From the NCBI GenBank assembly GCA_022824265.1, contig JAJEAG010000059.1, positions 8,736 to 72,735 on the forward strand: a DNA stretch of 64,000 bases, given 5' to 3'. The notes under the pieces are model-generated. The model ran no database searches. It saw nothing but the letters and a program-made list of their open reading frames with translations, and was not told where the DNA came from. Position numbers and translations under genes: made by a program. The DNA comes from Candidatus Poribacteria bacterium (lineage in GTDB: Bacteria > Poribacteria > WGA-4E > WGA-3G). This document shows positions 1 to 64,000 of this stretch, piece after piece; positions within the stretch are counted from its first letter, which is position 1, and the number at the start of each line of letters is the position of its first letter.

Positions 1-593
1 TCAAGAAACTTGCCTTCCCGATTTTCAGTGTGATGGTCAACAACTCCTAACCGATGTGAACCTGCAACGACCTGTAGGCATCCGTTAGTTTCGTCAACAG
101 GCACGAGTGGAATCCAAGCGGTTGGTATGAGTGACTCTTCGCTGACTTTCCCAAAATAACCGCTATCTTGATGCCACGGAACAACGGTTAACTGTTGACC
201 GGGAAGTTTGGGACGGGCATTAAATACGGGATGCCCAATAACATCAGTTCCTGTGAGTTGACCAATTGCATCTACGAGGCGTGCAGCGTAATGCAAATCG
301 AAAATTTCAGCGGTAGCGATTTGTCCACGCCACGACCGACCGAAGCGGTTGGCATGTTCTTTAGCAACTTGTGCAAGACGCGTTTCGAACGGTAGTTCTG
401 TTCCTTCATCTTCAACGACTCCCTGTTCTTTCAGTTGGCGAATAATACCATCAACAACGCGCGCAAAACTGTCGCGTACACCATTGATAGTAGCCTTTGG
501 AACAACGTCCTTCAGCAGTAGATAGCCGTCGTTTTCCCATTGATGCATCTGTTCAGGAGAAAGTGGAGTTGGTTGCTTTTTATCGGTTGTCAT
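1..593 (-). CDS. Phytanoyl-CoA dioxygenase (PhyH) family protein, partial (C-terminus runs off left window edge)
   Basis: Own reverse-strand translation from ATG (complement of 591-593): MTTDKKQPTPLSPEQMHQWENDGYLLLKDVV...VPWHQDSGYFG...VVAGSHRLGVVDHH, which is PhyH-like. No stop before the window edge. Not in the ORF track, presumably because it is edge-truncated. Confidence 0.6.
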   Translation of the reverse strand, partial: MTTDKKQPTPLSPEQMHQWENDGYLLLKDVVPKATINGVRDSFARVVDGIIRQLKEQGVVEDEGTELPFETRLAQVAKEHANRFGRSWRGQIATAEIFDLHYAARLVDAIGQLTGTDVIGHPVFNARPKLPGQQLTVVPWHQDSGYFGKVSEESLIPTAWIPLVPVDETNGCLQVVAGSHRLGVVDHHTENREGKFL

Positions 594-714
594 ATTTTTC
601 TTACTTCCGTATTAACATTTTCTATGTTGATGATTTATCTATGTGTTTCCATATATGTTCTGAGCACTGTATTTATCCGGAGGTGGTAATCTTGTCCTTG
701 TCTTTTGAACCATT

Positions 715-927
715 CTAAAACCTCAGGTTCAATTTGAAGGAGATTTTCGGGAGAATCTGATCTGCATTTTCCCAAAAGTCATCATCAAGTTCCGGAATTT
801 CTGATGTGTCAATAGCGTCTTCAGGGAGACTCTCAATTTCAGAGAGTCGCGTCTTTGATAACTGTATTGTATCTTCTCCTTTCCTTAGAAGTGGCTTTTC
901 TTGCCGATATAATTCGATGCTTTCCAT
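715..927 (-). CDS. hypothetical small acidic protein (70 aa)
   Basis: ORF in track; no recognisable motif; sits just upstream (on the minus strand) of the PhyH gene. Confidence 0.25.
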   Translation of the reverse strand: MESIELYRQEKPLLRKGEDTIQLSKTRLSEIESLPEDAIDTSEIPELDDDFWENADQILPKISFKLNLRF

Positions 928-1145
928 CCCTTGGAAGTTTGATCATTTTTATTCTCGTCCCACTCGAATTCCATAATATCGTATTGATTTATTTCTAATA
1001 AGACATCTCATTTATTATATCACTTTTAAGTAAAATTGACTATTATTTTTCAAGTATACATTTTGTTGTGCTGACAAATATTCCTTATACCGTTGACATT
1101 TTACCCAGAAATTGATACCCTACACATATCAAAGGAGGAAACATC

Positions 1146-2519
1146 ATGGCAACTTTGACGCAAACTGAAAACCGCATTAGACCCCTCTATATTGACGGAT
1201 ACACCCATCAACTGAGTTACGCACCTGGCGAAGAGATTGCCTTTCATGTCTCAACCAGTGCTGGGAACCACTCTCTTGAGATTGCACGCATCGGTGCAGA
1301 ACGTGAAGTAGTATTCAATGAATCTGGACTACCCGGGAAGGCACAACCTGTTCCCGTAAATGCTTCATCTCACGGATGTGGGTGGGAAGCTACCTATACG
1401 TTTGAAGTGCCAGATACATGGCAGAGCGGATATTATGAAGGTATACTCCGCGCATCAGATGGTGGTGGTGACCCCATCTATAGGAACCATCGCACAGTAG
1501 AAAGTTCTTTACACTTTATTGTTCGTCCAGCAGAACCGGGAGCTAAAACTCCAATGCTATTTCAACTTTCCACCAACACATATAACGCTTATACCAACTG
1601 GGGTGGTTTTAGTCTTTATGGGTATCACGGACAGAATGGAATGCAGGGACGACGTGTTTCATTTGACCGACCTATTGGGAGCCAGTATAGGACGTGGGAG
1701 TTACCTTTTGTTGTCTGGGCAGAACAGAATGGATATACACTTGATTATGCTGCAAATAGTGACCTTGAATTCCGTCCTGAGATGTTGAAAAATTACAAAC
1801 TGGTATTGAGCCTTGGGCACGACGAATACTGGTCTACACCAATGCGCGACAATCTTGAGAAATTCATTGCGGATGGAGGAAATGTCGCCTTCTTTAGTGG
1901 TAATGCTGTGTGTTGGCAAGTGCGTTCTGAAGACGATGGACGCGCCCTCGTCTGTTGGAAGCAAAGCTACAATCAAGACCCTGTTTACAAAACAGATGAT
2001 CACAGTACATTGAGCACTTTGTGGAGCCACCATCTGGTGAAACGTCCTGAAAACGAACTGACCGGTGTCGGTTTCCTTCAAGGTGGTTATCATTTGAGTC
2101 ACGGTCAATTTATGGATGGAGATGGTGCATATACGGCACACCGTCCAGAACATTGGGTGTTTGAAGGCACTAACTTGTCAAGGGATGAAAAGTTCGGTGG
2201 GCAAAATACCGTAGTCGGCTACGAATGCGATGGATGTGAATTTACACTTGAAGATGGCTTACCTGTACCAACTTATAAAGATGGCACTCCTGAAGGATTT
2301 ACAATTCTCGCCACGGCACCAGTCCGTTGGCATCCAGATGATTGCGAATGGTATGAACATTGGGAGCAAGGATATACAGGTGCTGCAACGATGGGTATCT
2401 ACACAAAAGGTGGCACTGTCTTTACTGCTGCTACGACAGACTGGTCACACGGCTTGGCAGGTGGGGATGCTGTTGTGGAACAGATTACGCATAATGTTTT
2501 GCGGCGGCTTTCGGCATGA
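1146..2519 (+). CDS. hypothetical protein, tentatively an N,N-dimethylformamidase-large-subunit-like / class-I glutamine-amidotransferase-like domain protein
   Basis: 457-aa ORF with SD (aaaggaggaaacatcATG). Motifs LFQLSTNTYNAYTNWGG and LGHDEYWS are recalled from DMFase-beta-like family members. Family assignment is from memory only. Confidence 0.45.
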   Translation: MATLTQTENRIRPLYIDGYTHQLSYAPGEEIAFHVSTSAGNHSLEIARIGAEREVVFNESGLPGKAQPVPVNASSHGCGWEATYTFEVPDTWQSGYYEGILRASDGGGDPIYRNHRTVESSLHFIVRPAEPGAKTPMLFQLSTNTYNAYTNWGGFSLYGYHGQNGMQGRRVSFDRPIGSQYRTWELPFVVWAEQNGYTLDYAANSDLEFRPEMLKNYKLVLSLGHDEYWSTPMRDNLEKFIADGGNVAFFSGNAVCWQVRSEDDGRALVCWKQSYNQDPVYKTDDHSTLSTLWSHHLVKRPENELTGVGFLQGGYHLSHGQFMDGDGAYTAHRPEHWVFEGTNLSRDEKFGGQNTVVGYECDGCEFTLEDGLPVPTYKDGTPEGFTILATAPVRWHPDDCEWYEHWEQGYTGAATMGIYTKGGTVFTAATTDWSHGLAGGDAVVEQITHNVLRRLSA

Positions 2520-2603
2520 AGTAATTTCTATATAACATCTAATTCTATGACCTAACAAAACGTTAAACCACCAAATTTAACATTTCCCTACATGGAGTTT
2601 TGA

Positions 2604-4052
2604 ATGGCTAATGAACGTCCGAATATCGTATTAATCACCACAGACCAACAACGCGGCGACTGTTTGGGTATTGACCCCGACGGTCCTGACTGTCTACAGA
2701 CACCGAATCTTGACTGGATCGGTCGCAGTGGAACACATTTTCGACGCGGATACGCGGAATGCCCGAGTTGTATTCCTGCCCGACGCGGTCTAATGACAGG
2801 CACTGCACCTGCAGCCAACGGAATGGTTGGATATACAGGAGCACAATGGAACCCACCACATACGCTGGCAGGTGAATTGTCCGCAGCTGGTTATCAAACC
2901 GAGATGATCGGCAAACTACATCTATCTCCACCACGCAGACGATACGGCTTTGATCACGTCCAGTTGTCCGATGCTACTCATGGAACTGCCAATAACGACT
3001 ACGTCGAATGGTTACAACAATACCATTGTCGTAATGATTACGATCCAGGGATGGCACACGGTGTCTCTGCTAACGGGTGGGTTGGACGACCACATCATCT
3101 TCCCGAAGAACAGATGCACACCTTCTGGTGTGTCGACCGCGCCCTTAAATTCCTCCGAAAACGCGATCCATCAACTCCCTTTTTCCTTAACATCTCCTTT
3201 ATAGACCCGCACCCACCGTTGACACCACCCGCACACTATTACCAACGTTACATACAGCGGGATCTTCCACCACCCGTTATTGGTGACTGGTCATTAAACC
3301 TTGACATTGAACAGAAAGGGCAGAATCCAAATGCGTGGAAGATTAACCTTGACAAATACGATATGCAATGTGCGCGGGCTGCCTATTACGGAATGATTAA
3401 TTTTATTGACGATCAGATAGGTCGGTTGCTTCAAAATGCTGGTAGTTTGAATGACTGTCTCGTTATTTTTACTTCCGACCACGGTGAAATGCTTGGTGAC
3501 CATAACATGTACCGCAAAACCTTCCCTTATGAAGCCTCTGCACGAGTGCCGTTTCTTATACGAGCACCTCGGAGATGGGGTTATCCACAAGAAACCGTCT
3601 GTAATAGTCCTGTCGGTTTGCAGGACATCATGCCCACTATACTTGATGCTGCAAATATTGAGATTCCAAGCACCTGTACTGGTAAAAGTCTATTACCTAT
3701 CATGCGAGGTGATGCTGATCGGATAAGAGAATGCCTACATGGGGAACACTCCGGTTGCTACGATAACAAACATGGCAACCACTATGTGACTGATGGACAA
3801 CACAAGTACATCTGGTATTCCCAAACGGGTAGAGAACATCTCTTCAATTTGCAAGAGGATCCACACGAAACAACAGACTTAGCACTTCAGAGCGACGCTG
3901 AAACTCTACTAACTCCGTGGAGGAATCGTCTGATTGAGTTCCTCCGCGACCGTCCTGAAGGTTTTACGGATGGAAAGAACCTCATTGCGGGGCAACCCCA
4001 TAAAGCTTTGTTGCCTGACTATGATGCCAATGCAACATATCCTTATTTATGA
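2604..4052 (+). CDS. sulfatase (formylglycine-dependent arylsulfatase family)
   Basis: N-terminal PNIVLITTDQQRGD plus the CIPARRGLMTG signature (C-x-P-x-R) in the 482-aa ORF. Confidence 0.9.
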   Translation: MANERPNIVLITTDQQRGDCLGIDPDGPDCLQTPNLDWIGRSGTHFRRGYAECPSCIPARRGLMTGTAPAANGMVGYTGAQWNPPHTLAGELSAAGYQTEMIGKLHLSPPRRRYGFDHVQLSDATHGTANNDYVEWLQQYHCRNDYDPGMAHGVSANGWVGRPHHLPEEQMHTFWCVDRALKFLRKRDPSTPFFLNISFIDPHPPLTPPAHYYQRYIQRDLPPPVIGDWSLNLDIEQKGQNPNAWKINLDKYDMQCARAAYYGMINFIDDQIGRLLQNAGSLNDCLVIFTSDHGEMLGDHNMYRKTFPYEASARVPFLIRAPRRWGYPQETVCNSPVGLQDIMPTILDAANIEIPSTCTGKSLLPIMRGDADRIRECLHGEHSGCYDNKHGNHYVTDGQHKYIWYSQTGREHLFNLQEDPHETTDLALQSDAETLLTPWRNRLIEFLRDRPEGFTDGKNLIAGQPHKALLPDYDANATYPYL

Positions 4053-4070
4053 AAATCCGTTGCGGGTATA

Positions 4071-5522
4071 ATGTTAGTTACTGTTGCGTATTCGGTGATG
4101 ACGTGCTATCCTATTTATATGGAAACTGCAAAACGAAATCCTTCAGCAATGCGCACTCCCGGTGCTGTACTCTTAATCTCCTGCTATGAACTTGGACACC
4201 GACCAATAGGACTAACGCGTCCTCTTCGCGCACTTGAAAGTGCAGGATTTTCACCCGATACTATTGACATTGCAGTCGAAACCTTGGATACAGAAAAGGT
4301 CAGCCGTGCAGAGTTTATTGGTATCTCTGTACCGATGCATACTGCCTTACGACTCGGTGTTCACCTGCTCCAACGAATTCGTGAACTCAACCCAGATGTC
4401 CCAATATGCATGTATGGACTTTACGCGGGACTCAATGCCGACTACCTACTCTCACACGGGGTTGACTATTGCATCAGTGGTGAAGTGTCTACGCAACTTG
4501 TTGAGTTAGTACAATCTCTTGCAAAGAAAAAACACACGAAGGCACAGAAACATCCAACAATCACTATCGGAAAACTTCCTGCTTTAGAAAAATACGCACA
4601 ATTTGAGGATAAAGATGAAGTGCGAACCGTCGGCTATACAGAGACAACGCATGGATGCAAGCATCTTTGCACGCATTGCCCTATACCTCCTGTCTATAAC
4701 GGAAAATTTTTTCCTGTGCAGCGTGATACTGTGTTAGACGAAATTCAGAAACAGGTAGCAGAAGGGGCGACACACATAACATTCGGTGACCCTGATTTCC
4801 TCAACGGTCCAATGCACGGACTTCGCATTCTCCGCGCAATGCATGAGATCTGCCCCGACCTAACATTTGACTTTACAACAAAGATTGAGCATATTCTTAA
4901 ACATAGAAAACACTTTGCTGAATTTGCTGGACTCGGATGCCGATTTATCATTTCTGCGGTAGAATCGCTAAGTGACAAGGCGTTAACTATTTTGGAGAAA
5001 CACCACACTCGCGCAGATGTTGAAACTGCACTTGAGATTGTTCACGGTGCTGGAATCGCACTAAGACCAACATGGGTACCGTTCACTCCGTGGACAACCT
5101 TAGACGACTATCTTGAAATCCTTGAATTCGTCAACACACACCGACTCGTTTACCATGTTGATCTTGTACAGTACGCGGTTCGGTTGCTCATTCCACCCGG
5201 TTCATATCTGCTAAACCGACCCGAAACAAAAGCACTTTCATTCACATTTGATCAAACTGTCTTTAGTTATATGTGGTCACACTCCGATCCACGTATGGAT
5301 GAACTTCACAAAACGGTTAATGCCCTTGTAGAAAAAGACGCACGAACCGATGTTGATACAAAGGACACCTTTTATCGGATATGGGAACTTGCCGCTGATA
5401 TGAAAGGACAACCTATACCGAAACGAAGGAGTGTATTACATTTACCCGCGCCACGTATTACTGAAGCATGGTTTTGCTGAGCGGAACCTACCGAAGGGCA
5501 GTTTGCCCCAATACATGTTTAG
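4071..5522 (+). CDS. B12-binding-domain radical SAM protein, CUAEP-tail family; predicted selenoprotein (in-frame TGA 5478-5480 read as Sec; real stop TAG 5520-5522)
   Basis: CX3CX2C (GCKHLCTHC) is a radical-SAM cluster motif. The N-terminal domain resembles class-B B12-binding (..VDYCISGEVSTQLVEL..). The annotated ORF ends ...EAWFC-TGA, but the next codons GCG GAA CCT give C-U-A-E-P, then TEGQFAPIHV-TAG. The start codon is uncertain (ATG at 4071, 4098 or 4119). Confidence 0.7.
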
Positions 5523-5546
5523 AATTTACTTCACAAAGGAGAAAGT

Positions 5547-6233
5547 ATGTCAAAACAATTACAAGAACTACTTGACTTAGAAACTGCACCTATTGCAGTA
5601 ACATTCCACGAGGCACAACCTGATGGTGTTTCCCGTGTGGAAAAAGTTGAAGCATCAGGTTGCACCTATTGGAAACGCGCATCAGAAGGAAAAACCTTTT
5701 ACACAGAAGCATCTGACCATTACAACTGTCCAATAGGGTGTTATACTCATAATGTCGAACTACCCGATGAACAAATGAAGGAGTTGGAAAACACTCTTGG
5801 ATTAATGGGTGAACTCGGTTATATTAGTATGGATGAAGTCCCCGGTATCCCTCGTCAAGAAAATACGTTTCAAAACGCAGTCTACTCCCCATTAGCAGAC
5901 ACACAAGACATACCGGATGTTGTTATTATCTCTGGCACGCCAAAGCAGATGATGCTCTTAGTTGAAGCCGCGACCGCTGCAGGAATAGAGATAGAAAACG
6001 GCATCATGGGAAGACCAACCTGTGCTGTTATACCTGCTGTTATTCAGTCTGATGGAGGCGCAAGTAGTCTGGGATGCATTGGTAACCGAGTTTATACTGC
6101 GCTCTCTGACGATGATTTCTACTTAGCTTTCCCAGGCAAACATATTGATGCTATTATAGATAAGTTAGAGACAATTGTGAATGCAAACCATGCATTAGCG
6201 GAATATCATCAGCAACGGCAAGAGGAAATCTGA
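5547..6233 (+). CDS. DUF169 family protein
   Basis: 228-aa ORF with a strong SD (aaaggagaaagtATG). Cys-containing motifs (ASGCTYW, NCPIGCY, PTCAVIP, LGCIGNR) are typical of DUF169/COG2043. Its stop overlaps the next gene's start (TGAATG). Confidence 0.7.
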   Translation: MSKQLQELLDLETAPIAVTFHEAQPDGVSRVEKVEASGCTYWKRASEGKTFYTEASDHYNCPIGCYTHNVELPDEQMKELENTLGLMGELGYISMDEVPGIPRQENTFQNAVYSPLADTQDIPDVVIISGTPKQMMLLVEAATAAGIEIENGIMGRPTCAVIPAVIQSDGGASSLGCIGNRVYTALSDDDFYLAFPGKHIDAIIDKLETIVNANHALAEYHQQRQEEI

Positions 6234-7025
6234 ATGAAAAGCGTTGCTGTGATTACCGGTGCCGCAAGTGGCATCGGACGCGGTATGGCGGAACGGTTCG
6301 CTGCAGAAGGAATGGCAGTTGTCATCGCGGATATTGAGGAACAACCATTAGCCAAACTTGAGGCAGACCTACGGACTAAAGGCGCAACAGTCCTCGCTGT
6401 CCGAACAGATGTCTCAAACGCAGCCGATGTTGAAAACCTTGCTGTACAAACGGTTGATACTTATGGTGCGGTGCATATCCTGTGCAACAACGCAGGTGTA
6501 GTCTGTAGCCGTCCAATCTGGGAACATACCCCCGCCGATTGGGAATGGGTATTAGGTGTCAACCTCTGGGGTGTAATTCACGGTATCCGTGCATTTGTCC
6601 CACGCATGCTAAAGCAAGAAACTGTATGTCATATTGTGAACACTGCTTCTATTCTCGGTTTAGTCCGAGGTCCAGGTGAAGGCATCTATAAAGTCAGCAA
6701 ACACGGTGTCGTTACGCTTTCGGAAACCCTTGCCGACGAGTTAGCACAAAAAGATTCACAAATTCAGGTGCATGTATTGTGTCCCGGTTGGGTGCGCACA
6801 GGTATACTCAATTCCTCTCGTAATCGTCCAGATGTTGAAGCGCACCATAATCGGCAACATATCACCGAATCCCAGAATGTTCGCGCTGAGATGGAAGCAG
6901 GAATCTCTCCTGCCGAAGTGGCAGATCATGTCTACAACGCAATTCAGACAGGTACATTCTATATTCACACACACCCTGAACATAAAGCGTGGATCCGCGC
7001 CCGTATGGAAGGTATTCTCGGTTAG
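6234..7025 (+). CDS. SDR family oxidoreductase (short-chain dehydrogenase/reductase)
   Basis: TGAASGIGRG Rossmann motif, NNAG, and the catalytic Y-x3-K (YKVSKHG). Confidence 0.9.
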   Translation: MKSVAVITGAASGIGRGMAERFAAEGMAVVIADIEEQPLAKLEADLRTKGATVLAVRTDVSNAADVENLAVQTVDTYGAVHILCNNAGVVCSRPIWEHTPADWEWVLGVNLWGVIHGIRAFVPRMLKQETVCHIVNTASILGLVRGPGEGIYKVSKHGVVTLSETLADELAQKDSQIQVHVLCPGWVRTGILNSSRNRPDVEAHHNRQHITESQNVRAEMEAGISPAEVADHVYNAIQTGTFYIHTHPEHKAWIRARMEGILG

Positions 7026-7086
7026 TTTATGTTATTCTACCTGTTTTATATATGGTGAACTTTGTAAATAAAGGGACTTATGTTCT

Positions 7087-7151
7087 GTAGGAGCGATCTC
7101 CGAATCGCGACGATACTCATTGATAGTCGGGAATCGGAGTTCCCAACCTAC
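7087..7151. repeat. Inverted pair of REP-like palindromic elements with a 5' GTAG head (gtaggagcgatctccgaatcgcgac / rc tgtaggttgggaactccgattcccgac)
   Basis: Seen directly. The first unit is identical to 54781-54805. The second unit on the opposite strand has the same GTAGG+stem-loop architecture. Confidence 0.6.
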
Positions 7152-7299
7152 ATCTCTATATGTTCCATTAATTCTAAAGTTCACCATAAACGAATCTAAA
7201 CAGATTTATTTCAGGAGAAACTAATCCTGGTAATCCTATAATCCTGAAAATCTTGGTTCTGACAAAACAACCATACATATCTATATCTCTGCATTGCCG

Positions 7300-7329
7300 T
7301 TGACAAAATCAACTTTTTCATTGTATACT
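7300..7329 (+). promoter_or_regulatory. candidate sigma-70 promoter (TTGACA-18 nt-TATACT) for the 7514 lipoprotein operon
   Basis: ttgacaaaatcaactttttcattgtatact. Same -10 context (tgtatact) as the tRNA promoter at 53362. Confidence 0.45.
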
Positions 7330-7513
7330 ATTTTTAATAGAGTATTAACTTTTGATCTCAAGGAACCTTATATTCTCATCTTACCAAGTGAGAATATAAA
7401 AGCCGAAGATATACCAAGGGTTGAAACGCGGATAATTATTAAACCGCGCTAACTGGCGAACGAAACCTTTTTATCAACCCATGATCGTTAATAATTCAAG
7501 AGGAGAGATTTAC

Positions 7514-8014
7514 GTGTTTCGCTTAAAATTGAAATTACGAGCAGTTATTCTCGTCTGCATCTGCATACTCACACTGCTTGCATGCGGAACAGGGGAAATC
7601 CAAAATTTTGAAGGTATCAGCATCATATCTGAATCGCGTATTGATCGGATAAACATCACCGTTTATCTTACTGATAAACATGGAGTTCCACTAATATGGA
7701 ATCAAAGTATTCTTAGTCCAAGTGTCGGTGTTAGCACTATTTCAGACGCTGACTTTATCACACACGCAAAAATCTATTCAATGCGCAACGGTGAGAAACA
7801 TCGGTTAGTTTACGATGAAAGGCTTGTTGATGTGCGATGGGGACAGGAACCAAACAGCCTTAATAGAATCCTGAAGGCAGAAATACCGCGCGCGCTAATT
7901 GATGAAGACCCAGACCGTGATACGAGAAATGGAGTTATCACTGTTGAAGTAAAGACAGAAAAACAGGGTCCTTTCACGGATACCGTGGAAGAAACTGCTA
8001 TATATAGAAAATAA
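7514..8014 (+). CDS. putative lipoprotein (signal peptide + LLACG lipobox)
   Basis: SD agaggagag 6 nt before GTG 7514. The N-terminus is VFRLKLKLRAVILVCICILTLLACG. The track ORF starts at the upstream ATG 7481. Confidence 0.5.
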   Translation: MFRLKLKLRAVILVCICILTLLACGTGEIQNFEGISIISESRIDRINITVYLTDKHGVPLIWNQSILSPSVGVSTISDADFITHAKIYSMRNGEKHRLVYDERLVDVRWGQEPNSLNRILKAEIPRALIDEDPDRDTRNGVITVEVKTEKQGPFTDTVEETAIYRK

Positions 8015-8016
8015 CA

Positions 8017-8874
8017 ATGCCTATACACACACAAGACTATCGACATTGGGAAGGGACGCTAAACCCTCAAAAATATACACGGTGGTGGGTTATCGCAAAA
8101 GCTGAATTGAAACTACTCGCAAAACGCAAAATCGTCCGACTAATTATTGCGATTCCACCGGTTATTTACATCATAGTGCACGCAGTAATGATCTACTTAT
8201 ACAACCTGTTTGAAGCGGTTGATTTTCCCTTTAAGGTAGACTCAGCGTTTTTTCAGCACTTTATTTTTAGAATTGAGTTTATATCAGGACTTTTTGTTGC
8301 CATAATTGCAATTTTTGGGGGTGCAGGGTTAATTGCCAACGATCTAAAGAGCAACGCACTTTCCCTTTACCTATCTAAACCAATTTCATGGGTAGATTAC
8401 CTCATCGGAAAATTTGCTGCAGTCGGTATATTGCTTACATGCATAACGTTGTTACCCGGGATGTTGCTATTTCTGGAACAACTGTTGTTATCCGATTTTA
8501 ACTTCTTTAAAGAGAATTTCTGGATAGTTTTCTCCATTATCGGCTATTCAATAGTCGTCACCACTATCACGAGCCTACTGATGTTGGTCTTCTCATCACT
8601 AACAACAAATTCTCGGTATGCGACCATCGGTTTTTGTGCAGTTTGGTTTGGATTACCTGTCCTCCACGCCATCCTCATAATAACTCTTCGAACGAGCAAA
8701 GTTGCTTTAGTCTCTATTTGGGCAAACTATGATCGTCTTGGTTCAGTCCTTTTCGCTTCAGATAATAGCTACACCACACACTGGTCTATCACGCTCCTGA
8801 TATTAAGTGCGTTGACTGTCGGCTGTATCCTCGTTCTTAGACATCGGATACGTGCTGTAGAGATCGTCAAATAG
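8017..8874 (+). CDS. polytopic membrane protein, ABC-2-type permease-like
   Basis: N-terminal RWWVIAKAELKLL, as in ABC-2 permeases, with about 6 hydrophobic helices. There is a 2-nt gap to the upstream lipoprotein gene. No ATPase gene is adjacent. Confidence 0.5.
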   Translation: MPIHTQDYRHWEGTLNPQKYTRWWVIAKAELKLLAKRKIVRLIIAIPPVIYIIVHAVMIYLYNLFEAVDFPFKVDSAFFQHFIFRIEFISGLFVAIIAIFGGAGLIANDLKSNALSLYLSKPISWVDYLIGKFAAVGILLTCITLLPGMLLFLEQLLLSDFNFFKENFWIVFSIIGYSIVVTTITSLLMLVFSSLTTNSRYATIGFCAVWFGLPVLHAILIITLRTSKVALVSIWANYDRLGSVLFASDNSYTTHWSITLLILSALTVGCILVLRHRIRAVEIVK

Positions 8875-8887
8875 ACTATTTATTCTA

Positions 8888-9745
8888 TTACTTTAATCTG
8901 GCACCGTTTGCATCCCACATTTCCTGTTCTGAATATAACTGAGGCGGTGTTATGGGTGTTAACGTCGGTTGCCAATCTGGTCGGTATTGTTGAACCAGTC
9001 GCACGGCATTTTGATAAGCAATCCGTTCCTTCGTTTCGTCGTCAAGGTTCGCTGATTCTATTTGCGATTGGACTAAGCGGAAATCGTAATACGGCAGGTC
9101 ACTACCGAACATAAGTCTCTCTTTACAGAGGTTATTCACAAGATGCACTAAGTCCCAACTTTCATCTCCAGGAGGCTTTTGTGCAATATCATACCAAATA
9201 TTCTCCTGCTTTGCACAATGTGCAATGGCATCAAGTTGTCCTGCTTTATTCATTGAAACATGTCCGATGATGAAAGTTATTGACGGAAATCTGTTCGCAT
9301 ACGCAGCGATATTTTGCGTTGAACCTGCCTGATGCAGTAGGCACAATCCGTTGTGCATTCCCACAACTTCAAGGAACGCATGTAATTCACCCCCAAGCGA
9401 ATGACCCGACAACGCAGGATGACATACAAATCCAACTAAACCGTCCTCCTGCATAGCTCTATCAAGTTCGTCAACACCTGCTTGTTCATGCCGAACTTCC
9501 ACAATTCCAAGTCCGATAGGGAAACGTTCTGGATACTTTCGGCAAGCATTTGCGATTGTCTCGTTCTGAGTCCTAGTGTCTAATACACCGCGCGCTTGAG
9601 GTCCACCAGCCGTAGGACACGGAATCGCACCGATAACGTCGGCAGAAGCCATCCGTGCCAAACACCTACCAACACTTTGTCCAATAACCGGGGCACGAGA
9701 TACTGTCATACCGATATGACAATGCACATCAAAATAGGGTCGCAT
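8888..9745 (-). CDS. amidohydrolase-2 family metal-dependent hydrolase (TIM barrel)
   Basis: MRPYFDVHCHIG N-terminal His motif and overall similarity to PF04909-type hydrolases. Confidence 0.75.
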   Translation of the reverse strand: MRPYFDVHCHIGMTVSRAPVIGQSVGRCLARMASADVIGAIPCPTAGGPQARGVLDTRTQNETIANACRKYPERFPIGLGIVEVRHEQAGVDELDRAMQEDGLVGFVCHPALSGHSLGGELHAFLEVVGMHNGLCLLHQAGSTQNIAAYANRFPSITFIIGHVSMNKAGQLDAIAHCAKQENIWYDIAQKPPGDESWDLVHLVNNLCKERLMFGSDLPYYDFRLVQSQIESANLDDETKERIAYQNAVRLVQQYRPDWQPTLTPITPPQLYSEQEMWDANGARLK

Positions 9746-9765
9746 AAGTACTCCTCTCTAAAACG

Positions 9766-10533
9766 TTAGAATTCCGGGACAGATTCATAAGTATTATACC
9801 CATCTGTTCTATCCACACCTTGCACAAGATAAATGTTGTGTGTTCGCCGCCAATTCGCACCGTGAAATTGCACATTTGCAGGCATGTAACGCATCGTATA
9901 ACCACACCGACGTTTTTGTGAGGCATTCGGACTGGAATTGTGAATTGTCCACGCATCGTGAAAATGACATTCACCCACCTCAAGTTCAAGGTTAACTGCC
10001 TTTGTCCCGTCCAAGTCTGCCTCTACAACTTCGCTTCCAAAGAGATTATTGTCCCGATCTACCTTTTCATAACGACGGTCGCGCAAATTGTGACTACCAG
10101 AAATAACACGCATGCACCCGTTTTCTATCTTGGATTCATCCACTGCTAACCACATTGTAATGACATGCATCGGTTCCAGCATTTTGCCCCAATAGACACC
10201 GTCCTGATGCCATGGTACCTCCATACCGTCCTTTTCGCGTTTGCTGATAAAGTGACTTGACCAAAGTACAATATCAGGTCCGATAAATCGCTCAATAACC
10301 TTCAACACATTTGGATGTGTGAGATATTTGAAAAGATATGGATGTTCAAAGTGTGGTACATCCATCTGTTCCGGACGTCTTCCTTCGGGTAAGTTTTCAA
10401 TCATTACATCAACATAATCACGAAGTTCATCTAACTCTGGTTCTGTGAAAATTCGTCCAAATGTGATATATCCATTTTCCTTGTAAAATTGTACCTGTTC
10501 CTCAGAGACTGTTGTTTGTGTTTCCCAACTCAT
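9766..10533 (-). CDS. phytanoyl-CoA dioxygenase (PhyH) family protein
   Basis: YKENGYI..., WHQDGVYWG, and an H-x-D...H Fe/2OG-like pattern. Confidence 0.8.
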   Translation of the reverse strand: MSWETQTTVSEEQVQFYKENGYITFGRIFTEPELDELRDYVDVMIENLPEGRRPEQMDVPHFEHPYLFKYLTHPNVLKVIERFIGPDIVLWSSHFISKREKDGMEVPWHQDGVYWGKMLEPMHVITMWLAVDESKIENGCMRVISGSHNLRDRRYEKVDRDNNLFGSEVVEADLDGTKAVNLELEVGECHFHDAWTIHNSSPNASQKRRCGYTMRYMPANVQFHGANWRRTHNIYLVQGVDRTDGYNTYESVPEF

Positions 10534-10686
10534 ATATCACCTGTTTTCATAGTATAATGCATAAATACACTTCAACAAATTATATCACATCAATGTTTTG
10601 TTGACTACAATCAATTCTATCCTACCAGAGTTATTTATTGCTTCACTTACTGATTCTGATGGGGTTCTATTTATTATACCATTTCT

Positions 10687-10837
10687 AAATAATAACTTCT
10701 CATTAACAAAGCACGCGTTCGTAGTCGCGCAATTCATTGCGCCTCTTACATTAAAGTCTCAAATGTCCTTTTATTGATTAGAATTGGTATTGCATCTATT
10801 ATATATTGTAGGTCGGAGCGAGCTTGCGACCTCCGAC
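10687..10837. repeat. composite intergenic repeat: ~66-bp element (aaataataacttctcattaacaaa..cgcgtt.gtagtcgcgcaattcattgcgcctcttacatt) plus REP-b (gtaggtcggagcgag..cgacct)
   Basis: Near-identical copies at 62618-62675 and 62764-62863. Contains the GTAG motif and palindrome gcgcaat/attgcgc. Confidence 0.55.
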
Positions 10838-10950
10838 ATGTTCTGTCAAAATCACAATAAACACATAACAAACCTTTTCCTTCTGTGTCTTCAGTACCTT
10901 CCGCGATACAGACAATCCGCGTTTCTGGCCACTGAAAACTGAAAACTACC

Positions 10951-11466
10951 CTGAACATACATGAAACATATTGTTCCAATCCACTCAAACCCTTCCATTC
11001 CACATCCACCACCTGTTATAATACTATCTATGAAAAACAAAAACCGAACATACCCACATTCACAACAAAAACCGACACCCGTCACCCAAAAAATGACCAA
11101 AATTCAGGAAATAAAAAACGCACCAAAAATGAAAAATTCAAAATTTCCAAAAACCCCTATAAACCCAGTCCCAGACTGGTAAAACCCCAAATATCAAAAC
11201 GCACCAATGTGCGAAAAACACCCGTTTTTAGTGCGTTTTTAAAAGGAGCAAAAACCGATGAATTTACAACAAAAACACAAACAATTCGCTGTCAGCCCCT
11301 TTAATCTCATTCTAATCGTAGGGGCGAGGTTACCTCGCCCGTCTAATCTGTATTTTCTCTTTATTCGGAATGGGGAACTCCTCCCTATGATTGGAATGTC
11401 CTGTGGGATCAACCCTTCTGCGTCTTCCGCGATTAAGACAGAAAAATCGGCAATTGAATGTCTCTG
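10951..11466. repeat. copy 1 of a ~0.5-0.6 kb duplicated, G-depleted non-coding module (second copy 63034-63646)
   Basis: Long stretches identical or near-identical to 63034-63646. Includes the hairpin aaaacgcac...gtgcgttttt and a conserved short-ORF start with a strong SD. The ORFs 10961..11182 and 11258..11467 are not conserved between the copies. Confidence 0.6.
11318..11341. repeat. REP-like element gtaggggcgaggttacctcgcccg (GTAGG + 6-bp stem around GGTTaCC), inserted within copy 1 of the module
   Basis: Same consensus as 62722-62745 (gtaggggcgaggtttcctcgcccg). Absent from the corresponding position in copy 2, where a different GTAGG element sits instead. Confidence 0.5.
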
Positions 11467-11484
11467 ATTTAATAAAACCTAATC

Positions 11485-11513
11485 TTGACAAAACGGGTTG
11501 TGTATGATAGACT
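11485..11513 (+). promoter_or_regulatory. candidate promoter for glycerate kinase (TTGACA-17 nt-TAGACT)
   Basis: ttgacaaaacgggttgtgtatgatagact ends 7 nt before ATG 11521. This argues against the track's 11485 start. Confidence 0.35.
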
Positions 11514-11520
11514 TGCGGTC

Positions 11521-12750
11521 ATGAAAATTGTTGTCGCACCAGATTCATTTAAAGGAAGCGTCACCGCATTACAAGCCGCGAATGCCATTGAACAAGGACT
11601 CCGCCGAGTATTTCCTGATGCTGATATAGATAAAATTCCGATGGCAGACGGCGGTGAAGGTACTGTGCAATCCCTTGTTGATGCCACTGGTGGTAACATT
11701 CAGACGCAACGCGTGCTTGGTCCGCTCGGAAACGAGGTGGATGCACAATTCGGAATCCTCGCAGATGAAGAGACAGCGGTGATTGAGATGGCATCTGCAT
11801 CGGGATTAACGCTTGTTGCAACAGATAAGCGAAATCCATTGCTAACCACAACCTACGGTACAGGACAACTTATTCGTACTGCATTAGAAAAAGGTTGCAG
11901 AAAGTTAATCATCGGAATTGGTGGGAGTGCAACAAATGATGGTGGGGCAGGCATGGCAGAAGCACTTGGTGTACAATTCCTTAAATCAGATGGAAATCCC
12001 ATTGCGCGAGGTGGAGGTGGACTGGGTGAGTTAGACTCAATAGATAACACGAATATACATCCAGCAATAGCGGAAACGGCAACAATTGTCGCTTGTGATG
12101 TCAATAATCCGTTGACCGGACCAGATGGGGCATCACATGTTTACGGACCGCAGAAAGGTGCAACCCCTGAGATGGTGACAACGCTTGACGCACATCTGGA
12201 ACATTATGGCAACGTTTTGAAGCAGACACTTAGGCAATCCTATAACGACATTCCCGGTGCAGGTGCTGCGGGTGGATTAGGTGCTGGTCTGATGGCATTT
12301 CTCAATGCAAAATTGCAACTCGGTGTTGACATTATGATTGATGCTGTTAATCTGAAGGATCGGATGAAAGGTGCTTCTCTTGTCTTCACTGGTGAAGGTC
12401 AATTAGATTTTCAAACGGCATTTGGCAAAACTCCTGTCGGTGTTGCAAAGGTAGCAAAAGAACACAATATCCCTGTGATAGCAATTGCTGGAGGTATTGG
12501 TGACGGGGCAGAAGCGGTATATAATGCCGGTATTGATGCGATGTTAGGCATTGTCCAAGCACCGATGTCGCTTGAGGATGCAGTTGAAGACGCGCTGCAA
12601 CTAATTACCGATACAGCTGAGCAAGCCGCACGATTGATTGCAGTTGGTCAACGTGAACCCTTTAGACGAAATTTGACCAAGTTAAAAGAAAAATGGGAAA
12701 GGCAGAAGACAAACGATGCTAACCCTCCCATTTCCCATTCTTCTAACTAA
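11521..12750 (+). CDS. glycerate kinase (GarK/GlxK family)
   Basis: MKIVVAPDSFKGS N-terminus and a GxGGSATNDGG-type motif (IGIGGSATNDGGAG). Confidence 0.85.
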   Translation: MKIVVAPDSFKGSVTALQAANAIEQGLRRVFPDADIDKIPMADGGEGTVQSLVDATGGNIQTQRVLGPLGNEVDAQFGILADEETAVIEMASASGLTLVATDKRNPLLTTTYGTGQLIRTALEKGCRKLIIGIGGSATNDGGAGMAEALGVQFLKSDGNPIARGGGGLGELDSIDNTNIHPAIAETATIVACDVNNPLTGPDGASHVYGPQKGATPEMVTTLDAHLEHYGNVLKQTLRQSYNDIPGAGAAGGLGAGLMAFLNAKLQLGVDIMIDAVNLKDRMKGASLVFTGEGQLDFQTAFGKTPVGVAKVAKEHNIPVIAIAGGIGDGAEAVYNAGIDAMLGIVQAPMSLEDAVEDALQLITDTAEQAARLIAVGQREPFRRNLTKLKEKWERQKTNDANPPISHSSN

Positions 12751-12925
12751 TAGTTATACCCAATTAACGAGATTTATCTTGTTATTCGACAGTAGATGCG
12801 GTTTCCTAACCAATGCAGAATGCCATAAGTGCATTCTGCCGAGACCAAAGAATTGTCAGTAGGAATGAGGTTTCCTTGTCCGTGCAAACAAGACAAATTA
12901 GGTTAATTTGGTATTACATTTGCAT

Positions 12926-12980
12926 GAGGATACGCTGCAACTGATTGCGGACACCGTTGAACAAGTTTCGCGATTCATCT
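12926..12980 (+). pseudogene. remnant duplicate of the glycerate kinase 3' end (~70% nt identity to 12586-12637)
   Basis: gaggatacgctgcaactgattgcggacaccgttgaacaag... aligns with gaagacgcgctgcaactaattaccgatacagctgagcaag... It translates to EDTLQLIADTVEQVSRFIS versus EDALQLITDTAEQAARLIA, and stops interrupt it upstream. Confidence 0.35.
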
Positions 12981-13006
12981 CTAACAAAGACTTGTTTACA
13001 ACATTT

Positions 13007-13071
13007 CTTATTAACGTTTAAGAGGGTAAACGTTAATAACGGGATTGCTTATTAACGTTTAAGAGGGTAAA
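13007..13071. repeat. two perfect 24-bp direct repeats (cttattaacgtttaagagggtaaa) 41 bp apart, upstream of fic; candidate operator
   Basis: Seen directly. The near-palindrome cgttaataacg lies between the repeats. Confidence 0.6.
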
Positions 13072-13102
13072 ATTAATAATCTAATTCTTTGTAATTAAGG
13101 TA

Positions 13103-14299
13103 ATGCGATCTGAAATGAACCAAGAAAACTTCAGAAATTCAAGTGCAGGTAGATGTATCCGAAGTATAGGCAGGCACCCATATTGGGCTTTTGTGCCGAA
13201 TCCGCTGCCTCCCAAAATCGAACTGGACTGGGAGTTGATAGACCTACTTTCCAAAGCAGATATCAGACTTGGAAAATTGTCTGGAGCCGGTCAACTACTT
13301 CCAAATCCTCACCTGTTGATCAGTCCGTTTATACGCAGGGAGGCAGTCATGAGTTCCAGAATTGAAAACACACAATCTGGGTTAAAGCAACTATTTTTGT
13401 TTGAGGCAGACCAAACAGAAACACCACGTATTCCCGATGTCCAAGAAGTTCGTAACTACGTTAATGCAATGGAATACGGAATCAAAAGGTTGAAAGACTT
13501 ACCGATGAGTGTAAGGCTTGTTTGTGAAATCCACGAAATACTAATGGAAGGTGTTCGGGGAGAAAATGCAACACCAGGGTTGATGCGGACAAAACAAAAC
13601 TGGATTGGTAAACCCAACTGTACTTTAATGGATGCCACTTATGTTCCTCCCCCAGTACCAGAAATGAGAGACTGCTTTTCTGAATTGGAGAAATATATTC
13701 ATTCCAACACAAAAGAACCAGCTTTGATTCAATGCGCGTTGATCCATTATCAATTTGAGGCTATTCACCCATTTGTTGATGGAAATGGAAGAATCGGCAG
13801 GCTTTTGATTACATTTATGTTAATAGAACGAGGGGTATTGTCACAACCGCTCCTGTATCTCTCTGATTATTTCGAACAACATAGAAATACCTATTATGAA
13901 TTGTTGTTGAATGTGAGTCAAAAAGGTGATTGGAAATCGTGGTTGAAGTTTTTTCTTGATGGTGTGTGTGAACAATCTGAAGATGCACTTTCAACAGTTC
14001 AAAAACTTCTTACATTGAAAGATGAATACACGGAGATTGCAAGGGAACCGAAGGTGTCAAAGACTGTAGCCCAACTAGTTGAGGTATTATTTGGAAAACC
14101 AATTGTATCAATATCAGAATTGATGAGAAGGTGGGATACATCGTTTCCTACGGTTAAACGGGGAGTGGATTATCTTGTTGATAGAGGAAAACTGACAGAA
14201 GTGACAGGAAAACAACGCAACCGTTTATATGCTGCAAATGAAATCCTTGACGTGATTATGACTGAAAGAACAGAAGCACTTAGTAACACAAAGGAATAG
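13103..14299 (+). CDS. Fic family protein (Fic_N + FIC domain, HPFVDGNGRIGR motif)
   Basis: Canonical HxFx(D/E)GNGRxxR motif and an N-terminal YWAFVPNPLPP Fic_N-like region. Confidence 0.85.
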   Translation: MRSEMNQENFRNSSAGRCIRSIGRHPYWAFVPNPLPPKIELDWELIDLLSKADIRLGKLSGAGQLLPNPHLLISPFIRREAVMSSRIENTQSGLKQLFLFEADQTETPRIPDVQEVRNYVNAMEYGIKRLKDLPMSVRLVCEIHEILMEGVRGENATPGLMRTKQNWIGKPNCTLMDATYVPPPVPEMRDCFSELEKYIHSNTKEPALIQCALIHYQFEAIHPFVDGNGRIGRLLITFMLIERGVLSQPLLYLSDYFEQHRNTYYELLLNVSQKGDWKSWLKFFLDGVCEQSEDALSTVQKLLTLKDEYTEIAREPKVSKTVAQLVEVLFGKPIVSISELMRRWDTSFPTVKRGVDYLVDRGKLTEVTGKQRNRLYAANEILDVIMTERTEALSNTKE

Positions 14300-14406
14300 C
14301 TCGATTTTACTAAAGTTGAGGTAAATCAACGCCAAATATCTGATGCACATTTGACGTTGATTTAGCCTAAAAATGTGAAATCCATATAGGATTTGACGGA
14401 GTATGC

Positions 14407-15744
14407 TTACTGCAACAATACTGGCACATCTTTCATAAAATCATCGGTCTCTGTCTGCCATCTATTTAGTTCAGTAGCCAACGATTTGACGCGTTCCGCG
14501 TGTTCCGGTTGTTCAGCAAGGTTGTTTGTTTCCCAAGGGTCATTCTCTAAATCAAACAATTGAAGGTAATTGGTGCCTTTACCAGTCTCTTCAGAGACAT
14601 AATAGCGGATAAGTTTCCATTTGCCATCACTCACAGTGCGATGAATGTCTTTATACGCAGCAAAAACCGTATCGCGAACCTTGTCAACACAACCTTCCAT
14701 CAGCGGAACTAAGCTGCAGCCTTCCACTGTATCCGGAATGTCAACGTTGGTAAGGTCACACACGGTGGGAAATACGTCGTAGAGATAGGTCAATGCATCG
14801 ACTGTCTGCCCTTCGGGGATTCCCGGTCCAGCAAATATTGACGGCACACGAATGCTGTGGTTATACAAATTCTGTTTTCCAAGTAACCCGTGTTGTCCAA
14901 CTGCGAGTCCGTGGTCTGCAGTGTAGATTACAATAGTGTTATCAAGATGCCCTTTTGCCTCTAATGTCTGTAGGACGCGACCCATTTCGGCATCCTGACT
15001 GGTAATCATACCGTAATAATCAGCAATATGTTGCTGGACAATCTCTGGAGTGCGTGGGAACGGTGCTAATACTTCATCTCGAATCCGCATCTCTCCATTG
15101 TCAAATGGGTGTTCGGCAACGAAGTTCTCCGGAACGGGAACATCTTCAGGTTTATACATCGTCGCATATTCACCTGGTGGAGTTCTTGGATCGTGCGGAG
15201 AAGTAAAGGAGAGATATACAAAAAATGGATCCGTTTGGTCATAGTTTTCTATAAAATCCACGGCGGAGTCTGTAAACAGTGTCGTAGAGAATTTATCTCC
15301 GATATACCTGTTATCTTTCGGATAAGCACCTGACGGATCATAATCGAAAATGGGCACTTTATATTGATTACCCATGCCACCGAAGAAAATAGTAGCACCA
15401 TCGTCAAAACTATTGGTAAACGTCTGTCTGTCATTGTGCCACTTACCGCTAAAAAATGTACTATATCCTGCATCACGCATGACCTGTGGCCAAACAGCCA
15501 AATCTCGGTTAAGTTGGTTGCCACCACTGCGGAATAGGTTAGCACTGGTAAGAACAGCAGCACGACTGGGTACACAGACAGCACCAACGAGAGAACCCAT
15601 GATATGAGTTTCTCGGAACGTCGTTCCACGTGCCATGAGTGAGTCCATCGTCGGTGTTTTCACCGTCGAGTCCCCATAACCTGCTATGGCATCCCAACGG
15701 TGGTCATCGGCAATCATAAAGAGTATATTAGGTTGTGAAGGCAT
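14407..15744 (-). CDS. sulfatase (formylglycine-dependent)
   Basis: PNILFMIADDHRWD and the CVPSRAAVLTS C-x-P-S-R signature. Confidence 0.9.
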   Translation of the reverse strand: MPSQPNILFMIADDHRWDAIAGYGDSTVKTPTMDSLMARGTTFRETHIMGSLVGAVCVPSRAAVLTSANLFRSGGNQLNRDLAVWPQVMRDAGYSTFFSGKWHNDRQTFTNSFDDGATIFFGGMGNQYKVPIFDYDPSGAYPKDNRYIGDKFSTTLFTDSAVDFIENYDQTDPFFVYLSFTSPHDPRTPPGEYATMYKPEDVPVPENFVAEHPFDNGEMRIRDEVLAPFPRTPEIVQQHIADYYGMITSQDAEMGRVLQTLEAKGHLDNTIVIYTADHGLAVGQHGLLGKQNLYNHSIRVPSIFAGPGIPEGQTVDALTYLYDVFPTVCDLTNVDIPDTVEGCSLVPLMEGCVDKVRDTVFAAYKDIHRTVSDGKWKLIRYYVSEETGKGTNYLQLFDLENDPWETNNLAEQPEHAERVKSLATELNRWQTETDDFMKDVPVLLQ

Positions 15745-15820
15745 GATGTCTCCTATAATGGTTGTAAGTTATCAGTTAAATATGAAAAGCGATGTTATAT
15801 AAACTTAAAAGGAAATTTCA

Positions 15821-16966
15821 ATGAAGATCGCAACTATTGAACAATTTTACCCACGTCGTCGGATGCGTCTCGTTAAGATTACAACAGACACCGGCATCGT
15901 CGGATGGGGTGAAACTACACTTGAAGGTAAACCGAAAAGCACATGGGCAGCAGTTGGAGAACTTGCGGACTATTTTATCGGTAAAGACCCGTTACGTATT
16001 GAACACCACTGGCAGCATGTCTACCGATCCGCCTTTTTCCGAGGTGGTAATATCTTGATGTCCGCCCTATCCGGAATTGATCAAGCACTCTGGGACATTG
16101 CTGGCAAATATCACGGTATACCGACCTACCAACTATTAGGCGGTGCCGTGCGGGACCGAATCCGTGTTTATGCTCATTGGGGCATCGGCAGTTTAACTGA
16201 CGAAGGAAAAGCCGCGGCAAAAGAACGACTTGATTTATTACTACAAAAAGGCGGTTATACAGCGTTTAAAAGTGGTCCCGGTGGCAAATGGCGCGGACAT
16301 GAACCTCCTTCGGTGATCGATGCTTTTGTTGAACGTGCCTATCTGATGCGTGAATGGGTCGGTCCCGATGTTGAACTTGCCTTCGATTTTCATGGGAAAA
16401 TGACACCTGCCCTCGCTATTGAAATTTGCCATGAAATTAAGGGGATGCGACCAATGTTTGTTGAGGAACCTGTACCACAAGAGAATGTTGATGCCTTAAA
16501 ATTAGTGTCCGACCATGTGCCGTTTCCAATTGCGACAGGTGAACGTTTGTTGACCCGATGGGGTTTCCGAGAGGTATTTGAGAAACAGGCTGTCGCGTAC
16601 CTACAACCCGACACCTCTCATGCTGGTGGTATTACAGAACTCAAGAAAATTGCTAACATGGCAGAGGTATATTACATGCATATTGCACCGCATTGTGCGA
16701 TTGGACCGGTTGCTTTCTCTGCCTCCCTTCATGTTGATGCTGTTGTTCCAAACTTCCTAATCCAAGAGCAGATTGATGACGGTTTAGGGGCAGGTCTGTT
16801 TACTGAAAATTGGCAAGTTACAGATGGACACATTGAATTGCCGACGAAACCGGGTCTCGGATTTGAGATTGATAAAAAAGAAGCAGAACAGACACTTGAC
16901 ACCTATCCCGAAGAACTTGGTGGTGAATACTATTACGAAACCGATGGTAGTGTAGCAGATTGGTAA
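15821..16966 (+). CDS. dgoD: D-galactonate dehydratase (enolase superfamily, MR/MLE family)
   Basis: MKIATIEQF...VGWGE...DYFIGKDP...ILMSALSGIDQALWDIAGK...YQLLGG closely matches the recalled DgoD N-terminal consensus. Confidence 0.8.
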   Translation: MKIATIEQFYPRRRMRLVKITTDTGIVGWGETTLEGKPKSTWAAVGELADYFIGKDPLRIEHHWQHVYRSAFFRGGNILMSALSGIDQALWDIAGKYHGIPTYQLLGGAVRDRIRVYAHWGIGSLTDEGKAAAKERLDLLLQKGGYTAFKSGPGGKWRGHEPPSVIDAFVERAYLMREWVGPDVELAFDFHGKMTPALAIEICHEIKGMRPMFVEEPVPQENVDALKLVSDHVPFPIATGERLLTRWGFREVFEKQAVAYLQPDTSHAGGITELKKIANMAEVYYMHIAPHCAIGPVAFSASLHVDAVVPNFLIQEQIDDGLGAGLFTENWQVTDGHIELPTKPGLGFEIDKKEAEQTLDTYPEELGGEYYYETDGSVADW

Positions 16967-17027
16967 TTGGCTGTCAGTTATCAGCTGTTAGCATTCAGCA
17001 GTAAACTATTCTTGATTCATACAACCA

Positions 17028-17774
17028 CTAAACCACCGGTTTACGGTGTGCAACGTAAGGAGGCTCTAACATCAACTTCTGATCTTCTTCAGTCATCAGA
17101 TTGCGGAGTGCATCGTCATATCTACCCTGTCCCCATGAAGCATGTCCCGGGGAATACTTGAATAGGATTGAACGACGTTCATGTGTAGCAGTCCAAGGCA
17201 AAGTCCCGTGTGTCAACGCCTCTGTAAAGATAACCGCGTCCCCTGCTTTCTGATGCACTGGAGTCATACAGGTTTTGTTTTCCACTACGGGGCGGAACTG
17301 TGGAGGACACGGATAATTGCTTTTATGACTACCCGGAATACAGCAGAAACCACCATGTTCCGGCAGCATATCTGTCAATGCCCATGAAACTACGGTCAAA
17401 CCGTTATACATCCGATCATTTCTAAACACATAATATTGTGATGGATCGTAAGGTGTACCACCACCGTGAAGTGTACCTCCCGGATTTCCTTCTATCATCA
17501 AAATACCGTAGACATGATCAAGCCGAAATTTCGGACCGACGATCTCTGCTAAGCACGGCATAATACGCGGGTGATTGAGAAGTGTCCGAAAAGCATCGTC
17601 TTCCCAACTTAGGAAACCGCCAAATCGTTGTGAATGGATGTTATCATCCGCAGGATCAGGATAGTCCTGTGCATCAATCAATGCGTTCAGTTGTGCAAGT
17701 TCATCTTCACCTAAAACGCCTTCTAAATTAACATATCCCCATAAGTCAAACAGATATTTTTCTTCAGCGTTCAT
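17028..17774 (-). CDS. phytanoyl-CoA dioxygenase (PhyH) family protein
   Basis: PhyH-like N-terminus (KYLFDLWGYV) and a HGG...H pattern. Confidence 0.75.
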   Translation of the reverse strand: MNAEEKYLFDLWGYVNLEGVLGEDELAQLNALIDAQDYPDPADDNIHSQRFGGFLSWEDDAFRTLLNHPRIMPCLAEIVGPKFRLDHVYGILMIEGNPGGTLHGGGTPYDPSQYYVFRNDRMYNGLTVVSWALTDMLPEHGGFCCIPGSHKSNYPCPPQFRPVVENKTCMTPVHQKAGDAVIFTEALTHGTLPWTATHERRSILFKYSPGHASWGQGRYDDALRNLMTEEDQKLMLEPPYVAHRKPVV

Positions 17775-17793
17775 ACAGACATCTCCGTTGCTC

Positions 17794-18117
17794 TTATTGA
17801 TGTGGTGAGCGCGAGGTCGGCTCCAGTCGTGTTACAACGATTTTAGATCTATCAATGAGTTCACCGACGCGCGCTGAAATTTCGTTGACCCATCGGTCAT
17901 CTTCGTAAACCGCTGCGTAGAGTTGTTCTCGTTGTTCCTCACTTTCAAACCTTCTAATCCAGACGTATAGGTCATCCTCCTCTTCACCGATAAAACTACC
18001 GATGACGACCATGCCTTTAGAAATCTGGAATGGGATAACCGTTTCTTCCATGTATTTGACCCAGTTTTCGTGTTGACCAGGCTGGGTTCGATATTGACGT
18101 AATTCAAAAAATGCCAT
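17794..18117 (-). CDS. NIPSNAP family protein
   Basis: 107-aa protein MAFFELRQYRTQPG...WVKYMEE... matching the NIPSNAP (dimeric alpha/beta barrel) signature. Confidence 0.7.
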   Translation of the reverse strand: MAFFELRQYRTQPGQHENWVKYMEETVIPFQISKGMVVIGSFIGEEEDDLYVWIRRFESEEQREQLYAAVYEDDRWVNEISARVGELIDRSKIVVTRLEPTSRSPHQ

Positions 18118-18141
18118 AAAATCTCCTTGTTAATATTCTAA

Positions 18142-21100
18142 TTATAGCCGATCATAACCATAACCGTTTCCAGTAATCTCAAAGAGTGCAGATGCAGCAA
18201 GGAAATGAATATCAGCATCTGTGTCTTCCAATACTGATTCCAGAACTTGTATAGTGCTTACGTTCTTTGCATCTGCCATTGCTCTAATCAGGTCAATTTG
18301 AAACGCGCGTTCAGTTTTATCAGCATATAACGTGGTAAGTTTTTGCACAAGTGCTGAAACAGCATCATTCGTAGCAATTTTCCCGAGTGCGCGTGCAGCA
18401 TCTCTGCGGATTTCAATATGGTTTTCATCATTGTTCATGATTTCAATAAGAGCGTCAGTTGTGGAAGCGTCTGCAAGTTCACCTAATGCTTGTGTTGCTA
18501 ACCTACGAACATCTTTATTGTTCTCATTTTCACCGTTTGCTACGAGCACAAGGTCGTTTGTCAATGCAACTGTATTTGTTTCACCAATTTTACGAGCAGT
18601 ATCCTTGCGTGTATCCACGTCTGGATCAGAAAGTGCTTCTCTGAGTTGTGAGACATCAAGGGAACGCGTGCGTCCTAAAGCGACTGAAGCTGCGTTTCTG
18701 ATAGGATTCCCTTCCCATTTGTCATCCACGCGCGCCTGCAATTTTCCCGAAATGAATTCAGGTAGATTATGTTTTTTTGCAGCCCCAACGATAATTCTCC
18801 AACTCCAATTCCGTTTTCTATCATTAAGAGCCAAATTGCGTCTGTTTGCAGCATCTTCAAGGGCAATAATATATTCCGTGTCATCAATGAGACGATTGGC
18901 AAGTGCGTTTGTCGCTTCTATACCACCAATTTGTCCTAAGGCAACAGCGGCTTTCATTCGAGGGGAAGCATTTGCTAATACAGCTGTGCTGGCATCTAAA
19001 GGAATCCGCTTATCCTCTAAGATTGGAATTAGTTTTGATACGGCTTTCGTACTTTCCAGTTTGCCAAGTGCTATGATGGCATTGTTGGAGATATTGCCTA
19101 TGCGTCCATCAACTGCACGGAGTAGAAGGTCCTCGGAAGTTTGATCACCGATATTACCCAGTGCCGTAACCGCCGCAGCACGGATAGCATCAGTCTCTAA
19201 AGGGTTCTCAACCATTTCGCTGAGTTGAATAACCGATTTCGCATCTCTTATACCTCCCAAAGCAGCGACCGCCTGTAAACGGACAGCACTGTTTTCATCA
19301 TTGAGTGCATTTCGAAGGATAGGAGCTGCGCGTTCGTCGCGAAGGGCATTCAACGAGGCAACGGCTGCAGCGCGTATAGATTTCGATTCTTCTCTGTTTT
19401 CCAGAATTGCTATTAAAGGTTCTACTGTCTTTCTATCTTTGAAGCCTCCAAGCCGAGTAACAACTTCCTTGCGAATAACATAACTCGGATTATTCAATTC
19501 AGCAAGCATCGTATCCAATGCTGAACTGTGGTGAATGACACCAAGCATATAAATGATTGCCCAATGAGTCCATTCATCATCAACAGTTTTGAGGGCATCA
19601 AGTAGAAATTCTGTTGTCGTTGCATTTCCGTTTATTAGGAGTGCACCGATTACCTCGTTTTGAACAGATTGAACTTCATGACCATCTTCAAAGTTGCCTC
19701 GTCCCTTTTTAACAATTTCAACGAGTGCTTTGTCAGCAAGTGTTGGACTAATTTCTCTTAGTGCCTTAGTCGCTTCAAGACGTGCTGTTTCATACTTATC
19801 AGTCTTGATTATATCAATTAATGGTTCAACGCTTTTAGCAGATTTAATTGTTCCTAACGCAATGGCTGCTTCTTGACGGACAACCCCCTGTTTTTCCTTC
19901 TTTAGAGCAGTAATAAGCGCATCAACTGCTACGTCACCACCAACCCTACCGAGTGCCCATGCGGCACTACGTCGTACTGTTGCACGTTGATCATCAACCA
20001 ATGCATTCGTTAGTGGTTCAACGACGGTATCACCTTTGAAAATACCGAGTGCGCGTGCAGCTTCACTACGAACAAGACTGGGTATGGGTTTGAGTTCACC
20101 CCAAATCCGATAGTATGGACGCCGATATTCTGTTGTCCATTCGATATTCAGAGAATCAAGATGTGATCTAAGTGCATCAAGTGTCTTATACTTCCGTTTC
20201 ATGTGACGCTGAAAATCGGATATCTCATCGAATTGCATGGACAATACCCAAAGTAAGACGGGAAGTGTTTCTGTGTCTTTAATACGGCTTAGAACCTTTA
20301 CAGCGTTTGATCGGATCACAGCACTTGTTTCATCACTAAGTATGAGCAATAGCATCGGTTGTATAGCCTCTGTCGGTTTCATTTGCCACAAGGCGTTGAT
20401 AGCAGCGGATCTGACCGTTTCCCGTCGCAGCTTATCCATTGAAATCGCAATCAATTTCTCAACATTTTCTTTAGTAGTGACATTTATTTTACTGAGTGCT
20501 TCCGCTGCCTGTGTAACTGTCGTATCATCAAGTTGGAGTGCTACAGTAAGTGCAGTGACAGCAGTATTGTTAGGACCGCGTGCACGCATGTTACCAAGCC
20601 CTTTAGCTGCAATAGCTTTCACCTCTTTGTTGGCATCACCAGTCAAGATGTTAATGAATGGTTGTATTGCGCGTCTATCCCCAATTGTACTCAAAGCATT
20701 TGCAGATTCTAATTGAACAAGATATTCACCCGTTTGCAGCGCGTCTATAAGTGCTGGTACCGCTGCTCCTCGCATTGTAATTAGCGCGGTAAGTGCTGCA
20801 CCCTTTAGGTCTTCGTCTGCCAATAGTTGAATTATAGAAACAACTGCTTCTTCCGCCCTGATTATACCCAGAGTACTAATCGCAGCAGATTGTACTCGCA
20901 AACGGTATTTTTTCATCCAAGAATCGTCAATAAACGCACTCGCTATATATTGATATTGTTCTGAAAAACCGTTATCTACATCTGGAATGATATTGTTTGC
21001 GCGGGTTTCAAGCACGGCTAAAAGCGGTGTGATCGCTGGTTCACCAATTCTATCCAGAGCAACTATAGCAGTGTCTTTGACGTAACCATTAGAATCGGCT

Positions 21101-22020
21101 AAAAGCTTGATTAAATCGTCAACTGCTGCTTCTGCTTGGAGTTTTCCCAGAAGTTTCGCAGCATGCATCCGAACTTGAGCATTGTTGTTTCTTGTTGCCA
21201 GCTGTAGTATTGAAACTATTTCCGGATTAAGTTGGAATTTAGGCTTACAGAGTGCTCCTACCGCAACAATCGCGCTATAGGCGGCTTCTGGTGCTTCATC
21301 TGTTTTGGATAGAATTGACTTATAGGTTGAAATCAGTTCACTGTTTTGCAGTGTTCCTAATTCTCTAATTGCTGCTTTTCTAATCTGAGGGTCTTGGTGT
21401 TGTATAGCGGATTTTAGTAGCGTAACATAATTAGAATCCACACCATCTGTTTTGTTCTTTAGTCGTTGTAATAGGTGTGAAACTGCAACGTGGACACCTT
21501 GTTGATAACATTTTTGACTTTCTAACAGCGCAACTGCAACGACTGAATCCTGTCTCTTTGCTAAGTCTGTTAACAATGTGGGTTGTTTCTCAACTGCCAT
21601 TGCGAGTGAAGTAGCAAGCAAACCTGAAATCGAGTTCCGTGATCTGATAAGTCGTTCCTGCCGGTTTAGTTCGTCAGAATCGGGGTCATCCAGTATGGTA
21701 ATTGCTCGGATATCTGTATTCAACGTTTCAAGATGTGCCAACGCTTGAACCATGGCTTGGTGCCAACTGCTTGCATCTGCACTGTTTCGTAACTGCAATA
21801 GTCGATTGAGATAAACTGCTTCCTGATTTTCTGAATCTTTATCACGGGCTTTTTGTACAGCAGATTCCGCTGCTGTATAATCCTTTTCAACAATTGCTTG
21901 TCTTGCTGAGAGGATAGTTTTGTCTTCTTTTTCTCCACACCCCACGAGAAATGAAATACACAGAATAATATGAATGCAGATTATAGAGTATCGCCTCATA
22001 ACGTATTGCCTCAACAACAT
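18142..22020 (-). CDS. HEAT-repeat (PBS-lyase-type) domain protein, 1292 aa, probable lipoprotein/secreted
   Basis: Dozens of ...VR..AA.ALG.IG...A...L...L.D.. units. N-terminal hydrophobic segment with LVGCG. The antisense ORF 18332..19144 is its low-complexity mirror. Confidence 0.8.
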   Translation of the reverse strand: MLLRQYVMRRYSIICIHIILCISFLVGCGEKEDKTILSARQAIVEKDYTAAESAVQKARDKDSENQEAVYLNRLLQLRNSADASSWHQAMVQALAHLETLNTDIRAITILDDPDSDELNRQERLIRSRNSISGLLATSLAMAVEKQPTLLTDLAKRQDSVVAVALLESQKCYQQGVHVAVSHLLQRLKNKTDGVDSNYVTLLKSAIQHQDPQIRKAAIRELGTLQNSELISTYKSILSKTDEAPEAAYSAIVAVGALCKPKFQLNPEIVSILQLATRNNNAQVRMHAAKLLGKLQAEAAVDDLIKLLADSNGYVKDTAIVALDRIGEPAITPLLAVLETRANNIIPDVDNGFSEQYQYIASAFIDDSWMKKYRLRVQSAAISTLGIIRAEEAVVSIIQLLADEDLKGAALTALITMRGAAVPALIDALQTGEYLVQLESANALSTIGDRRAIQPFINILTGDANKEVKAIAAKGLGNMRARGPNNTAVTALTVALQLDDTTVTQAAEALSKINVTTKENVEKLIAISMDKLRRETVRSAAINALWQMKPTEAIQPMLLLILSDETSAVIRSNAVKVLSRIKDTETLPVLLWVLSMQFDEISDFQRHMKRKYKTLDALRSHLDSLNIEWTTEYRRPYYRIWGELKPIPSLVRSEAARALGIFKGDTVVEPLTNALVDDQRATVRRSAAWALGRVGGDVAVDALITALKKEKQGVVRQEAAIALGTIKSAKSVEPLIDIIKTDKYETARLEATKALREISPTLADKALVEIVKKGRGNFEDGHEVQSVQNEVIGALLINGNATTTEFLLDALKTVDDEWTHWAIIYMLGVIHHSSALDTMLAELNNPSYVIRKEVVTRLGGFKDRKTVEPLIAILENREESKSIRAAAVASLNALRDERAAPILRNALNDENSAVRLQAVAALGGIRDAKSVIQLSEMVENPLETDAIRAAAVTALGNIGDQTSEDLLLRAVDGRIGNISNNAIIALGKLESTKAVSKLIPILEDKRIPLDASTAVLANASPRMKAAVALGQIGGIEATNALANRLIDDTEYIIALEDAANRRNLALNDRKRNWSWRIIVGAAKKHNLPEFISGKLQARVDDKWEGNPIRNAASVALGRTRSLDVSQLREALSDPDVDTRKDTARKIGETNTVALTNDLVLVANGENENNKDVRRLATQALGELADASTTDALIEIMNNDENHIEIRRDAARALGKIATNDAVSALVQKLTTLYADKTERAFQIDLIRAMADAKNVSTIQVLESVLEDTDADIHFLAASALFEITGNGYGYDRL

Positions 22021-22025
22021 AGTGT

Positions 22026-25000
22026 TTACTCCCCAGCAATTACCAATTTCGTCAAGTCAGCAACGACATAGACAGGTTCTGCTATACGGTTTAACAACGC
22101 CAATCGATTTCTACGTAGGTCAGTATCTTCTGCCATAACAAGTACGTCGTCAAAAAACTTGTCTATTGCAGGTTGAAGTCCTGCCAACTTTGTCAACAGT
22201 TCTGAATATGCTCTTGCCTGAATGCTTTTATCAAATTCGAGTTTTGCCTCGGTAATGACAGCATTTAGTTCTTTTTCAGCTTTATCTTTTAGCAGTGCAG
22301 CATCTACGGTTACTGGTACATCTTCAGGCAAGATTCTAAGCACCCGATTGAGTGCATTATATACCTCTTCAAAATTGTGTGTCAAGCGAAATTCAGCAAC
22401 GACACTGGCACGTTCGAGAATATCCACAATATCAACATTACCGACTGCTAAGACAGCATCTGCAAGATCAGGGGCGTATTGATGTGTCTGTAAGATACCG
22501 CGGAGACGTTCTTTAATAAAGTTTAGGACACTTGTTTCTGTATCGTCAACTAATTCTACTTCATACAGAGCAATTGCCTTCCGGACAATTGCATCTAAAG
22601 AGAGTGGCAACTGCCGATCTTGAAGGATACGGATTGTACCGAGTGCATGCCGACGCAACGAGTAAGGGTCCTGTGAACCTGTGGGACGTTCTTCTATACC
22701 GAAGTATCCAACAATCGTATCAAGTTTATCAGCGATAGCGAGGATTGCACCGATCTGAGTTTCAGGTAGAGGTGTATCCGCACCAAGTGGTTGGTAGTGT
22801 TCAGCGATAGCTGTTGCGACCTCATTGGGTTCGTCAGAGTTTTTAGCATAGTATCTGCCAGTAATTCCTTGCAGGGACGGAAATTCAATCACCATTTGGG
22901 TAGTTAAATCAGCCTTGCAGAGCCATGCTGCACGTTCTGCATGATATGTTGTTTCTTCTACCAACTTCAATTCAGCACTGATGAACTTCACCAAATCCTT
23001 TAATCGTTCTGCCTTATCTAAAAGAGAACCGAGTTTGGCGTGGAAGACGACAGCACCTAAACGTTCAACTTTATCGGTAAGACCAGTTTTCTGATCTGCA
23101 CTATAAAAGAACTCAGCATCGTTAAGCCGTGCGTGGAGCACCCGTTCATTCCCGTGCCTCACACCATCACTATTGCCATCTGTTCCATTAGATATAGTGA
23201 TGAATTTCGGAGCGAGTTCAGTATCATTCTTCCACATCGGAAAATAGCGTTGATGCTTTTTCATTGCTGTAATCAGCACTTCAGGTGGTATTTCCAGATG
23301 CGACTCACTGAAATTACCGACAATCGGTTGCGGATTCTCTACGAGATAGTTGACTGTATCCAATAGTTCTTCGTCCAATTTCGGGAGACATCCTTCGGTT
23401 TCAAAAACGGTTCGCACCTGTTTTTCAATTATATCACGTCGTTGCTTTGGACACGCGATAACATCAACTTCCTGTAATTTCTGAATATAGTTGTCCACGT
23501 CTGCGGATGCCAAAGTGATTGGATCGGGATGCAAAGATCTATGTCCATAGGTAATACGACCTGCATGTGCTGCACCGTAAGTGCAGTTGACAACTTCATC
23601 TCCGAGTAATGCAACTAACCAACGTATTGGACGGGCGAAACGGGCAAATGCGTTTGGTTCTTCAGATTCTGTTTCCCACCGCATCGTTTTCGGAAAACGG
23701 AGTGTCTCAATCCATTCGGGTAGTAGTGTTTCCAATAGTTCGTGAGTAGACACACCTTTTTCAAGTTTTGAAGCACAGATATACTCTCCCCGCTCAGTCT
23801 CAACGATACGAAGCTCGGAGATTTCAACACCTTGCGTTTTTGCGAAGCCAATCGCTGCCTTTGTGGGTTCACCGTTTTCATCGTAAGCGATGCTTTTCGG
23901 CGGTCCTGTAACTTCTGTCTCCTGACTTTCCTGCATGGTTTTGACATTCTCTATAGCAAGTGTGATACGGCGCGGTGTCCCCAATGTCTGAATTTCACCA
24001 AACGGTATTCTGTGTTCAGATAGAGAATCGGTTGCAATCTTACTAAGTTGCTCAAGAACAGGCGGCATATAACTTGCTGGGATTTCCTCTGTCCCAATTT
24101 CAAAGAGGAAGTCGGCAGTATCAGGAAGGTCTGATGTAGAGGGTTCGGTGCGGTTAGAAGCCACGTCTATTGTGGTAGAGGTATTTTCCGTGCCAAAACG
24201 TCCCATTAGAGGGTGTTCCATCTCTTCTCGTTGCGTTACATAGGCGCGAGCAATACGTTGTGCCAACCTACGCACACGTTCAATATAACTTACACGTTCC
24301 GTGACGCTGATAACACCCCGTGCATCCAGCATGTTGAAGGTATGTGAGCATCTCAAAACATGGTCAGTTGCGGGGAGAACTAAACCTGCATCTAAACATG
24401 CGTGGGTTTCTTTTTCATAAGTGCTAAACTGGTCAAAAAGCATGTCAACGTTTGCGTGTTCAAAGTTGTAGGTAGAGTATTCCACCTCACTTTGATGATG
24501 TACATCCCCATAGTTCAGGTGTTCATTCCAACGAATATCAAAAAAGGTATCAACATCCTGTAGATAAAGCGCAATACGTTCGAGTCCGTAGGTAATCTCA
24601 GCACAAATCGGGGCAAGGTCTATGCTACCCATCTGTTGAAAGTAGGTGAACTGTGTAACTTCTGCACCATTCCACCAGACTTCCCAACCAAGTCCTGATG
24701 CACCAAGGGTCGGAGATTCCCAATCATCTTCTACAAAACGTATGTCATTTTTTCGTGGAGAGATACCGAGATGATACAGACTCTCAAGGTAGAGTGGTAA
24801 TACATCCTCTGGTGCTGGTTTTAGTATGACTTGATATTGGTAGTATGCGCCAAGACGGAAGGGGTTTTCTGCGTATCTGCCATCGGTAGGTCTTCGGACA
24901 GGTTCTACATACGCTACCTTCCACGGTTCTGGACCGAGGCAACGTAAAAATGTGGCGGGGTTAAATGTGCCTGCGCCGACTTCTATATCGCATGGTTGTT

Positions 25001-25064
25001 GAATAATACATCCTTGTTCTGCCCAAAATTTCTCTAATGCTAATATTATTTCTTGTAAGGTCAT
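22026..25064 (-). CDS. glyQS: glycine--tRNA ligase, fused alpha/beta subunits
   Basis: N-terminus [37 protein letters not shown] is GlyQ. The ~700-aa C-terminal extension is GlyS-like. Confidence 0.9.
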
Positions 25065-25166
25065 ATCTGTTTGTTTGCTGTCTGCTCCGTTTTCGTAAGT
25101 TGTTTCGGGTAATTATTGTAGCATAAGGAGGGTTTATTAAGCAATGGATTTCTGAACTTGATAAAG

Positions 25167-25195
25167 TTGAATAAATGTGAAAGGGTTGTTATACT
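25167..25195 (+). promoter_or_regulatory. candidate promoter (TTGAAT-17 nt-TATACT) for the 862-aa ORF
   Basis: ttgaataaatgtgaaagggttgttatact lies ~37 nt upstream of ATG 25232. Confidence 0.35.
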
Positions 25196-25231
25196 TTAAT
25201 TATATTCTTAATAATTCTAAAAGGTAACTAA

Positions 25232-27820
25232 ATGAACAATATCCGCTTTGATATTCGACTACGACCTATAAGGTTTGGATTTTTAGTTCGTCCCGATGAT
25301 TCAGAAAAGACACTTGAGATTTTTCGACTCAATACATGTCTGTGGGGAGGTATGTTCAATCCGATTATTCCGAAATTTAAAAATGTGCCTTCTTGGTTAG
25401 AAGATGAAGGGTTTCATTATGAGGATGCCAAACACCTCATCAACAGTTATTTGGATTTTTTTGAACCTGATTTTCTTGTTGAAGCAGAAGAAGGTTTAGC
25501 GGATGAATTGGGTTATGATCCGAAAAGAGTTGTAAAACTTGATAATATTCTTGAAGAACTTGGTGGAAACTATGCACATAGATATGGATTAGGTGTCTAT
25601 GGAATCTATAGGGATTTATATGCAAATACTTTTCAGTTTGAACAACGGTATAAGCATAATATTGTATTGGTAAAACCCGCTGATACGGCTTTCACACATT
25701 TGGCTGCGGCTAATTTCGGGAGTTTTCCTGTTGAAGAAAAATTTGAATATTTTGAACACTATTATATGGATATATTTCGTCCAAAACACATAGTGTTTGA
25801 TAGTGCTGCATTTTCAAGTTTGTATCACTCCAATTCCAATTATAGCACCCCTTTAACTATCGGACGCCAAGGTATCTATGTGCAATATAACGGGCCTATG
25901 TTGTCAACACTATTTATACTTAATGCAAAGGAATCAAATGACGTAGTTGATTTTTGGAATCTACGAGCAATACACAAACATGTTGTTGCGATCCCTATTC
26001 AATGGCTTGAAGAACTTGTTCCCTTCTGTAAAAGATTCATAAGTGAAAATCACCTTCGTCTACCCGAAGATCCAAGTCCGAATATAGTTGGTCCCGTTAT
26101 AATGTTTTCACAATCTCTGTCTGAGACTAATATAGAAGAAATTATTGAAAAAAATCTTCTTATTGACGAAGAAGATATTTGCTCAGTAAGAAAATGGGGT
26201 CCAATAGTCTGGTATAAGTATTCAAGGAGACATACTTTTCCTGATATTAAGAATTTAGGGATAGATGAAAATACCCCTGAATATCGACAATTCATGTATA
26301 GAGCATCAGCAAAGTTTCCTAGTCCTACCCGTCCGATCTTGGTGGCGGATAGGAAAATTATGAACATACAAGTTGATAATGACAAACCTGAAATTCGATT
26401 TGATACGATCATTCCAAATTTTGCTAATGTATATTATAACCTATATCGCGTAGCAAATGTTGTCAGATTACAAGATTGGAGTAATGCTCCCCAGTATGTT
26501 AGATTGCGGTATAGAAGTGAATACGATCAAATCGCAACAGTTTTTCCATGTAACTATAAAAATCCTTCTGTTCCGAAATTCCAACCTAATGCTGAACAGG
26601 AATGGGAATTTCTTTTGCCCACTACAGAAGGGTTCGTCATTTTTCCTTCTGATGAACAAATGTATGAACAGTGGGATTTAATGGATGGAACAACTGCATT
26701 CAACCAGTGGTTCAACGACAACCAAATTCCTGCTATCCGTTCTGATGGGGGTAGAACAACGGAACAGATAATTCAAACACTGGAAAGTTTAAAGCGAGGT
26801 GTTAGCTATTTAGCAAATCAAAATATTATTAAATTACTCAATGAAATGGCAAACAGTGCTACCAAAACTGCTCATTATAAAGAATTTGAAAATAAGATTA
26901 ATAATGCGATCACTTACGAAAAACGTAAAAAGCAAACATTTGATAAATTAGTCAAGCATGGTGCAGTAGAACTTGGGTATGAACTTAAGTGTAACAAATG
27001 CAACAGTAAGAATTGGTATTCGGTAAAAGAACTTGATTACGTACTCACTTGTGATCTGTGTCAAAAACAGTTTAACTTTCCTATTACTACTCCTTTAAGT
27101 GAACATTCCAGATGGGCATATCGCGTAGTAGGTCCTTTTGCTCTTCCCGATTACGCCATTGGTGGATATGCTGCATCACTTGCTATTCGTTTCTTTGCAG
27201 ATATTATAGGTGGATATGATAAGGCGGAGATTACTTGGTCGACAGGTCAACAACTTGATTTGCCATCAAGTGAAAAGGTTGAGAGCGATTTTATGTTATG
27301 GTATCGTCGTAAAGAAATTTGGCCCGTAGAAAGAACTTTTTTTGCGTCTGGTCTACCAAATTTTGGCATAGAAAAACAAACCGAAACATTGTTCGGTGAA
27401 GCCAAGAGTTTTGGAAAACCTGGTGAGGATGTTTTCAAACAAGACGATATTGATAAAATGAAATTATTGGCTGAGGCGTTTCCATGTTCTATATTTGTGT
27501 TTGCCACAATGAGAGATGCGACAGATCTAACAAAAGGAGAAATTGAACACATCAGGAAATTAGCTGAATGGGGGCGGGAATATGATAACGAAAGAAAACA
27601 AACACGCGCACCAATTATAATGCTTACAGGAACAGAACTTTTCACAACAGGTTCTTTAAGGAGTTCGTGGGAAGAAAAAGGTGGACAACATAGGAAATTG
27701 AGTGACCGAACTTCGTTAGGAATCCCCGATCTGAGAATATTGGCAGATATTACACAGTTTTTATATTTGGGAATGCAGCCTCACGGTTCAAGAGTAAGAG
27801 AAATTATAGATTCAATTTGA
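25232..27820 (+). CDS. large hypothetical protein (862 aa) with an internal Cys4 zinc ribbon; AT-rich relative to flanks
   Basis: Clean 2.6-kb ORF. CNKCNS...(17 aa)...CDLCQ ribbon. No motif I can assign. Visibly lower GC than the flanking glyQS and sulfatase genes. Confidence 0.7.
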   Translation: MNNIRFDIRLRPIRFGFLVRPDDSEKTLEIFRLNTCLWGGMFNPIIPKFKNVPSWLEDEGFHYEDAKHLINSYLDFFEPDFLVEAEEGLADELGYDPKRVVKLDNILEELGGNYAHRYGLGVYGIYRDLYANTFQFEQRYKHNIVLVKPADTAFTHLAAANFGSFPVEEKFEYFEHYYMDIFRPKHIVFDSAAFSSLYHSNSNYSTPLTIGRQGIYVQYNGPMLSTLFILNAKESNDVVDFWNLRAIHKHVVAIPIQWLEELVPFCKRFISENHLRLPEDPSPNIVGPVIMFSQSLSETNIEEIIEKNLLIDEEDICSVRKWGPIVWYKYSRRHTFPDIKNLGIDENTPEYRQFMYRASAKFPSPTRPILVADRKIMNIQVDNDKPEIRFDTIIPNFANVYYNLYRVANVVRLQDWSNAPQYVRLRYRSEYDQIATVFPCNYKNPSVPKFQPNAEQEWEFLLPTTEGFVIFPSDEQMYEQWDLMDGTTAFNQWFNDNQIPAIRSDGGRTTEQIIQTLESLKRGVSYLANQNIIKLLNEMANSATKTAHYKEFENKINNAITYEKRKKQTFDKLVKHGAVELGYELKCNKCNSKNWYSVKELDYVLTCDLCQKQFNFPITTPLSEHSRWAYRVVGPFALPDYAIGGYAASLAIRFFADIIGGYDKAEITWSTGQQLDLPSSEKVESDFMLWYRRKEIWPVERTFFASGLPNFGIEKQTETLFGEAKSFGKPGEDVFKQDDIDKMKLLAEAFPCSIFVFATMRDATDLTKGEIEHIRKLAEWGREYDNERKQTRAPIIMLTGTELFTTGSLRSSWEEKGGQHRKLSDRTSLGIPDLRILADITQFLYLGMQPHGSRVREIIDSI

Positions 27821-27865
27821 GATAAAAATTATCAACGCAATTGAGATTAAACAAAATACACCTCA

Positions 27866-28090
27866 TTACAGTAGGTAATGCATTCCCTCTGGTAGTTCAC
27901 CAGTATAATGTATCGCTGCGCCACCTTCATAATGTCCAGAAGCTTCATAAACATCGTCCCGAGATTTACTATGGACGGCAACAATTCCTGATAACAACTC
28001 GGTATTTTCACTGATTTCACAATCAATAATAAACAACCACTGATCGGGGTATTTCTCAGTCATTTCTTCAAGCGTCATACGTTCCTTTTC
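27866..28090 (-). CDS. small hypothetical protein (74 aa)
   Basis: SD gtaggagaaatataATG at 28090; convergent with the 862-aa gene. The track ORF is extended upstream to 28162. Confidence 0.4.
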   Translation of the reverse strand, partial: EKERMTLEEMTEKYPDQWLFIIDCEISENTELLSGIVAVHSKSRDDVYEASGHYEGGAAIHYTGELPEGMHYLL

Positions 28091-28163
28091 CATTATATTT
28101 CTCCTACGCGTAACGGCATCGTCAGATATGGTATTATACCTAATTATAGTGACTATTGTCAAA

Positions 28164-29564
28164 TCATTTCAATAATGACCAATCAGGTTCGTCTTCAGGA
28201 TCGCCAAGAGGTCCGTGGGCGTTACGGACGATGCGACGTTGTGCGTCATACCAATCCGTATAGCTTGTGGCAGGTTGGAGTTTATCGTTACGAGCATCCA
28301 TCAGGTTTAGGAGGGTGGTTTCCATCTCATCTGCTAAAGATTGTGCTTCAGAGTTGTCAATCAGGTTGTTCATCTGCAGCGGATCTGATCCAATGTCGTG
28401 CAGCATCCGTTTACCGTTAAGCCATCGTGCATAGCTATGGGTTTTTGTGCGAACACCTCGCCATTCGTTACCATCAACAAGGTAATCGTAGGTTGACCCA
28501 AAGTTCATCGTCAGAACAGCATCTTGTTCATAAGCATCCGTTTCACCACGCCAAGATGCAGACAAATCGTAACCTTCCACTGTGCGAGGTGTCGGAATTC
28601 CGCATAAACCGCAGAGAGAGGGAAATAGGTCTACAGGTGATGTGAGGGTGTCACAGGTTCCATTATCTTCAAAAACACCGGGTAACCGCATGATGAGTGG
28701 TACTTTGATCGATTCCTCGTAAGGTTCTCGCTTTGCCCAGAAATTGAGATTCTGTGCACCACCTTGCGTACCGTGATCAGAACCAAAGACGAGTAATGTG
28801 TTATCCACACGACCCGTTTTTTCAAGATATGCCATCAACTCTCCGAGCATATCGTCTACTGCTAAAATCATAGCAAGATAGTGTCTGTAAGCATTTAACG
28901 AACGTTCTCGTTGGTTGTCTGAAACGTTCTCAGGTAGATGGAGTTCAGCGGGTAGGCGTTCATAGTATTCTTGTGGTGCATATTCGTAGGGTGTCCCGTG
29001 TGCTTGATGTGGAGAGATAAACAGACAGAACGGGGTATCCTTACCTATATCATCCATAAATTGAAATGCGTATCGGTTGAGTGCATCTGTCTCGTATCCT
29101 TCCCATCTTTCGTTCCGCCAATTGTCAAGGTTTACAGTACCATTGAAATAGTCGGTGTGGAAGTTGTAGCCACGCCAATGTTGAAATCCGAGACGGTCAC
29201 GACCTTCAGGGACATAATCGCGTCCACCGATTTCTGGGAATGAACCTGTGTGGAGATGCCATTTACCGACCCATGCTGTGCGATAACCGTTACGATTGAA
29301 AACGTCACCGAGTCCAATTTCATCGTGACGTGTCTTTACGAAATTTATGAGATGACCGGTTGTCTGCGGGTGTCGTCCCGTGAGTAGCATGGAACGGTAG
29401 GGGGTACAGACAGGTGCAGTAGCAATTGCGTTTGAGAAAACGGTGCCTTCTTGTGCGAGTCTATCTATATGTGGTGTTTCAATCTGCTTTTCACCGTATA
29501 CTGGTAATGAGCAGGCACGAATTTGATCTGATAGGAGATATACGATGTTCGGTTTGTTTGTCAT
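28164..29564 (-). CDS. sulfatase (formylglycine-dependent)
   Basis: MTNKPNIVYLLSDQ and the CTPYRSMLLTGRHP C-x-P-x-R signature. The start may instead be the upstream ATG at 29603. Confidence 0.85.
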   Translation of the reverse strand: MTNKPNIVYLLSDQIRACSLPVYGEKQIETPHIDRLAQEGTVFSNAIATAPVCTPYRSMLLTGRHPQTTGHLINFVKTRHDEIGLGDVFNRNGYRTAWVGKWHLHTGSFPEIGGRDYVPEGRDRLGFQHWRGYNFHTDYFNGTVNLDNWRNERWEGYETDALNRYAFQFMDDIGKDTPFCLFISPHQAHGTPYEYAPQEYYERLPAELHLPENVSDNQRERSLNAYRHYLAMILAVDDMLGELMAYLEKTGRVDNTLLVFGSDHGTQGGAQNLNFWAKREPYEESIKVPLIMRLPGVFEDNGTCDTLTSPVDLFPSLCGLCGIPTPRTVEGYDLSASWRGETDAYEQDAVLTMNFGSTYDYLVDGNEWRGVRTKTHSYARWLNGKRMLHDIGSDPLQMNNLIDNSEAQSLADEMETTLLNLMDARNDKLQPATSYTDWYDAQRRIVRNAHGPLGDPEDEPDWSLLK

Positions 29565-29641
29565 GATTATTAGATTGTAATGTATGGGATTTAAAATGCC
29601 CATCCCATGAGAAATAACTATTTGTCATAGTTGATCAAATT

Positions 29642-29815
29642 CATCTGGAGTTAGTCCTGCATGGCGTAAAATAGTGCGTAGTGTCACAATCCGAACTTCA
29701 CGATTGATTTGGAACTATCACTGTACGCACCTCACCTTCGTTTTTACGGACAAACTTTACATGACTTCCACGTTGATGAATCACATTAAAACCTGCTCTT
29801 TCAAGTTTACGTTTA
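29642..29815 (-). pseudogene. hicA: hicA-like toxin gene, disrupted (frameshift plus stop at N-terminus)
   Basis: Minus-strand translation gives QIKRKLERAGFNVIHQRGSHVKFVRKNEGEVRTVIVPNQS*. A +1 frame continues HREVRIVTLRTILRHAGLTPDEFDQL*. Together these resemble HicA (GSH..F...G....VP.H..D.....L..IL.QAGL), but the reading frame is broken and there is no start codon. Confidence 0.55.
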
Positions 29816-30046
29816 ATCTGTCAATAGGATAGTGGTTTCATTAGTAGCGATTTTTGCCTTAAATTTGCGAAGTTTTGGAATCACGGTGGGGTGTGGTTCA
29901 TCAAAATATAGTTCTATAGCTTCTCTAAGGTTGTTGATTGCTTCGTCTTCACTCTTACCTTGACTTGCAACATCTACCTCCAAACATTGCGCAACAAACC
30001 ACCGTCCCTCTTGAGAAATACATGCTGTAAAGGGATAGGTTTTCAT
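29813..30046 (-). CDS. hicB: HicB family antitoxin
   Basis: 77 aa: ...EGRWFVAQCLEVDVASQGKSEDEAINNLREAIELYF matches the HicB/UPF0150 consensus. Confidence 0.7.
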   Translation of the reverse strand: MKTYPFTACISQEGRWFVAQCLEVDVASQGKSEDEAINNLREAIELYFDEPHPTVIPKLRKFKAKIATNETTILLTD

Positions 30047-30083
30047 TATAGTTCTCCTACTATTACGATATTTGTAGTGGAGT

Positions 30084-31229
30084 CTAAAACTTTAGCCCCA
30101 CACTAACACGGTGTGCGTCATTCAGGTGTCCAAAGTCAGCGAAGGCGTAATCAAATGATAGCATTGTTTCACCTAACTTTAGGTGTATACCTAAACCGAG
30201 TGTCAATCCCTCTTCATCATCTATTTGGTCAGGACCTAATCGGAATTTGTATCCCGCACGAATTGCTGCCATCTTTTTGTACCAGTATTCCATACCAATA
30301 TTGAGACGTTCACTGTTATCATTCGGATGGTTGCCATCAAGAGCGATAGTAAGCAGATTGCTTTCATCATCAATCAGGTCATAAGCAACTCCGAGACGGA
30401 AATTAGATGGAAGCGGGTATTCAACGGTATCCAATTCCGCTTTACGCGTTGGGTTCGTGGTATCTGGGTGGGGTGAATATTCGGCAATTTGTTCCTCTCC
30501 AGCAACTTCGTTACCAGTCTCAAGGTCGGGTCCACTAAAACTCATCTCTGGTCCGAAGTTTGAGAAGCACATTCCGATACGTAGGCTTCGCCAGCCTGTG
30601 TGATATAAAGTGCCGATGTCTATAGCAACACCTTTCGCACTTTCCCGATGAATCTGCTGATGAATATATTTTGCATTGATACCGAAGGAGAGGTTAGCAC
30701 CTGATTCTTTCTCATAAAGTTGTCTGGAATACGCTAACGAGACTGCCGTATCCCATGCAGAATACCAAAGTCCAGTGCCATCAGGTTTATCAAGCGTTGT
30801 GATTTCCGTATCAGGAACGTTGAGAAACGTGACACTTGCACCCAACGTGCCGACCTTCTCTATCGGTGTGGCAAACGCGAGATAGTTGTAACGGACATCC
30901 GCAAGCCATATCGTATGTGTATCTGAGAAACTGGTCTTCTTAAGTTGGTTGAGTCCGGCAGGATTCCAATAGATTGTGGTAACATCGTTAGCAATTGCTC
31001 CGAAAGTACCACCTAAGCTGTCCACCCGTGCCCCCGGTCCAATTTTGAGAAATTGTGCACCAGCAGTTCCAACATTTGTGGTTGCATAACTGGAAACGGT
31101 CAATGTAAATACTGAAGCGACCATAAGCAAGAATGAGAGAAAGGGAACATAGTAGCGAGGTCTATCAGCCTTTCGTCCCTTTGCAATTCTATGGTCTTGT
31201 GAATCTTGATATAAAATAGTATTGTGCAT
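30084..31229 (-). CDS. PorV/PorQ-like (UPF0164) outer-membrane beta-barrel protein
   Basis: Signal peptide, then GTAGAQFLKIGPGARVDSLGGTFGAIANDVTTIYWNPAGL, the PorV-family N-terminal signature. C-terminal residue F. Confidence 0.7.
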   Translation of the reverse strand: MHNTILYQDSQDHRIAKGRKADRPRYYVPFLSFLLMVASVFTLTVSSYATTNVGTAGAQFLKIGPGARVDSLGGTFGAIANDVTTIYWNPAGLNQLKKTSFSDTHTIWLADVRYNYLAFATPIEKVGTLGASVTFLNVPDTEITTLDKPDGTGLWYSAWDTAVSLAYSRQLYEKESGANLSFGINAKYIHQQIHRESAKGVAIDIGTLYHTGWRSLRIGMCFSNFGPEMSFSGPDLETGNEVAGEEQIAEYSPHPDTTNPTRKAELDTVEYPLPSNFRLGVAYDLIDDESNLLTIALDGNHPNDNSERLNIGMEYWYKKMAAIRAGYKFRLGPDQIDDEEGLTLGLGIHLKLGETMLSFDYAFADFGHLNDAHRVSVGLKF

Positions 31230-31255
31230 GTGTTTCTCCTCAAATCGTGTTACCG

Positions 31256-34252
31256 TTATCGTATGATTGCGAACCTTCCAATCTTATTCCCGATGACGTT
31301 ATTGCTTCCATCTTGTGCTTCAACATGGTAGATATAAACACCGCTTGCCAATGCCTGATTATATCGGTTGAGCAGGTCAAATTCAGTAGTTCCACCTTTG
31401 TCACCCTGTGCGAGACGTTCATCTTCGTTGAAGGGTGTTGCACTTTCATGTTTTAATTCTCGCACCAATTCACCAGCCAATGTATAGATTCGGATGGTAC
31501 ATCGCGGCGGTAGACGCATGAAATAGATTTTATCTGTTCCTTCAGTCTGTACTGCTCTATTGGTGACGAAATACGGGTTCGGCACAACACGAATATTTGC
31601 GAGATCTTCTTCTATATCATCAGCTTCAAGTGATTCGCCTTGTGTTGCGATCAGAATCTCGTCTCCATCCTGTGGTGCAGCAACGCCACCCATTTCAACT
31701 GTGAATACATCACCAGCGGAAAGTTCACCATTGGGATCAAAGATATAGACGTAGGCACCACGGATGAATATTCTAAAGTATCCTACCGTATCCTGTGGCA
31801 CATATTCATCACTCCAACCTGCCCCTGTCAAGATAGCATACCCATCAGCACGTTGGTCATTGAATTTGATTTCCTCCCCTGTATCTTCGTCCACCACCTT
31901 AACGTGTGTATCGTCTGTAAATGTGATGGAGTAGGTATGGGGACGATAGTAGGTAGCCCAAAAGATATTGGGCCAAGTATTTTCACCTGCCCCAGGAGAT
32001 TCTATCTTCACTGACCAGTCTGTGACGGTTCCTGCTGTTAGTTTAACATCATTGATTGGGTTTTCGTCGGGACTACCATAAGTTACGTCAACCCCTTTCA
32101 TATTCAAGATTATGCCATCAAACATTGGTGTACGTGCCTCATAAGCCTCAAAGTGGTTAGCATCATACCAGTCGAACGTTGTTTTTTCTACGACCGTTTG
32201 ATTCGTTGTAGTATCAATGATTTCGTAAGCTGGGGGTTGATGTCCAGGACCTGTGATATATGCCCCAGGTCCGGTCTGTTTAGCCCCATACCAAACAATC
32301 TTATATTGATTTCCCGTAACTTTGTTTGGGACTATCACCATTGGCTCTATGCTAACAGGAATAGCGTTTTGTTCCACATCAATGACCGGTTCTCTATAAC
32401 CTGCGGGATGCGCGCGTGGAACAACATGAACCATCGTTTCAATCTGGCTACTTTCCATCGCTGGTAATGCTTTTTTAGGGTTCCCTGTATCGTAAGAGGT
32501 GACTGCGTAGGTATACTGAATTCCGTTGGTTAAGTCTGTATCTGTATAGAAATTCTTGATGCCGACATCTTCCCCAAGAGCCTGTGATGGTGTGGAAACG
32601 ACGCGGAAAATGTCGCCTGCAACTGGCGGACCTGAAGGACCATCGGTTATTTTTACGTAGAGTCCACCGAAATAAATCTGCTCTCCAGAACGATATGTTC
32701 CATCTGGGTAGGGTTCTCCTGAATTCGGATCCTTTACGACAACATACCCACCACCATTTGCGGGAAATTCGGGATTATATGCCATAACTTCCCACAATGT
32801 CGTGTTAATCACCTCAAAACTTGTGCTGGAATTAAATTTGATGGCATAGGTAGCACTCTTAAAGAAATCAGCGAAAAAGGGTTCATCTCCCATGCTTTCA
32901 ATGGTGGCATCTGACTGCTTACCAACGTGTGAAACGGTGAAGAAATTACCGGTAGCACTCGGTTTGTCAAACTCCATCAACAATTCCCAGTCTTCAACAG
33001 GTTTTCCAGTGTTTTCATCATAAGCGGTATCTCGTCTATAAACTCTGTAGCCTTCAAAGATTTTTTCTGGATCGGTTACATCAACATACTCTTCAATACT
33101 TTTTTGGACACCGTTATCAACCCAACGTCCAGCACTTTCCCAAACAAGTGACACCTGTCCATCGGCAGGATAAGCCGCTACAAGAGGGGAAGGAGGCGGA
33201 GCTGGGGCAACATAATCATCGTCATATAACTTCTGTGCCCAGTCAGATGATGTTTGCAAACCCGCAAGTCCTTCACCGATTGCCACCGCGATGATGACGT
33301 TAAATGTTTCACCAGGGGCAAGTGTTTCAATCGGACCGTAGGATTGGATAAAACGCTGGTCATCGTAGTTTGCAGGAAGAGGTTCAACACCGGGAGTGCT
33401 GATTAACGCGTACATTTCCGCATCAGTTGTTGGATCTGTATCTATTGTAATTCGTTTGTGTGCAATAAAATTGATTTTTGCATCCGCATCTTCTGGATCC
33501 TCACCCATGTATGCATCTAAGACTCGCAGCCCGATGTAACCGGGGGCAGAGGCATTAGAGAAACCGTAAGAGAGGTACCGATTTGGGTGATCATCTGGGT
33601 TGAGACCGTCTGGTGTCTGATCGAGCGCGACGAAATCATCCGCTGAGTAACTTGCCGTTCCTGTTTCGTTACTGGAGATGTCTACATCATAGCGGAAAGC
33701 CATAAACACATCTTCAAGTGTGTCTTCTCCAACGTTTTTTACATTATATTCAAGTATAAAGAAGTCGTACAGCGGGGCGTAACTCCATTGGAATCCGCTA
33801 ACATCAAGTTCTAAGCCGAGGATCAACCCTTTATTTGCTTCAGGGTTGGTATCAGAACATTTGAATCTAATTAATTGGTTTGTCGGTGTGCCTTTTGATG
33901 TCACTCCTGGTTTCTTGGAAAGAATATCAACTAATTGACCAGTATCTGGATCTTCAATTGGAATTGGCCAGATTTCACTTTGTCTGCCATCTGCCTCAGC
34001 AACGCCAATCTCACCACCTTTTCTGGCACCAATCCAGATATCTCCTTCATAAATGTAAGAATCGTTAGTACCTGCGGGCCACCATCCTGACGGATTCTGT
34101 GAAGGGTTCCTGGGATACCCTACGACTGCAGTGTTGAAAATAGCAGAGGACATATTGCCGACATCAAGTGCTTTCCAATCCTCTCCTGCATTGACCAATA
34201 GTGTGCTAAATGTTAAAACCGTAAATAAAATACTATATCGCAGTATTTTCAT
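31256..34252 (-). CDS. large secreted protein (998 aa) with C-terminal T9SS-type / FlgD-Ig-like sorting domain
   Basis: Signal peptide. C-terminal ~100 aa VVPNPYF...IRIYTLAGELVREL...SGVYIYHVEAQDG...IGRFAIIR resembles the Por-secretion CTD. Adjacent to the PorV-like gene. Confidence 0.65.
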   Translation of the reverse strand: MKILRYSILFTVLTFSTLLVNAGEDWKALDVGNMSSAIFNTAVVGYPRNPSQNPSGWWPAGTNDSYIYEGDIWIGARKGGEIGVAEADGRQSEIWPIPIEDPDTGQLVDILSKKPGVTSKGTPTNQLIRFKCSDTNPEANKGLILGLELDVSGFQWSYAPLYDFFILEYNVKNVGEDTLEDVFMAFRYDVDISSNETGTASYSADDFVALDQTPDGLNPDDHPNRYLSYGFSNASAPGYIGLRVLDAYMGEDPEDADAKINFIAHKRITIDTDPTTDAEMYALISTPGVEPLPANYDDQRFIQSYGPIETLAPGETFNVIIAVAIGEGLAGLQTSSDWAQKLYDDDYVAPAPPPSPLVAAYPADGQVSLVWESAGRWVDNGVQKSIEEYVDVTDPEKIFEGYRVYRRDTAYDENTGKPVEDWELLMEFDKPSATGNFFTVSHVGKQSDATIESMGDEPFFADFFKSATYAIKFNSSTSFEVINTTLWEVMAYNPEFPANGGGYVVVKDPNSGEPYPDGTYRSGEQIYFGGLYVKITDGPSGPPVAGDIFRVVSTPSQALGEDVGIKNFYTDTDLTNGIQYTYAVTSYDTGNPKKALPAMESSQIETMVHVVPRAHPAGYREPVIDVEQNAIPVSIEPMVIVPNKVTGNQYKIVWYGAKQTGPGAYITGPGHQPPAYEIIDTTTNQTVVEKTTFDWYDANHFEAYEARTPMFDGIILNMKGVDVTYGSPDENPINDVKLTAGTVTDWSVKIESPGAGENTWPNIFWATYYRPHTYSITFTDDTHVKVVDEDTGEEIKFNDQRADGYAILTGAGWSDEYVPQDTVGYFRIFIRGAYVYIFDPNGELSAGDVFTVEMGGVAAPQDGDEILIATQGESLEADDIEEDLANIRVVPNPYFVTNRAVQTEGTDKIYFMRLPPRCTIRIYTLAGELVRELKHESATPFNEDERLAQGDKGGTTEFDLLNRYNQALASGVYIYHVEAQDGSNNVIGNKIGRFAIIR

Positions 34253-34317
34253 ATTTCCTTACCTCCAGGTTGCGGAGTGTGTGACGAACCGCACCCATAG
34301 AATTGTAGTTTGATATT

Positions 34318-34692
34318 TCAAGACGCATCTCGTAACGAATACGGTTGAATCAAAATATCCGCAGAAATACCGAGACCTTTGTGCAGACTTCGGATCATAT
34401 CCAAAGTCAAAGTGCGCTGTCGTTTCAAAACATCTGTCACGCATGATCGCGAACCAATATAGGGTTCAAGATCATGCTCTGATAGTCCCTGACTCTCCAT
34501 ACAGTGAAGGATCACATCAATTGGATCTGTTGGTGGAATAGGATGATGTTCCTCCTCATACACCTCTACGAGTGTTACCAGAATATCTAATTTATCACCT
34601 TCTGGAGAACCATAACTCGCGTCCCAGAGTTGATCTATTTTTTTCAGTGCATCTTCATAGTCAGATTCAGTTTTAATTGGTTTGATTTCCAT
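34318..34692 (-). CDS. higA: HigA family antitoxin (HTH-containing)
   Basis: Start MEIKPIKTESDYEDALKKIDQLW with SD taaggtga. It lies downstream of higB, and the C-terminal HTH region is typical. The track ORF is extended into higB. Confidence 0.7.
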   Translation of the reverse strand: MEIKPIKTESDYEDALKKIDQLWDASYGSPEGDKLDILVTLVEVYEEEHHPIPPTDPIDVILHCMESQGLSEHDLEPYIGSRSCVTDVLKRQRTLTLDMIRSLHKGLGISADILIQPYSLRDAS

Positions 34693-34702
34693 AACAATCA
34701 CC

Positions 34703-34996
34703 TTAGATCGTAGTAATATCAATCCTATCGTATTCTTGGTGAGTTCCAATAAATCGGATATAAACAATTCGATATTGATATTTTATTGCCACTACTAAAC
34801 GGTACGAATTTCCCTTAATATTGAATATCACGCGGTTGTTTGCGACAAAACTTGCGTTTTGATAAGCAGCCTTTATATCAGATGATGTTTTCCAATCTGC
34901 ACGTTTAACTTTAGCATACCAGGCTTGAAGTGGTCTCTCAGCATCAGGATGTTTCATCCAAAATTCCCTCAAAGTACGCCGCGATATTATTCTCAT
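34703..34996 (-). CDS. higB: HigB toxin (RelE/ParE superfamily mRNA interferase)
   Basis: MRIISRRTLREFWMKHPDAERPLQAWYAKVKRADW...NNRVIFNIKGNSYRLVVAIKYQYRIVYIRFIGTHQEYDRID is a near-textbook HigB. Confidence 0.8.
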   Translation of the reverse strand: MRIISRRTLREFWMKHPDAERPLQAWYAKVKRADWKTSSDIKAAYQNASFVANNRVIFNIKGNSYRLVVAIKYQYRIVYIRFIGTHQEYDRIDITTI

Positions 34997-35043
34997 GCGT
35001 GTATTATACCATTAATTGCCGATTGACACTTCAATAAATATAA

Positions 35044-36900
35044 TCATTGTGTTTCTGCGATTGTAAAAATCCTATATCTTTGTTTCTTACCACCGCCTAC
35101 ATCTACCTCACCTTCAATATACAGCGGATATTTGTATTCCGTTTCTGTAACAGAGAATAGGTATGGAATTGCGCCAGCCTGCCGTGCTTCTCTCGCTTTC
35201 TTTTCAAGATCACGTAACTCATCCTCGTTAGTAGTTTTGACCAAATATGTTGATCTGTCAGCATAATACATCAAATCAAAATGTGCTCCTGTACGGTTTT
35301 CATCAAGAAAAAAGCAAGCATTTTTTGGCATCTCTTGTTGAATACGTTTACCACTGACAACATACAAAGGAATTTGCTCATTACGTTCTGTAACCTTATA
35401 TGCACCCTCAACATAACTCACTGTATAAAATATAGTGATGAAGAGTGCTGCATAACGAACACCAGTCCATACCCATCTTTGCCAATCTCTTTGACGTATT
35501 AGATAATATATTCCTGTAAATAGTCCGAGTAAGACCCCAAATCCGATGAGTTGTTCAGTTATCCAGAAATGTCTATGCATAAATGGTGCGAAACTTTTGA
35601 TCCAATCAATCGGAAGAACGTTGCGAATTTGGACACGTCCGTTAGTTCTCGTTGCTAAGGTAGTGATGAGAACAATAGACAGCATTGATGCACCCCAGAT
35701 TGACGTGTAAAACCAATCTTTACGTTGCCATGCCAGGCTGATAATCACAGCAAGACAAATGAGCAGGGGTGGCACAGCAATCATTGTCGCTGACGGTGTT
35801 TTCGTTTGAGCGAGTGTGTGTGGAACAATAACCCCAATTGCCCATGCTAACACGAATAATACGGGCAACTTCCATCGTTTGAACATCAACACAAGCAGAC
35901 ACAACACAATAGCAAAAAGGGCAGCATAAAAAAATGGATAAAATAGCGGCATATATTCAAATAACGGTCTATCCCAACTTGCCTTCCATCCTTCAATATT
36001 TGTATTTAGATGCTCAAGAACACGTCTGTGTTCCCATATATATTCCCGAGGATATCTTATCAAACAATAGATTGCCCAAGGTGCGACAGTGCCGATTCCA
36101 ACAAGAAGGAGTAACCCAACGTCTTTGAGTCGAATTCTCGCCTCTTCTTCATGTGAATTTGCGTCCTCCGGCTCTTCCGTTTCAATCTTATTCATACTAT
36201 CAGAGGATTTCCTAAGTGTTAGAATTCTCTGTTTTCCCCATTTTACAAACCAAACGACAAACGCGATACCGAAAGTTATTAGTGCCAGATAACTTTTTGA
36301 GAGATAGGCAATGCCCATTGCCACTCCCGATAGGATGTAATTCCTCCTTTTACCTGTCCGAATTGCACGTAGCAAGAACCAACATGATACTTGAACCCAA
36401 AGCAGCAGTGCAATGTCAATATGATCAGAAAACCGATAACCGTGAACAGATGCGAAAAGAAACGGATTAAATGCCTGAAAAAATGCTGCGATGAGACCTG
36501 TCCGTTTATCAAACAGATCCGAAGCGATTCTAAATGTCAACCATGCTGACAGCACCAGACTTAAAGCAGATGGCAAACGTAGTGCAAAAGCGTTAATCCC
36601 AAGTATAAAATGTGAAAGGCAAATTTTCCACATGGCAACTGGTGGTTTATGAAGCCAAATGTGGTTATTTCCCCAATGTTTGTAATCATATTCAAGCCAA
36701 GGTTGATCGTAGAGTGTGAACTTTAGCGGATGTTTCGTTAGATTTCGCGCGACAATGGCATGAAATCCTTCATCCCAAAAGTGAATCTTGCTGTGTCCAA
36801 GGTTGCGTAATACTAAACTAAAGGATGCAATCAGAATACAACATAGGATAATTTTTATTGAAATAGCTTCACTTTTTTCTTGTAAATTCTCTGATATCAT
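35044..36900 (-). CDS. GT39/GT83-like membrane glycosyltransferase (ArnT/PMT-like), 618 aa
   Basis: Multiple TM helices; an N-terminal loop with FWDEGFHA (DE-containing, as in PMT/ArnT family); a C-terminal soluble domain. Confidence 0.55.
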   Translation of the reverse strand: MISENLQEKSEAISIKIILCCILIASFSLVLRNLGHSKIHFWDEGFHAIVARNLTKHPLKFTLYDQPWLEYDYKHWGNNHIWLHKPPVAMWKICLSHFILGINAFALRLPSALSLVLSAWLTFRIASDLFDKRTGLIAAFFQAFNPFLFASVHGYRFSDHIDIALLLWVQVSCWFLLRAIRTGKRRNYILSGVAMGIAYLSKSYLALITFGIAFVVWFVKWGKQRILTLRKSSDSMNKIETEEPEDANSHEEEARIRLKDVGLLLLVGIGTVAPWAIYCLIRYPREYIWEHRRVLEHLNTNIEGWKASWDRPLFEYMPLFYPFFYAALFAIVLCLLVLMFKRWKLPVLFVLAWAIGVIVPHTLAQTKTPSATMIAVPPLLICLAVIISLAWQRKDWFYTSIWGASMLSIVLITTLATRTNGRVQIRNVLPIDWIKSFAPFMHRHFWITEQLIGFGVLLGLFTGIYYLIRQRDWQRWVWTGVRYAALFITIFYTVSYVEGAYKVTERNEQIPLYVVSGKRIQQEMPKNACFFLDENRTGAHFDLMYYADRSTYLVKTTNEDELRDLEKKAREARQAGAIPYLFSVTETEYKYPLYIEGEVDVGGGKKQRYRIFTIAETQ

Positions 36901-37139
36901 CAGTTCTGCAATATACCTATCTAAAGTCCTTGTGTATCTTGTAATTCTATCTCTAATTTATGAATTCAAGATTCAGAGTTTTCAGAGTCAGACGAAAAAT
37001 GTCGGAATATTGTCATGTGCTACGACCCCTTATTATGACTGAATTAATGGGCTATTTATGACAATATAGGTCAGAAATGACTCTGAAAATTTTGAATTTT
37101 TCATCGTAGAATTCTACTGTTCTAAAGACGCGTGTTTTA

Positions 37140-37775
37140 TTACATCTTATCACCAATGTTTTGGAATAAAATAACCATCCCAATTCCACCAATGACCATT
37201 AGTACCCCCATTATAACATAGAAAATACAAGTAGTGAGTTTTATTGGACCGGATGAAAGGTGAAAATGGTCATTCATTTTAGTGACTATTTCTTTTAGTA
37301 GTGCACGGTGTTCGCGCTGTTTAATCTTAATCATTCCTGATCCTAACCACGACTGTACGGACACCTGTAAATCTGCCTCAATAGAGGTCAACCGCATAGT
37401 AGATAGGGTTTCTTCATAAGGCAACTGCTGTTTTTCAAGAGCATCAAGGAGTGCTTCACGGAATGATGTATCGGTAACGCCATAAGCAACATACCCCTTC
37501 AATGCAAACCACATCATTACAAGAACAACTATAAATATCGCGGGATTTAGCCATTGCATGATATTCATATCAGGTGGCGAAAAAAATAGAGGTTGCAAAA
37601 TCAATGGTATAAAAATAATAAATATCATCCAAAGCAACCATTTATTTGAAACTAAGAAAGGTCGTTTGGTTATGATGCCTCTCAGCCCAATTACTAAGAA
37701 AAAAGCAGCCATTGTCCCGAACATAATTGGGAATACAATTATATACATTTGGACAATATCGAAATCACTACCCAT
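37140..37775 (-). CDS. hypothetical integral membrane protein
   Basis: 211-aa ORF with ~5 hydrophobic helices; no motif recognised. Confidence 0.5.
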   Translation of the reverse strand: MGSDFDIVQMYIIVFPIMFGTMAAFFLVIGLRGIITKRPFLVSNKWLLWMIFIIFIPLILQPLFFSPPDMNIMQWLNPAIFIVVLVMMWFALKGYVAYGVTDTSFREALLDALEKQQLPYEETLSTMRLTSIEADLQVSVQSWLGSGMIKIKQREHRALLKEIVTKMNDHFHLSSGPIKLTTCIFYVIMGVLMVIGGIGMVILFQNIGDKM

Positions 37776-37822
37776 CTATCTTCTCCAAAGGTTTAGTTGA
37801 AATTCCTCTATTATGTATAGAC

Positions 37823-38824
37823 TTAGACCCATCCATCTTCAATCATCAGTGTTAATGGTGATTCCATCTCTTCCATAGGCAACTGAATCCGCTGTCTTTT
37901 CCGAGATGACTCGTAGATTGCCATAAGTAGTTCAAGGGTCGCGTAACCACAATGACCGCTTGAACGATGTTCTCTATCTTCCTCAATTGCATTGATGAGG
38001 TCTCGCACGGGGGTAATTCCTGGTGGTAGTTCCGGCGTTTCCCATGCCCCACCTGTCTCCTGATTTCGGTAACGGATTCCTGGACCACCGGGAGCGGCAA
38101 GTTCTATTTCACCCTCTGTACCGTAGCAGTAAATATGGTGATAACCTGGTGCGGTATCGTTACCCGATTCTATGATACCGCGAACATTATCCTCAAACTT
38201 GAAGTAGCCGACCGCGAAATCCTCGGAGTGCAGATCGTATTTAGTGGGTGTACCGATGCGTTCAATTTGTCCGATTACCCAACTGACAGGGCAGTCGTCG
38301 TGGAGATATAGCATAAGGTCTACGGTATGTGTTGCGTTGTCCTTGAGGTCGCCGCCACCACAGATGCCGTGAATACGGAAGATGTCACCGATTGCACCGT
38401 CTATAATCATCTGTCTTGCGTGTTGATAAGGGGTACTAAACCGTACTTGATGGTCAATTGCTAACTTTACACCGTTTTGTGCGCAGGACTCAAGCATCGC
38501 CTTTCCTTGTCCGAGATTTTCTGCCATCGGTTTTTCGGATAGTATGCCTTTGACCCCGTGTTTTGCTGTTTCAATTACGAGTGGCGCATGGTGTTTCGGA
38601 CGCGTACAGACTGAAACGAGATCAATTTCTTCAGTCTTAAGCATTTCGATGTAATCGGTGTACTGTTTTTCGACTTCATACTTTTCTCCATAAGCATTAA
38701 GCCGTCCTTCATCAATATCTGCAATTGCGGTAATCTCTGCTCTCGGTTCGTTCACATACCATCCTGCGTGCATGTGGGAAATCCCACCGCATCCGATGAT
38801 TGCAACCTTATATATTTTGTCCAT
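37823..38824 (-). CDS. Gfo/Idh/MocA family oxidoreductase
   Basis: YKVAIIGCGGISHMHAGW Rossmann N-terminus; 333 aa. Confidence 0.85.
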   Translation of the reverse strand: MDKIYKVAIIGCGGISHMHAGWYVNEPRAEITAIADIDEGRLNAYGEKYEVEKQYTDYIEMLKTEEIDLVSVCTRPKHHAPLVIETAKHGVKGILSEKPMAENLGQGKAMLESCAQNGVKLAIDHQVRFSTPYQHARQMIIDGAIGDIFRIHGICGGGDLKDNATHTVDLMLYLHDDCPVSWVIGQIERIGTPTKYDLHSEDFAVGYFKFEDNVRGIIESGNDTAPGYHHIYCYGTEGEIELAAPGGPGIRYRNQETGGAWETPELPPGITPVRDLINAIEEDREHRSSGHCGYATLELLMAIYESSRKRQRIQLPMEEMESPLTLMIEDGWV

Positions 38825-38869
38825 TAAAATACCTCTTTTTTGTTCGTTGATAAGTTCAGGGAATATGAA

Positions 38870-39697
38870 CTACAAACCAGATTCGTTGATTTTATTGAAG
38901 ATATCTGTCCCTAAGTCGACTAATTCTTTTCGGATTTCATCCCAATCGTCTCTGTCATTTTTACCTTTGTCAAGAATAGGAAATATCACCGTTGTTTGTG
39001 AAGATGTATCTTTGTACTCATAATCGTATTCTGATTCTGGGAACAATTCCATGATCTTATCCCGTCGTTCAAAATGATTAGGACTTAAGAAGTACAGTCT
39101 AATATAACATTGCTGTTTGTTAAGATATAAGCAAATTTGAACCTTGCGAATTGTTTTCATAATCCAACGTTCATCCCTAATAGGTATAGGTTTTCCAACA
39201 AAGAGTTCGCCGAATTTTCCCTCACGGATGGGTTCCCAAAATTCGCTGTACACAATATCCCCTTTCTTTTCAGTTTGGATATCTATTGCAGGTCGCGAAA
39301 TATGATTAAAAAAGAGTTCACTGTGTGAATTTGCTTGCGCTTGAATTAAATACCAATTGACATTACTGTCTTCATTGCGGAGATTACACGTAACGATCAT
39401 CAGTTCTTCAAAGTCTTCAGCGACCAAAACTGCGACATCAGCCTCCTTCAACCGTGCGTAAGCCTCAAGTCTACCCCAGTGATCCCAATCTGCTTTACCA
39501 AACTGGTTTTCGACTACAAGGATCCCATCCTCGCCAACAGCTACAATGTCTGCTCGCCGCGTACCGACGTTGGCTTCTGTCTCGGCATCTTCAAACTTAC
39601 CGACGTTGAGTGCAGCCAGCGTATTGGCGAGGTCCGATGAAAATTCCTCTTCTCGTGTATATATATCTGATAGTGGTATAGTTTGTTGAAGATTCAT
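38870..39697 (-). CDS. hypothetical protein, possibly PD-(D/E)XK-nuclease-like
   Basis: 275 aa. RADIVAVGEDGILVVENQFGKAD resembles a D...(E)xQ/K nuclease core. Assignment is tentative. Confidence 0.5.
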   Translation of the reverse strand: MNLQQTIPLSDIYTREEEFSSDLANTLAALNVGKFEDAETEANVGTRRADIVAVGEDGILVVENQFGKADWDHWGRLEAYARLKEADVAVLVAEDFEELMIVTCNLRNEDSNVNWYLIQAQANSHSELFFNHISRPAIDIQTEKKGDIVYSEFWEPIREGKFGELFVGKPIPIRDERWIMKTIRKVQICLYLNKQQCYIRLYFLSPNHFERRDKIMELFPESEYDYEYKDTSSQTTVIFPILDKGKNDRDDWDEIRKELVDLGTDIFNKINESGL

Positions 39698-39781
39698 TTA
39701 AGTTCCTACTTGATATGACAATTATTGATCATGATTAATATTGAGATGCTTTCCATCCTTCACTACTTTTAACACGTATCA

Positions 39782-39961
39782 TAACGCTTCATTGACGGCT
39801 TCTTCAGTAGGAAAAGCCGCAGCAACATCTGGATCAAGAAGGACAAGGTTTGTCCCGGCAGCGTATTGTACTGCATATTTCCCACGGACACCGCTTTTGA
39901 GTAAAGTTTCGTCATATTTAGAACGTAGTTCGTCATTAATTTCGGTTTTGTTTGTCATTAA
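39782..39961 (-). CDS. small ORF (59 aa) absent from the track; BrnA/DUF4415-like putative antitoxin
   Basis: Own translation: MTNKTEINDELRSKYDETLLKSGVRGKYAVQYAAGTNLVLLDPDVAAAFPTEEAVNEAL*. The KGkRG...v.LD.DV..aF pattern is recalled from BrnA-type antitoxins. It is 59 aa, so below the track cutoff. Confidence 0.4.
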
Positions 39962-39971
39962 ACCGTTCCAT

Positions 39972-42900
39972 CTAAAAATCCAAACTCACACCAACCATAA
40001 CCAACCTTGGGGAACTCCACGAAAACGGACTGGAATGCTTCTGTGCGGTCAATGGAATACCATAACGGTCATACGTAACTGCGTCAAGCAAATTGTTCAA
40101 ATTCTTTGTGTTGAAGATGTTACGAATATCAGCAAAGATAGTATATGTCATCCCGCTAACCCGACTCCGTTTGCTAATGACGGCATCAACATTGTATGTC
40201 GCAGGATAACGTTTTGAGTTGATTGCAGGTTTAACCGGTGCTCGCGGATTCGGTGTATAGGGTAATCCGCTGGCATACCTACCGACAAAGTTGACAGACG
40301 AAGTAAAGGGCAATTGAATGTCTAACGTTGCGGATACAATATGACGTTGATCCCATGCTAATGGATGACTTTCGGTCACTTCAGGCTGCTGACGATAATA
40401 GGTAAGGTATCCCAAATTCCGACTTGAACCTTTACCTTTCGCAACAGAATAGGTATAACTCAGCATGCCAGAAACTGGACTATTTCCTGTACGCCACTTA
40501 CGGATTGAGAGTTCAAATCCTTGAACGCGTCCATAGATGTTGTTGATGAAATAACTATAATCATTGGATATATCAACGTGCACGCTATCTACAAGATTGT
40601 CAATATCTTTTGTAAATCCTGTTATATCAACGGTTAAGTCCTCAGTAAACTGCTGAGCAATGCCGACTTCATAGGCAATCGTTCGTTCTGGATCCATATC
40701 AGGATTCCCTCTTCTACGGATTGCCCCACGCATATCAAAACTGAGATTTTCATAGAGATCATCACCGCGTGGTATCTGGTAGTAATGCCCGTAAGTAAAA
40801 TGCAACTTTGCCCGATCAGTAACCGGGAACGAGATACCGAGACGTGGTGAGATCATGTGCTTCGTAGAAGGTTTCACTGGATCTTTGATTGTCGGTAACC
40901 CAACAAGATATTCACTTTCATCCAACTTGATTGTGCCATCTTCTTCATTCAAGACAAGCGGATCTAACGGATCTTTGGGTGATACACCATCCGGATTATA
41001 TATGTCATATCGCAATCCGGCATTGACAATCATACCTTCATATTCCATCTTATCTTGAGCATATAAACTTAGGGATGTAGGTGTTACATCATAATACTCC
41101 ATATAAAGATTTGAACTCCCGTAGTTTGTTGTGCCAAGATTGTAGAGGTGATTGGTTGAGAATTCAAGTCCTGTTTGGATTAGATGATTTTCAGTAACTT
41201 GACTTGCAAAGACACCTTTAAAAATAGAAGTTGTTGAATTGCGTGTGACCCAGAAATTATTATCCCCTGCGACATCATAAGTTGAATCGTTGTATGCTTG
41301 CTGCGCAGGATTTCTAATTCTGCCTTCTTCCTGATTCTGTTCAAAGGATTTTTTTGGATCGTAAGCGTTTTCCTCAAAGGTTTTATTCAACGGGTCCCAC
41401 ACTTTGCCGGGTTGATTGCTATCATAGGAACGGTAGAATTGCCCAAAGGTTAAAGTATAGAAAGTACCTGAATTGATGTTATGTGATAGTTGAACGGAAA
41501 GACTTCGTCCATCTCTATTGTCAACTTCAATTGCATAAGGCACGAAACGCAAACTTCCACCAGTGTTGTTGAATTCGCGTATATCATAGAGTCCACTTGC
41601 TGTGAGTTTCAGTTCAGGTGTTATTTCAAACTTAAGCTTTCCCTGTAACGTGTGCCCACCACTACCGCTATTGGGCAGATAGCTTTCATCTCGTCGCAAC
41701 TGGCTGGCGAAAGAGAATGTTAAACGATTGCCAATTATCGGACCACTGAGCGCGAATTCTCCGATGTGACTCGGAGATAACTTATAATTTTTTGTGTCAT
41801 TGAACTGTCCGCTGAACTGTTCCAAATCTACGATGTAACCGTCTATAAGTGTAACCTGTTTTTGCTCATAGTCAATTACCGTACCATCCGCATCCTTAAA
41901 AGGTTGCCGTTCCATAACAACTTCACCGGTCTCTTCGTTAACCATAGGTTCACCTGATTCGGGGTCAATCACTGGTTGTAATGGATTTTCTGTTCTATCT
42001 GCATATACCCCAGGGTAAATCTCAGTGAAAACCACCTGATCATCACCTTCTTTTTTCGCCAATTCTCCAACTGTGACAGCGTCACCACGGTAGGGTGCTT
42101 GATAATCATAAGGTTCACCTATGAATATACCTCTAAAAGGTTCAAGAGCAACTGGTCGGAAGCCGTTGTCGGGGTCTAACCAAGGTCCGTAATAGGGATC
42201 ACCATGATGGTCTGCCCATTGACCGACCCGATATCTGATTCTACCAGTAAATTTATGTGTTCCTGCTTTTGTGATGAGGTTAATAATGCCAGATTGTGCG
42301 TCACCGTGTTCAGCATTAAATCCACCTGTGATAACCTCCATCTGTTCAAGCGCGTTTGTGCTAATTTGCAACCCCATACCTCTAAAAATAGGATCATTAA
42401 CTGGAATACCGTCAATAAGATATTTTATCTCCATTGACCTACCACCGCGTATATGAAGTGATCCACTTGAGTTTAGCACAGCCACACCAGCTTGTGTTTG
42501 GAGGATACCGTTCACGGTATCGCGGGGCATAGAAGCAATTTCGTCCGATTCAATAATCCGGGTTGTTTGCGTGACATCCTTTTTAATCAGAGGTTTAGTT
42601 GCTACGACTGTTACGCCCTCAAGTTCAGCGACATCAGCAACTTCCAAAGTAAAGTTGATAGTTGTCGTGAGTCCTGCGAAGACTGTTGTGGCTTGAACTG
42701 TTTTAGAACGGTAGCCAGTGAGTTCAACTTGGACATCATATCCACCAGGGTCGATATTGGTCATAACATAGTAGCCAGAATCGTTTGTTGTTGCAGTAGT
42801 ATTTGTGCCAACAATTGATACTTTTGCATTTGCTATAGGTTGATTGGTTGCTTCATCGGTAACAATACCGGAAATTTTTCCGATTGTGGCAGCATCAGTA

Positions 42901-43037
42901 CTATAAGTGCCGACTACGGCTAAACATGTGACAATGCTCAGAAAAAAGATCGAAATTTTAAAGATATTATCTACTTTCAATGGACGGCTCCTTGTTTTCT
43001 CTGGCACATGTTGCGAACGTGCCAAATTATTTAGCAT
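39972..43037 (-). CDS. TonB-dependent-receptor-like outer membrane protein with N-terminal carboxypeptidase-regulatory-like domain
   Basis: Signal peptide; ISGIVTDEATNQPIANAKVSIVG (CarbopepD_reg-like); plug-like DEIASMP...; long beta-rich body ending in F. Confidence 0.7.
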   Translation of the reverse strand: MLNNLARSQHVPEKTRSRPLKVDNIFKISIFFLSIVTCLAVVGTYSTDAATIGKISGIVTDEATNQPIANAKVSIVGTNTTATTNDSGYYVMTNIDPGGYDVQVELTGYRSKTVQATTVFAGLTTTINFTLEVADVAELEGVTVVATKPLIKKDVTQTTRIIESDEIASMPRDTVNGILQTQAGVAVLNSSGSLHIRGGRSMEIKYLIDGIPVNDPIFRGMGLQISTNALEQMEVITGGFNAEHGDAQSGIINLITKAGTHKFTGRIRYRVGQWADHHGDPYYGPWLDPDNGFRPVALEPFRGIFIGEPYDYQAPYRGDAVTVGELAKKEGDDQVVFTEIYPGVYADRTENPLQPVIDPESGEPMVNEETGEVVMERQPFKDADGTVIDYEQKQVTLIDGYIVDLEQFSGQFNDTKNYKLSPSHIGEFALSGPIIGNRLTFSFASQLRRDESYLPNSGSGGHTLQGKLKFEITPELKLTASGLYDIREFNNTGGSLRFVPYAIEVDNRDGRSLSVQLSHNINSGTFYTLTFGQFYRSYDSNQPGKVWDPLNKTFEENAYDPKKSFEQNQEEGRIRNPAQQAYNDSTYDVAGDNNFWVTRNSTTSIFKGVFASQVTENHLIQTGLEFSTNHLYNLGTTNYGSSNLYMEYYDVTPTSLSLYAQDKMEYEGMIVNAGLRYDIYNPDGVSPKDPLDPLVLNEEDGTIKLDESEYLVGLPTIKDPVKPSTKHMISPRLGISFPVTDRAKLHFTYGHYYQIPRGDDLYENLSFDMRGAIRRRGNPDMDPERTIAYEVGIAQQFTEDLTVDITGFTKDIDNLVDSVHVDISNDYSYFINNIYGRVQGFELSIRKWRTGNSPVSGMLSYTYSVAKGKGSSRNLGYLTYYRQQPEVTESHPLAWDQRHIVSATLDIQLPFTSSVNFVGRYASGLPYTPNPRAPVKPAINSKRYPATYNVDAVISKRSRVSGMTYTIFADIRNIFNTKNLNNLLDAVTYDRYGIPLTAQKHSSPFSWSSPRLVMVGVSLDF

Positions 43038-43040
43038 ATC

Positions 43041-43835
43041 TTAGATTTCTAACACACTCTCAATAAATTTAAGACTTTTTAAACTTCGTTCCGTATGGTA
43101 TTGGATAAAACTACTCAACATAAGTTTCATTTCAATATGATTCCGTTTGGATGCACGCATCCGATTTAATTTGTTAAACTCTGATTTTCGAAGTGTTTTT
43201 AGTAATTCGCAACTACCGGGGGTTATAGTAAATGCTGAAGTATCTCTATGCTGACATTTAGCACATAGCAATCCGCCGTGTTGCACGCTAAACCGCATTA
43301 CTAAGGGGGATGTTGGTGTTACCTGTGATGTTTTTGCTGGTCCGGGGGTTGGTACTGAGCCACAATGTGCACACTGAGAGAGTTGCGGTGCATAACCTGC
43401 GAAGTCAAGAAACTTGATTTCAAACACCCTTGCGAGCAAAGGCACATCATCAGTGTCCACTAAAAATTGATATGTATTTCGCAGTAACTCAAAAATCTCA
43501 GGGTTCGCGTCACCTTCTAATGCAATAGCATCAACTAATTCTGCGAAGTAACATCCGTAGGTAATTCGGGCGAAATCGGCGCGTATGCCATCAAATCCTT
43601 CAATAAGGTCAAAACCTGTCAGGCTTTGAAGATCTCTGTTTTCGCGATAGGTAAAAAGTAGCATGCCGTGGTTAAGCAGTTCTAACCTACCGCTCAATTT
43701 GCTCTTGGGGCTTTTAACACCGTACGCAACGGCTTTTATTTTACCAAAATCGGGGGTATAGAAGGTGATAATTTTGTGAGTTTCGCGTAAAGGAAAAGCG
43801 CGAATCACAATTGCATGGGTCTTTTGAGCAGGCAT
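43041..43835 (-). CDS. recO: DNA repair protein RecO
   Basis: AIVIRAFPLRETHKIITFYT..GKI.AVAYGVKS N-terminal OB-fold region and a C-terminal Cys cluster (CAHCG...C..C). Confidence 0.85.
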   Translation of the reverse strand: MPAQKTHAIVIRAFPLRETHKIITFYTPDFGKIKAVAYGVKSPKSKLSGRLELLNHGMLLFTYRENRDLQSLTGFDLIEGFDGIRADFARITYGCYFAELVDAIALEGDANPEIFELLRNTYQFLVDTDDVPLLARVFEIKFLDFAGYAPQLSQCAHCGSVPTPGPAKTSQVTPTSPLVMRFSVQHGGLLCAKCQHRDTSAFTITPGSCELLKTLRKSEFNKLNRMRASKRNHIEMKLMLSSFIQYHTERSLKSLKFIESVLEI

Positions 43836-43873
43836 TTTTTATGTGTATCAGTTTGCCATAGGGTGGGATAAAA

Positions 43874-43948
<75 letters not shown>

Positions 43949-43997
43949 TTCTCCCTAATTATACGGTACTTTTGGAACTTTGTCAATTCCATTTATC

Positions 43998-45284
43998 TTA
44001 TTCTGAATTTTCATCTGCGTTAGCATTTTTCGGCATCTGAATTTGTACTCGATGAATCCTCCGTTCGTCTGCCTCTAATATCGTGAAATTGATACCTCTA
44101 TAGGTAAACACAGTATCTATTTCAGGAACTCGTCCGAGGTGATCAACAATAAATCCACCGATAGTGTCAATATTCTCTGCCTCAAGTTCTGTGCCAAGTT
44201 TTTCGTTCAATTCGACAAGGTTTAATCTGGCATCAACGGAATAGGTGTTTGCTTCTGTCTGAATGTATGCGTCCTGTTCATCCGCTTCATCTTCATCTTG
44301 TATTTCACCTACAATTTCTTCAATAATGTTTTCGAGGGTAATTATTCCTGCTGTGCCACCGTATTCATCAACGACAATGGAAATGTGTTGGTTATGTTCC
44401 CGTAGTTCACGGAACAATTCAGATATTTTTTTACTCTCAGGTGTAAAAAAAGGTGTGCGACCAACGATAAGTTCACTAAGGTTAATTGGTTTATCTTCTG
44501 CCCAACAATCCAACATATCTTTTACATGTAAAATACCGACAATATTGTCAATTGTATCTTTATATATTGGAATGCGGGTATGTCTGCATGCGATTGTCGT
44601 TTGCAAGACTTCGGCAGCAGGTGTTCCGACTTCAAGGCATACCACATCAGTTCGTGCTACCATGATTTCCCTTGCCACTTTGTCAGGGAGATCCAAAATA
44701 CGAGAGATCATTTCACGGTTATCTGGTTCTAAAATCTCCTGGATGTCAGCAACGTTATCCAGTGTTTCTAATACTTCTGGAGACACCAAGCTATCTTGTG
44801 CTGATGTGCTCTTGCCACCAAAGATACGTACGATAAGATTTACAAGAAAATTCAAGGGGATTAATATTAGAAAACCGCCCCAATAGACGATGCGTAAGGC
44901 ACGTAAAGCATGAATGGTTGTTCCACTGGGACTATTTTGGACATAGTTCTTAGGAAACAATTCTGTGAAAACAACAAGACACAATGCTGCGATCCCACCG
45001 CTCAATATGCGATTTTCCCAAAACGTTGCAAACAGTATCACACTGGCAACCATCAGGAGAGTCTTGACTGTGATAATGGTCAACGAGTAGCGTCGGGGGT
45101 GTCGTAAAAGCGACGTTAACACTTCATAACGTTTTCCACCTTCCTCCGCAAACTCTAAGATATCCGCCCGTGTTAACCGCGCGAGTAAAGCCTCTGATGC
45201 TGAAAACAGGGCATTAAAAATTAACAGAATTCCTAAACAAACTAATCTTGTAGCTATATGTAGGTCATCCAAGTCTGAAATCAC
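43998..45284 (-). CDS. HlyC/CorC family transporter (DUF21 + CBS pair + CorC_HlyC)
   Basis: N-terminal TM region; CBS-like segments; conserved C-terminus. Sits in the ybeX position of the phoH-ybeY-ybeX operon. Confidence 0.85.
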   Translation of the reverse strand: MISDLDDLHIATRLVCLGILLIFNALFSASEALLARLTRADILEFAEEGGKRYEVLTSLLRHPRRYSLTIITVKTLLMVASVILFATFWENRILSGGIAALCLVVFTELFPKNYVQNSPSGTTIHALRALRIVYWGGFLILIPLNFLVNLIVRIFGGKSTSAQDSLVSPEVLETLDNVADIQEILEPDNREMISRILDLPDKVAREIMVARTDVVCLEVGTPAAEVLQTTIACRHTRIPIYKDTIDNIVGILHVKDMLDCWAEDKPINLSELIVGRTPFFTPESKKISELFRELREHNQHISIVVDEYGGTAGIITLENIIEEIVGEIQDEDEADEQDAYIQTEANTYSVDARLNLVELNEKLGTELEAENIDTIGGFIVDHLGRVPEIDTVFTYRGINFTILEADERRIHRVQIQMPKNANADENSE

Positions 45285-45392
45285 ACCTCCATTATATCTA
45301 AAATATGTGTCTACTTATCTACTACCGATGATTGAGTACTCAGACGGCAGTGTTTATTTAGTATGCTAACGTTAATTCAACCCAACTTATGG

Positions 45393-45833
45393 TTACTGCT
45401 GTGCCTGTAACAATTGCATTATCGAATCTTGTTTCTTAAACATAATAGAGGCATCATTTTGTGTTTGATGGTCATATCCGAGCAGGTGAAGTACACCGTG
45501 TACTGTAAGTAAAAGGACTTCCGCTTCAAATGTATGGGTTTTATCTTTTGCTTGACGTTCTGCTGTTTCCAAAGATATAACAACATCTCCGAGTATGTTA
45601 GATTTTACCAATTCGGCATCTTCGTTATCAAGTTGTGCAAATGCTAACACATCCGTTGGAGCATCTATCCCACGGTATTCCCGATTAAGTTCCGTTATAC
45701 GGGTATCATCCGTCAACAAAACACTCACTTCACAATTCGTAGATTGATGAATACTTAGAGCTGTCAAAACTGCTTGACGAATAATTTCCACATCAAATGT
45801 TGTATTGCTACTGATATTGGTAACGTCAATCAA
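45393..45833 (-). CDS. ybeY: rRNA maturation endoribonuclease YbeY
   Basis: HGVLHLLGYDH metal-binding motif; 146 aa. Confidence 0.85.
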   Translation of the reverse strand: MIDVTNISSNTTFDVEIIRQAVLTALSIHQSTNCEVSVLLTDDTRITELNREYRGIDAPTDVLAFAQLDNEDAELVKSNILGDVVISLETAERQAKDKTHTFEAEVLLLTVHGVLHLLGYDHQTQNDASIMFKKQDSIMQLLQAQQ

Positions 45834-45837
45834 ACTG

Positions 45838-46845
45838 TTAGTCTTCAGATTTTTCGGTTTCCACTAATACTTGTTTTACATCCGGGGTTTTTGGACGTTC
45901 GTAAGCTTCGATGATTCGTTGGACCAATTCATGTCGTACAACATCAACTTTTGAGAAATATATGAACTTAATCCCTTTGATCCCACTAAGTACCTCTTGA
46001 GCGTCAGCGAGTCCAGAGACTTTATGCGTTGGTAGGTCAGTTTGTGTGATGTCACCCGTGATAACAGCTTTTGAATCAAATCCGAGTCTTGTCAGGAACA
46101 TCTTCATCTGCTCAATAGTAGCATTTTGTGCCTCGTCAAGTACGACAAAAGAATTGTTGAGTGTTCTACCACGCATGAAAGCGATCGGTGCGACTTCAAT
46201 GATATTCCGTTCAATATAATTATCAAGTGTATCAGGTGGCATCATATCGTATAACGCATCGTATAAGGGTCGTAGATATGGATGCACCTTTGCCGCGATA
46301 TCACCAGGTAAAAAACCGAGATGTTCCCCTGCTTCAACAGCAGGACGTGTTAAAATGATTCGACTTACCTGACCATTTTTTAGTGCAGAAACAGCCATCG
46401 CCATAGCGAGGTAGGTTTTACCTGTTCCTGCTGGACCTATTCCAAATGCAAGGTCATTGTGTTTAATCGCTTCAACGTATCGTCTTTGTCCAGCAGTTTT
46501 CGGACGAATGACACCTCGTTTTGAGAATACGGGTATGGATTCGGCAGTACTCTGCTCTAAAGAACTTGCTTCCTCTGTTTCTGATGCGCGGATAACGTAA
46601 CTGACATCGGTTGCCTGAATTCGTTCTCCTTTTCGGATACGGTGTAGTAGCGACTCTAACACCGTCACGACTCTGTTTACCTCTTTTTGGTTTTCACCAA
46701 GGACAGCGATGCTATCGCTTTTCAAAACAACGCGCACATTAAAATCACGTTCAATAATTTTTAAGAAGGCATCACTTTGCCCAAATAGGGCTTGTACCTC
46801 AGCGTTGTTCTGTATAGGAACACCCTTTAATTCTTGTTTTTCCAA
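45838..46845 (-). CDS. phoH: PhoH family ATPase (YbeZ-like)
   Basis: Walker A GPAGTGKTYLAMAMAV and a VLDEAQN Walker B-like motif. Confidence 0.85.
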   Translation of the reverse strand: MEKQELKGVPIQNNAEVQALFGQSDAFLKIIERDFNVRVVLKSDSIAVLGENQKEVNRVVTVLESLLHRIRKGERIQATDVSYVIRASETEEASSLEQSTAESIPVFSKRGVIRPKTAGQRRYVEAIKHNDLAFGIGPAGTGKTYLAMAMAVSALKNGQVSRIILTRPAVEAGEHLGFLPGDIAAKVHPYLRPLYDALYDMMPPDTLDNYIERNIIEVAPIAFMRGRTLNNSFVVLDEAQNATIEQMKMFLTRLGFDSKAVITGDITQTDLPTHKVSGLADAQEVLSGIKGIKFIYFSKVDVVRHELVQRIIEAYERPKTPDVKQVLVETEKSED

Positions 46846-47024
46846 TCGGGTTTTGATCCTCCAAGAATGTAATGTGCTAAAGTTAACACGGTTTTGTAGA
46901 TAGAGTCAACAAAAATACTTGATGGACACAATGTAAAGCCAATTTCGGCAAACCTTAGGGTCTGGTTTTTCTTATGAGTAGTTTCATATTCTACAATATT
47001 GTAAAACAAAATTCAAGCAGATTC

Positions 47025-47651
47025 TTACATTCTCTCGTAAATTTTGACTTCACGAATTTTAGCCCCTTTCAAAGGAGTGACAACTTCATGAGAAAAGTTT
47101 AGATCATTACTTGCGGTACTCTTGCTATCCATGCGATTTCCAATGCCATCTGCAGTAATTCGCAGGTATAACACCTTTTGCCTTATATTGAACCTTGCAA
47201 CTTCTCTTTCTTTTATAGTTGTGTATCGTTTATCCTTTACAGGTATAAAAGAATTTGCCCATTTCGGTGATTTTTCCTCAACTGTTAAATCAAGAGTAAT
47301 CTTTGGAATTTCAGAATCAGCATATATTTCCACATAAGACACGTACGTTGGTTTATCCAATTTTATCAGTGTTTCTGTTTTTAGAGTGCCGCTATGGGTT
47401 GTTATAGAATCCCCAGGTTTAGTGAGAGCACCTGGTTTCCCTTCAATATGATACATTTGGCGAATTGCACCGTTTGCCCAAAATTCCCCTACTGTCTGCA
47501 AATCTCCATCTACCATCTCTGGATTTGCTGCACATGTTAGACGTGTAGGTGCTAATTCTACAGCAGGGGTATTTTGAAATATGGCACATCCCTGAACAGC
47601 GACTATTACTATTAGTAGTCCGATAATGGTATTGTAATTTCTATCGCGCAT
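47025..47651 (-). CDS. hypothetical lipoprotein, tandem paralog A
   Basis: Signal/lipobox IVAVQGCAIF. Shares the motifs DKPTYVSYVEIY..S.IP and LKGAKIREVKIYERM with the upstream paralog. Confidence 0.55.
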   Translation of the reverse strand: MRDRNYNTIIGLLIVIVAVQGCAIFQNTPAVELAPTRLTCAANPEMVDGDLQTVGEFWANGAIRQMYHIEGKPGALTKPGDSITTHSGTLKTETLIKLDKPTYVSYVEIYADSEIPKITLDLTVEEKSPKWANSFIPVKDKRYTTIKEREVARFNIRQKVLYLRITADGIGNRMDSKSTASNDLNFSHEVVTPLKGAKIREVKIYERM

Positions 47652-48306
47652 AAAATTTAACCTCCCGAATTGATGCACCTTTTAGCGGAATCTGGATGCG
47701 AGTATCCTTGTTCTCATCATGTTCTTTGCCCTTACCACGAAAAGGATTAAGTTCATCTTTAATACGTGTTGAATGTTGTTTGTCCTGAATCCCGTCAGCA
47801 GTCAACCGCAAATAAAGGATTTTTCTATTGATTTGTATTCTAACAGGCTGTTTAGTTTCAACATTGATATGTTGTTTATCAAGCACTACATCAAAGGATG
47901 ATTCAAACTGTGGGGGGTTGTTCAGCGTTGTTGTTAAGGCTAACCTTGGAATCCGGGATTCGGGATATATCTCAACATAGGTTATAAAGGTCGGTTTATC
48001 TAATTTTATCACCGCTTCCGATCGAGAATTACCTTCAACCTGAGTTAAATATCTGAGTTCAGCGGTATCGATTCTGCGATTCCTTTTTTCAAAAATCTGA
48101 TAGCCTTTTTCAACATGACCTTTCACAGTAAATGTGCTTACCGTCTCTAAATTTCCATCTACGAGTTCAGGATAGATTTGGCTTGAAAGCCGTAACGGAT
48201 CAACTTCAAAAGTTGGTTGGTTCAGGACAGCACACCCTAAAACACCAATCAGCAAAATGGATAAAATGCCTAAGTTTTTCATCTGTTTTCTCCTGTTGAT
48301 ATGCAA
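47641..48306 (-). CDS. hypothetical lipoprotein, tandem paralog B
   Basis: LIGVLGCAVLN lipobox; DKPTFITYVEIYPESRIP; C-terminal LKGASIREVKFYAR. Confidence 0.55.
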   Translation of the reverse strand: MHINRRKQMKNLGILSILLIGVLGCAVLNQPTFEVDPLRLSSQIYPELVDGNLETVSTFTVKGHVEKGYQIFEKRNRRIDTAELRYLTQVEGNSRSEAVIKLDKPTFITYVEIYPESRIPRLALTTTLNNPPQFESSFDVVLDKQHINVETKQPVRIQINRKILYLRLTADGIQDKQHSTRIKDELNPFRGKGKEHDENKDTRIQIPLKGASIREVKFYAR

Positions 48307-48351
48307 GTATACAGATATTGTTGATTAGAATCCAGAGAATTGAGCAACTAT

Positions 48352-49407
48352 TTATGGGAAAAGCGTAGTTGGTATAGTAACATCATAACGTTCGGCTGCT
48401 TCCACAAGTCGATTCCAAGTCAGATCTTCTATTGGGATTCCCTCCTCTGATCGTTTTTCACGACTACGTTGCTCAAAGTCACCTGGTACATAGATTTCGT
48501 CAATTCCCGGCATCTTTGCGGATGACTTAACCCACTCCACAAGATATTCTATCTCTTGTTCATAATCCACTAAGTCAATGAAATCTTCGATTTTTATTGC
48601 AAACATCACGATACCACTTGCCCCGCGTGTGGGTTGTTCACGGCTACATCCAGCCCAAGAAAGTCCACCTGCAATGGCATCAATCATCACACCGAGTCCA
48701 AAACCTTTGTGTCCAAACTGAAACCCACCGAGTGGCATTACTGCGGTATCGCTTCCTCGTTTTTGAAATGATTCTGGGTCGGTTAGCGGGTTGCCCTCGG
48801 AATCTATCATCCATCCTTCAGGAATCGGTTCACCGCGCGCAATCTGTACAAGGAACTTTCCACCGGCGACCACACTAAGTGTCATATCAAGCAGAAGCGG
48901 TTCTCCGTTTGCACGTGGCACAGAAATCGCAATCGGATTCGGTGGAAGTCTACGGGAAGTACCACCGTGTGGGTGCATAAATCTGCCGCCACCATTTAAT
49001 AAAACGATGCCGATCATCCCCGCACGTGCTGCGATTGGTGGATATTCACCCATCCTTCCAGCATGTCCACACCGATGCAAGCCGACTGCACCGATGGTAC
49101 AAGTTTTTGCCTTTTCAACAGCCATCTCCATTGCTTTGCGTGCTGCAACCATTCCGAGTGCACCGTTAACGTTTATAACAGTCGCAGCCCCACTCTCTTT
49201 GACAATCTCCATCTTGTCTGCTGCTGGACCGCCTGACATTCCACCGATATAGTTCGGTGCGTTGATAACACCGTGTGAATCGTGTCCCGCTAAATTTGAA
49301 TCAACGACGTGGTCGCTAACGATGCGTGCATCTTCTTCTGTACCACCTGCACCACGATATATTTCGTATACAAACTCTCTCAAAACAACATGAGATACAA
49401 TCGGCAT
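48352..49407 (-). CDS. Ldh_2 family oxidoreductase (malate/L-sulfolactate/ureidoglycolate dehydrogenase family)
   Basis: N-terminal ...RGAGGTEEDARIVSDHVVDSNLAGHDSHGV typical of PF02615. Confidence 0.7.
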   Translation of the reverse strand: MPIVSHVVLREFVYEIYRGAGGTEEDARIVSDHVVDSNLAGHDSHGVINAPNYIGGMSGGPAADKMEIVKESGAATVINVNGALGMVAARKAMEMAVEKAKTCTIGAVGLHRCGHAGRMGEYPPIAARAGMIGIVLLNGGGRFMHPHGGTSRRLPPNPIAISVPRANGEPLLLDMTLSVVAGGKFLVQIARGEPIPEGWMIDSEGNPLTDPESFQKRGSDTAVMPLGGFQFGHKGFGLGVMIDAIAGGLSWAGCSREQPTRGASGIVMFAIKIEDFIDLVDYEQEIEYLVEWVKSSAKMPGIDEIYVPGDFEQRSREKRSEEGIPIEDLTWNRLVEAAERYDVTIPTTLFP

Positions 49408-49456
49408 AAATGCCTCCTAAAACAATATCAATTCAGATTTCAAGATAAATCGGTAG

Positions 49457-50047
49457 TTAGTTCTCAAGAAAATCAACACGTCTATAAATGTCTTGTAGTG
49501 GTAACTCACATGCAATTGAAGTGAGGGATAGGACATTATCAAGTGAAAGGAATTCGGATGGTTTCCACAACGTTTCTTCTCGAATATAATGTTCAACGTG
49601 CACTTCGTCTTGTGATACAAGGATATATTCCTGCAAGGATTCCAGTTGCTGGTAGTGAGCGAATTTGTCTACGCGGTCATAGGTTTCCCTTGAAGGTGAA
49701 AGCACTTCTATTATGACAATCGGGTTGAGAAGCGTGTCGAAGGTATTATCTTCAAACTGCGGTTTGTCACATACCACGACAACATCGGGGTAGAAGTAAG
49801 AATTTGTAGAGGATGCCTTTACACGCATATCATTAGTGTGAACCGTACACGAATGTCCCTTCAATTGTATATAAAGCTCACCTGATATATTCATTGTGAT
49901 GAGGGTATGTCGATAACTTGCTCCGGACATAGCGACAATCTTGCCGCCTACATATTCACTCTTTGTAATTGCTTTGCGTTCCCAAGTGAGATATTCTTCT
50001 GGAGTGAGTTGGGTCTGAATTGCAACCGATGTCATTTGTATCTCCAT
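49457..50047 (-). CDS. Uma2 family endonuclease (DUF820)
   Basis: ...YLTWERKAITKSEYVGGKIVAMSGASYRH...PDVVVV...IVIEVLSPS... is the characteristic Uma2 pattern. Confidence 0.8.
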   Translation of the reverse strand: MEIQMTSVAIQTQLTPEEYLTWERKAITKSEYVGGKIVAMSGASYRHTLITMNISGELYIQLKGHSCTVHTNDMRVKASSTNSYFYPDVVVVCDKPQFEDNTFDTLLNPIVIIEVLSPSRETYDRVDKFAHYQQLESLQEYILVSQDEVHVEHYIREETLWKPSEFLSLDNVLSLTSIACELPLQDIYRRVDFLEN

Positions 50048-50190
50048 ATAGTGAATTCTAATAGAAGTAGTTTAATAGGTTGAATTGCTTATGGTGGATA
50101 AGTGTGTCAACATCCGATCAGCGATGTAAACGATAATCTCCATACAGTCCGCGCTACAACAACACCTATACAATTATAGTCTTTACGATT

Positions 50191-53166
50191 TTATTTTTCA
50201 AGATTAAAATGAAGCATACCGTTGTGTGACGTGCCAACGTATACGGTACTGCCATCAACTGCCAGAGAGGTAATCCCATCCGGTATCTCTGAAACAATTT
50301 GTTTCCATTTATCACTTTCTAAGCGATAGACACCTGTAGTCTTAGTAACTCCGTAGAGAGTTTTTTCGTCAACAGTCAGTGTATCCATAATGAGATTAGT
50401 GCCTTCTGAATCGGTAATAGTACCCCAATTATTTCCTTGGTCTGATGCAGCGACTCCTGCGTCTGTTGCCACATAAACTTTGGGACCGACAAACACGATA
50501 TCTTTGAAAGCTTTTACGGCAAAAGGTAGAACTGGTGTGAGATCAAGCCAATTATTTCCTTTATCAAGTGATACGAATAAGTGTCCATCCCGTTTTCCCA
50601 CATAGACAGTATCCCCTGATGCGGCAATTTTAAGACCTTGATTTGCTATTTCCAAAGACAACACAGTTTCTTCCTGTTTAGTGTCGTACCATTCTTTATC
50701 TCCTCGCTCCCATCGGAAGAGTTTAAAGTTGTATTCCATATAGAACGTATCACCACTAATAGCAGACGCACCACGTAAACCTAACGATATAAGCCTGTTC
50801 TGTATCTGAAAATCCTCTTTAACCAGTTGACTGAAGAACTCGGCTGCACCAGTAAAATTGTCTTGTAAATGTTCAAAAGATGGATCCCTTGACAGTGCAA
50901 TTTCCAACGGTTCAAAATAGTCTGAGTCAATAATTGGCATATCTTGAAGCGGTACAAACGTACTGTTATCTGTAGACAGACGATATAGACGCACTTTTCT
51001 TCCGTTTTCTTTATAATTTACACTTGCATAGATAATACCATCAGATATGACTATCTGATTTATATGTGGATTTTGCTCTCTGTGGGGTTTATCCATAGGT
51101 ATTTGAACTGGGACTTTCATCCAAGACCTGCCTTTATTGGCAGTTTTTACTGCATCTATTCCAAGTCTTCCATAGAGAATGGAAAGTCCATTTTGTGCTT
51201 TCTCATTTCCCTTATCCACAATGAAGTCATACATACTAACCTTATCCTTGTCCGGAGTGATATTCACCATATCCCACGTTTTACCTCCATCAGAAGAACG
51301 ATGAAGACCATCCCAACTACCGACATAAATCGTATCCATATTCACAACTACTGCAGAACTCATACTATCCATAGATGGAGTGATTGCAGCCGATTGTGGC
51401 GGCAACCATGTGATACCACCATCGGTAGAACGCACCATTCCTCTCTCCATTAATAGAAGTGTTTCACCAGCAGAAATGAGTTTGGCTTCGGGGATAAAAC
51501 CATTCACTGCCCAAGCGTTTATTGGGGTAATATCAAGCCACCTTTTACCAAGGTTACTTGTGCCAAACACTCCCCAACCACGATCATGTCCTCGGGACAC
51601 TTTTTCGGGATTATGAGCGGCACGACTGAGTTCTGCCAATACATAAACCCGCTTTTTATTCGTAGCGACTGAGTACACCTCTTTAATTGACTCAGGTAAT
51701 TCCATGCGTTTCCAACCGTCCTCGTCCAAGCGAAAGAGACCATCATCTGTTCCAGCAAAAATTGTGTTTTGGACCTCTACTAATGACTTTATCCTTTCCG
51801 GTAACCTACCGCTAATCTCTTTCCAAGTTTTTCCTGAATCCTTAGAGCTAAAGATACCATTTTCAAATGCCATATAAAACGCTTGTTCTGTTAAGATTAA
51901 TTCAATAGGAAAATAGTATTTAAAGTTATCCCATGAATAAAGTAGATCCCATGTTTTGCCGTCATCTATTGATGTGAATAGATCGCTTGACTGCGTATAA
52001 TACATAGTCTTGTCCCACTTCGCAATAATTTGATTTACGAAACCGGAATGGTCTAATGTAGAAATATCAGAGATTGCTTCCCATTTTTCTTCATTTGCAG
52101 GCAATTTATATATCTTTCCAGAAGCAGGAATTACAGTATAGAGATCACCCTCAGGTGTCGCAAAAAAGCCGTCCACAGAACTACCAAATATCGGTTCAGA
52201 TGGAACCCACGCCAGTTTAGGAACAGAAACATCCTCAACCTCACCCGAAGCAGCCGCAAGTTGAGTTTCATCAGGTTTCTGCCCACTATTATCATTCACA
52301 CTAAGTGCGTTTGCATTCCCAAACTGGTGATTAACTTCTGGATTTATTTCAATATTTAGCACTATCGGAGCATCAACAAGTTCTACCACCATCTCAGTTT
52401 GCGAATCCAAACTAAAAGGTGGTTGAAAATGTGCCAAGTATTGACTACCTATGCCGAGCATCAGTATAATCAATACTGCACTTGATGCAGCAATTGCCCA
52501 CGGAACTAAGGGTTTGCTGGCAGATGGGGTAGCAGGTTTAAGTCGTGCGACTTCCTGCAAAATATTATCGGTTAAGTTCGGTGAGATCTGAAAATGGTCC
52601 AGTGCTTCTCTAATCATCGTTTCCTCCCTTTGTAAACGGTTCCGTGCTCGCTGCAATCGACTTTTTATTGTTCCTGAAGATACTCCCAAGAATCGACTTA
52701 TTTCTTCAACTGTCATTTCCCCAAGATAATGCAACGTCATCACCGTACGCTCGCTCTCTTTCAACCTTGCAAGTAGTTTCTTCACAACATCACGTTGTGT
52801 CTGACCTGCAGTTTTGGCGCGTTCTTCTGTGATATGTTGGGAATAAGAATCTCCGTGTAACATCGTTGTCTCGGTGTCCTCCAAAGGTTCAGTTTGAATC
52901 CGTTTTTTGCGAAGCCAAGTGGCACATAGACGTGTCGTAATCACATACAACCACCCAGAAAATAGGTTTGGATCTTTTAGGGTATGAAGTCTCTGATACA
53001 CGATGAGGAAGACATCTTGGGTAATTTCCTCAGCAATATGGAAATCCTCAATTTTTCTCCAAGCCAGTGCATGAACCGGTTTTTTATACTTTTCTACAAG
53101 TTCGGTGAAGGCGGATTCATCACCAGAGAGAATTCTGTGGATGCGTTGGACATCTTCGTTTTTCAT
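50191..53166 (-). CDS. ECF sigma-70 family sigma factor fused through a transmembrane helix to a large BNR/Asp-box beta-propeller domain (991 aa)
   Basis: Residues ~1-190 carry sigma region 2 (FTELVEKYKKPVHALAWRKI...WLYVITTRL) and region 4 (MTLHYLGEMTVEEISRFLGVSSGTIKSRLQRAR). A TM helix follows (VPWAIAASSAVLIILMLGIG). After it come repeated S-x-D-x-G-x-T-W units (SIDDGKTW, SKDSGKTW, STDGGITW, SSDGGKTW, SLDKGNNW, ASDQGNNW). Confidence 0.75.
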   Translation of the reverse strand: MKNEDVQRIHRILSGDESAFTELVEKYKKPVHALAWRKIEDFHIAEEITQDVFLIVYQRLHTLKDPNLFSGWLYVITTRLCATWLRKKRIQTEPLEDTETTMLHGDSYSQHITEERAKTAGQTQRDVVKKLLARLKESERTVMTLHYLGEMTVEEISRFLGVSSGTIKSRLQRARNRLQREETMIREALDHFQISPNLTDNILQEVARLKPATPSASKPLVPWAIAASSAVLIILMLGIGSQYLAHFQPPFSLDSQTEMVVELVDAPIVLNIEINPEVNHQFGNANALSVNDNSGQKPDETQLAAASGEVEDVSVPKLAWVPSEPIFGSSVDGFFATPEGDLYTVIPASGKIYKLPANEEKWEAISDISTLDHSGFVNQIIAKWDKTMYYTQSSDLFTSIDDGKTWDLLYSWDNFKYYFPIELILTEQAFYMAFENGIFSSKDSGKTWKEISGRLPERIKSLVEVQNTIFAGTDDGLFRLDEDGWKRMELPESIKEVYSVATNKKRVYVLAELSRAAHNPEKVSRGHDRGWGVFGTSNLGKRWLDITPINAWAVNGFIPEAKLISAGETLLLMERGMVRSTDGGITWLPPQSAAITPSMDSMSSAVVVNMDTIYVGSWDGLHRSSDGGKTWDMVNITPDKDKVSMYDFIVDKGNEKAQNGLSILYGRLGIDAVKTANKGRSWMKVPVQIPMDKPHREQNPHINQIVISDGIIYASVNYKENGRKVRLYRLSTDNSTFVPLQDMPIIDSDYFEPLEIALSRDPSFEHLQDNFTGAAEFFSQLVKEDFQIQNRLISLGLRGASAISGDTFYMEYNFKLFRWERGDKEWYDTKQEETVLSLEIANQGLKIAASGDTVYVGKRDGHLFVSLDKGNNWLDLTPVLPFAVKAFKDIVFVGPKVYVATDAGVAASDQGNNWGTITDSEGTNLIMDTLTVDEKTLYGVTKTTGVYRLESDKWKQIVSEIPDGITSLAVDGSTVYVGTSHNGMLHFNLEK

Positions 53167-53186
53167 TGGTATCTCCAGAAAGCGAT

Positions 53187-53213
53187 AGTTTGATCAATCA
53201 CATATCAAACTAT
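53187..53213. promoter_or_regulatory. 9-bp inverted repeat (tagtttgat-N9-atcaaacta) in the promoter region of the sigma-fusion gene; candidate operator
   Basis: Seen directly, 21-47 nt upstream of the minus-strand ATG at 53166. Confidence 0.3.
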
Positions 53214-53361
53214 AATGACGCAAGTTAGAAGAAAAACGGTTGCATAATTCTGAGAAGACGAAAATTCTGGAAAGGAGAGAACACAGATTTAACAGAAGAA
53301 AGACCTTGAAAAAAGTGGTGTTATTTGGAAATTGAATGGTTCTGAAAAACATGAAAAAAAG

Positions 53362-53390
53362 TTGACAACTTCTTGAAAATTGTGTATACT
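53362..53390 (+). promoter_or_regulatory. consensus sigma-70 promoter (TTGACA-17 nt-TATACT) driving the tRNA-Leu/tRNA-fMet pair
   Basis: ttgacaacttcttgaaaattgtgtatact, ending 16 nt before the tRNA-Leu 5' end. Confidence 0.6.
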
Positions 53391-53406
53391 ATTATTCTAT
53401 GCATTC

Positions 53407-53493
53407 GGTCGAGTGGTGGAATCGGTAGACACAATGGACTTAAAATCCATCGCCCCTAACACAGGCGTGAGGGTTCAAGTCCCTCCTCGACCA
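53407..53493 (+). tRNA. tRNA-Leu (anticodon UAA), long variable arm
   Basis: GGTCGAG...anticodon loop CTTAAAA...long variable arm...T arm GAGGGTTCAAGTCCCTC...CTCGACC+A. Hand-folded. Confidence 0.85.
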
Positions 53494-53515
53494 TACTGTT
53501 TTTAACATGTCTTGT

Positions 53516-53589
<74 letters not shown>

Positions 53590-53659
53590 TCCCTTCTTTT
53601 TCTTTCCCATTTAGACTATATAATAATGTGTGTCTTATGTCAGATCCCAATTGGTTGGT

Positions 53660-54724
53660 TTAGGATAAGACACTCACATCATCGGAAGGATGCACTGGAT
53701 ATGGACTGATGTCGTAGTCGCCGTCCAACGCAATATCGTCAACCATGACGACTTTCTCTGATAGCGCAGATTGGTGCATGGCGAAAATAGTTTGGATGAT
53801 ATGTAGGTTGCTGCAACCATCAGTCATCGGCTTTTTTCCTGCTTGCAAGCATTCAATAAAATGAACCATTGCGTTCCCAAAGGCATCAGGAAACCACACA
53901 CCATCTATCTCAGGTTTTATATCTCTCGGTTCAGGCTGTGTGAGGTGAATAGTCATATCTGCACTGTTTCCATAGATTGCACCTTTAGTCCCTTGAATAC
54001 GTATCTCCTCATGTGGATGTTGGAGGTTGTGACCAGTATTCGCAAGAAACGACCAATTACATGAAAGTAGTCCCTTTACGCCATTACGACATTTGAATAG
54101 AACAACAGACATAGTTTCCCCTTCTTCAATAGAACGATCATGTCCATGTGCTTGACAATAAACACTCTCAAATTCACCGAACCATTTATGCACAAGGCTG
54201 ATGTGATGCACTTGCATGACAGGGATAAGATGTTTGCCAGGATAAGCGGTATAAAACCCGTTGCAGGTAATAGAAAAATGATAGATTTCACCGAGATAAT
54301 CGGTATTGATGTAAGGTTCAATGGCGAGGAATCCAGGAACAAAGCATGAGTTTTGGTTCACCATGAGTTGCACGTCGTGCTTTTCACATAAGTCGACCAT
54401 CTCAACAGCTTGTGACATCGTCATTGAAAAAGGTTTTTGACAAAATATATGTTTTCTTGCTTGTGCGGCGGCATTCACAATGGGTGAGCGAATCCACGGA
54501 TGGACAGCCATGTCCACTATGTCAACATCGGAATCTTCAATCAAGTCAACGATTCGGGTGTAACGTCTGTTTATACCGAATCTTTCCCCTACCTCGTGCA
54601 GTCGTGTTTCGTCTTTATCACAAATAGCAGCGATACGTAAGTCTTTGCGTTGATATCCAAGTAAATGTTGTTGTCCTATTCCTAAACCTATTAAACCGAT
54701 ACCGAGGTCTTGCCAATTTGTCAT
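53660..54724 (-). CDS. Gfo/Idh/MocA family oxidoreductase
   Basis: MTNWQDLGIGLIGLGIGQQH Rossmann N-terminus. The track ORF starts at an upstream TTG. Confidence 0.8.
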   Translation of the reverse strand: MTNWQDLGIGLIGLGIGQQHLLGYQRKDLRIAAICDKDETRLHEVGERFGINRRYTRIVDLIEDSDVDIVDMAVHPWIRSPIVNAAAQARKHIFCQKPFSMTMSQAVEMVDLCEKHDVQLMVNQNSCFVPGFLAIEPYINTDYLGEIYHFSITCNGFYTAYPGKHLIPVMQVHHISLVHKWFGEFESVYCQAHGHDRSIEEGETMSVVLFKCRNGVKGLLSCNWSFLANTGHNLQHPHEEIRIQGTKGAIYGNSADMTIHLTQPEPRDIKPEIDGVWFPDAFGNAMVHFIECLQAGKKPMTDGCSNLHIIQTIFAMHQSALSEKVVMVDDIALDGDYDISPYPVHPSDDVSVLS

Positions 54725-54780
54725 GTGGATAATTTCTTGTCTGAACCGGGGGTTATACAATAAACTTGATAAACTGATTT

Positions 54781-54805
54781 GTAGGAGCGATCTCCGAATC
54801 GCGAC
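54781..54805. repeat. REP-like element gtaggagcgatctccgaatcgcgac (identical to 7087-7111)
   Basis: Exact 25-nt identity with the copy at 7087. GTAG head plus stem gcgat/atcgc. Confidence 0.55.
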
Positions 54806-54910
54806 TGTCTATGTCTTTTCTCAATAAGAATAATATATCAATGTAGTCTGTCTTATAATCTATGAGTTTTACAGCACACGGAGTGTGCCAATTACTTTGC
54901 AAATGAAATC

Positions 54911-56173
54911 TCAAATGCCTAACCCATCATCAATTTCACGTTGGTAGGTATTGATGGATTCGTCTAACATCTTGTCCAAATGAACAATTTGTCCGGTTGC
55001 CCCGGATTCAAGCATTGCATAAGAGATTGCAACAGAACGCGTGCCTTGATATGCGTCAACTTCAATGGGACGGTTGCCTGCGATTGCTTCCGCAAAATCA
55101 CCATATTCAATTGCGATAATTTTTGCGTCTGTATCAGGAAAAGGGAAACTATACTGCCATAGACGTTCCCCACCGAATAGGTCTGTGGTAACGGCATCAA
55201 GACGGAAGTCAGGAACAAGTTCTAATAGTCTTTCATCGTTAATTGTTCCCTGTCCATTGATCTGTAGTGAAATAACTCCTCCGCTACGGTCACCTGGGAG
55301 CGTCATTGATCCTTGTGAACCGTGAATCTGACGTGTCCAACTCCCTTGTCCCCATGCACCGTGGTCTTCAATATATTGACCGACAACACCGTTTTTAAAG
55401 GTTAAGGTCGCATAAGCTGCATCTTCTGCGGTAGCCTCAAATTCTGCAGGCATTTTGCGTTGCCATTCTGTATAAACCCCCGCAGGATTTGATCCAGATT
55501 CACCTGTCACAGCAGCCGGATTGTGTCGGATCGGTTCATGAAGACGTGTTTGCGCATAAACGGTTTCTACCTCTCCGAGCAGATACTCAATCATGTCGGC
55601 ATAGTGAACACCAACATCAAGCAGGACTCCACTCTGATCCTTTTGATGTCGCCAAACAGAGATAAGCATTCGGTTTGAACCGCCAATAGCATGGTGGATG
55701 AGAAAGCGAGGTTTGCCAATCACTTCCGCATCAAGCAGTGCTTTTGCAAGCCGATTGATAGGATCTCTCCGATAGTTTTCTGCCACACTTAGCACAGCAT
55801 TAGTTTTCTCTGCAGCACGACGTATTAAGTTACACGCTCGAACTGTTAACCCCATCGGTTTTTCAACCATTGTATGCCATCCGCGTTCAAGCGTCTCAAC
55901 GGCAACGGTGTGATGGTAGGGTGGGGTTGTTGTGACATCTACGGCATCAATACCAATCTTCTCCAGTTCTTCAAGGTTTCCAACAACAGCAGGTTTCTTA
56001 CTGAAACGTTCTTCCGCTTGTTCAGCAAGTGATTCAGCGTTAGCAAGCACAGGGTCACACGCGCCGACGAGTTCAAACCGTTCCCATCCTGCTCGATATA
56101 GTTCCGCTAACCCATACATGTGCCGATGTCCCATACCGCCACATCCAACAATTGCCAATCGAATTGTATCCAT
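54911..56173 (-). CDS. Gfo/Idh/MocA family oxidoreductase
   Basis: IRLAIVGCGGMGHRH N-terminus; 420 aa. Confidence 0.85.
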   Translation of the reverse strand: MDTIRLAIVGCGGMGHRHMYGLAELYRAGWERFELVGACDPVLANAESLAEQAEERFSKKPAVVGNLEELEKIGIDAVDVTTTPPYHHTVAVETLERGWHTMVEKPMGLTVRACNLIRRAAEKTNAVLSVAENYRRDPINRLAKALLDAEVIGKPRFLIHHAIGGSNRMLISVWRHQKDQSGVLLDVGVHYADMIEYLLGEVETVYAQTRLHEPIRHNPAAVTGESGSNPAGVYTEWQRKMPAEFEATAEDAAYATLTFKNGVVGQYIEDHGAWGQGSWTRQIHGSQGSMTLPGDRSGGVISLQINGQGTINDERLLELVPDFRLDAVTTDLFGGERLWQYSFPFPDTDAKIIAIEYGDFAEAIAGNRPIEVDAYQGTRSVAISYAMLESGATGQIVHLDKMLDESINTYQREIDDGLGI

Positions 56174-56182
56174 GTATTGTTC

Positions 56183-57676
56183 CTACTTATTATTAAGTAC
56201 TATTTCTAATCTCTTCAAATCAGCTTCCAATAGTGTCGCATCACTGCGATATAAGTTCTGACGGTTTATCACCATATCAACGTATTTATGTCCTCTGCTG
56301 GTAAGCGGACCCTTTATTCTGACCCTACCCGGACCGACATTGTATGCACCAAGTGCCAGAGTCAAATTGTTCAGATATTTTTCCCGAAGTCTGTTGAAAT
56401 AAATTAATCCTGCAATAAGATTTTTTTCAGCATCGAATCGTTCATCTACTTTACCATCAAGATTTGGTTTAAGTTTATTTTTGTATTTCGGTACTTTCAG
56501 ACCAAGTTCTCTGGCTGTTCCAGGGACCATCTGCATCAAACCGCCAGCACCAGTTCTTGACACAGCAACAGGATTAAACTTTGATTCGACGTAAATCATA
56601 GCAAGCATAAGTTCTATAGAGATATTATGTTTTTTAGCAATTTGGATACTCTTTTTTTCTTTTGATTTTGGTACAAGTTTATTAGGGGTTTTCGGTGTTT
56701 CTCTTGAAGTAGATTTGGTAGAAATGGGTACATCTATTTCAGGATTATTTTCATTAGATGTTTGTTGTTTCCCACCAAAAGTCAAGCCAAATGCAAGTAG
56801 ATGCTTATAATTTAGGTTGTCTTCATTCAAAAAAGTATAATAGGTCTGCTTACCCCATTTTTTAAAGGAGAGCCCTAAACTCCATGATTGGGTAGGTGTA
56901 TTGGAGTCAAGTGAGAAATGTGAACCAACATTTGCAGAAAGAGGACCTGTAACGATTTCAAAACTTGTGCCCAAACTTGGTGAGGTAATATTAATACATG
57001 AATGCCATCGTATTAGGGGATGGGGCGTGAGAGTCGTTCCTATAGCAAATTGTTGATTAAAGGATTGTAATACTTTACCATTTGGGTCTTGAATGGATAC
57101 ACCGCTAATATCTCGGAACTGCATACCCACGGTGACAAGGGGTGAAAAAGACATGACTGCTCCAAAATCATAATTTGGTGCCCAAAGACTGTTCGTATCA
57201 GGGGCGCGACTGTATCCTGTGCTTACGCCAAGTTGCAGTGAACCAATATTCCTTGCATAAGAGAGAAGGGCTTGGTTGTAACCATATTCAAACGTACCGA
57301 AAGGATTGGATGTATGATGAACAAGAAAACGGTCAGAAATATTGAAATCAAGGAGGTTAATCCCAAAAGTTCCAATAGGATTTACAGGATAAGCAACAGA
57401 TAGTGCTCCTTGTGAGAAATCATATATAACACTCCCGTGTTTAAGGGCAGCGAGTCCCGCTGGGTTCCAAATCGGACTTGTTGCATCGTCAGCATTACTA
57501 ATAAACGCATGGCTTAAGCCGAGACCACGTGTTCCGACTGCTGGTCGCGAATCATTCGTTACAATTTCAGATGGAGGACTGTTTGGATCTGATAATGCAA
57601 ACTTTTCAAAAAGAAAAGCCGTGAATAAGATGAGAAAGATGGGGATAAGAAACCATCTTAGTTCACGGAAGATCAA
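56183..57676 (-). CDS. fusion protein: PorV-like (UPF0164) N-terminal beta-barrel domain + C-terminal lytic transglycosylase (SLT) domain
   Basis: The N-terminal part has ...GLGLSHAFISNADDATSPIWNPAGLAAL (compare the PorV-like protein at 30084). The C-terminus ...IELMLAMIYVESKFNPVAVSRTGAGGLMQMVPGTAREL is the SLT catalytic-Glu/ES motif. The proposed TTG start at 57676 (signal-like LIFRELRWFLIPIFLILF) avoids a 190-nt overlap with the upstream gene. Confidence 0.6.
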   Translation of the reverse strand: MIFRELRWFLIPIFLILFTAFLFEKFALSDPNSPPSEIVTNDSRPAVGTRGLGLSHAFISNADDATSPIWNPAGLAALKHGSVIYDFSQGALSVAYPVNPIGTFGINLLDFNISDRFLVHHTSNPFGTFEYGYNQALLSYARNIGSLQLGVSTGYSRAPDTNSLWAPNYDFGAVMSFSPLVTVGMQFRDISGVSIQDPNGKVLQSFNQQFAIGTTLTPHPLIRWHSCINITSPSLGTSFEIVTGPLSANVGSHFSLDSNTPTQSWSLGLSFKKWGKQTYYTFLNEDNLNYKHLLAFGLTFGGKQQTSNENNPEIDVPISTKSTSRETPKTPNKLVPKSKEKKSIQIAKKHNISIELMLAMIYVESKFNPVAVSRTGAGGLMQMVPGTARELGLKVPKYKNKLKPNLDGKVDERFDAEKNLIAGLIYFNRLREKYLNNLTLALGAYNVGPGRVRIKGPLTSRGHKYVDMVINRQNLYRSDATLLEADLKRLEIVLNNK

Positions 57677-58475
57677 GGTGGCGAGCTGGGTTTTCACTTT
57701 TGCCTTTGTATCTGATTTCAAAATGGAGGTGTGGACCTGTTGAACGACCAGTATCTCCTGATAATCCGATAACTTGACCTCGTCGGACGAAATCACCTGA
57801 GGATACGTATATTCTGGACAAATGCCCATAAACAGTACTGAAATCGTCTGCATGTTGTATCTCGATTACCTTACCATACCCGCCCTTTCTTCCCGAATAC
57901 TTAATCGATCCAGTTTTTGAAGCATAAACTCGTGTGCCAGTAGCCGCACGAAAATCTATACCATCATGCATACGGTAGTTCCTTGATATAGGATGGTTGC
58001 GATAACCGTATTCTGAGGTCACAACTAAATTAATACGTAAAGGTTTTGCGAAACCAACATTCCACTTGCCTGGAATGAATATCTTTTGACCAACTCTGAT
58101 CCGCTTGGGATTGTCAATACCGTTTATTTGTTGAAGTTTTTTCCAATCCTCAATATTGTGTTTTCGGGCGATAGCGTATATTGAGTCGCCAGGTTTAACG
58201 GTATACCATGTTCCCCCTGGATTTTCAGCCGCGTTTGCTGGCTTAGTTCCTACCGGTATTACTAACCTTTCCCCAATTTGTAGGCGGTCTAAAGATGCAA
58301 GACTGTTGGTTTGTGCTATAGACTTCATCGGAACATCATACATTCTGGCAATTCCTGATAACGTCTCCCCTTTTTTGACTTTATGTAGCATTCCAATACA
58401 TGAAGATGTCCATGTTGCTGAAATAAAAACCATTATTACAATGGTCATAATTAATTGTATATTATTTTTCTTCAT
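57663..58475 (-). CDS. LysM-domain M23 family metallopeptidase
   Basis: Two LysM-like segments (..GETLSGIARMY.., YTVKPGDSIYAIARKH..) and M23 motifs HDGIDF and PHLHFE. Start chosen at MKKNNIQL (signal peptide). Confidence 0.8.
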   Translation of the reverse strand: MKKNNIQLIMTIVIMVFISATWTSSCIGMLHKVKKGETLSGIARMYDVPMKSIAQTNSLASLDRLQIGERLVIPVGTKPANAAENPGGTWYTVKPGDSIYAIARKHNIEDWKKLQQINGIDNPKRIRVGQKIFIPGKWNVGFAKPLRINLVVTSEYGYRNHPISRNYRMHDGIDFRAATGTRVYASKTGSIKYSGRKGGYGKVIEIQHADDFSTVYGHLSRIYVSSGDFVRRGQVIGLSGDTGRSTGPHLHFEIRYKGKSENPARHLDLP

Positions 58476-58716
58476 TTGATTCCTAATTTGGTTATGCTTA
58501 CGAGAAATATCGTATAACTTTATATATTTGTGCAAATAGCCTTTGTCTACGTTTTATGAGACGTATATAAAATATATAATAACATAAAAAAAATGTCAAC
58601 AATTTTTTTATGTTTTTTCAAATAAAAGATAACAGTATTTGATTGTTGTATCTTTGTTTCAATATATGACATACATATTATATGTTTTGTGCGTTTTAAT
58701 TATACTTTATATTTTG

Positions 58717-59247
58717 TTATTCACGAACTACCTGCAGCAAGATTTCCTTTGTGTCAGAAAAAATTTGCGTATCAGTTTTTATTGCGGAAGCCTCTACTGA
58801 AATAACCTCACTGATGACAGTCACAACAAGTTGGAGAACTTCAACTTTAGTATCCACTTCACCTAATGAATCAGGAGCAGTCCAGGTAACAGCATTATCG
58901 TTAGTAGAGGAAAGTGTTCCATGCCCTGTAATATTTAACCAATTAAAAACGACACTCGTACCTCTAACTCCTTTCACTGAAGCCGTTAACTCCACTTGTT
59001 CTCCCGGTTTTACAGTTTTTTTCGTAACGGTGACAGATACATCAAGCTCACCAGCTTCTTCTACGTCTCCAACTTCCGTTGTTTCCAATTCGATGATGGA
59101 ATCATCTTTTTCTTGCATTGTATCAGTATCAGATACAGGGTTTTTCATATTGCTACCACCACAACCAGATAAACTAAGGACTGATACGATAAGGATAACA
59201 GAAATAAAATAACTTATATATAGAGATGTTCTCATTGATCCATCCAA
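58717..59247 (-). CDS. hypothetical lipoprotein
   Basis: Signal peptide plus LSLSGCGGS lipobox; acidic, T/V-rich body. Confidence 0.5.
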   Translation of the reverse strand: MDGSMRTSLYISYFISVILIVSVLSLSGCGGSNMKNPVSDTDTMQEKDDSIIELETTEVGDVEEAGELDVSVTVTKKTVKPGEQVELTASVKGVRGTSVVFNWLNITGHGTLSSTNDNAVTWTAPDSLGEVDTKVEVLQLVVTVISEVISVEASAIKTDTQIFSDTKEILLQVVRE

Positions 59248-59480
59248 GTTTTAGTGTTAAGGATAACAGAAAACTTATTTGCTATTCAGAATCCTGTTTC
59301 CACAAAGAATATTTCCCTGATTTAATCATTTATGCAGCATCATTATTACAGGGACACCTGACTTAATATAAGAATACATTAAATCAAAACGGATGGAATA
59401 GAAAGATGGTTACAACAAATAGGTAAGAATATAAAAAATGGTAGGAACGACTATATAGCATTCCTACCAAATAATTTGGT

Positions 59481-60266
59481 TTATCTTGCTGTGCTTTCCA
59501 TTTGATCACGGAGAAAGGCAAGAATATCAGCAATATCTTGGTCGCTGAGGATGTCAGAGGCATAGAACGGCATAAGCGTTCCGCCACCTCGTATTTTAGT
59601 TGCCCAACGGGTCATCGTACTATCAATATTACGAGGAGGTCTGCTTCTGACAAGTTGACTGCCGATACCCGCTTTGAAGGGTGTGGGGTGGCAAACAACA
59701 CATGCGCGTCCGAAAAGTTCCCATCCATTTTTCGAATCACCTTTCATCGCAGCAATTTTTTCACCGGCGGCTGCTTTGGCATCAGCATCTAACATCTCAA
59801 TTTCAAATTCGGGACCTTTGTTGTCACCCGAAACAGACTCAAAATAAGCCATGAGTGCTTCTGCATGTTCTGCAGGGATCGCTGTAGGATTCACTTTGTC
59901 ACCGGGGATATTCTGTAAGAAATGCTCATAACAGAAACCTCCTCCACCGGCTGCACGTGCAAAATTGGCACCAGCGATCATACCGCCTTTAGCTGAACCG
60001 CGTTGCGGGACACCGATGATACTATGTCCAGCACGGATTAGACCGTCCGGTTTTTTAGTTTCATCAAAATCGGCATGACAGTTCGCACAAGTAAGTCCTG
60101 TTGCAAAACCTTGCCCTTTGCCTGGTTTTATTGTTCCTTTAAAAGTTGGATCGTGGAATAGTTCGCGTCCAAGTTGCGCTTTATCTGACATCTGTGCTTG
60201 TGTAAAATAAACTACTACTGTTATCAGCAGAACGCCTATTGAAAACGAAACAAACTTACGCATCAA
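59481..60266 (-). CDS. dihaem c-type cytochrome
   Basis: Signal peptide; two CxxCH motifs (CANCH, CVVCH). Confidence 0.7.
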   Translation of the reverse strand: MMRKFVSFSIGVLLITVVVYFTQAQMSDKAQLGRELFHDPTFKGTIKPGKGQGFATGLTCANCHADFDETKKPDGLIRAGHSIIGVPQRGSAKGGMIAGANFARAAGGGGFCYEHFLQNIPGDKVNPTAIPAEHAEALMAYFESVSGDNKGPEFEIEMLDADAKAAAGEKIAAMKGDSKNGWELFGRACVVCHPTPFKAGIGSQLVRSRPPRNIDSTMTRWATKIRGGGTLMPFYASDILSDQDIADILAFLRDQMESTAR

Positions 60267-60386
60267 ACATCTCCTTATGTTGTAAAATCATAACATGCTA
60301 AGTTTAGCAAATTAAAATATAAATTGTCAAGTAAAACTGTATAGATAACTACATAAACGTCAATGAACATAAAATGTTTACTGTTT

Positions 60387-60953
60387 TTATGAGGTTGGCT
60401 TATGCCTTGCTTTTTCTGATGTTGTTTCTAAAACAGCGATATACGGTAAATTTCTATACATCTGTCCATAATCAAGTCCGTATCCAACGACAAAAACATT
60501 CGGAATTTCAAATCCTGAATAATCAATAGGCACAGAAACTTGACGACGATCAGGTTTATCGAGTAGGGTACAGATCTTAATCGTTTTTGGATTTAGTGTT
60601 CGTAAGTGTTTCATGAGAAACTGTAAGGTTTGTCCCGAATCAATAATGTCCTCTACAATAAGTACATCTTTATCTTCTATGTACCCACTTCCTGAACGTA
60701 TAAATTTTATATTTTTCGATGGTTCAGTACTATCATTGTAACTTGAAGTCTGTAGAAACTCAAACCTTAGTGGTAGCGAAATTTCACGTGCGAGATCCGC
60801 AAAAAACAGTGCAGCACCCCTGAGCACGCAAACCAAGACTAGTTCTTGATTTTCATAATCTTTGGATATCTGCTTGCCAAGTTCTCGTATCCTATTTCGA
60901 ATTTGTGCTTCAGAAAGCAGGATAGTTTTAGGATTCGATATTATCTCTTGCAT
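60387..60953 (-). CDS. hpt: hypoxanthine phosphoribosyltransferase
   Basis: MQEIISNPKTILLSEAQIRNRIRELGKQISKDY..., PRT motif VLIVEDIIDSGQTL. The track ORF is extended upstream into tilS. Confidence 0.8.
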   Translation of the reverse strand: MQEIISNPKTILLSEAQIRNRIRELGKQISKDYENQELVLVCVLRGAALFFADLAREISLPLRFEFLQTSSYNDSTEPSKNIKFIRSGSGYIEDKDVLIVEDIIDSGQTLQFLMKHLRTLNPKTIKICTLLDKPDRRQVSVPIDYSGFEIPNVFVVGYGLDYGQMYRNLPYIAVLETTSEKARHKPTS

Positions 60954-62343
60954 AATATAAATGAAGATACCTTTGTGTTGTTGGGTGAACTTTGAATTTC
61001 TCATTAGTGGTGAAACCGATAACCCACAGAATTTCCTTCCCACAAACAAGCATTGGAATGCGATCACGTTCAAACAGTGGCACTTTTGCATCCATCATAA
61101 AATCTTTTATTTTTTTTGTTCCTCGCATTCCATGAGGTTGAAATCTATCTCCATCTCGTCGATTGCGGATTGTCAACGGTAATTTTATCTTACTATAATC
61201 AAAAATCGCCTCAAAAGAGCCGTCAGGAATGGACAGTAAATCACCTTGCCTACCATCATATAAAATTGCGGTTATTTCTGCATTTAATTCTGGAATTATT
61301 ATACTACCTGATATGCTTAAAGTGTAGGCAAAGTCCTCAGTTTCAACAGGATTTTTCTCAAAGATAAGTTGCTGATATGCCCGTCTGAACTTTACGCCGT
61401 GTGGCAATGTAAACACTGCATTTGGTTTATCGGATTTTACGATGCCAAGCATTGTTTGGTAATGTTGATAGGAATAATCACTAATTTGTCCAATTAAATC
61501 AGTGATACTATGTCTTAGTATCCGTTTTTGCAAAATAATGTGATGTTTTAGAAATTCGTCTCTATCCAATATAATACTTGTGGACTGAGTAAATGAAAGT
61601 CTACAGGAGTCATATAATGCGTAAGTTATTTCATCAAGATATTCCGATTCATCACGTAGGATTTCAGCAGTTCTGCTTAAACCTGTTTTAATATTGGGGT
61701 TATACTTCTGTTCAAGCAATGGTATCAACTCGTGTCGAATTCGGTTTCGTAGATAACGTCTATCTGTATTCGTTGAATCCTGTCTTGGAACAATCCCTTC
61801 TGATTTAAGATAGGCTTCAATTTCTGCACGAGTGAACCGGACAAGCGGTCGAATGAACTTCCCATCTCTTATAGGTTTAATACCTTGTAATCCAGTGGCT
61901 CCAGCTCCACGGATCAAGTTCATTATGACTGTTTCGGCAATATCGTCTTGTTGGTGTCCGAGTGCTATTTTGGTTGCTCCTACCTGCGTACATACAGATT
62001 CAAAAAAGTCGTAACGCGCTTTTCGTCCTGCAGCTTCTACGGAAAGTTTCCACTGTTTTATTAAATGTGGTAATTCAACGGAGTGACCTGTAAAAGGTAG
62101 TTCTAATCGGGTAGCGTGTTCGTGGACGAAGTTTGCATCGGTGGCAGAATCATGTCTGAGACCGTGATCCAAATGAACGACGTGTAGATGGCAGTTTAGA
62201 TTTGTATGTAGGGAATGTAACCCGTAAAGCAGTGCAAGGGAATCAGCACCGCCTGACACTGCAACAAGCACCGTCTCTCCATCCTCAATCATCGCGTGCT
62301 GCAAAATGAAGTGATGCATCTCTCGCAGAAAACGGGCTTTCAT
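60928..62343 (-). CDS. tilS: tRNA(Ile)-lysidine synthetase
   Basis: PP-loop VLVAVSGGADSLALL; 471 aa. Overlaps hpt by 26 nt, the usual tilS-hpt arrangement. Confidence 0.85.
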   Translation of the reverse strand: MKARFLREMHHFILQHAMIEDGETVLVAVSGGADSLALLYGLHSLHTNLNCHLHVVHLDHGLRHDSATDANFVHEHATRLELPFTGHSVELPHLIKQWKLSVEAAGRKARYDFFESVCTQVGATKIALGHQQDDIAETVIMNLIRGAGATGLQGIKPIRDGKFIRPLVRFTRAEIEAYLKSEGIVPRQDSTNTDRRYLRNRIRHELIPLLEQKYNPNIKTGLSRTAEILRDESEYLDEITYALYDSCRLSFTQSTSIILDRDEFLKHHIILQKRILRHSITDLIGQISDYSYQHYQTMLGIVKSDKPNAVFTLPHGVKFRRAYQQLIFEKNPVETEDFAYTLSISGSIIIPELNAEITAILYDGRQGDLLSIPDGSFEAIFDYSKIKLPLTIRNRRDGDRFQPHGMRGTKKIKDFMMDAKVPLFERDRIPMLVCGKEILWVIGFTTNEKFKVHPTTQRYLHLYYARDNIES

Positions 62344-62365
62344 GAGGTATGCCTTTAAAGAACAA

Positions 62366-62437
62366 TGCCGGTGCGGAGAGTCGAACTCCGGACAGCACGA
62401 TTATGAGTCGTGTGCTCTACCACTGAGCTACACCGGC
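62366..62437 (-). tRNA. tRNA with CAU anticodon (elongator Met or, plausibly, tRNA-Ile2/lysidine substrate)
   Basis: rc: GCCGGUGUAGCUCAGUGGUAGAGCACACGACUCAUAAUCGUGCUGUCCGGAGUUCGACUCUCCGCACCGGCA. Cloverleaf folds. Anticodon stem CACGA/UCGUG resembles my recollection of E. coli tRNA-Ile2 (GCGAC/UCGC) more than elongator Met (AUCAC/UGAU). Not an initiator (no GGG/CCC stem, 1:72 paired). Confidence 0.8.
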
Positions 62438-62560
62438 ACGTTAAATGTATTGAATAAGTATATCACATGCCTTTCTTTAAGTCAAACAATTTTTCTTAAC
62501 GTGAGTTTGATAATAGGTATATGAATTTCATTTTTTTAAAAAATCACCCTTATAGACCCG

Positions 62561-62863
62561 GTAGGTGCGGTTTCCTAACCGCACCGAGTCCGAAAATCTG
62601 ATTTATCAACTCACGTTAAAATAATAACTTCTCATTAACAAAAAACGCGTTTGTAGTCGCGTAATTCATTGCCAAATCAACGCCAAATGCGCGTATGGCA
62701 TTTGGCACCTCGGACATTATTGTAGGGGCGAGGTTTCCTCGCCCGCATTGTTATACTATTTTTAAATAATAACTTCTCATTAACAAAAAACGCGTTTGTA
62801 GTCGCGCAATTCATTGCGCCTCTTACATTCTCGTAGGTCGGAGCGAGCAAAGCGACCTACGAC
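62561..62863. repeat. cluster of REP-like elements and repeat units (GTAGG-headed palindromes at 62561, 62722, 62833; two copies of the ~66-bp aaataataacttctcattaacaaa.. element; hairpin gccaaatgc-N7-gcatttggc)
   Basis: Seen directly; copies match 10687-10837, 11318-11341 and 12795-12840. Confidence 0.55.
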
Positions 62864-63033
62864 AAGTATTGTGTCTGAATCAAGATTTACAAAATAAGAG
62901 ATTTATATGCCAATGTTCCTATGCAAAAGTTAGCCCTTCATCCTTCACAACGGAATATATACTACAAATTCCTAATCCTGGAAATCCTGAAATCCTGGAA
63001 ATCCTGGTTCAGACAAAAAACTAAACCCAAAAA

Positions 63034-63646
63034 TCTGAAACATACATGAAAACATACATGAAATATATTGTTCCAACTCCCACAACCCCTTTCATCTCTC
63101 TCCACTACCTGTTATAATACGACCACTATGAAACACAAAAACCGCTTACACCCCACATTCACAACAAAAACCGGCACCCGTCACCAAAAAACATCCACCA
63201 AAAACCGACCAAAATTAAGCAAATAAAAAACGCACAAAAAATGAAAAACTCGGAATTTTCAAAAACCCCTATAAACCCAGTCCCAGACTGGCATAACCCC
63301 AAATATCAAAACGCACCAATGTGCAAAAAACACCCGTTTTTTGTGCGTTTTTAGAAGGAGCAAAAATTGATGTATTTACAAGAAAAGCACAAAGAATTCG
63401 CCGTCAGATCTTACGCAAAATTCATGACAAACAATCAAGTCGCGCAAGCATTCATATAAGAATTCTCTTGTAGGAGCGTGGTTTCCCTGTCCATATTATC
63501 CATACTTATCGTATGGTTAGTGTCTCCCTGCTTATTCGCACAGAGAAACCCTCCTTATGATTGTAATGTGCTGTAGAATCAACTCTTTCTGTGTCTTCCA
63601 CGTCTTCCGAGATTCAAACAGAAAAATCGACAATTGAATGGCTCTG
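63034..63646. repeat. copy 2 of the ~0.5-0.6 kb duplicated G-depleted module (first copy 10951-11466)
   Basis: Same order of conserved blocks: catacatgaaa, cctgttataatac, caacaaaaaccg.cacccgtcacc, aaaacgcac..gtgcgttttt hairpin, SD+ATG short ORF, ctcc.tatgatt..aatgt..., cagaaaaatcg.caattgaatg.ctctg. Confidence 0.6.
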
Positions 63647-63663
63647 TATAACTACTAAAAAAA

Positions 63664-63692
63664 GTTGACATCAGTAACTGTACTGTCTATAA
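63664..63692 (+). promoter_or_regulatory. consensus sigma-70 promoter (TTGACA-17 nt-TATAAT) upstream of the 63756 gene
   Basis: ttgacatcagtaactgtactgtctataat. Confidence 0.5.
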
Positions 63693-63755
63693 TACATTAG
63701 GTATTATCAAAACCAGAGGGATGCTGTCCCTTTCTATATTAATAAGTAATAAACA

Positions 63756-64000
63756 TGAAACAAATAGCAATTCTATTATTAATTACGGTTATATGTGGTA
63801 TTCAACCGCTGTTTGCACAAACACCGGAATCTCCTCCTACACTCCCCGAAGAAGAAAAATCAGTTGAGGATAATAGCCAAATTACTGAACCCGTATCGCA
63901 AACAACACAAGAACAACAATCCACAACACAAGTAGATCAATCCTCAGAAGACGAAAAACAAGATACCGAAAATGATTCACTGCCTCCACCTGAAGAAATT
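63756..64000 (+). CDS. secreted acidic/Q-,T-rich protein, N-terminal fragment (continues beyond window)
   Basis: Own translation MKQIAILLLITVICGIQPLFAQTPESPPTLPEEEKSVEDNS... with a signal peptide; no stop before the window end. Confidence 0.5.

Follow-up and report, generated by a model that had tools for sequence, protein, structure and literature searches.

What does the radical SAM selenoprotein of this locus do, and which of its neighbours does it work with? We analysed a 64-kb Poribacteria window (the whole stretch of 64,000 nt), in which five intact open reading frames (ORFs) occupy positions 1146-7025 of the + strand. A preliminary description had placed five genes here. All five ORFs were confirmed at their coordinates, and each has a strong family match. 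The features of the locus are as follows:

1146..2519, + strand: DMFA2_C-family amidase-like protein, 457 aa (PF20254, E 4.9e-85)
2604..4052, + strand: Cys-type arylsulfatase, 482 aa (NF010322, 513 bits, cutoff 481; PF00884)
4071-5480, + strand: radical SAM ORF as listed, from the first ATG to the UGA (open reading frame)
4119..5525, + strand: CUAEP-tail radical SAM selenoprotein, 468 aa from Met17 (NF040546, 616 bits, cutoff 500)
5478..5480, + strand: in-frame UGA, selenocysteine, residue 470 from the first ATG (homologue codons, SECIS)
5493..5511, + strand: SECIS hairpin (folding, ungapped alignment of 56 loci, covariation)
5547..6233, + strand: DUF169 protein, 228 aa (PF02596, E 1.8e-28)
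6234..7025, + strand: classical SDR oxidoreductase, 263 aa (PF00106, E 6.2e-50; NF004843, 328 bits, cutoff 308)

The genes are tightly spaced. The amidase-like gene and the sulfatase gene are separated by 84 nt, and the sulfatase gene is followed by the radical SAM ORF after 18 nt (first ATG, 4071) or 66 nt (Met17, 4119, conserved without exception in 32 close homologues). The true stop of the radical SAM gene lies 21 nt from the DUF169 start, with an AAGGAG ribosome-binding site for DUF169 at 5537-5542, and the SDR start directly abuts the DUF169 stop (0 nt). These gaps match the ones first reported, of which only the third (24 nt) was one codon off. No intrinsic terminator was predicted between the five genes on the + strand; the sole predicted one on this strand sits within the first, amidase-like gene. 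Promoter-like sites were found at chance level (18 versus 14.0 +/- 3.1 expected).

The radical SAM ORF as listed closes with TGC-TGA (5475-5480). Past the UGA, the reading frame runs on as AEPTEGQFAPIHV to a TAG at 5523-5525. Across 81 homologous loci, the same codon is TGA in 62 and TGC in 13, set in a conserved tail, W-F-C-[U/C]-A-E-P-T. In the homologues a hairpin lies 13-15 nt 3' of the UGA. An invariant C-A-G spans the stem top and the first part of the loop, and UU comes next in at least 90% of the sequences; folding placed the core stem-loop of the window at 5496-5508 (GGGCA-GUU-UGCCC). The ungapped alignment of 56 loci contained 60 double-change cells, versus 24.9 +/- 4.1 in shuffled alignments. 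None of 500 shuffles scored as high, and covariation was lower in every slid register. Homologue codons, hairpin and covariation thus agree and support the decoding of UGA 5478-5480 as selenocysteine (Sec), as the preliminary description had it.

The gene is a member of the CUAEP/CCAEP-tail family NF040546, with the defining tail (W-F-C-U-A-E-P-T) and Sec position, and nothing in its sequence sets it apart from that family. The protein carries the radical SAM motif CX3CX2C at C196/C200/C203 (numbering from 4071), preceded by a Rossmann/B12-binding-like domain (PF02310, E 2e-7, 31.3 bits, just under the gathering score of 32.1). The predicted structure is poor (pLDDT 54), with the N-terminal domain modelled as a five-strand alpha/beta fold. 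Only three Cys follow the CX3CX2C motif (261, 290 and 469), showing that there is no SPASM or twitch cluster. We found no invariant Cys in the family other than the tail ligands, and all tail variants of the clade keep an adjacent pair (CU, CC-AEP, CC-AAP or RCCLKC). Haft pointed out that HgcA, SAO and MerT-family proteins also have the rare CU motif, and interpreted it as a ligand for heavy metals. The CUAEP-tail family is already catalogued; no function for it was found in the literature searched, as the preliminary description had also stated, and the partner analysis given here exceeds anything found in those papers.

The only close characterised relative of the enzyme is ArsL, the arsenic-carbon bond-forming radical SAM protein of arsinothricin biosynthesis. 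The protein scores 312 bits against the RCCLKC-tail family of ArsL (NF040542), below its cutoff of 450, and the next radical SAM family reaches 39 bits. Against an RCCLKC-tail representative the alignment is collinear, at 35% identity across 413 aa. ArsL generates MTA together with an ACP fragment, and it needs its As(III)-binding C-terminal Cys for activity (10.1101/2024.02.01.577332; 10.64898/2026.04.29.721666). Both enzymes combine an N-terminal Rossmann/B12-like domain, a CX3CX2C core and a flexible tail with two adjacent chalcogen residues. However, the ArsL tail, R-C-C-L-K-C, offers three Cys ligands, whereas the tail studied here offers two, one of them Sec. The locus also lacks arsM and an ars operon context; the partners of the CUAEP family are instead DUF169, SDR, a LAL ligase, Nfu, a PLP decarboxylase and Mer-like selenoproteins. 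ArsL, which the preliminary description did not mention, is the most informative relative of the enzyme.

We examined the neighbourhoods of 81 radical-SAM-anchored loci from 14 named taxa, comprising 10 close loci from Poribacteria and 71 others with lower identity. A DUF169 gene lies 3' of the radical SAM gene in 10/10 close Poribacteria loci and in 9 others, from Planctomycetota, Nitrospirota and one mis-binned contig. The operons are tight: in locus L032, for example, 16 nt separate the radical SAM gene from DUF169 and 10 nt separate DUF169 from a ligase gene. Conversely, of 20 metagenome loci anchored on DUF169 and flanked by 1.5 kb or more on each side, 18 have the radical SAM gene next to it. 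The linkage proposed in the preliminary description is therefore recurrent, reciprocal and spread across phyla, and DUF169 is the only one of the four neighbours in the window that follows the enzyme across phyla. Within its clade, the DUF169 protein has invariant C39, C61, C159, C177, H58 and H68. Its predicted structure is of medium quality (pLDDT 68.7) and gave no fold match; residues 156-189, which hold two of the invariant Cys, are the poorly predicted part. In agreement with the preliminary description, the literature searched yielded no functional study of DUF169. The SDR gene follows DUF169 in 10/10 close Poribacteria genome loci and in four Poribacteria-type metagenome loci (L082-L085). 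In other phyla neither the radical SAM gene nor DUF169 has a close SDR homologue as neighbour; three loci have weak matches (29-33% identity) 5-7 kb away.

Other lineages pair the enzyme with different partners. A LAL-type ATP-grasp protein (PF13535 plus LAL_C2), with DdaF and BacD as best characterised matches, is present in 24/71 loci, and 11 Chloroflexota loci have a formyltransferase-like protein. A lysA-like PLP decarboxylase, an ATG22-like effluxer and, in the extended operon, an FGE-sulfatase-domain protein also occur. In Poribacteria, the nearest solved relatives of the amidase-like protein are an N-acetyl-(R)-beta-phenylalanine acylase (E 1e-13) and the large subunit of N,N-dimethylformamidase. 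The partners across lineages, including this acylase-like DMFA2_C protein, all handle alpha-amino-acid groups. In 18/71 loci an ORF with an Nfu/NifU domain is found no more than 3 kb away; Nfu proteins deliver Fe-S clusters to radical SAM enzymes (PMC9585516, PMC12501116).

In 11 of 20 well-flanked DUF169-anchored loci not of the Poribacteria type, two more proteins with in-frame UGA codons come after the pair, both unannotated and both with SECIS-like hairpins in their genes. One is secreted, has no family match and carries the motif H-U-U, with adjacent Sec-Sec just past the signal peptide. The other, a small membrane protein, carries Sec in the first helix and is similar to MerT over its full length, at a sub-threshold score (E 4.7e-9, 36.5 bits versus a cutoff of 130). 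In the Mer system, Hg(II) passes from MerT to the C-terminal Cys pair of MerA. The secreted Sec-Sec protein, the MerT-like membrane Sec protein and the cytoplasmic Cys-Sec tail resemble this relay of a thiophilic metal (MerP, MerT, MerA tail), with the CU tail as its end point. Unlike Mer operons, however, the related operons have no MerA, MerB or MerR, and the MerT match is far below cutoff. The gene clusters common to at least 5 loci include neither ars nor mer resistance genes, nor a recurrent methyltransferase.

Building on the gene structure, Sec recoding, family membership, relation to ArsL and neighbourhood statistics shown above, we tentatively favour an enzyme that works like ArsL: its Cys-Sec tail would present a soft metal(loid), a carbon-element bond would form and an unusual amino acid would result, with DUF169 as dedicated partner. 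The functional core would be the radical SAM selenoprotein (4119-5525) and DUF169 (5547-6233), to which Poribacteria would add the abutting SDR (6234-7025). As a sister of ArsL working like ArsL, the enzyme would cleave SAM in the same way, although the bond cleaved is not readable from sequence. A bond would then link the 3-amino-3-carboxypropyl fragment to the atom on the Cys469-Sec470 tail, a soft metal(loid) or a chalcogen, giving a gamma-substituted 2-aminobutyrate; As(III)/Sb(III) and Hg(II) lead the candidates for the element held there. The DUF169 protein, in which four Cys and two His are invariant, may serve as hand-over or redox partner. Lineage-specific enzymes would process the amino acid: the SDR and possibly the acylase-like DMFA2_C protein in Poribacteria, and an L-amino-acid ligase, a PLP decarboxylase or the formyltransferase-like protein elsewhere. 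Because the Mer-like selenoproteins, ligase, Nfu and decarboxylase are absent from the 64-kb window and the 10 close Poribacteria loci, this mechanism is carried over from other phyla. These same partners suggest chemistry of soft metal(loid)s and amino acids, not the peptide modification first proposed.

The B12-binding-like domain and its predicted alpha/beta fold could also indicate an enzyme of the conventional 5'-deoxyadenosyl radical kind with an organic small molecule as substrate, possibly a class B cobalamin-dependent methyltransferase (PhpK, HpnR, TsrM type), in which the same domain order is found. The Cys-Sec pair would then be a redox selenenylsulfide arm instead of a metal(loid) ligand, and an adjacent Cys-Sec does act as a redox tail (GCUG) in mammalian TrxR. 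We consider this unlikely: the matches to the class B families PhpK, HpnR and TIGR04013 reach 33-39 bits versus 312 bits for ArsL, the Pfam B12 domain stays just under its gathering score, ArsL has the same N-terminal domain with no cobalamin requirement described in the ArsL literature searched, and the Mer-like Sec proteins of related operons fit metal handling better than redox. A rather improbable alternative is that the enzyme matures DUF169, which would be the real catalyst, either by building or inserting a special metallocofactor with Nfu as scaffold (compare NifB and HydG) or by modifying its Cys or His (compare Dph2-EF2). Adjacency in both directions, the invariant Cys and His, the position of two of these Cys in the poorly predicted segment and the 18 loci with an Nfu-domain neighbour are consistent with maturation. 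However, DUF169 is missing from the 10 kb around most radical SAM loci of Chloroflexota, Rokubacteria/Methylomirabilota, Acidobacteriota and Gemmatimonadota, and the ligase, decarboxylase and effluxer partners point to a free amino-acid product.

The preliminary description had seen the five genes as one unit, possibly linked to sulfated-substrate metabolism. In such a unit the sulfatase would act on what the radical SAM, DUF169 and SDR enzymes consume or produce. We give this only a small chance. The single strand, tight spacing and absence of predicted terminators between the genes favour it, as do the repetition of the five-gene order in L003, L004 and L082 and the FGE-sulfatase-domain protein of other phyla. 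However, the sulfatase gene lies directly 5' of the radical SAM gene in 6/10 close Poribacteria loci and is missing in 4/10. The amidase-like gene, found within 10 kb on the same strand in 9/10, varies in distance from 81 to 8611 nt and is a loosely linked, lineage-specific neighbour. Neither a sulfatase nor a DMFA2_C amidase lies near the enzyme in any of the 71 lower-identity loci, including 35 well-flanked loci of other phyla. Genes past the five are likewise syntenic among close Poribacteria relatives, so the shared order mostly reflects common descent. Thus, recurrence across phyla held for DUF169, whereas the sulfatase, amidase and close SDR linkages are confined to Poribacteria and the data do not establish a single functional pathway of five genes; the proposed link to sulfated substrates found no support past local synteny. 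Close to refuted is the reading as an anaerobic maturase (anSME) converting Cys to formylglycine in the adjacent sulfatase. The sulfatase is of the Cys type (C-I-P-A-R-R-G-L-M-T-G), with no signal peptide visible by eye at its N terminus, and adjoins the radical SAM gene as an anSME partner might. Yet, as the preliminary description had recognised, the enzyme is not an anSME: it has the B12-like domain instead of SPASM or auxiliary-cluster Cys, and no anSME family is among its 14 NCBIfam matches. The sulfatase is probably a bystander, or else was added in this lineage; most likely it is an unrelated neighbour in a genome rich in sulfatases. Enrichment of sulfatases in Poribacteria is documented (PMC7081726), and the 64-kb window alone holds three paralogues, two of which have no radical SAM neighbour of this kind.

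Five open reading frames, all on the + strand, occupy positions 1146-7025, and every one has a firm family assignment:

First gene, + strand: DMFA2_C amidase-like protein (PF20254, E 4.9e-85)
Second gene, + strand: Cys-type arylsulfatase (NF010322, 513 bits against a cutoff of 481; PF00884; motif CIPARRGLMTG)
Third gene, 4119-5525, + strand: radical SAM protein (NF040546)
Fourth gene, 5547-6233, + strand: DUF169 protein (PF02596, 100.3 bits against a gathering score of 27; model positions 2-208 of 209)
Fifth gene, 6234-7025, + strand: classical SDR (NF004843, 328 bits against a cutoff of 308)

The reading frames, their families and the selenocysteine (Sec) codon of the third gene thus bear out the cluster that the preliminary description had outlined around a Sec-containing radical SAM protein. 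For both the radical SAM and the DUF169 protein, the closest source-named homologues come from Poribacteria. Met17 of the radical SAM protein (4119) is invariant in 32 close homologues and is therefore the likely start, which gives intergenic gaps of 84, 66, 21 and 0 nt. A promoter and terminator scan bearing on co-transcription stayed at chance level. The AT-rich 455-nt gap after the SDR gene (7026-7480) is probably the 3' end of the unit, and the DNA 3' of the SDR gene folds no better than shuffles (z -1.49). A promoter-like site (7300-7329, 11/12 match) lies upstream of genes for a putative lipoprotein (7481-8014) and an ABC-2 permease (8017-8874). Elsewhere in the window, a Fic/DOC-family gene (13103-14299, Fic_N and Fic domains) has catabolic surroundings: PhyH dioxygenases, an amidohydrolase, a glycerate kinase and an enolase-superfamily enzyme.

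The radical SAM reading frame halts at a TGA right after a Cys codon (5475-5480). Beyond this TGA the frame runs on as AEPTEGQFAPIHV up to a TAG at 5523-5525, and a C-U-A-E-P motif is encoded at 5475-5489 (TGC TGA GCG GAA CCT). We collected 81 homologous loci, 80 by searching one genome per species with a profile built from 32 diverse members and one by exact look-up. The Sec position is occupied by TGA in 62 of them and by TGC in 13, always inside the tail W-F-C-[U/C]-A-E-P-T-x-x-Q. A stem-loop starts 13-15 nt past the UGA (15 nt in the window, hairpin 5496-5508); the C-A-G that runs from the stem top into the loop never varies, and the next UU is found in at least 90% of sequences. Across 56 loci, 60 cells of the stem changed on both sides versus 24.9 +/- 4.1 after shuffling, none of 500 shuffles reached as high a value, and every slid register gave less covariation. 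Thus, the conserved TGA/TGC codon in the tail and the covarying SECIS hairpin make Sec recoding of this UGA well supported. At Rfam gathering thresholds the 64-kb window yields four tRNAs only, tRNA-Sec not being among them, and no SECIS family match.

On its profile score the window enzyme clearly belongs to NF040546, the family of CUAEP/CCAEP-tail radical SAM (seleno)proteins (616.3 bits against a cutoff of 500; residues 33-479, model positions 1-467 of 468), and C196, C200 and C203 of its CX3CX2C motif are invariant among 32 diverse members. The second-best family is that of ArsL, the radical SAM enzyme of arsinothricin biosynthesis (NF040542, 312.2 bits, below the cutoff of 450); every other radical SAM family scores at most 39 bits. 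The window enzyme is collinear with a representative bearing the RCCLKC tail of ArsL over 413 residues, at 35% identity. Scanning 1.84 billion representatives (50% identity) returned 3653 relatives at E <=0.001, 382 of them at E <=1e-30. The tails in the 150 best of these 3653 are WFC-stop (Sec forms truncated at the UGA in representative sequences), WFCCAEP and WFCCAAP, with RCC[LI]KC in more distant ones. WFCCAAP is a third tail variant beside CUAEP/CCAEP and RCCLKC (representatives P0187, P0211, P0226, P0230, P0253 and P0254). Judged from these sequences, an adjacent chalcogen pair on the C-terminal tail is the unifying feature of the clade, and the window family is ArsL's only close sister and far more widespread; Sec is usual at the presumed substrate-binding site of the CUAEP family.

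ArsL has a canonical fold and radical SAM motif, yet its reactivity is atypical: it splits SAM into MTA and a 3-amino-3-carboxypropyl species, makes the hydroxyarsinothricin C-As bond, and binds As(III) through three essential cysteines of its tail (10.1101/2024.02.01.577332; 10.64898/2026.04.29.721666). By analogy, we infer that the same cleavage of SAM would be the key step of the window enzyme. The tails differ: RCCLKC of ArsL supplies three As(III)-binding cysteines, whereas WFCUAEPT of the window enzyme holds only C469 and U470 and no third conserved Cys. The contexts differ too: ArsL goes with an arsM/arsQ or ars operon, but among the neighbour clusters common to at least 5 of the 81 loci no methyltransferase or ars gene recurs, and none is found among the annotated flanking genes of the window. 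A paper that names the CUAEP family (Haft) calls it uncharacterised and describes the CU motif as rare, found also in HgcA, MerT-family and SAO proteins and read there as a heavy-metal ligand. The literature searched contained no functional study of CUAEP, DUF169 or COG2043.

The adjacent sulfatase has the formylglycine motif C-x-P-x-R (CIPAR, residues 56-60). anSME enzymes carry a C-terminal SPASM domain with 7-8 auxiliary-cluster cysteines, whereas only three Cys (261, 290 and 469) follow CX3CX2C in the window enzyme, which therefore has no SPASM or twitch domain; nor is an anSME family among the 14 NCBIfam families that it matches. The earlier view that the enzyme is not of the anSME type stands, and maturation of the sulfatase by the radical SAM enzyme was rejected on these grounds as very improbable. 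The match to the B12-binding domain PF02310 reaches 31.3 bits against a gathering score of 32.1, and this B12-binding-like domain is predicted to adopt an alpha/beta fold (pLDDT roughly 66-85) within a structure model from 32 close homologues that is poor (pLDDT 54.1). A PDB sequence search with the protein gave only a spurious response-regulator match.

We asked which of the five genes accompany the radical SAM gene elsewhere. In the ten close Poribacteria loci (radical SAM identity 75-89%, threshold 75%), DUF169 and then SDR lie downstream of the enzyme in 10/10. Four of these loci (L001, L002, L003 and L005) have a 2-5 kb insertion between the enzyme and the DUF169-SDR pair, which stays together in all four; the insertion in L001 (11459-13717) encodes a 752-aa WD40-repeat protein, and those of L002, L003 and L005 (2.3-4.7 kb) occupy the same place. 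The sulfatase is directly upstream of the enzyme in 6/10 and the amidase lies within 10 kb in 9/10, at distances of 81 to 8611 nt. The close Poribacteria genomes are syntenic past the five genes as well, so the shared order mostly reflects common descent, and we rejected it as functional evidence. The other 71 loci have lower identity. Among the 35 other-phyla loci with at least 3 kb of flank on both sides, none has a sulfatase or amidase within 10 kb or an SDR within 3 kb, and six have DUF169 within 3 kb. DUF169, at ~50% identity, occurs in 9 of the 71 lower-identity loci (Planctomycetota, Nitrospirota and one mis-binned contig).

A DUF169 profile for the radical-SAM-linked clade retrieved 80 metagenome loci. 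Where at least 1.5 kb was present on both sides, a CUAEP radical SAM gene adjoins DUF169 in 18 of 20 loci, and in 16 of 18 outside Poribacteria; the pairing is thus reciprocal. In the preliminary description the five genes looked like one transcription unit, and a pathway possibly linked to sulfated-substrate metabolism was suggested. Of that linkage, the radical SAM-DUF169 pair holds reciprocally and across phyla, the SDR holds only in Poribacteria, and the sulfatase and amidase drop out beyond local synteny; the 64-kb window has three sulfatase-family paralogues (2604-4052, 14407-15744 and 28164-29603), which agrees with the reported abundance of sulfatases in Poribacteria (PMC7081726). We consider a single five-gene sulfated-substrate pathway improbable. 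Four cysteines (C39, C61, C159 and C177) and two histidines (H58 and H68) are invariant in the radical-SAM-linked DUF169 clade. The AlphaFold2 model of DUF169 is of medium quality (pLDDT 68.7, residues 156-189 below 50); with it, Foldseek found no match in the PDB (best E 0.16, TM <=0.23), and a sequence search of the PDB was empty.

Partners in other lineages came from unbiased clustering of all neighbouring ORFs, followed by annotation. An ATP-grasp protein of the L-amino-acid-ligase type (PF13535 and LAL_C2; best characterised matches DdaF and BacD) is present in 24 of the 71 lower-identity loci, usually co-directional and no more than 1 kb away. An ORF with an Nfu/NifU domain lies within 3 kb in 18 loci. 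Chloroflexota add a divergently oriented formyltransferase-like gene (11 loci) and Acidobacteriota an ATG22-like MFS transporter (5 loci); in Nitrospirota the radical SAM, DUF169 and ligase genes form tight operons. Of 20 DUF169-anchored loci that are not of the Poribacteria type and extend 3.5 kb or more downstream, 11 have a further four-gene block:

Gene 1, downstream of DUF169: secreted protein of ~190 aa
Gene 2: small membrane protein
Gene 3: lysA-like PLP decarboxylase, under the LysA cutoff
Gene 4: secreted FGE-sulfatase-domain protein

The last two complete the extended operon (L147:7670-9990, L113:3874-6084; L082 upward are DUF169-anchored loci). The first two appear, from their reading frames, to be unannotated selenoproteins:

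Secreted Sec-Sec protein: L112:6700-7290, L104:6706-7311, L147:6803-7417; also L098, L102, L106, L121, L129 and others
Membrane protein: L112:7311-7679, L104:7335-7625, L088:6316-6621, L116:3274-3576

The secreted protein reads GVMTVTGAEMH-[TGA][TGA]-AGVARDATARLYDVD after its signal peptide in 19/19 copies examined, with a covarying hairpin (GUGGCG...CGCCAC) 6 nt after the double UGA. Pfam and NCBIfam searches gave nothing for it, even after C was substituted for U; it is a candidate for a new family of Sec-Sec selenoproteins. The membrane protein reads AAAVPN-[TGA]-TAAGILSLLGLAGG in 20 of 22 copies, the UGA lying in the first helix (AAAVPN-U-TAAG), with a covarying hairpin CCCUGC-UCGGGUUA-GCAGGG ~20 nt past it; the remaining copies, two paralogues from L088 and L116, have LPW-[TGA][TGA]-IIP. 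It matches MerT (MerT_RC607) over its full length (E 4.7e-9, 36.5 bits, far under the cutoff of 130). Throughout the window and close Poribacteria loci (window and L001-L081 checked), the ligase, Nfu, MerT-like and Sec-Sec proteins are absent, and the PLP decarboxylase likewise.

Two independent themes run through these partners. The ligase, the decarboxylase, the formyltransferase-like protein, the amino-acid effluxer and, in Poribacteria, the relative of N-acetyl-amino-acid acylases all act on alpha-amino or alpha-carboxyl groups, as would be expected if the enzyme, like ArsL, made an amino acid out of the methionine moiety of SAM. The adjacent Sec/Cys pairs of the secreted protein, the MerT-like protein and the enzyme tail resemble the thiophilic-metal relay of MerP, MerT and the MerA tail. 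On both themes we favour, tentatively and at somewhat under even probability, an ArsL-like reaction in which Cys469-Sec470 would hold a soft metal(loid) or chalcogen, DUF169 would be a dedicated partner of the enzyme, and the Poribacteria SDR would be a lineage-specific tailoring enzyme. This reading is weakened by the two ligands of the tail against three in ArsL, by the lack of mer and ars genes linked to the family loci, and because the Mer-like genes, ligase, Nfu and decarboxylase are absent from the window and close Poribacteria loci. Conventional 5'-deoxyadenosine or cobalamin chemistry, with the tail as a redox-active selenenylsulfide, would also fit a B12-binding-like domain; we consider it unlikely. 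Next in rank, and unlikely too, is that the enzyme matures or modifies DUF169, its reciprocal neighbour with invariant Cys and His residues.

A broader form of the ArsL-like reading is doubtful as a whole. It would have Poribacteria, Planctomycetota, Nitrospirota, Acidobacteriota, Chloroflexota, Rokubacteria and others share a selenium-dependent pathway in which Sec ligands capture a thiophilic metal(loid); in some phyla this step would involve a Mer-like periplasmic protein with Sec-Sec and a membrane protein bearing Sec. From there the atom would pass to the Cys-Sec tail of the ArsL-like enzyme and be bonded to the 3-amino-3-carboxypropyl group of SAM. The resulting organometal(loid) or organochalcogen amino acids would form a new class, and ligation, decarboxylation or redox tailoring would follow; in this carbon-element chemistry DUF169 would represent a novel type of partner protein. 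Were the family to carry out related chemistry on another element, this would disclose a new way in which microbiomes of soil, groundwater, ocean and sponges make organometal(loid) natural products or detoxify; DUF169 would gain a first function, and the recurrence of the rare Cys-Sec motif in metal-handling proteins would be explained. The CUAEP gene family is already catalogued. As a sister of ArsL that pairs reciprocally with DUF169 and has amino-acid and soft-metal surroundings in other phyla, it offers a well-defined and testable lead towards new carbon-element bond chemistry, with a concrete experimental set in hand (natural CCAEP orthologues, a defined partner and candidate elements).

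Curiously, the radical SAM-DUF169 pair has an FGE-domain gene close by in the extended operon and a sulfatase close by in Poribacteria. One Poribacteria genome (L011:9995-12355) carries a more distant copy of the enzyme, at 58% identity and with the tail CUAEPTEGQLD as in Planctomycetota; a NifU-like ORF lies downstream, and DUF169 and SDR are not nearby. Poribacteria may therefore hold two types of the radical SAM system.

Follow-up and report, generated by a model that had tools for sequence, protein, structure and literature searches.

The radical SAM gene near the start of the analysed DNA (the window, a 64 kb stretch of a Candidatus Poribacteria contig) belongs to the CUAEP/CCAEP-tail radical SAM family, and its UGA at 5478-5480 is very probably a recoded codon and not a terminator. 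This TGA is almost certainly read as selenocysteine (Sec), which would give the protein a predicted Cys-Sec-Ala-Glu-Pro tail. An earlier note on this DNA had proposed the same recoding from the letters of the window, and the proposal is now supported by the family score, by the alignment of Sec and Cys forms, by purifying selection on the tail and by a covarying hairpin specific to the TGA forms. The actual insertion of selenium in this organism and a role for the Cys-Sec dyad are inferred.

The open reading frame beyond the TGA codon

The database gene call (4071-5480, forward strand, 469 amino acids) is cut at the Sec codon. The cysteine codon TGC (5475-5477) and the TGA (5478-5480), together 5475-5480 on the forward strand, form a predicted Cys-Sec dyad, and in frame past the TGA there follow GCG GAA CCT (A-E-P), then TEGQFAPIHV and the true stop, TAG, at 5520-5522 (forward strand). 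The motif C-[U/C]-A-E-P is thus present as TGC TGA GCG GAA CCT at 5475-5489. All these elements had been described in the earlier note and were found on the sequence as described; the gene call would indeed be too short at its 3' end, read-through to the TAG adding 14 codons. The recoded C-terminus would read ...TEAWF-C-U-AEPTEGQFAPIHV, and the translation of the part after the Sec codon (5481-5519, forward strand) is supported by a gain in profile score, by codon-position bias and by conservation. When the 64 kb window was scanned for in-frame TGA codons flanked by long open frames, 5478-5480 was the only credible one.

The 5' end of the gene should probably be corrected as well. In the poribacterial relatives the reading frame carries stop codons ahead of the corresponding ATG, from which it is deduced that the true start is the ATG at 4119, giving 467 residues, and not the annotated 4071. 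The recoded coding sequence would therefore occupy 4119-5522 on the forward strand (467 codons from Met to Cys-Sec-AEPTEGQFAPIHV, followed by the TAG stop). A promoter-like motif, TTGCGT-17 nt-TATCCT (4084-4112, forward strand), is common to the poribacterial loci and ends 6 nt before this ATG; since it scores under the threshold of the consensus promoter scan, where it was not flagged, it is regarded here as a putative promoter only, which would make 4119 a leaderless start.

Domain composition and family membership

The core radical SAM domain (4641-5060, forward strand; Pfam PF04055, 48 bits) contains the CX3CX2C motif for the [4Fe-4S] cluster (CKHLCTHC, 4656-4679, forward strand), whose cysteines (C180, C184 and C187) do not vary across the family alignment. 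It is preceded by a Rossmann-like, B12-binding-like N-terminal domain (4173-4508, forward strand), whose match to Pfam PF02310 (E = 1.9e-7) is below threshold, at 31.4 bits against a gathering value of 32.1. The architecture claimed earlier, a B12-binding domain plus CX3CX2C, is therefore retained in its second part, while the first part stands as a sub-threshold match with a similar fold. The AlphaFold model (pLDDT 93.8) had OxsB, TsrM, AprD4, MgmA and MiaB as nearest folds; these relatives were recognized via fold comparison only, the sequence search for relatives of solved structure having returned none at E <= 0.001. The fold of the model resembles that of cobalamin-type radical SAM enzymes, yet it is equally similar to AprD4 and MiaB, which are not known to be cobalamin enzymes.

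The family named for this tail, to which the earlier note had referred, does exist: it is NCBIfam NF040546, "CUAEP/CCAEP-tail radical SAM (seleno)protein". Without its tail the protein scored 595.6 bits against a cutoff of 500, and with the tail added (U written as C for the scoring) 616.3 bits, a gain of 20.7 bits, the match covering profile positions 1-467 of 468. Judged by this score the gene is a member of a known but barely described family, from which no defining difference could be recognized: the architecture, the C-[U/C]-A-E-P tail and even the habit of database truncation are shared. The family was named as uncharacterised by Haft (2022, bioRxiv 10.1101/2022.07.06.499078), and it is absent from the table of prokaryotic selenoproteins in a 2026 review. 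The SECIS consensus of the NF040546 family, its Sec:Cys ratio across phyla and its gene neighbourhoods, none of which was found in the literature, are new in this work.

The nearest characterised relative is ArsL, the radical SAM enzyme of arsinothricin biosynthesis. ArsL-type enzymes show 35% identity over about 400 residues (E = 1e-80), spanning the N-terminal domain and CX3CX2C. The ArsL model NF040542 (RCCLKC-tail), which was the second-best NCBIfam match, gave 312 bits, its cutoff being 450, and on these scores ArsL is a paralogue or sister family to which the gene does not belong. Vicinal chalcogen residues (CC or CU) occur in the C-terminal tail of both families, but the tail is RCCLKC in ArsL and C-U-AEP here, and that of ArsL follows a linker longer by about 30 residues. 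Furthermore, ArsL is not known to contain selenocysteine, and neither arsM nor an ars operon was found in the 64 kb window.

Conservation of the tail and of the UGA codon

Across about 150 related loci from more than ten phyla the codon is TGA in 130 distinct tails and TGC or TGT in 22. The two kinds of source gave similar pictures, with 65 TGA against 13 TGC/TGT distinct tails in GTDB species genomes (Poribacteria, Planctomycetota, Methylomirabilota, Acidobacteriota, Gemmatimonadota, Chloroflexota and Nitrospirota) and 65 against 9 in metagenome contigs. The gene is also carried by the chromosome-level poribacterial assemblies OZ242381.1 and OX638351.1, and natural Cys forms include those of Nitrospira and Ca. 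Manganitrophus. In all the sampled tails, Sec and Cys alike, AEPT..Q follows in frame after the codon, and the Cys directly before the TGA is invariant in the family alignment. As a side observation, the peptide past AEP diverges in five loci (L021, L038, L055, L057 and L079) which retain the hairpin described below.

In relatives the position of the TGA is taken by Cys, as the alignment suggested in the earlier note was meant to reveal: among 85 diverse homologues whose C-terminus is intact, 46 run on as W[FY]C-C-AEP..., and the other 39 end exactly at W[FY]C. The closest database proteins (the exact match and 119 homologues) end at ...TEAWFC in 120 of 120 cases. In the 12 poribacterial tail sequences the variable sites of tail codons +1 to +10 are distributed as 1, 2 and 9 over the first, second and third codon positions; purifying selection acts on the tail. 

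Two further explanations were discarded. A sequencing error or a pseudogene is ruled out because every poribacterial locus keeps the TGA, as do many other phyla. Likewise, a reassigned genetic code is ruled out, since TGA terminates 9 of the 41 long ORFs of the window (the radical SAM gene counted) and is thus otherwise a stop in this genome.

The SECIS-like hairpin

The short hairpin noticed earlier (gggca-gtt-tgccc, 16 nt after the TGA) was located at 5496-5508 on the forward strand, its first base being the 16th nucleotide past the TGA. As the upper hairpin of a candidate SECIS it comprises a stem of 5496-5500 with 5504-5508 and an apical G-U-U loop (5501-5503) that begins 20 nt after the UGA. 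The consensus rules for bacterial SECIS elements (Zhang and Gladyshev, summarised in PMC13188914) ask for a loop of 3-9 nt opening with G then U, a stem of at least 4 bp, a spacing of 16-37 nt and an energy of -7.5 kcal/mol. The GUU loop, the 5 bp and the 20 nt fit, and the energy of the hairpin alone, -7.2 kcal/mol, just misses the rule (z = -1.7; 11 of 200 shuffles fold equally well); the longer segment 5478-5520 folds at -9.9 kcal/mol. The hairpin of the window has only 5 of the 7 pairs seen in the family and lies in the weak part of the family range. Its significance comes from the comparison with other loci and not from this copy alone. A covariance model made solely from non-poribacterial Sec tails had its best match in the window at 5496-5508 (15.6 bits, E about 0.1), and no Rfam family matched the hairpin.

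The family-wide covariation and the restriction to UGA forms are strong. In sequences pre-selected for at least 3 pairs in register, 82% of the cells were paired and 64 double-change cells were counted against 22 in shuffles, none of 500 shuffles reaching 64; in slid controls 31-55% were paired. Pair 21-29 occurs as CG (22), GC (14), UA (11) and AU (1) and is never unpaired. The resulting SECIS consensus of the family has a stem of nt 16-22 with 28-34 and the loop A-G-U-U-N, C22, G24 and G28 being invariant, and the A-G-U-U loop is confined to Sec forms. Accordingly, the hairpin is present with the TGA and absent from the Cys forms: for nt 13-38 after the U of UGA the mean folding energy in species genomes was -10.5 kcal/mol in Sec against -2.8 kcal/mol in Cys forms (Mann-Whitney p = 1.8e-8), and in the metagenome sample -12.0 against -3.7. 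The SECIS suggested in the earlier note thus holds at the family level, where the hairpin covaries and is found with TGA only, and remains marginal in the energy of the window copy.

Codon choice in the tail points in the same direction. In the genes of the window GGG has the smallest share among the Gly codons (12%) and GCA the largest among those for Ala (47%). Against this preference, GGG occurs in 11 of the 12 poribacterial tails, and GCC or GCT likewise in 11 of 12, which is what the stem pairing requires. In the exceptional L012 a compensatory G-to-A and C-to-U change occurred at the price of an Ala-to-Val replacement. Poribacterial hairpins have 5-6 bp, those of other phyla 7 bp. By eye, AACCU/AGGUU pairs that could form a lower stem were seen in four poribacterial loci, and such a conserved lower stem was found neither in the window nor in L003 or others. 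Like the fdhF-type SECIS of E. coli, the element is a hairpin inside the coding sequence, shortly after the UGA, with a small loop opening with G-U; it differs in its 5 bp stem and 3-nt loop, and the conserved lower stem and bulged U were not found.

The selenocysteine machinery

The 64 kb window contains four ordinary tRNAs, and neither tRNA-Sec nor a SECIS family was detected in it by ARAGORN and Rfam. Neither NCBIfam scans of ten window ORFs of suitable length nor tblastn of the window with approximate E. coli queries turned up SelA, SelB or SelD, and a tRNA-Sec adjoins the radical SAM gene in none of 60 related loci. In published COG tables, SelA, SelB and SelD are listed for Poribacteria bin70, bin44 and WGA-3G, and Sec-type hydrogenases have been reported in the phylum. 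A selD gene adjoins the gene cluster only in L023 and L056, both Blastocatellia; at 2 of 164 loci this linkage is too rare to build on.

Following the established bacterial Sec decoding, we propose that the in-gene hairpin (5496-5500 with 5504-5508, its G-U-U loop 20 nt past the UGA) would recruit SelB with Sec-tRNA(Sec), that SelB would bring about the insertion of selenocysteine at UGA 5478-5480, and that translation would run through 13 further codons to the TAG at 5520, yielding a 467-residue protein from ATG 4119.

Other readings of the UGA codon

The decoding might be real and still inefficient, so that a truncated form ending at the Cys and a full-length Sec form coexist in a ratio set by selenium supply, the truncated form being inactive or having its own role. 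SelB competes with release factor 2 at UGA in bacterial selenoproteins, and such competition might be felt here, where the poribacterial hairpin is short; the behaviour of ArsL deprived of its tail, which still cleaves SAM and yields no product, also bears on a truncated form. Against this, the strong conservation of the tail speaks for the full-length form as the product under selection, and we regard the mixed outcome as possible but unlikely.

It is very improbable that the UGA is recoded with another residue, either Cys by a SelC*-type tRNA (tRNA-ReC) acting through SelB and the SECIS, or Trp or Cys by a near-cognate tRNA. tRNA-ReC species that decode UGA given a SECIS are on record in the literature, and Cys is tolerated at the site, which it occupies in some 15% of the loci sampled as well as in the 46 of 85 representative proteins mentioned above. 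However, the retention of UGA together with the SECIS in more than 100 genomes of many phyla is the pattern of a true selenoprotein, NCBIfam curates NF040546 as such, and selA and selD, needed only for Sec synthesis, are among the genes listed for poribacterial genomes.

That the TGA is a genuine stop, the protein ending at ...AWFC and the downstream conservation reflecting a stabilising or regulatory RNA hairpin or an intergenic signal of the DUF169 gene, is hardly credible: all gene callers end here, a hairpin acts at the RNA level and the five loci with divergent peptide keep it, but the TGC/TGT homologues run on into the identical AEPT..Q peptide, the substitutions concentrate at third codon positions, the curated NF040546 profile extends through the tail with its gain in bits, and the hairpin vanishes exactly where the codon is Cys, which fits a SECIS and would be unexpected of a general regulatory hairpin.

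Gene neighbourhood and possible function

The selenocysteine reading has consequences for the existing records. Database entries truncated at the Sec codon have lost a residue that is probably catalytic, consequently structural or biochemical work starting from them would use a dead or altered enzyme; the family SECIS consensus offers a simple marker for mending these gene calls. The window by itself supplies a recoding event, confirmed at the level of sequence comparison, in a family already catalogued; this family is spread over ten or more bacterial phyla, many of which are known chiefly through uncultured lineages, and about 85% of the sampled loci are of the predicted Sec type.

In ArsL the C-terminal Cys-rich CCxxC tail binds arsenite, As(III), which is attacked by the SAM-derived 3-amino-3-carboxypropyl radical; without the tail SAM cleavage is retained and no product is formed. 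Among canonical radical SAM enzymes, ArsL is one of just two for which a departure from 5'-deoxyadenosyl chemistry has been reported. By analogy with this arsenite-holding tail, and on homology only, the Cys-Sec dyad would most likely serve to hold a soft metal(loid) substrate. The dyad might instead cycle as a redox-active selenenylsulfide beside the [4Fe-4S]/SAM site. A Cys-Sec tail on a sister enzyme of ArsL gives the search for new organometal(loid) or selenium-dependent radical chemistry a concrete starting point.

Downstream of the radical SAM gene lies a DUF169 gene (5547-6233, forward strand; Pfam PF02596, 100 bits) with its own Shine-Dalgarno sequence, AAGGAG, at 5536-5541 (forward strand). 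DUF169 takes this position in the poribacterial loci that were looked at; over the full set of 163 loci it does so in 26. The third member of the poribacterial trio is a short-chain dehydrogenase/reductase (SDR) gene (6234-7025, forward strand; NCBIfam and Pfam SDR matches), which follows DUF169 in 10 poribacterial loci. No terminator-like site was found between the radical SAM and DUF169 genes, and in Poribacteria the three genes appear to be co-transcribed. In many phyla an ATP-grasp enzyme like the L-amino-acid ligases adjoins the gene, and in some phyla an MFS exporter; Nfu and YggX are further neighbours among the related loci. DUF169 also occurs beside hgcA-like genes of Nitrospina.

The homology to ArsL, the neighbourhood counts, the selD genes of the two Blastocatellia loci and the Nitrospina DUF169 genes together led us to a speculative proposal, which we consider rather doubtful. 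CUAEP enzymes might act in an ArsL-like manner, transferring the 3-amino-3-carboxypropyl group of SAM (or another carbon radical) to a soft metalloid or chalcogen held on the Cys-Sec dyad and forming a new organo-element amino acid, which the ATP-grasp enzyme and the MFS protein would turn into an exported peptide antimetabolite, with Nfu, YggX and DUF169 servicing the cluster or the element.

Adjacent Cys and Sec residues near the C-terminus are also found in the GCUG tail of mammalian thioredoxin reductase, a protein of unrelated fold. SaoL, SaoC, HgcA and the MerT-type CU proteins likewise have a Cys-Sec pair near the C-terminus on unrelated folds, and CU motifs were taken by Haft (bioRxiv 10.1101/2022.07.06.499078) to point to heavy-metal or organometallic chemistry.

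The probably recoded codon and its protein family

The UGA codon at 5478-5480, which closes the annotated radical SAM ORF (4071-5480, forward strand, 469 amino acids), is very probably recoded as selenocysteine (Sec). The annotated product ends in ITEAWF-C, with its last Cys codon (TGC) at 5475-5477, and beyond the TGA the frame continues with GCG GAA CCT (AEP), TEGQFAPIHV and a TAG stop at 5520-5522, adding 14 codons. The earlier note had described this tail, with which the gene call would be 14 codons too short; the sequence agrees with its description, and both its observation and its interpretation as a Sec-recoded CUAEP-tail gene were upheld.

The family named for such tails, to which the earlier note referred, exists: it is the NCBIfam equivalog model NF040546, "CUAEP/CCAEP-tail radical SAM (seleno)protein" (cutoff 500 bits), which the truncated protein matched with 595.6 bits over profile positions 1-457 of 468. 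When the read-through tail was included with U written as C, the score rose to 616.3 bits and the match reached position 467, therefore the curated profile expects the tail. The runner-up NCBIfam model, that of the arsinothricin biosynthesis enzyme ArsL (NF040542), gave 312 bits, against a cutoff of 450 that it did not reach. The proposed domain architecture was confirmed in its CX3CX2C motif (CKHLCTHC, 4656-4679), while its B12-binding part reached 31.4 bits in Pfam, slightly under the threshold of 32.1; Radical_SAM scored 48 bits. The nearest solved folds to the AlphaFold model (pLDDT 93.8, pTM 0.91) were OxsB, TsrM, AprD4, MgmA and MiaB, which means a predicted N-terminal Rossmann-like domain and a radical SAM barrel, cobalamin binding being only putative.

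Since the family has already been catalogued by NCBIfam, Sec recoding is not new here. A single sentence in a preprint (Haft 2022, bioRxiv 10.1101/2022.07.06.499078) calls the family uncharacterised and notes the CU motif as rare; no other mention of NF040546 was found in the literature, and the accession is not in the table of prokaryotic selenoproteins of a 2026 review. In the literature we have found no description of the family's SECIS consensus or of its absence from Cys forms, nor of Sec forms predominating across phyla. The same applies to the truncation shared by all gene calls in the 120 closest database entries and to the neighbourhood pattern of the CUAEP-tail radical SAM genes.

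Sec and Cys forms among the relatives

The closest proteins were 75-88% identical and belonged to Candidatus Poribacteria wherever a source was named, and the closest GTDB loci were poribacterial MAGs (G+C of the window, 42%). All of the 120 nearest database proteins, the exact match included, end in TEAWFC, so that every one of them breaks off at this codon. Among 85 intact C-termini (50%-identity cluster representatives) 39 end with W[FY]C, whereas the other 46 extend further, 37 of them with W[FY]C-C-AEP and the rest with AAP, SEP or the like; T..Q usually comes next. The DNA was examined in 80 species-level genomes and in a second set of 80 metagenome contigs: of the distinct tails in the first set, 65 had TGA and 13 had TGC/TGT as the codon after W-F-C, and the second set gave 65 with TGA and 9 with TGC/TGT, thus the TGA aligns with Cys in relatives, as the earlier note had suggested checking. 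AEPT..Q followed the TGA in frame across both sets, except for a few loci diverging beyond AEP. Among the phyla represented were Poribacteria (with TGA throughout), Planctomycetota, Methylomirabilota/Rokubacteria, Acidobacteriota, Gemmatimonadota, Chloroflexota, Nitrospirota and Myxococcota.

In tail codons +1 to +10 of 12 poribacterial sequences, variable sites were distributed 1/2/9 over codon positions 1/2/3, a distribution typical of protein sequence under purifying selection. TGA closes 9 of the 41 long ORFs of the window, the radical SAM gene counted, therefore it is otherwise a stop codon here. One Chloroflexia locus (L070) carries apparent tandem radical SAM copies, at about 6001-7413 and in the next gene but one, with a 129-aa ORF between; its copy 1 is Cys-type.

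The probable SECIS element

The hairpin GGGCA-GUU-UGCCC (5496-5508, forward strand) had been proposed as part of a bacterial SECIS, and the family-wide comparison supports this, the energy of the window's own copy being marginal. With the U of UGA as nucleotide 1, the Sec-type stem comprises nucleotides 16-22 and 28-34 around the loop A23-G24-U25-U26-N27; 13 sequences of the first sample pair one position off this register, around a loop of four nucleotides, AGUU. Sec forms keep C22, G24 and G28 with few or no exceptions, whereas G28 and U25 are unconserved in Cys forms. The mean folding energy of nucleotides 13-38 was -10.5 kcal/mol for Sec vs -2.8 kcal/mol for Cys forms (Mann-Whitney p = 1.8e-8), and -12.0 vs -3.7 in the independent metagenome sample.

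Covariation was analyzed in 48 sequences that had been selected for forming three or more main-register pairs, a filter passed by 61 of 65 Sec tails; no Cys tail had 3 contiguous main-register pairs. In this set 82% of the cells were paired (slid controls, 31-55%), and there were 64 double-change cells vs 22 in shuffles, a value reached by none of 500 shuffles. Pair 21-29 occurred as CG 22, GC 14, UA 11 and AU 1 and was never unpaired; pair 20-30 was GC in 27, AU in 15, GU in 5 and CG in 1.

Because nucleotide 29 is a second codon base, the RNA structure dictates the residue there (Ala, Gly, Asp or Val). In 11 of the 12 poribacterial tails the Gly codon is GGG, the rarest in the window (12%), and the Ala codon is GCC or GCT in 11, GCA in none, although GCA makes up 47% in the window's genes; this choice matches exactly what the hairpin pairing requires. 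The twelfth tail (L012) has GGA and GTC as codons +6 and +9, a compensatory change (G21A with C29U) which preserves pair 21-29, G-C becoming A-U, at the price of Ala-to-Val in the tail. In five loci (L021, L038, L055, L057, L079) the peptide after AEP is divergent (e.g. AEPLRTSLV, AEPLEDPSGP) and a strong hairpin is retained, displaced by one nucleotide in L021: at these loci the constraint on the RNA persists beyond that on the peptide.

Taken alone, the window hairpin folds with -7.2 kcal/mol (z = -1.7; 11 of 200 shuffles fold equally well), and 5478-5520 with -9.9. Published rules for bacterial SECIS elements specify a loop of 3-9 nt, a stem of at least 4 bp, a spacing of 16-37 nt, an energy of at most -7.5 kcal/mol, and a G at loop position 1 or 2, with G or U as the usual next base (PMC13188914); the window element agrees with these rules except in its energy, which is marginal. 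A covariance model trained on 36 exclusively non-poribacterial hairpins had its top match, among both strands of the window, at 5490-5515 (15.6 bits, E about 0.1), with only the inner pairs formed.

Selenocysteine machinery

No Sec machinery genes were found in the 64-kb window. COG1921 (SelA), COG3276 (SelB) and COG0709 (SelD) are listed for Poribacteria bin70 (40% G+C, 5.5 Mb), bin44 and WGA-3G (Slaby et al. 2017, Table S4), and a 2026 study reported Sec-type group 4 hydrogenases from Poribacteria. Together they point indirectly to the trait in the phylum, short of proof for the source genome. selD adjoins the cluster in only 2 of 164 loci, both Blastocatellia (L023, 3188-4285, and L056, 1957-2919, both reverse strand; TIGR00476, 357 and 329 bits), where it stands divergently beside an ATP-grasp and radical SAM pair; the radical SAM protein of L023 is Cys-type.

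Start codon

The annotated start at 4071 is probably wrong, since the upstream frame of relatives contains stops 5' of the equivalent of ATG 4119 and a conserved nucleotide motif lies there, TTGCGT-17 nt-TATCCT (within 4084-4121 of the window; it ends 6 nt before ATG 4119), common to most poribacterial loci. Translation most likely begins at ATG 4119, giving a product of 467 residues, and the mRNA may be leaderless. A consensus promoter scan did not flag this motif, and the same scan found no terminator between the radical SAM gene and the next gene.

Possible function and gene neighbourhood

An ArsL-type enzyme with RCCLKC tail is 35% identical to the window protein (E = 1e-80, residues 11-397). 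By cleaving SAM, ArsL generates a 3-amino-3-carboxypropyl radical, and C-terminal cysteines bind its As(III) substrate; without the tail, product formation is lost and SAM cleavage is kept. Besides the three cluster ligands, the Cys preceding Sec is the only invariant cysteine of the CUAEP family. Judging from homology, the Cys-Sec dyad on the C-terminal tail would most plausibly hold the substrate, or be redox-active, in an ArsL-like enzyme; low confidence attaches to any specific biochemical role.

In Poribacteria the radical SAM gene is followed by DUF169 (5547-6233 in the window, with an AAGGAG ribosome-binding site) and SDR (6234-7025) genes, at times with insertions between. Recurrent neighbours, at most 3 genes away (loci L005-L164), were in 163 loci a Nfu/NifU-like Fe-S carrier (37), an ATP-grasp protein with L-amino-acid-ligase C-terminal domain (32), DUF169 (26), a YggX-type Fe(II)-trafficking protein (17) and a formyltransferase (17). 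Blastocatellia loci additionally have an ATG22/MFS transporter, and in L025 the ligase and radical SAM genes are separated by a SAM methyltransferase. The window's DUF169 protein has several cysteines towards its N-terminus (GCTYW, NCPIGC), and a figure in bioRxiv 10.1101/648329 shows a DUF169 gene next to Nitrospina hgcA-like genes, along with MerR and a UbiE-type methyltransferase. This hints at a link of the DUF169 partner to metal or organometallic chemistry. The window also contains three arylsulfatase-family genes (2604-4052, exceeding the NF010322 cutoff, 14407-15744 and 28164-29603) and a DMFA2_C-domain gene (1146-2519), which belong to the typical poribacterial gene set.

Follow-up and report, generated by a model that had tools for sequence, protein, structure and literature searches.

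In several bacteria, small RNA genes or regulatory signals are found within dispersed repeats, including Sib/QUAD and LDR in E. coli, Correia in Neisseria, and BOX/BIME. CrcZ and CrcY of Pseudomonas are CA-rich RNAs that act as protein sponges. In the immunity system of phage P4, the CI RNA (seqB) pairs with both seqA and seqC, and the late leader of phage lambda, PR'-6S RNA-tR', is a further system comparable to the elements described here. Poribacteria are uncultivated, and to our knowledge no regulatory RNAs have been described in them; we found none in Rfam 15 or in the literature that we searched, and literature searches for Poribacteria repeats or non-coding RNA, and for 'Poribacteria-1', returned nothing relevant. 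Another closely comparable system is IsrK of Gifsy-1, a prophage-borne sRNA that has a read-through isoform (PMC4825925).

We analysed two intergenic regions in a 64-kb stretch of Candidatus Poribacteria DNA (the window), one upstream of the glycerate kinase gene glxK (copy 1) and the other upstream of a gene for a secreted protein (copy 2). All features are on the + strand. A first-pass annotation had reported that the two regions share long blocks, and we confirmed this (82% mean column identity over ~640–720 nt, with a 225-nt block at 88%), as well as finding every other feature that it described where it had placed it. The annotation had missed the promoter TGTTATAAT, an upstream box that complements the terminator's 3' arm, the fact that the element is multi-copy, and the resemblance of its short open reading frame (ORF) to a phage gene. 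Both regions are copies of a dispersed non-coding cassette of ~340 bases, rather than a two-copy duplication. The cassette comprises, in order, a conserved upstream element, the extended −10 promoter, a predicted RNA of 205–260 nt, an intrinsic terminator, and a Shine-Dalgarno (SD) sequence. The evidence for the whole family is computational throughout, and the most likely reading of it, in which we have about even confidence, is that the cassettes form a family of small RNAs, each transcribed independently, that derives from a phage leader.

Copies and distribution of the family

We read 18 full copies of the module as DNA: the two in the window, 12 in the metagenome-assembled genome (MAG) Candidatus Poribacteria jk18x25bins.18, which is a close relative of the window genome, and four in other assemblies. 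There are at least 12 copies per genome. The first-pass annotation had called for copies to be counted genome-wide and aligned, and had recognized that its proposals would fall if only two copies existed; instead there is a multi-copy family, with 18 full copies at unrelated loci in several assemblies, of which we aligned 15. While two copies were known, the default reading was that an intergenic segment of this genome had recently been duplicated, without further significance. We now give this practically no credence: it is refuted by the copy count, and the window copies are only 86% identical to each other, copy 2 being closer to a MAG copy (L006, 89%).

An exact 22-mer scan found nine loci, all within one MAG, and profile searches confirmed 11 full copies in the MAG and the window. 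Searching with an ORF profile located 36 further called ORFs that lie on module copies, and the DNA behind such ORF calls yielded more copies (two in L037, L038–L040, L041, two in L042, and L043). A profile built from the family scores the window copies at E = 6.5e-86 and 1e-95. Copies are 75–91% identical in pairwise comparisons, and conservation is strongly uneven along the element. Some are mosaic or recombinant (L004, L042c and P0121), as are the variant I and variant II middle segments.

The whole known range of the family is a narrow lineage of Poribacteria. To look for ORFs situated on distant copies, we searched 1.84 billion representative proteins exhaustively with a profile, which gave 21 matches, all of which belong to the same family. 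A 19-mer scan of JGI metagenomes gave 11 matches, all due to chance, and two viral scans gave chance matches only. In Rfam 15, the whole window contains four tRNAs and nothing else at the gathering threshold, and E-value searches with both copies and with a divergent copy type (variant B, described below) returned only noise (E above 1).

Promoter and G-poor leader

The conserved upstream element is at 10939–10980 in copy 1 (CTGAAAACTAC..AACATACATGAAACATATTGTTCCAAT) and at 63034–63077 in copy 2, where ACATACATGAAA is duplicated. In our alignments it is kept in all full copies, and we infer that it is a UP element or a factor site. It is followed by the predicted promoter, at 10993–11022 in copy 1 (weak −35 hexamer TTCCAT at 10993–10998, TG at 11014–11015, −10 box TATAAT at 11017–11022) and at 63090–63118 in copy 2 (−35-like TTTCAT at 63090–63095, TG at 63110–63111, TATAAT at 63113–63118). 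The sequence GTTATAATAC is invariant in all 15 aligned copies, and the TG that precedes it is present in 14 of them, with AG in L038. This arrangement, TGnTATAAT with a plausible −35 hexamer at 17–18 nt, is that of a putative sigma-70 extended −10 promoter. The window copies fail a promoter scan on their weak −35 hexamer alone, and two other copies (L037b, which is the orthologous copy, and L003) score 11/12 with the TG (TTCACA-17-TATAAT). Directly behind the −10 box there is an invariant CTATGAAA, which, speculatively, could be a pause element.

The predicted RNA is ~211 nt long in copy 1 (11028–11240), with its start placed ~7 nt past the −10 box and its end at the U-tract, and ~227 nt long in copy 2 (63124–63352). 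The G depletion reported in the first-pass annotation is real: outside the two copies, no 200-nt stretch of the 64-kb window has a G count of 14 or below (the copies have 11 and 12, versus a window median of 41). Their composition is A 0.41–0.46, C 0.27–0.30 and G 0.09–0.10 (in the copy 1 RNA, A 0.46, C 0.27, G 0.10 and U 0.17), and across copies the predicted RNA is 8–12% G. Its first ~100–150 nt are about 73% A+C and cannot fold, because they are almost free of G. In agreement, RNAalifold found only two structures, a small hairpin with the stem CCAGUC and the terminator, and nothing ahead of that hairpin; the fold z-score of the copy 1 RNA is −4.8, for which the 3' domain is responsible. The 5' leader is also the least conserved part of the module, with 75–80% identity between orthologous copies versus 91–95% in the flanks, so in this predicted single-stranded arm the composition is conserved and the sequence is not. 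G is also scarce in the ~70 nt ahead of the predicted start, so this composition does not belong to the RNA alone. A-tract phasing, a sign of DNA curvature, had no consistent ~10.5-bp period.

Like CrcZ and CrcY, the module is predicted to make a long, A/C-rich, largely unstructured, non-coding RNA from its own promoter and intrinsic terminator. Unlike them, its promoter is sigma-70-like rather than sigma-54/CbrB-dependent, it has no Rfam match, and it has many dispersed copies instead of one or two. Motif density in the module also stays within what composition predicts. Motifs of the AANAANAA type are ~30 times more frequent in the RNA than in the rest of the window and number 2.9 per RNA versus 1.8 in composition-matched shuffles, and we found no enrichment above composition for AANAANAA, ARN or YC motifs. 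The combination that would mark a CrcZ-like sponge, A-rich motifs above background together with family homology, was therefore not seen.

Coding potential of the CA-rich region

The longer ORF at 10961–11182 is not conserved, and the suggestion in the first-pass annotation that the CA-rich part is non-coding is borne out. The synonymous fraction is 0.2–0.36 and similar in all six frames, there is no excess of third-position changes, and pN/pS in the 75-codon frame is 0.67–1.11 (about 0.9). These three results led us to reject a protein-coding role for the CA-rich part in either direction. We likewise rejected a type I toxin encoded on the minus strand, where the frames look hydrophobic as an artefact of base composition, contain stops in several copies and have no coding signature; nor is there a conserved small hydrophobic ORF under an antisense RNA, as is found in type I toxin-antitoxin systems of the LDR/Sib kind.

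A translated frame of ~75 codons nevertheless has some points in its favour. It would begin at a near-leaderless ATG after the promoter, cross the terminator and end at a TAG that overlaps the SD, and its product would be a very basic small protein rich in K, N, T and P, or else a leader ORF that controls the terminator by translation. All copies keep the ATG, the distance from ATG to TAG is divisible by 3 in 9 of 15, the stop codon and the SD of the following ORF overlap, and ORF calls of exactly 75 aa occur in many assemblies. Intact frames are over-represented among those calls, however, because our search used the ORF. The frame is open in 7 of the 15 copies and broken in 8, including copy 1 of the window, whose orthologue L037b is intact; 1-nt indels are frequent in its A-runs, no SD lies ahead of its ATG, and it evolves without the third-position excess or the low pN/pS of a constrained gene. 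We consider its translation very unlikely. The leader-peptide attenuator that had been proposed for this region is not supported, given the same open-frame count and pN/pS value and a G-poor leader that cannot form an antiterminator. The alternative helix, which we describe next, shares the 3' arm of the terminator itself.

Terminator and three co-varying boxes

The nested hairpin with a U-run that had been noted in both regions is at 11196–11240 in copy 1 and 63308–63352 in copy 2. We refer to the arms of the terminator as box2 (11196–11205 and 63308–63317) and box3 (11231–11240 and 63343–63352); U5 follows box3, and in copy 1 an AAAAAC/GUUUUU hairpin is nested between the arms. Every copy has a 14-pair stem, with a predicted dG of −11.8 to −19.9 kcal/mol (−11.8 in copy 1), and then U5–6. 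A simple terminator scan missed this stem only because its loop is longer than 8 nt. Covariation across copies, a check that the first-pass annotation had recommended, supports the helix: it is 95% paired, with three pairs changed on both sides, and its variable pair is A-U in five copies, C-G in five and U-A in five. As a control, sliding the helix by 1–3 columns gives only 27–49% pairing.

A third box, box1, lies 80–105 nt upstream, at 11113–11129 in copy 1 (AAAAAACGCACCAAAAA) and 63225–63241 in copy 2 (AAAAAACGCACAAAAAA). It forms an inverted repeat of 16 nt with 11225–11240 (94% complementary) and 63337–63352 (100% complementary), respectively. Through four allelic states (box types CGCAC, CGAAC, CGUAC and GAUAC) box1 has the same sequence as box2, and because it keeps this sequence, box3 has two alternative partners. 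The box1:box3 helix is 95% paired over 15 copies (variable pair A-U in five, C-G in five, U-A in four), and among 20 more copies that we read through ORF calls, box1 equals box2 in 19. In variant B the boxes have all switched together (AAAAGATACA / UGUAUCUUUU), replacing the whole stem. The box1:box3 fold is the minimum free energy structure in 8 of 16 copies, copy 1 among them, and is predicted to close a 3' domain of ~130 nt. Either alternative helix keeps box3 paired beside the U-tract. The compensatory changes fall into a few allelic classes, and could partly be due to subfamily descent or hairpin-templated DNA repair instead of selection on each copy.

The small hairpin CCAGUC-CCA-GACUGG (11165–11179 in copy 1, within the conserved block CCTATAAACCCAGTCCCAGACTGG at 11156–11179; 63277–63291 in copy 2) is the same in both window copies. 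We rejected it as a core feature, since it shows no covariation, is lost in variant B, and varies without compensation in the independently found copies L041, L037a, L037b and L038.

As in P4 immunity, the module has one segment that is complementary to two partner copies in the same leader, the three segments co-vary by type, and pairing is tied to termination. Unlike in P4, the order in the module is two direct boxes and then their complement, which is itself the terminator 3' arm; the module also lacks any sign of processing or trans action, and has no P4-like gene context except for a primase/helicase that adjoins one variant-B copy. The boxes might form a type-specific RNA switch taken from a phage immunity or late-gene circuit, in which the abundant terminated RNA would act in trans on modules of the same type and set the balance of termination and read-through, free box1/box2 or box3 of one type contacting nascent transcripts of that type. 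This seems highly improbable to us; if it were true, several parallel, sequence-addressed regulons derived from a domesticated phage leader would together take in at least a dozen unrelated host genes.

A phage-like gene start behind the terminator

The SD lies directly behind the terminator, as does an ATG in most copies. Both had been annotated in the window, and both are present, at 11243–11260 and 63355–63372. In copy 1, the SD AAGGAG (11243–11248) and an ATG at 11258 begin a stretch, ending at 11296, with 13 conserved codons (MNLQQKHKQFAVS); in copy 2 the same SD (63355–63360) precedes a 29-codon ORF at 63370–63459 (MYLQEKHKEFAVRSYAKFMTNNQVAQAFI). The copy 1 ORF is 69 aa long and continues to 11467 across REP-derived sequence. 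As reported earlier, the two share only their first 12–13 codons, and they diverge at REP-like GTAGG hairpins, one of which interrupts the ORF in copy 1 (11318–11341) while the other is just past the ORF in copy 2 (63470–63492). In other copies the same N-terminus continues as MYLQEKHKQFAVKSYAKFMTNKQVAQAFI(KEFP).

In the best-kept copies, this start leads into the first ~30 codons of a phage gene that is DUF2280/TerS-like. The copy 2 ORF matches Pfam DUF2280 (PF10045) with E = 0.05, and longer copies improve this to 0.004 with their N-termini in register; the best score is 17.7 bits, over profile positions 4–33 of 103, which is below the curated cut-off of 24 bits. There is also a match to phrog_546 (E = 0.005–0.03). 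In a prophage (PMC7760358), DUF2280 is a neighbour of the large subunit of the terminase. When we searched for a full-length gene behind the SD and ATG we found five ORFs, all truncated after ~28–33 shared residues. Because the N-termini match consistently and in register, the short ORF is probably a 5' fragment of a DUF2280/TerS-like gene, and not a member of the family.

This organization resembles IsrK and lambda 6S RNA, in that a constitutive-looking promoter would give a short RNA ending at an intrinsic terminator, with the ribosome-binding site of the next ORF just behind; a longer read-through isoform is possible, and the DUF2280/TerS-like gene start suggests a phage-related origin. Unlike those systems, the module stands apart from any phage, in 12 or more solo copies per genome, and its downstream ORF is truncated. 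It also has an extremely G-poor leader, no sequence or Rfam similarity to them, and no linked Q-like gene, none being seen beside the module copies.

Insertion sites and orientation

Towards their 3' ends, the window copies share a block at 11380–11466 (end motif AAAAATCGGCAATTGAATGTCTCTG) and 63550–63646 (end motif AAAAATCGACAATTGAATGGCTCTG), which align with each other. In L001, L007, L008 and L038 the end motif AAAAATCGGCAATTGAATGTCTCTG likewise follows a short version of the module. The downstream genes have their own promoters outside the module, TTGACA-17-TAGACT at 11485–11513 for glycerate kinase and TTGACA-17-TATAAT (12/12) at 63665–63693 for the secreted protein.

At the glxK locus we found an empty site. 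Two more distant relatives (L033 and L036) have a PhyH-glxK spacer of only 140 nt, with the same glxK promoter and no module, whereas the occupied spacer is ~0.9–1 kb long in the window, L030, L032 and L037. In the MAG and in relatives at 94–95% identity the module is present here, which shows that it is polymorphic for presence or absence at an orthologous site. The insertion was not a single clean event, because the occupied spacer is an island of several repeats. Such islands contain GTAGG REP-like hairpins, (AATCCTG)n modules and an 82-nt repeat; for example, an (AATCCTG)n-GGTTCAGAC heptamer-repeat module from this separate repeat family abuts the 5' side of copy 2 (62982–63013). Boundaries of the module are ragged and mosaic. 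We found no terminal inverted repeats or target duplications, the only inverted repeats being the internal pairs box1:box3 and box2:box3.

Like Sib/QUAD, LDR, Correia and BOX/BIME, the module is intergenic, multi-copy and modular, is near REP-like elements, carries a promoter and a terminator, and occupies promoter-proximal spacers. Unlike them it has no terminal inverted repeats, no toxin ORF conserved on either strand, and no sequence kinship to them, and it exceeds REP/BIME units in size and completeness. The proposal that it is the remnant of a mobile element with an outward promoter holds in part: dispersal, the empty site and the outward-facing SD and ATG fit a mobile element, but terminal repeats and target duplications are missing, and copies that are old (75–91% identical) yet intact show none of the decay expected of a remnant.

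The same observations bear on whether the module is a selfish or neutral mosaic repeat, similar to a MITE or BIME, with no host function and with the promoter as a passenger. Its hairpins would then be kept as DNA for mobilisation or recombination, or be matched by quasi-palindrome template switching. Its location within islands of other repeats, its mosaic and recombinant copies, an orthologous 5' half that has apparently been overwritten, and the confinement of the family to a narrow lineage are what such a repeat would show. A linked transposase is absent, as are the terminal features already mentioned, and neutral decay over the age of these copies would not have left the −10 box, U-tract and SD intact in nearly all of them, nor produced such uneven conservation along the element. 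We regard this explanation as quite unlikely.

The module is co-oriented with the downstream gene at 15 of 16 loci (one-sided binomial probability 2.6e-4, by our own arithmetic), and none of the 16 is a convergent spacer. This bias is one argument for a cis-acting cassette, in which the module would serve the co-oriented gene as an additional promoter from upstream, subject to conditional termination, with the many copies constituting a regulon. Read-through would be controlled by a processive antiterminator like phage Q, by Rho loading on the C-rich, G-poor leader, or by an RNA occupying box1 or box2. Derivation from the 5' end of a gene, retention of the SD and ATG right behind the terminator, and the two alternative partners of box3 would all make sense for such a cassette, and a leader that keeps its composition and not its sequence is as expected for a Rho-utilisation site. 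However, the downstream genes begin 156–1039 nt past the module, with near-consensus promoters of their own and with REP hairpins between. The leader cannot form an antiterminator in cis, both alternative helices leave box3 paired beside the U-tract, and no antiterminator gene is linked to the module. A cis-acting role is a possibility to be taken seriously, and in our view an unlikely one.

A proposed small RNA family

Among the three options that had been offered for these regions in the first-pass annotation, a candidate sRNA is the best supported by the sequence data, given the invariant extended −10 box, the lack of a coding signal and a terminator backed by covariation. In the small RNA reading that we prefer, the upstream element and promoter would start the non-coding RNA, whose 3' part would consist of the three co-evolving boxes, box2 and box3 forming the terminator and box1 pairing with box3 instead in the alternative fold. 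The cassette would most likely derive from an operon of a phage or mobile element, of which it was the promoter, leader, terminator and gene start, and would have spread, or been spread through recombination among the surrounding mosaic repeats, into promoter-proximal spacers of unrelated host genes. Each copy would make a terminated small RNA with the single-stranded CA-rich 5' arm as its working part, either pairing with G/U-rich targets or docking a protein that binds A/C-rich RNA, and a minority of transcripts may read through towards the co-oriented downstream gene. Several observations weigh against a small RNA. The start is a predicted one and both window copies have a weak −35 hexamer; conservation is lowest in the 5' leader, where any 'seed' would lie; A-rich motifs do not go beyond composition; and a gene for a purely trans-acting sRNA would need neither an SD and ATG nor strong co-orientation.

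The family offers a concrete, testable promoter-to-terminator candidate with clear predictions for transcript ends. Of wider interest are its extreme G depletion, conserved as composition rather than as sequence, its single terminator arm with two interchangeable, co-evolving partners, and the apparent reuse of a phage gene's leader as a dispersed host element that nearly always faces the next gene. The module also has practical consequences: it breaks short-read assemblies, gives rise to spurious 75-aa ORF calls in public gene sets, and marks promoter spacers that are prone to insertion.

The two regions are members of a dispersed family

The region at 10951-11466, upstream of the glycerate kinase gene glxK (copy 1), and that at 63034-63646, upstream of a secreted-protein gene (copy 2), have 82% column identity when aligned over their whole length. 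The features that the first-pass annotation had described in them were borne out. Identical runs reach 31 nt, and one 225-nt block is at 88%. On the plus strand both are strongly depleted of G: nowhere else in the window does the count fall to 14 G or fewer per 200 nt (median 41). In both, a nested hairpin and U-run are followed by an SD and ATG, and the short ORFs that begin there (69 and 29 codons) agree over their first 12-13 codons and diverge at the start of REP-like GTAGG hairpins.

We scanned 185,579 species-representative genomes for perfect matches to a 22-mer taken from the best-conserved block and found nine loci, all in the metagenome-assembled genome (MAG) Candidatus Poribacteria bacterium jk18x25bins.18. 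A nucleotide profile found exactly 11 full copies, those of the window and the nine 22-mer loci, and scans of JGI metagenomes and of viral sequences for the module gave chance matches only. A profile of the ORF that gene callers sometimes call through the module, run against a protein collection, picked up 36 clusters of such ORFs on Poribacteria contigs from NCBI and ENA. DNA fetched for some of these revealed three extra copies in the MAG (two in locus L037, one in L041), giving at least 12 MAG copies read as DNA, and further copies in GCA_022823125.1 and in KELL22-1 metagenome scaffolds. The two regions are therefore members of a dispersed family, not the product of a two-copy duplication. 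When 1.84 billion representative proteins were searched exhaustively by profile, all 21 hits belonged to the module's own ORF family, so by this indirect measure the family appears to be confined to a narrow lineage.

Anatomy of the module

Alignments give the same order of parts throughout. An upstream element common to all copies (CTGAAAACYAC..AAACATACATGAAACATATTGTTCCAAT) precedes a predicted promoter, GTTATAATAC, that is invariant in all 15 aligned copies and has an extended -10 TG in 14 of them. Several copies have a -35 hexamer TTCACA at 17 nt and score 11/12 in a promoter scan; the window copies have weaker hexamers (TTCCAT and TTTCAT). Directly after the promoter comes an invariant CTATGAAA, then a CA-rich leader with 8-12% G, box1 (AAAAAACGNACCAAAA), a sequence block with the hairpin CCAGUC-CCA-GACUGG, box2 (AAAACGNACC), and box3 (GGUN'CGUUUUU), the complement of box2 with the U-tract at its end. 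Beyond the terminator formed by box2 and box3 are AGAAGGAGC, an A-rich spacer and the ATG.

Two co-varying partners for the terminator arm

RNAalifold predicted no structure in the first ~155 columns, and only a small hairpin and the terminator beyond them. A check of the terminator for covariation across copies was positive: box2 and box3 pair in 95% of cells, as against 27-49% in a control in which the boxes were slid by 1-3 columns. Their variable pair occurs in three allelic states (A-U, C-G and U-A, n=5 each), and two further pairs have changes on both sides. Predicted stability is -11.8 to -19.9 kcal/mol, with U5-6 directly after the hairpin.

Box1, 80-105 nt upstream, shares the sequence of box2 and follows it in each of its allelic states, so that box1:box3 is also 95% paired (variable pair A-U 5, C-G 5, U-A 4, one mismatch). 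The variable base of box1 and box2 agrees in 19 of 20 further copies read from ORF calls; the exceptions L004, L042c and P0121 look like recombinants. In a subfamily that we call variant B (L042 9904-10265 and L043 9993-10349) the promoter and 5' leader are kept and all three boxes are replaced together, box1 and box2 by AAAAGAUACA and box3 by UUUUGUAUCUUUUUU. When pairings were forced, box1:box3 gave the lowest-energy fold in 8 of 16 copies, both window copies among them, and in that fold box2 of the window copies makes a small hairpin of its own, CGCAC-CAAU-GUGCG. Box1 could serve the terminator as a reserve 5' arm, form a helix that closes after transcription, or act as a type-specific address for pairing in trans, for which P4 immunity offers a parallel. 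We treat the CCAGUC block as conserved sequence rather than proven structure, because its hairpin did not covary and is missing from variant B.

The leader is probably non-coding

The proposal that the CA-rich part is non-coding was upheld. The synonymous share of differences is alike in six frames (0.2-0.36) and there is no third-position excess. A frame from a conserved ATG to a TAG past the terminator is open in only 7 of 15 copies, with pN/pS of 0.67-1.11 in those seven; it is broken in copy 1 and intact in the MAG orthologue of that copy. It is thus unlikely that the module encodes a protein through this frame, but we keep the possibility at low probability because the stretch from its ATG to its TAG is divisible by 3 in 9 of 15 copies and its stop overlaps the SD. 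ORF calls of exactly 75 amino acids run across the module in many assemblies (MKNKNR...PINPVPDW...PFLVRF; P0121-P0171); with pN/pS of ~0.9, these calls are most likely spurious. Hydrophobic-looking frames on the minus strand contain stops and are an effect of composition.

A gene start of probable phage origin

AGAAGGAG and the ATG behind the terminator are kept in nearly all copies, followed by 1 to 69 codons. A subset (copy 2, L006, L041 and the public ORF calls P0157-P0161) has MYLQEKHKQFAVKSYAKFMTNKQVAQAFI(KEFP) in common. This peptide matches the N-termini of Pfam DUF2280 (E = 0.004-0.05, profile positions 4-34) and phrog_546 (E = 0.005-0.03), always in register and always under the curated cut-off. 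In an Acinetobacter prophage, a DUF2280 protein gene lies directly upstream of the terminase large subunit gene (PMC7760358), where a small terminase subunit would be encoded. A search for a full-length protein with this N-terminus found none. We infer that the module's ancestor was the 5' end of a phage-type gene: promoter, leader, terminator and first ~30 codons.

Conservation and insertion at the glxK locus

Copies in the MAG are 75-91% identical to one another. Identity between the two window copies is 86%, and the nearest relative of copy 2 is the MAG locus L006 (89%). Despite this divergence nearly every copy has kept the -10 box, U-tract, paired boxes and SD. The element is conserved very unevenly along its length, a pattern that a dead repeat in neutral decay would not give. 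Since the first nine MAG copies came from the 22-mer scan, the conservation of its block is biased by the route of discovery; copies found independently of it do vary within that block.

The MAG is a close relative: its PhyH-glxK spacer is 91-95% identical to that of the window and contains an orthologue of copy 1 (L037b). The promoter-proximal part and 5' leader (window 10939-11112, L037 ~16190-16370) are 75-80% identical with 23 gap columns, compared to 91-95% in the flanks, which suggests overwriting (gene conversion) by a paralogue, or a leader that changes unusually fast. From box1 to the terminator, identity is 92%. The module is also present in L030 and L032 (glycerate kinases 94-95% identical), where contigs break within it. 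These short-read contigs begin inside its terminator (L030 1-49, L032 1-55), so the repeat breaks assemblies. Among more distant relatives (82-87% protein identity), the spacer of L033 and L036 is only 140 nt long and has the same glxK promoter but no module; in L034 it is filled with other repeats, and in L031 it contains an extra gene. Because the spacer is empty or differently filled in these relatives, the module and its neighbouring repeats are an insertion in this lineage. We looked for terminal inverted repeats and target duplications around the module and found none.

The spacer in L034 (8997-10000) is likewise ~1 kb long with a different set of repeats, such as GGGTTTCGCTATCGCTCTACCC hairpins, and the PhyH-glxK spacer seems to collect repeats. 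A Fic-domain gene (window 13103-14299) follows glycerate kinase in the window and L030; in L031, L033, L034, L036 and L037 it is absent there and a sulfatase gene is directly next. By this comparison it is apparently a second lineage-specific insertion at the locus.

Genomic context and proposed function

With fairly high confidence, the module is a self-contained unit of promoter, G-poor non-coding RNA and intrinsic terminator, present in many old, intact copies. We favour, on computational grounds, a family of small RNAs that would be transcribed independently and stem from a phage leader, because the promoter and terminator are the best-kept parts of the module and because its layout is that of a bacterial sRNA, with a single-stranded 5' arm, a 3' hairpin and a U-tail. 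The intact signals make it less likely that the module is a purely selfish mosaic repeat.

The main rival is a cis-acting upstream promoter, conditionally terminated, for the next gene. At 15 of 16 distinct loci the next downstream gene is co-oriented with the module (binomial probability 2.6e-4, by our own arithmetic), and no copy at these loci lies between convergent genes. This rival is supported by the orientation bias, by the retained SD and ATG, and by a conserved composition like that of a Rho-utilisation site. The genes downstream are unrelated to one another (glycerate kinase, secreted protein, GroEL, sulfatases, TonB-dependent receptor and others) and start 156-1039 nt past the terminator, and several have near-consensus promoters of their own in that interval, which favours the small-RNA reading. 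IsrK is a precedent for one locus serving as both sRNA and cis-acting upstream transcript (PMC4825925).

Rfam has no family matching the module, and the literature searched (Poribacteria repeats, ncRNA) contained no description of it. Dispersed intergenic repeats with a promoter-to-terminator RNA unit are a known kind. The combination is new: extreme G depletion kept as composition, two co-evolving partners for a single terminator arm, apparent descent from the 5' end of a phage gene, and near-uniform orientation towards host genes.

Neighbouring repeats

Both window copies are embedded in islands of short repeats. The GTAGG REP-like hairpins (window 7087, 10808, 11318, 54781, 62561, 62722, 62833 and 63470) form at least three subfamilies; they cluster near both modules, all on the plus strand there, and two truncate the short ORFs. 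An 82-nt repeat, AATAATAACTTCTCATTAACAAA..CGCGTTYGTAGTCGCGCAATTCATTGCGCC, lies at 10671-10752, 62603-62684 and 62748-62829, with more in L002, L007 and L037; a terminator-like hairpin lies on its minus strand, and the repeat is also the source of a spurious ORF (MNCATTNA...). The heptamer module (AATCCTG)n-GGTTCAGAC(A), at 62982-63013, is a separate family that usually adjoins the CA-rich module on its 5' side. It has 2 to 5 repeats and also occurs solo (for example L006 681, 6044, 6167 and 6700; L007 265 and 418; L002 5825).

The 3' flank of the module is closed by AAAAATCGNCAATTGAATGNCTCTG (window 11446-11466 and 63626-63646; also L008, L038 and L037), 10-35 nt ahead of the -35 box in the promoter that belongs to the downstream gene, and this could be a factor-binding or UP-like site. 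The variant B copy in L043 is just downstream of a primase/helicase-like gene (BT4734-like_N, PriCT_2, DUF3987), with ParA-like and RHH antitoxin-like genes close by, and this neighbourhood (7298-16720) looks like a mobile element.
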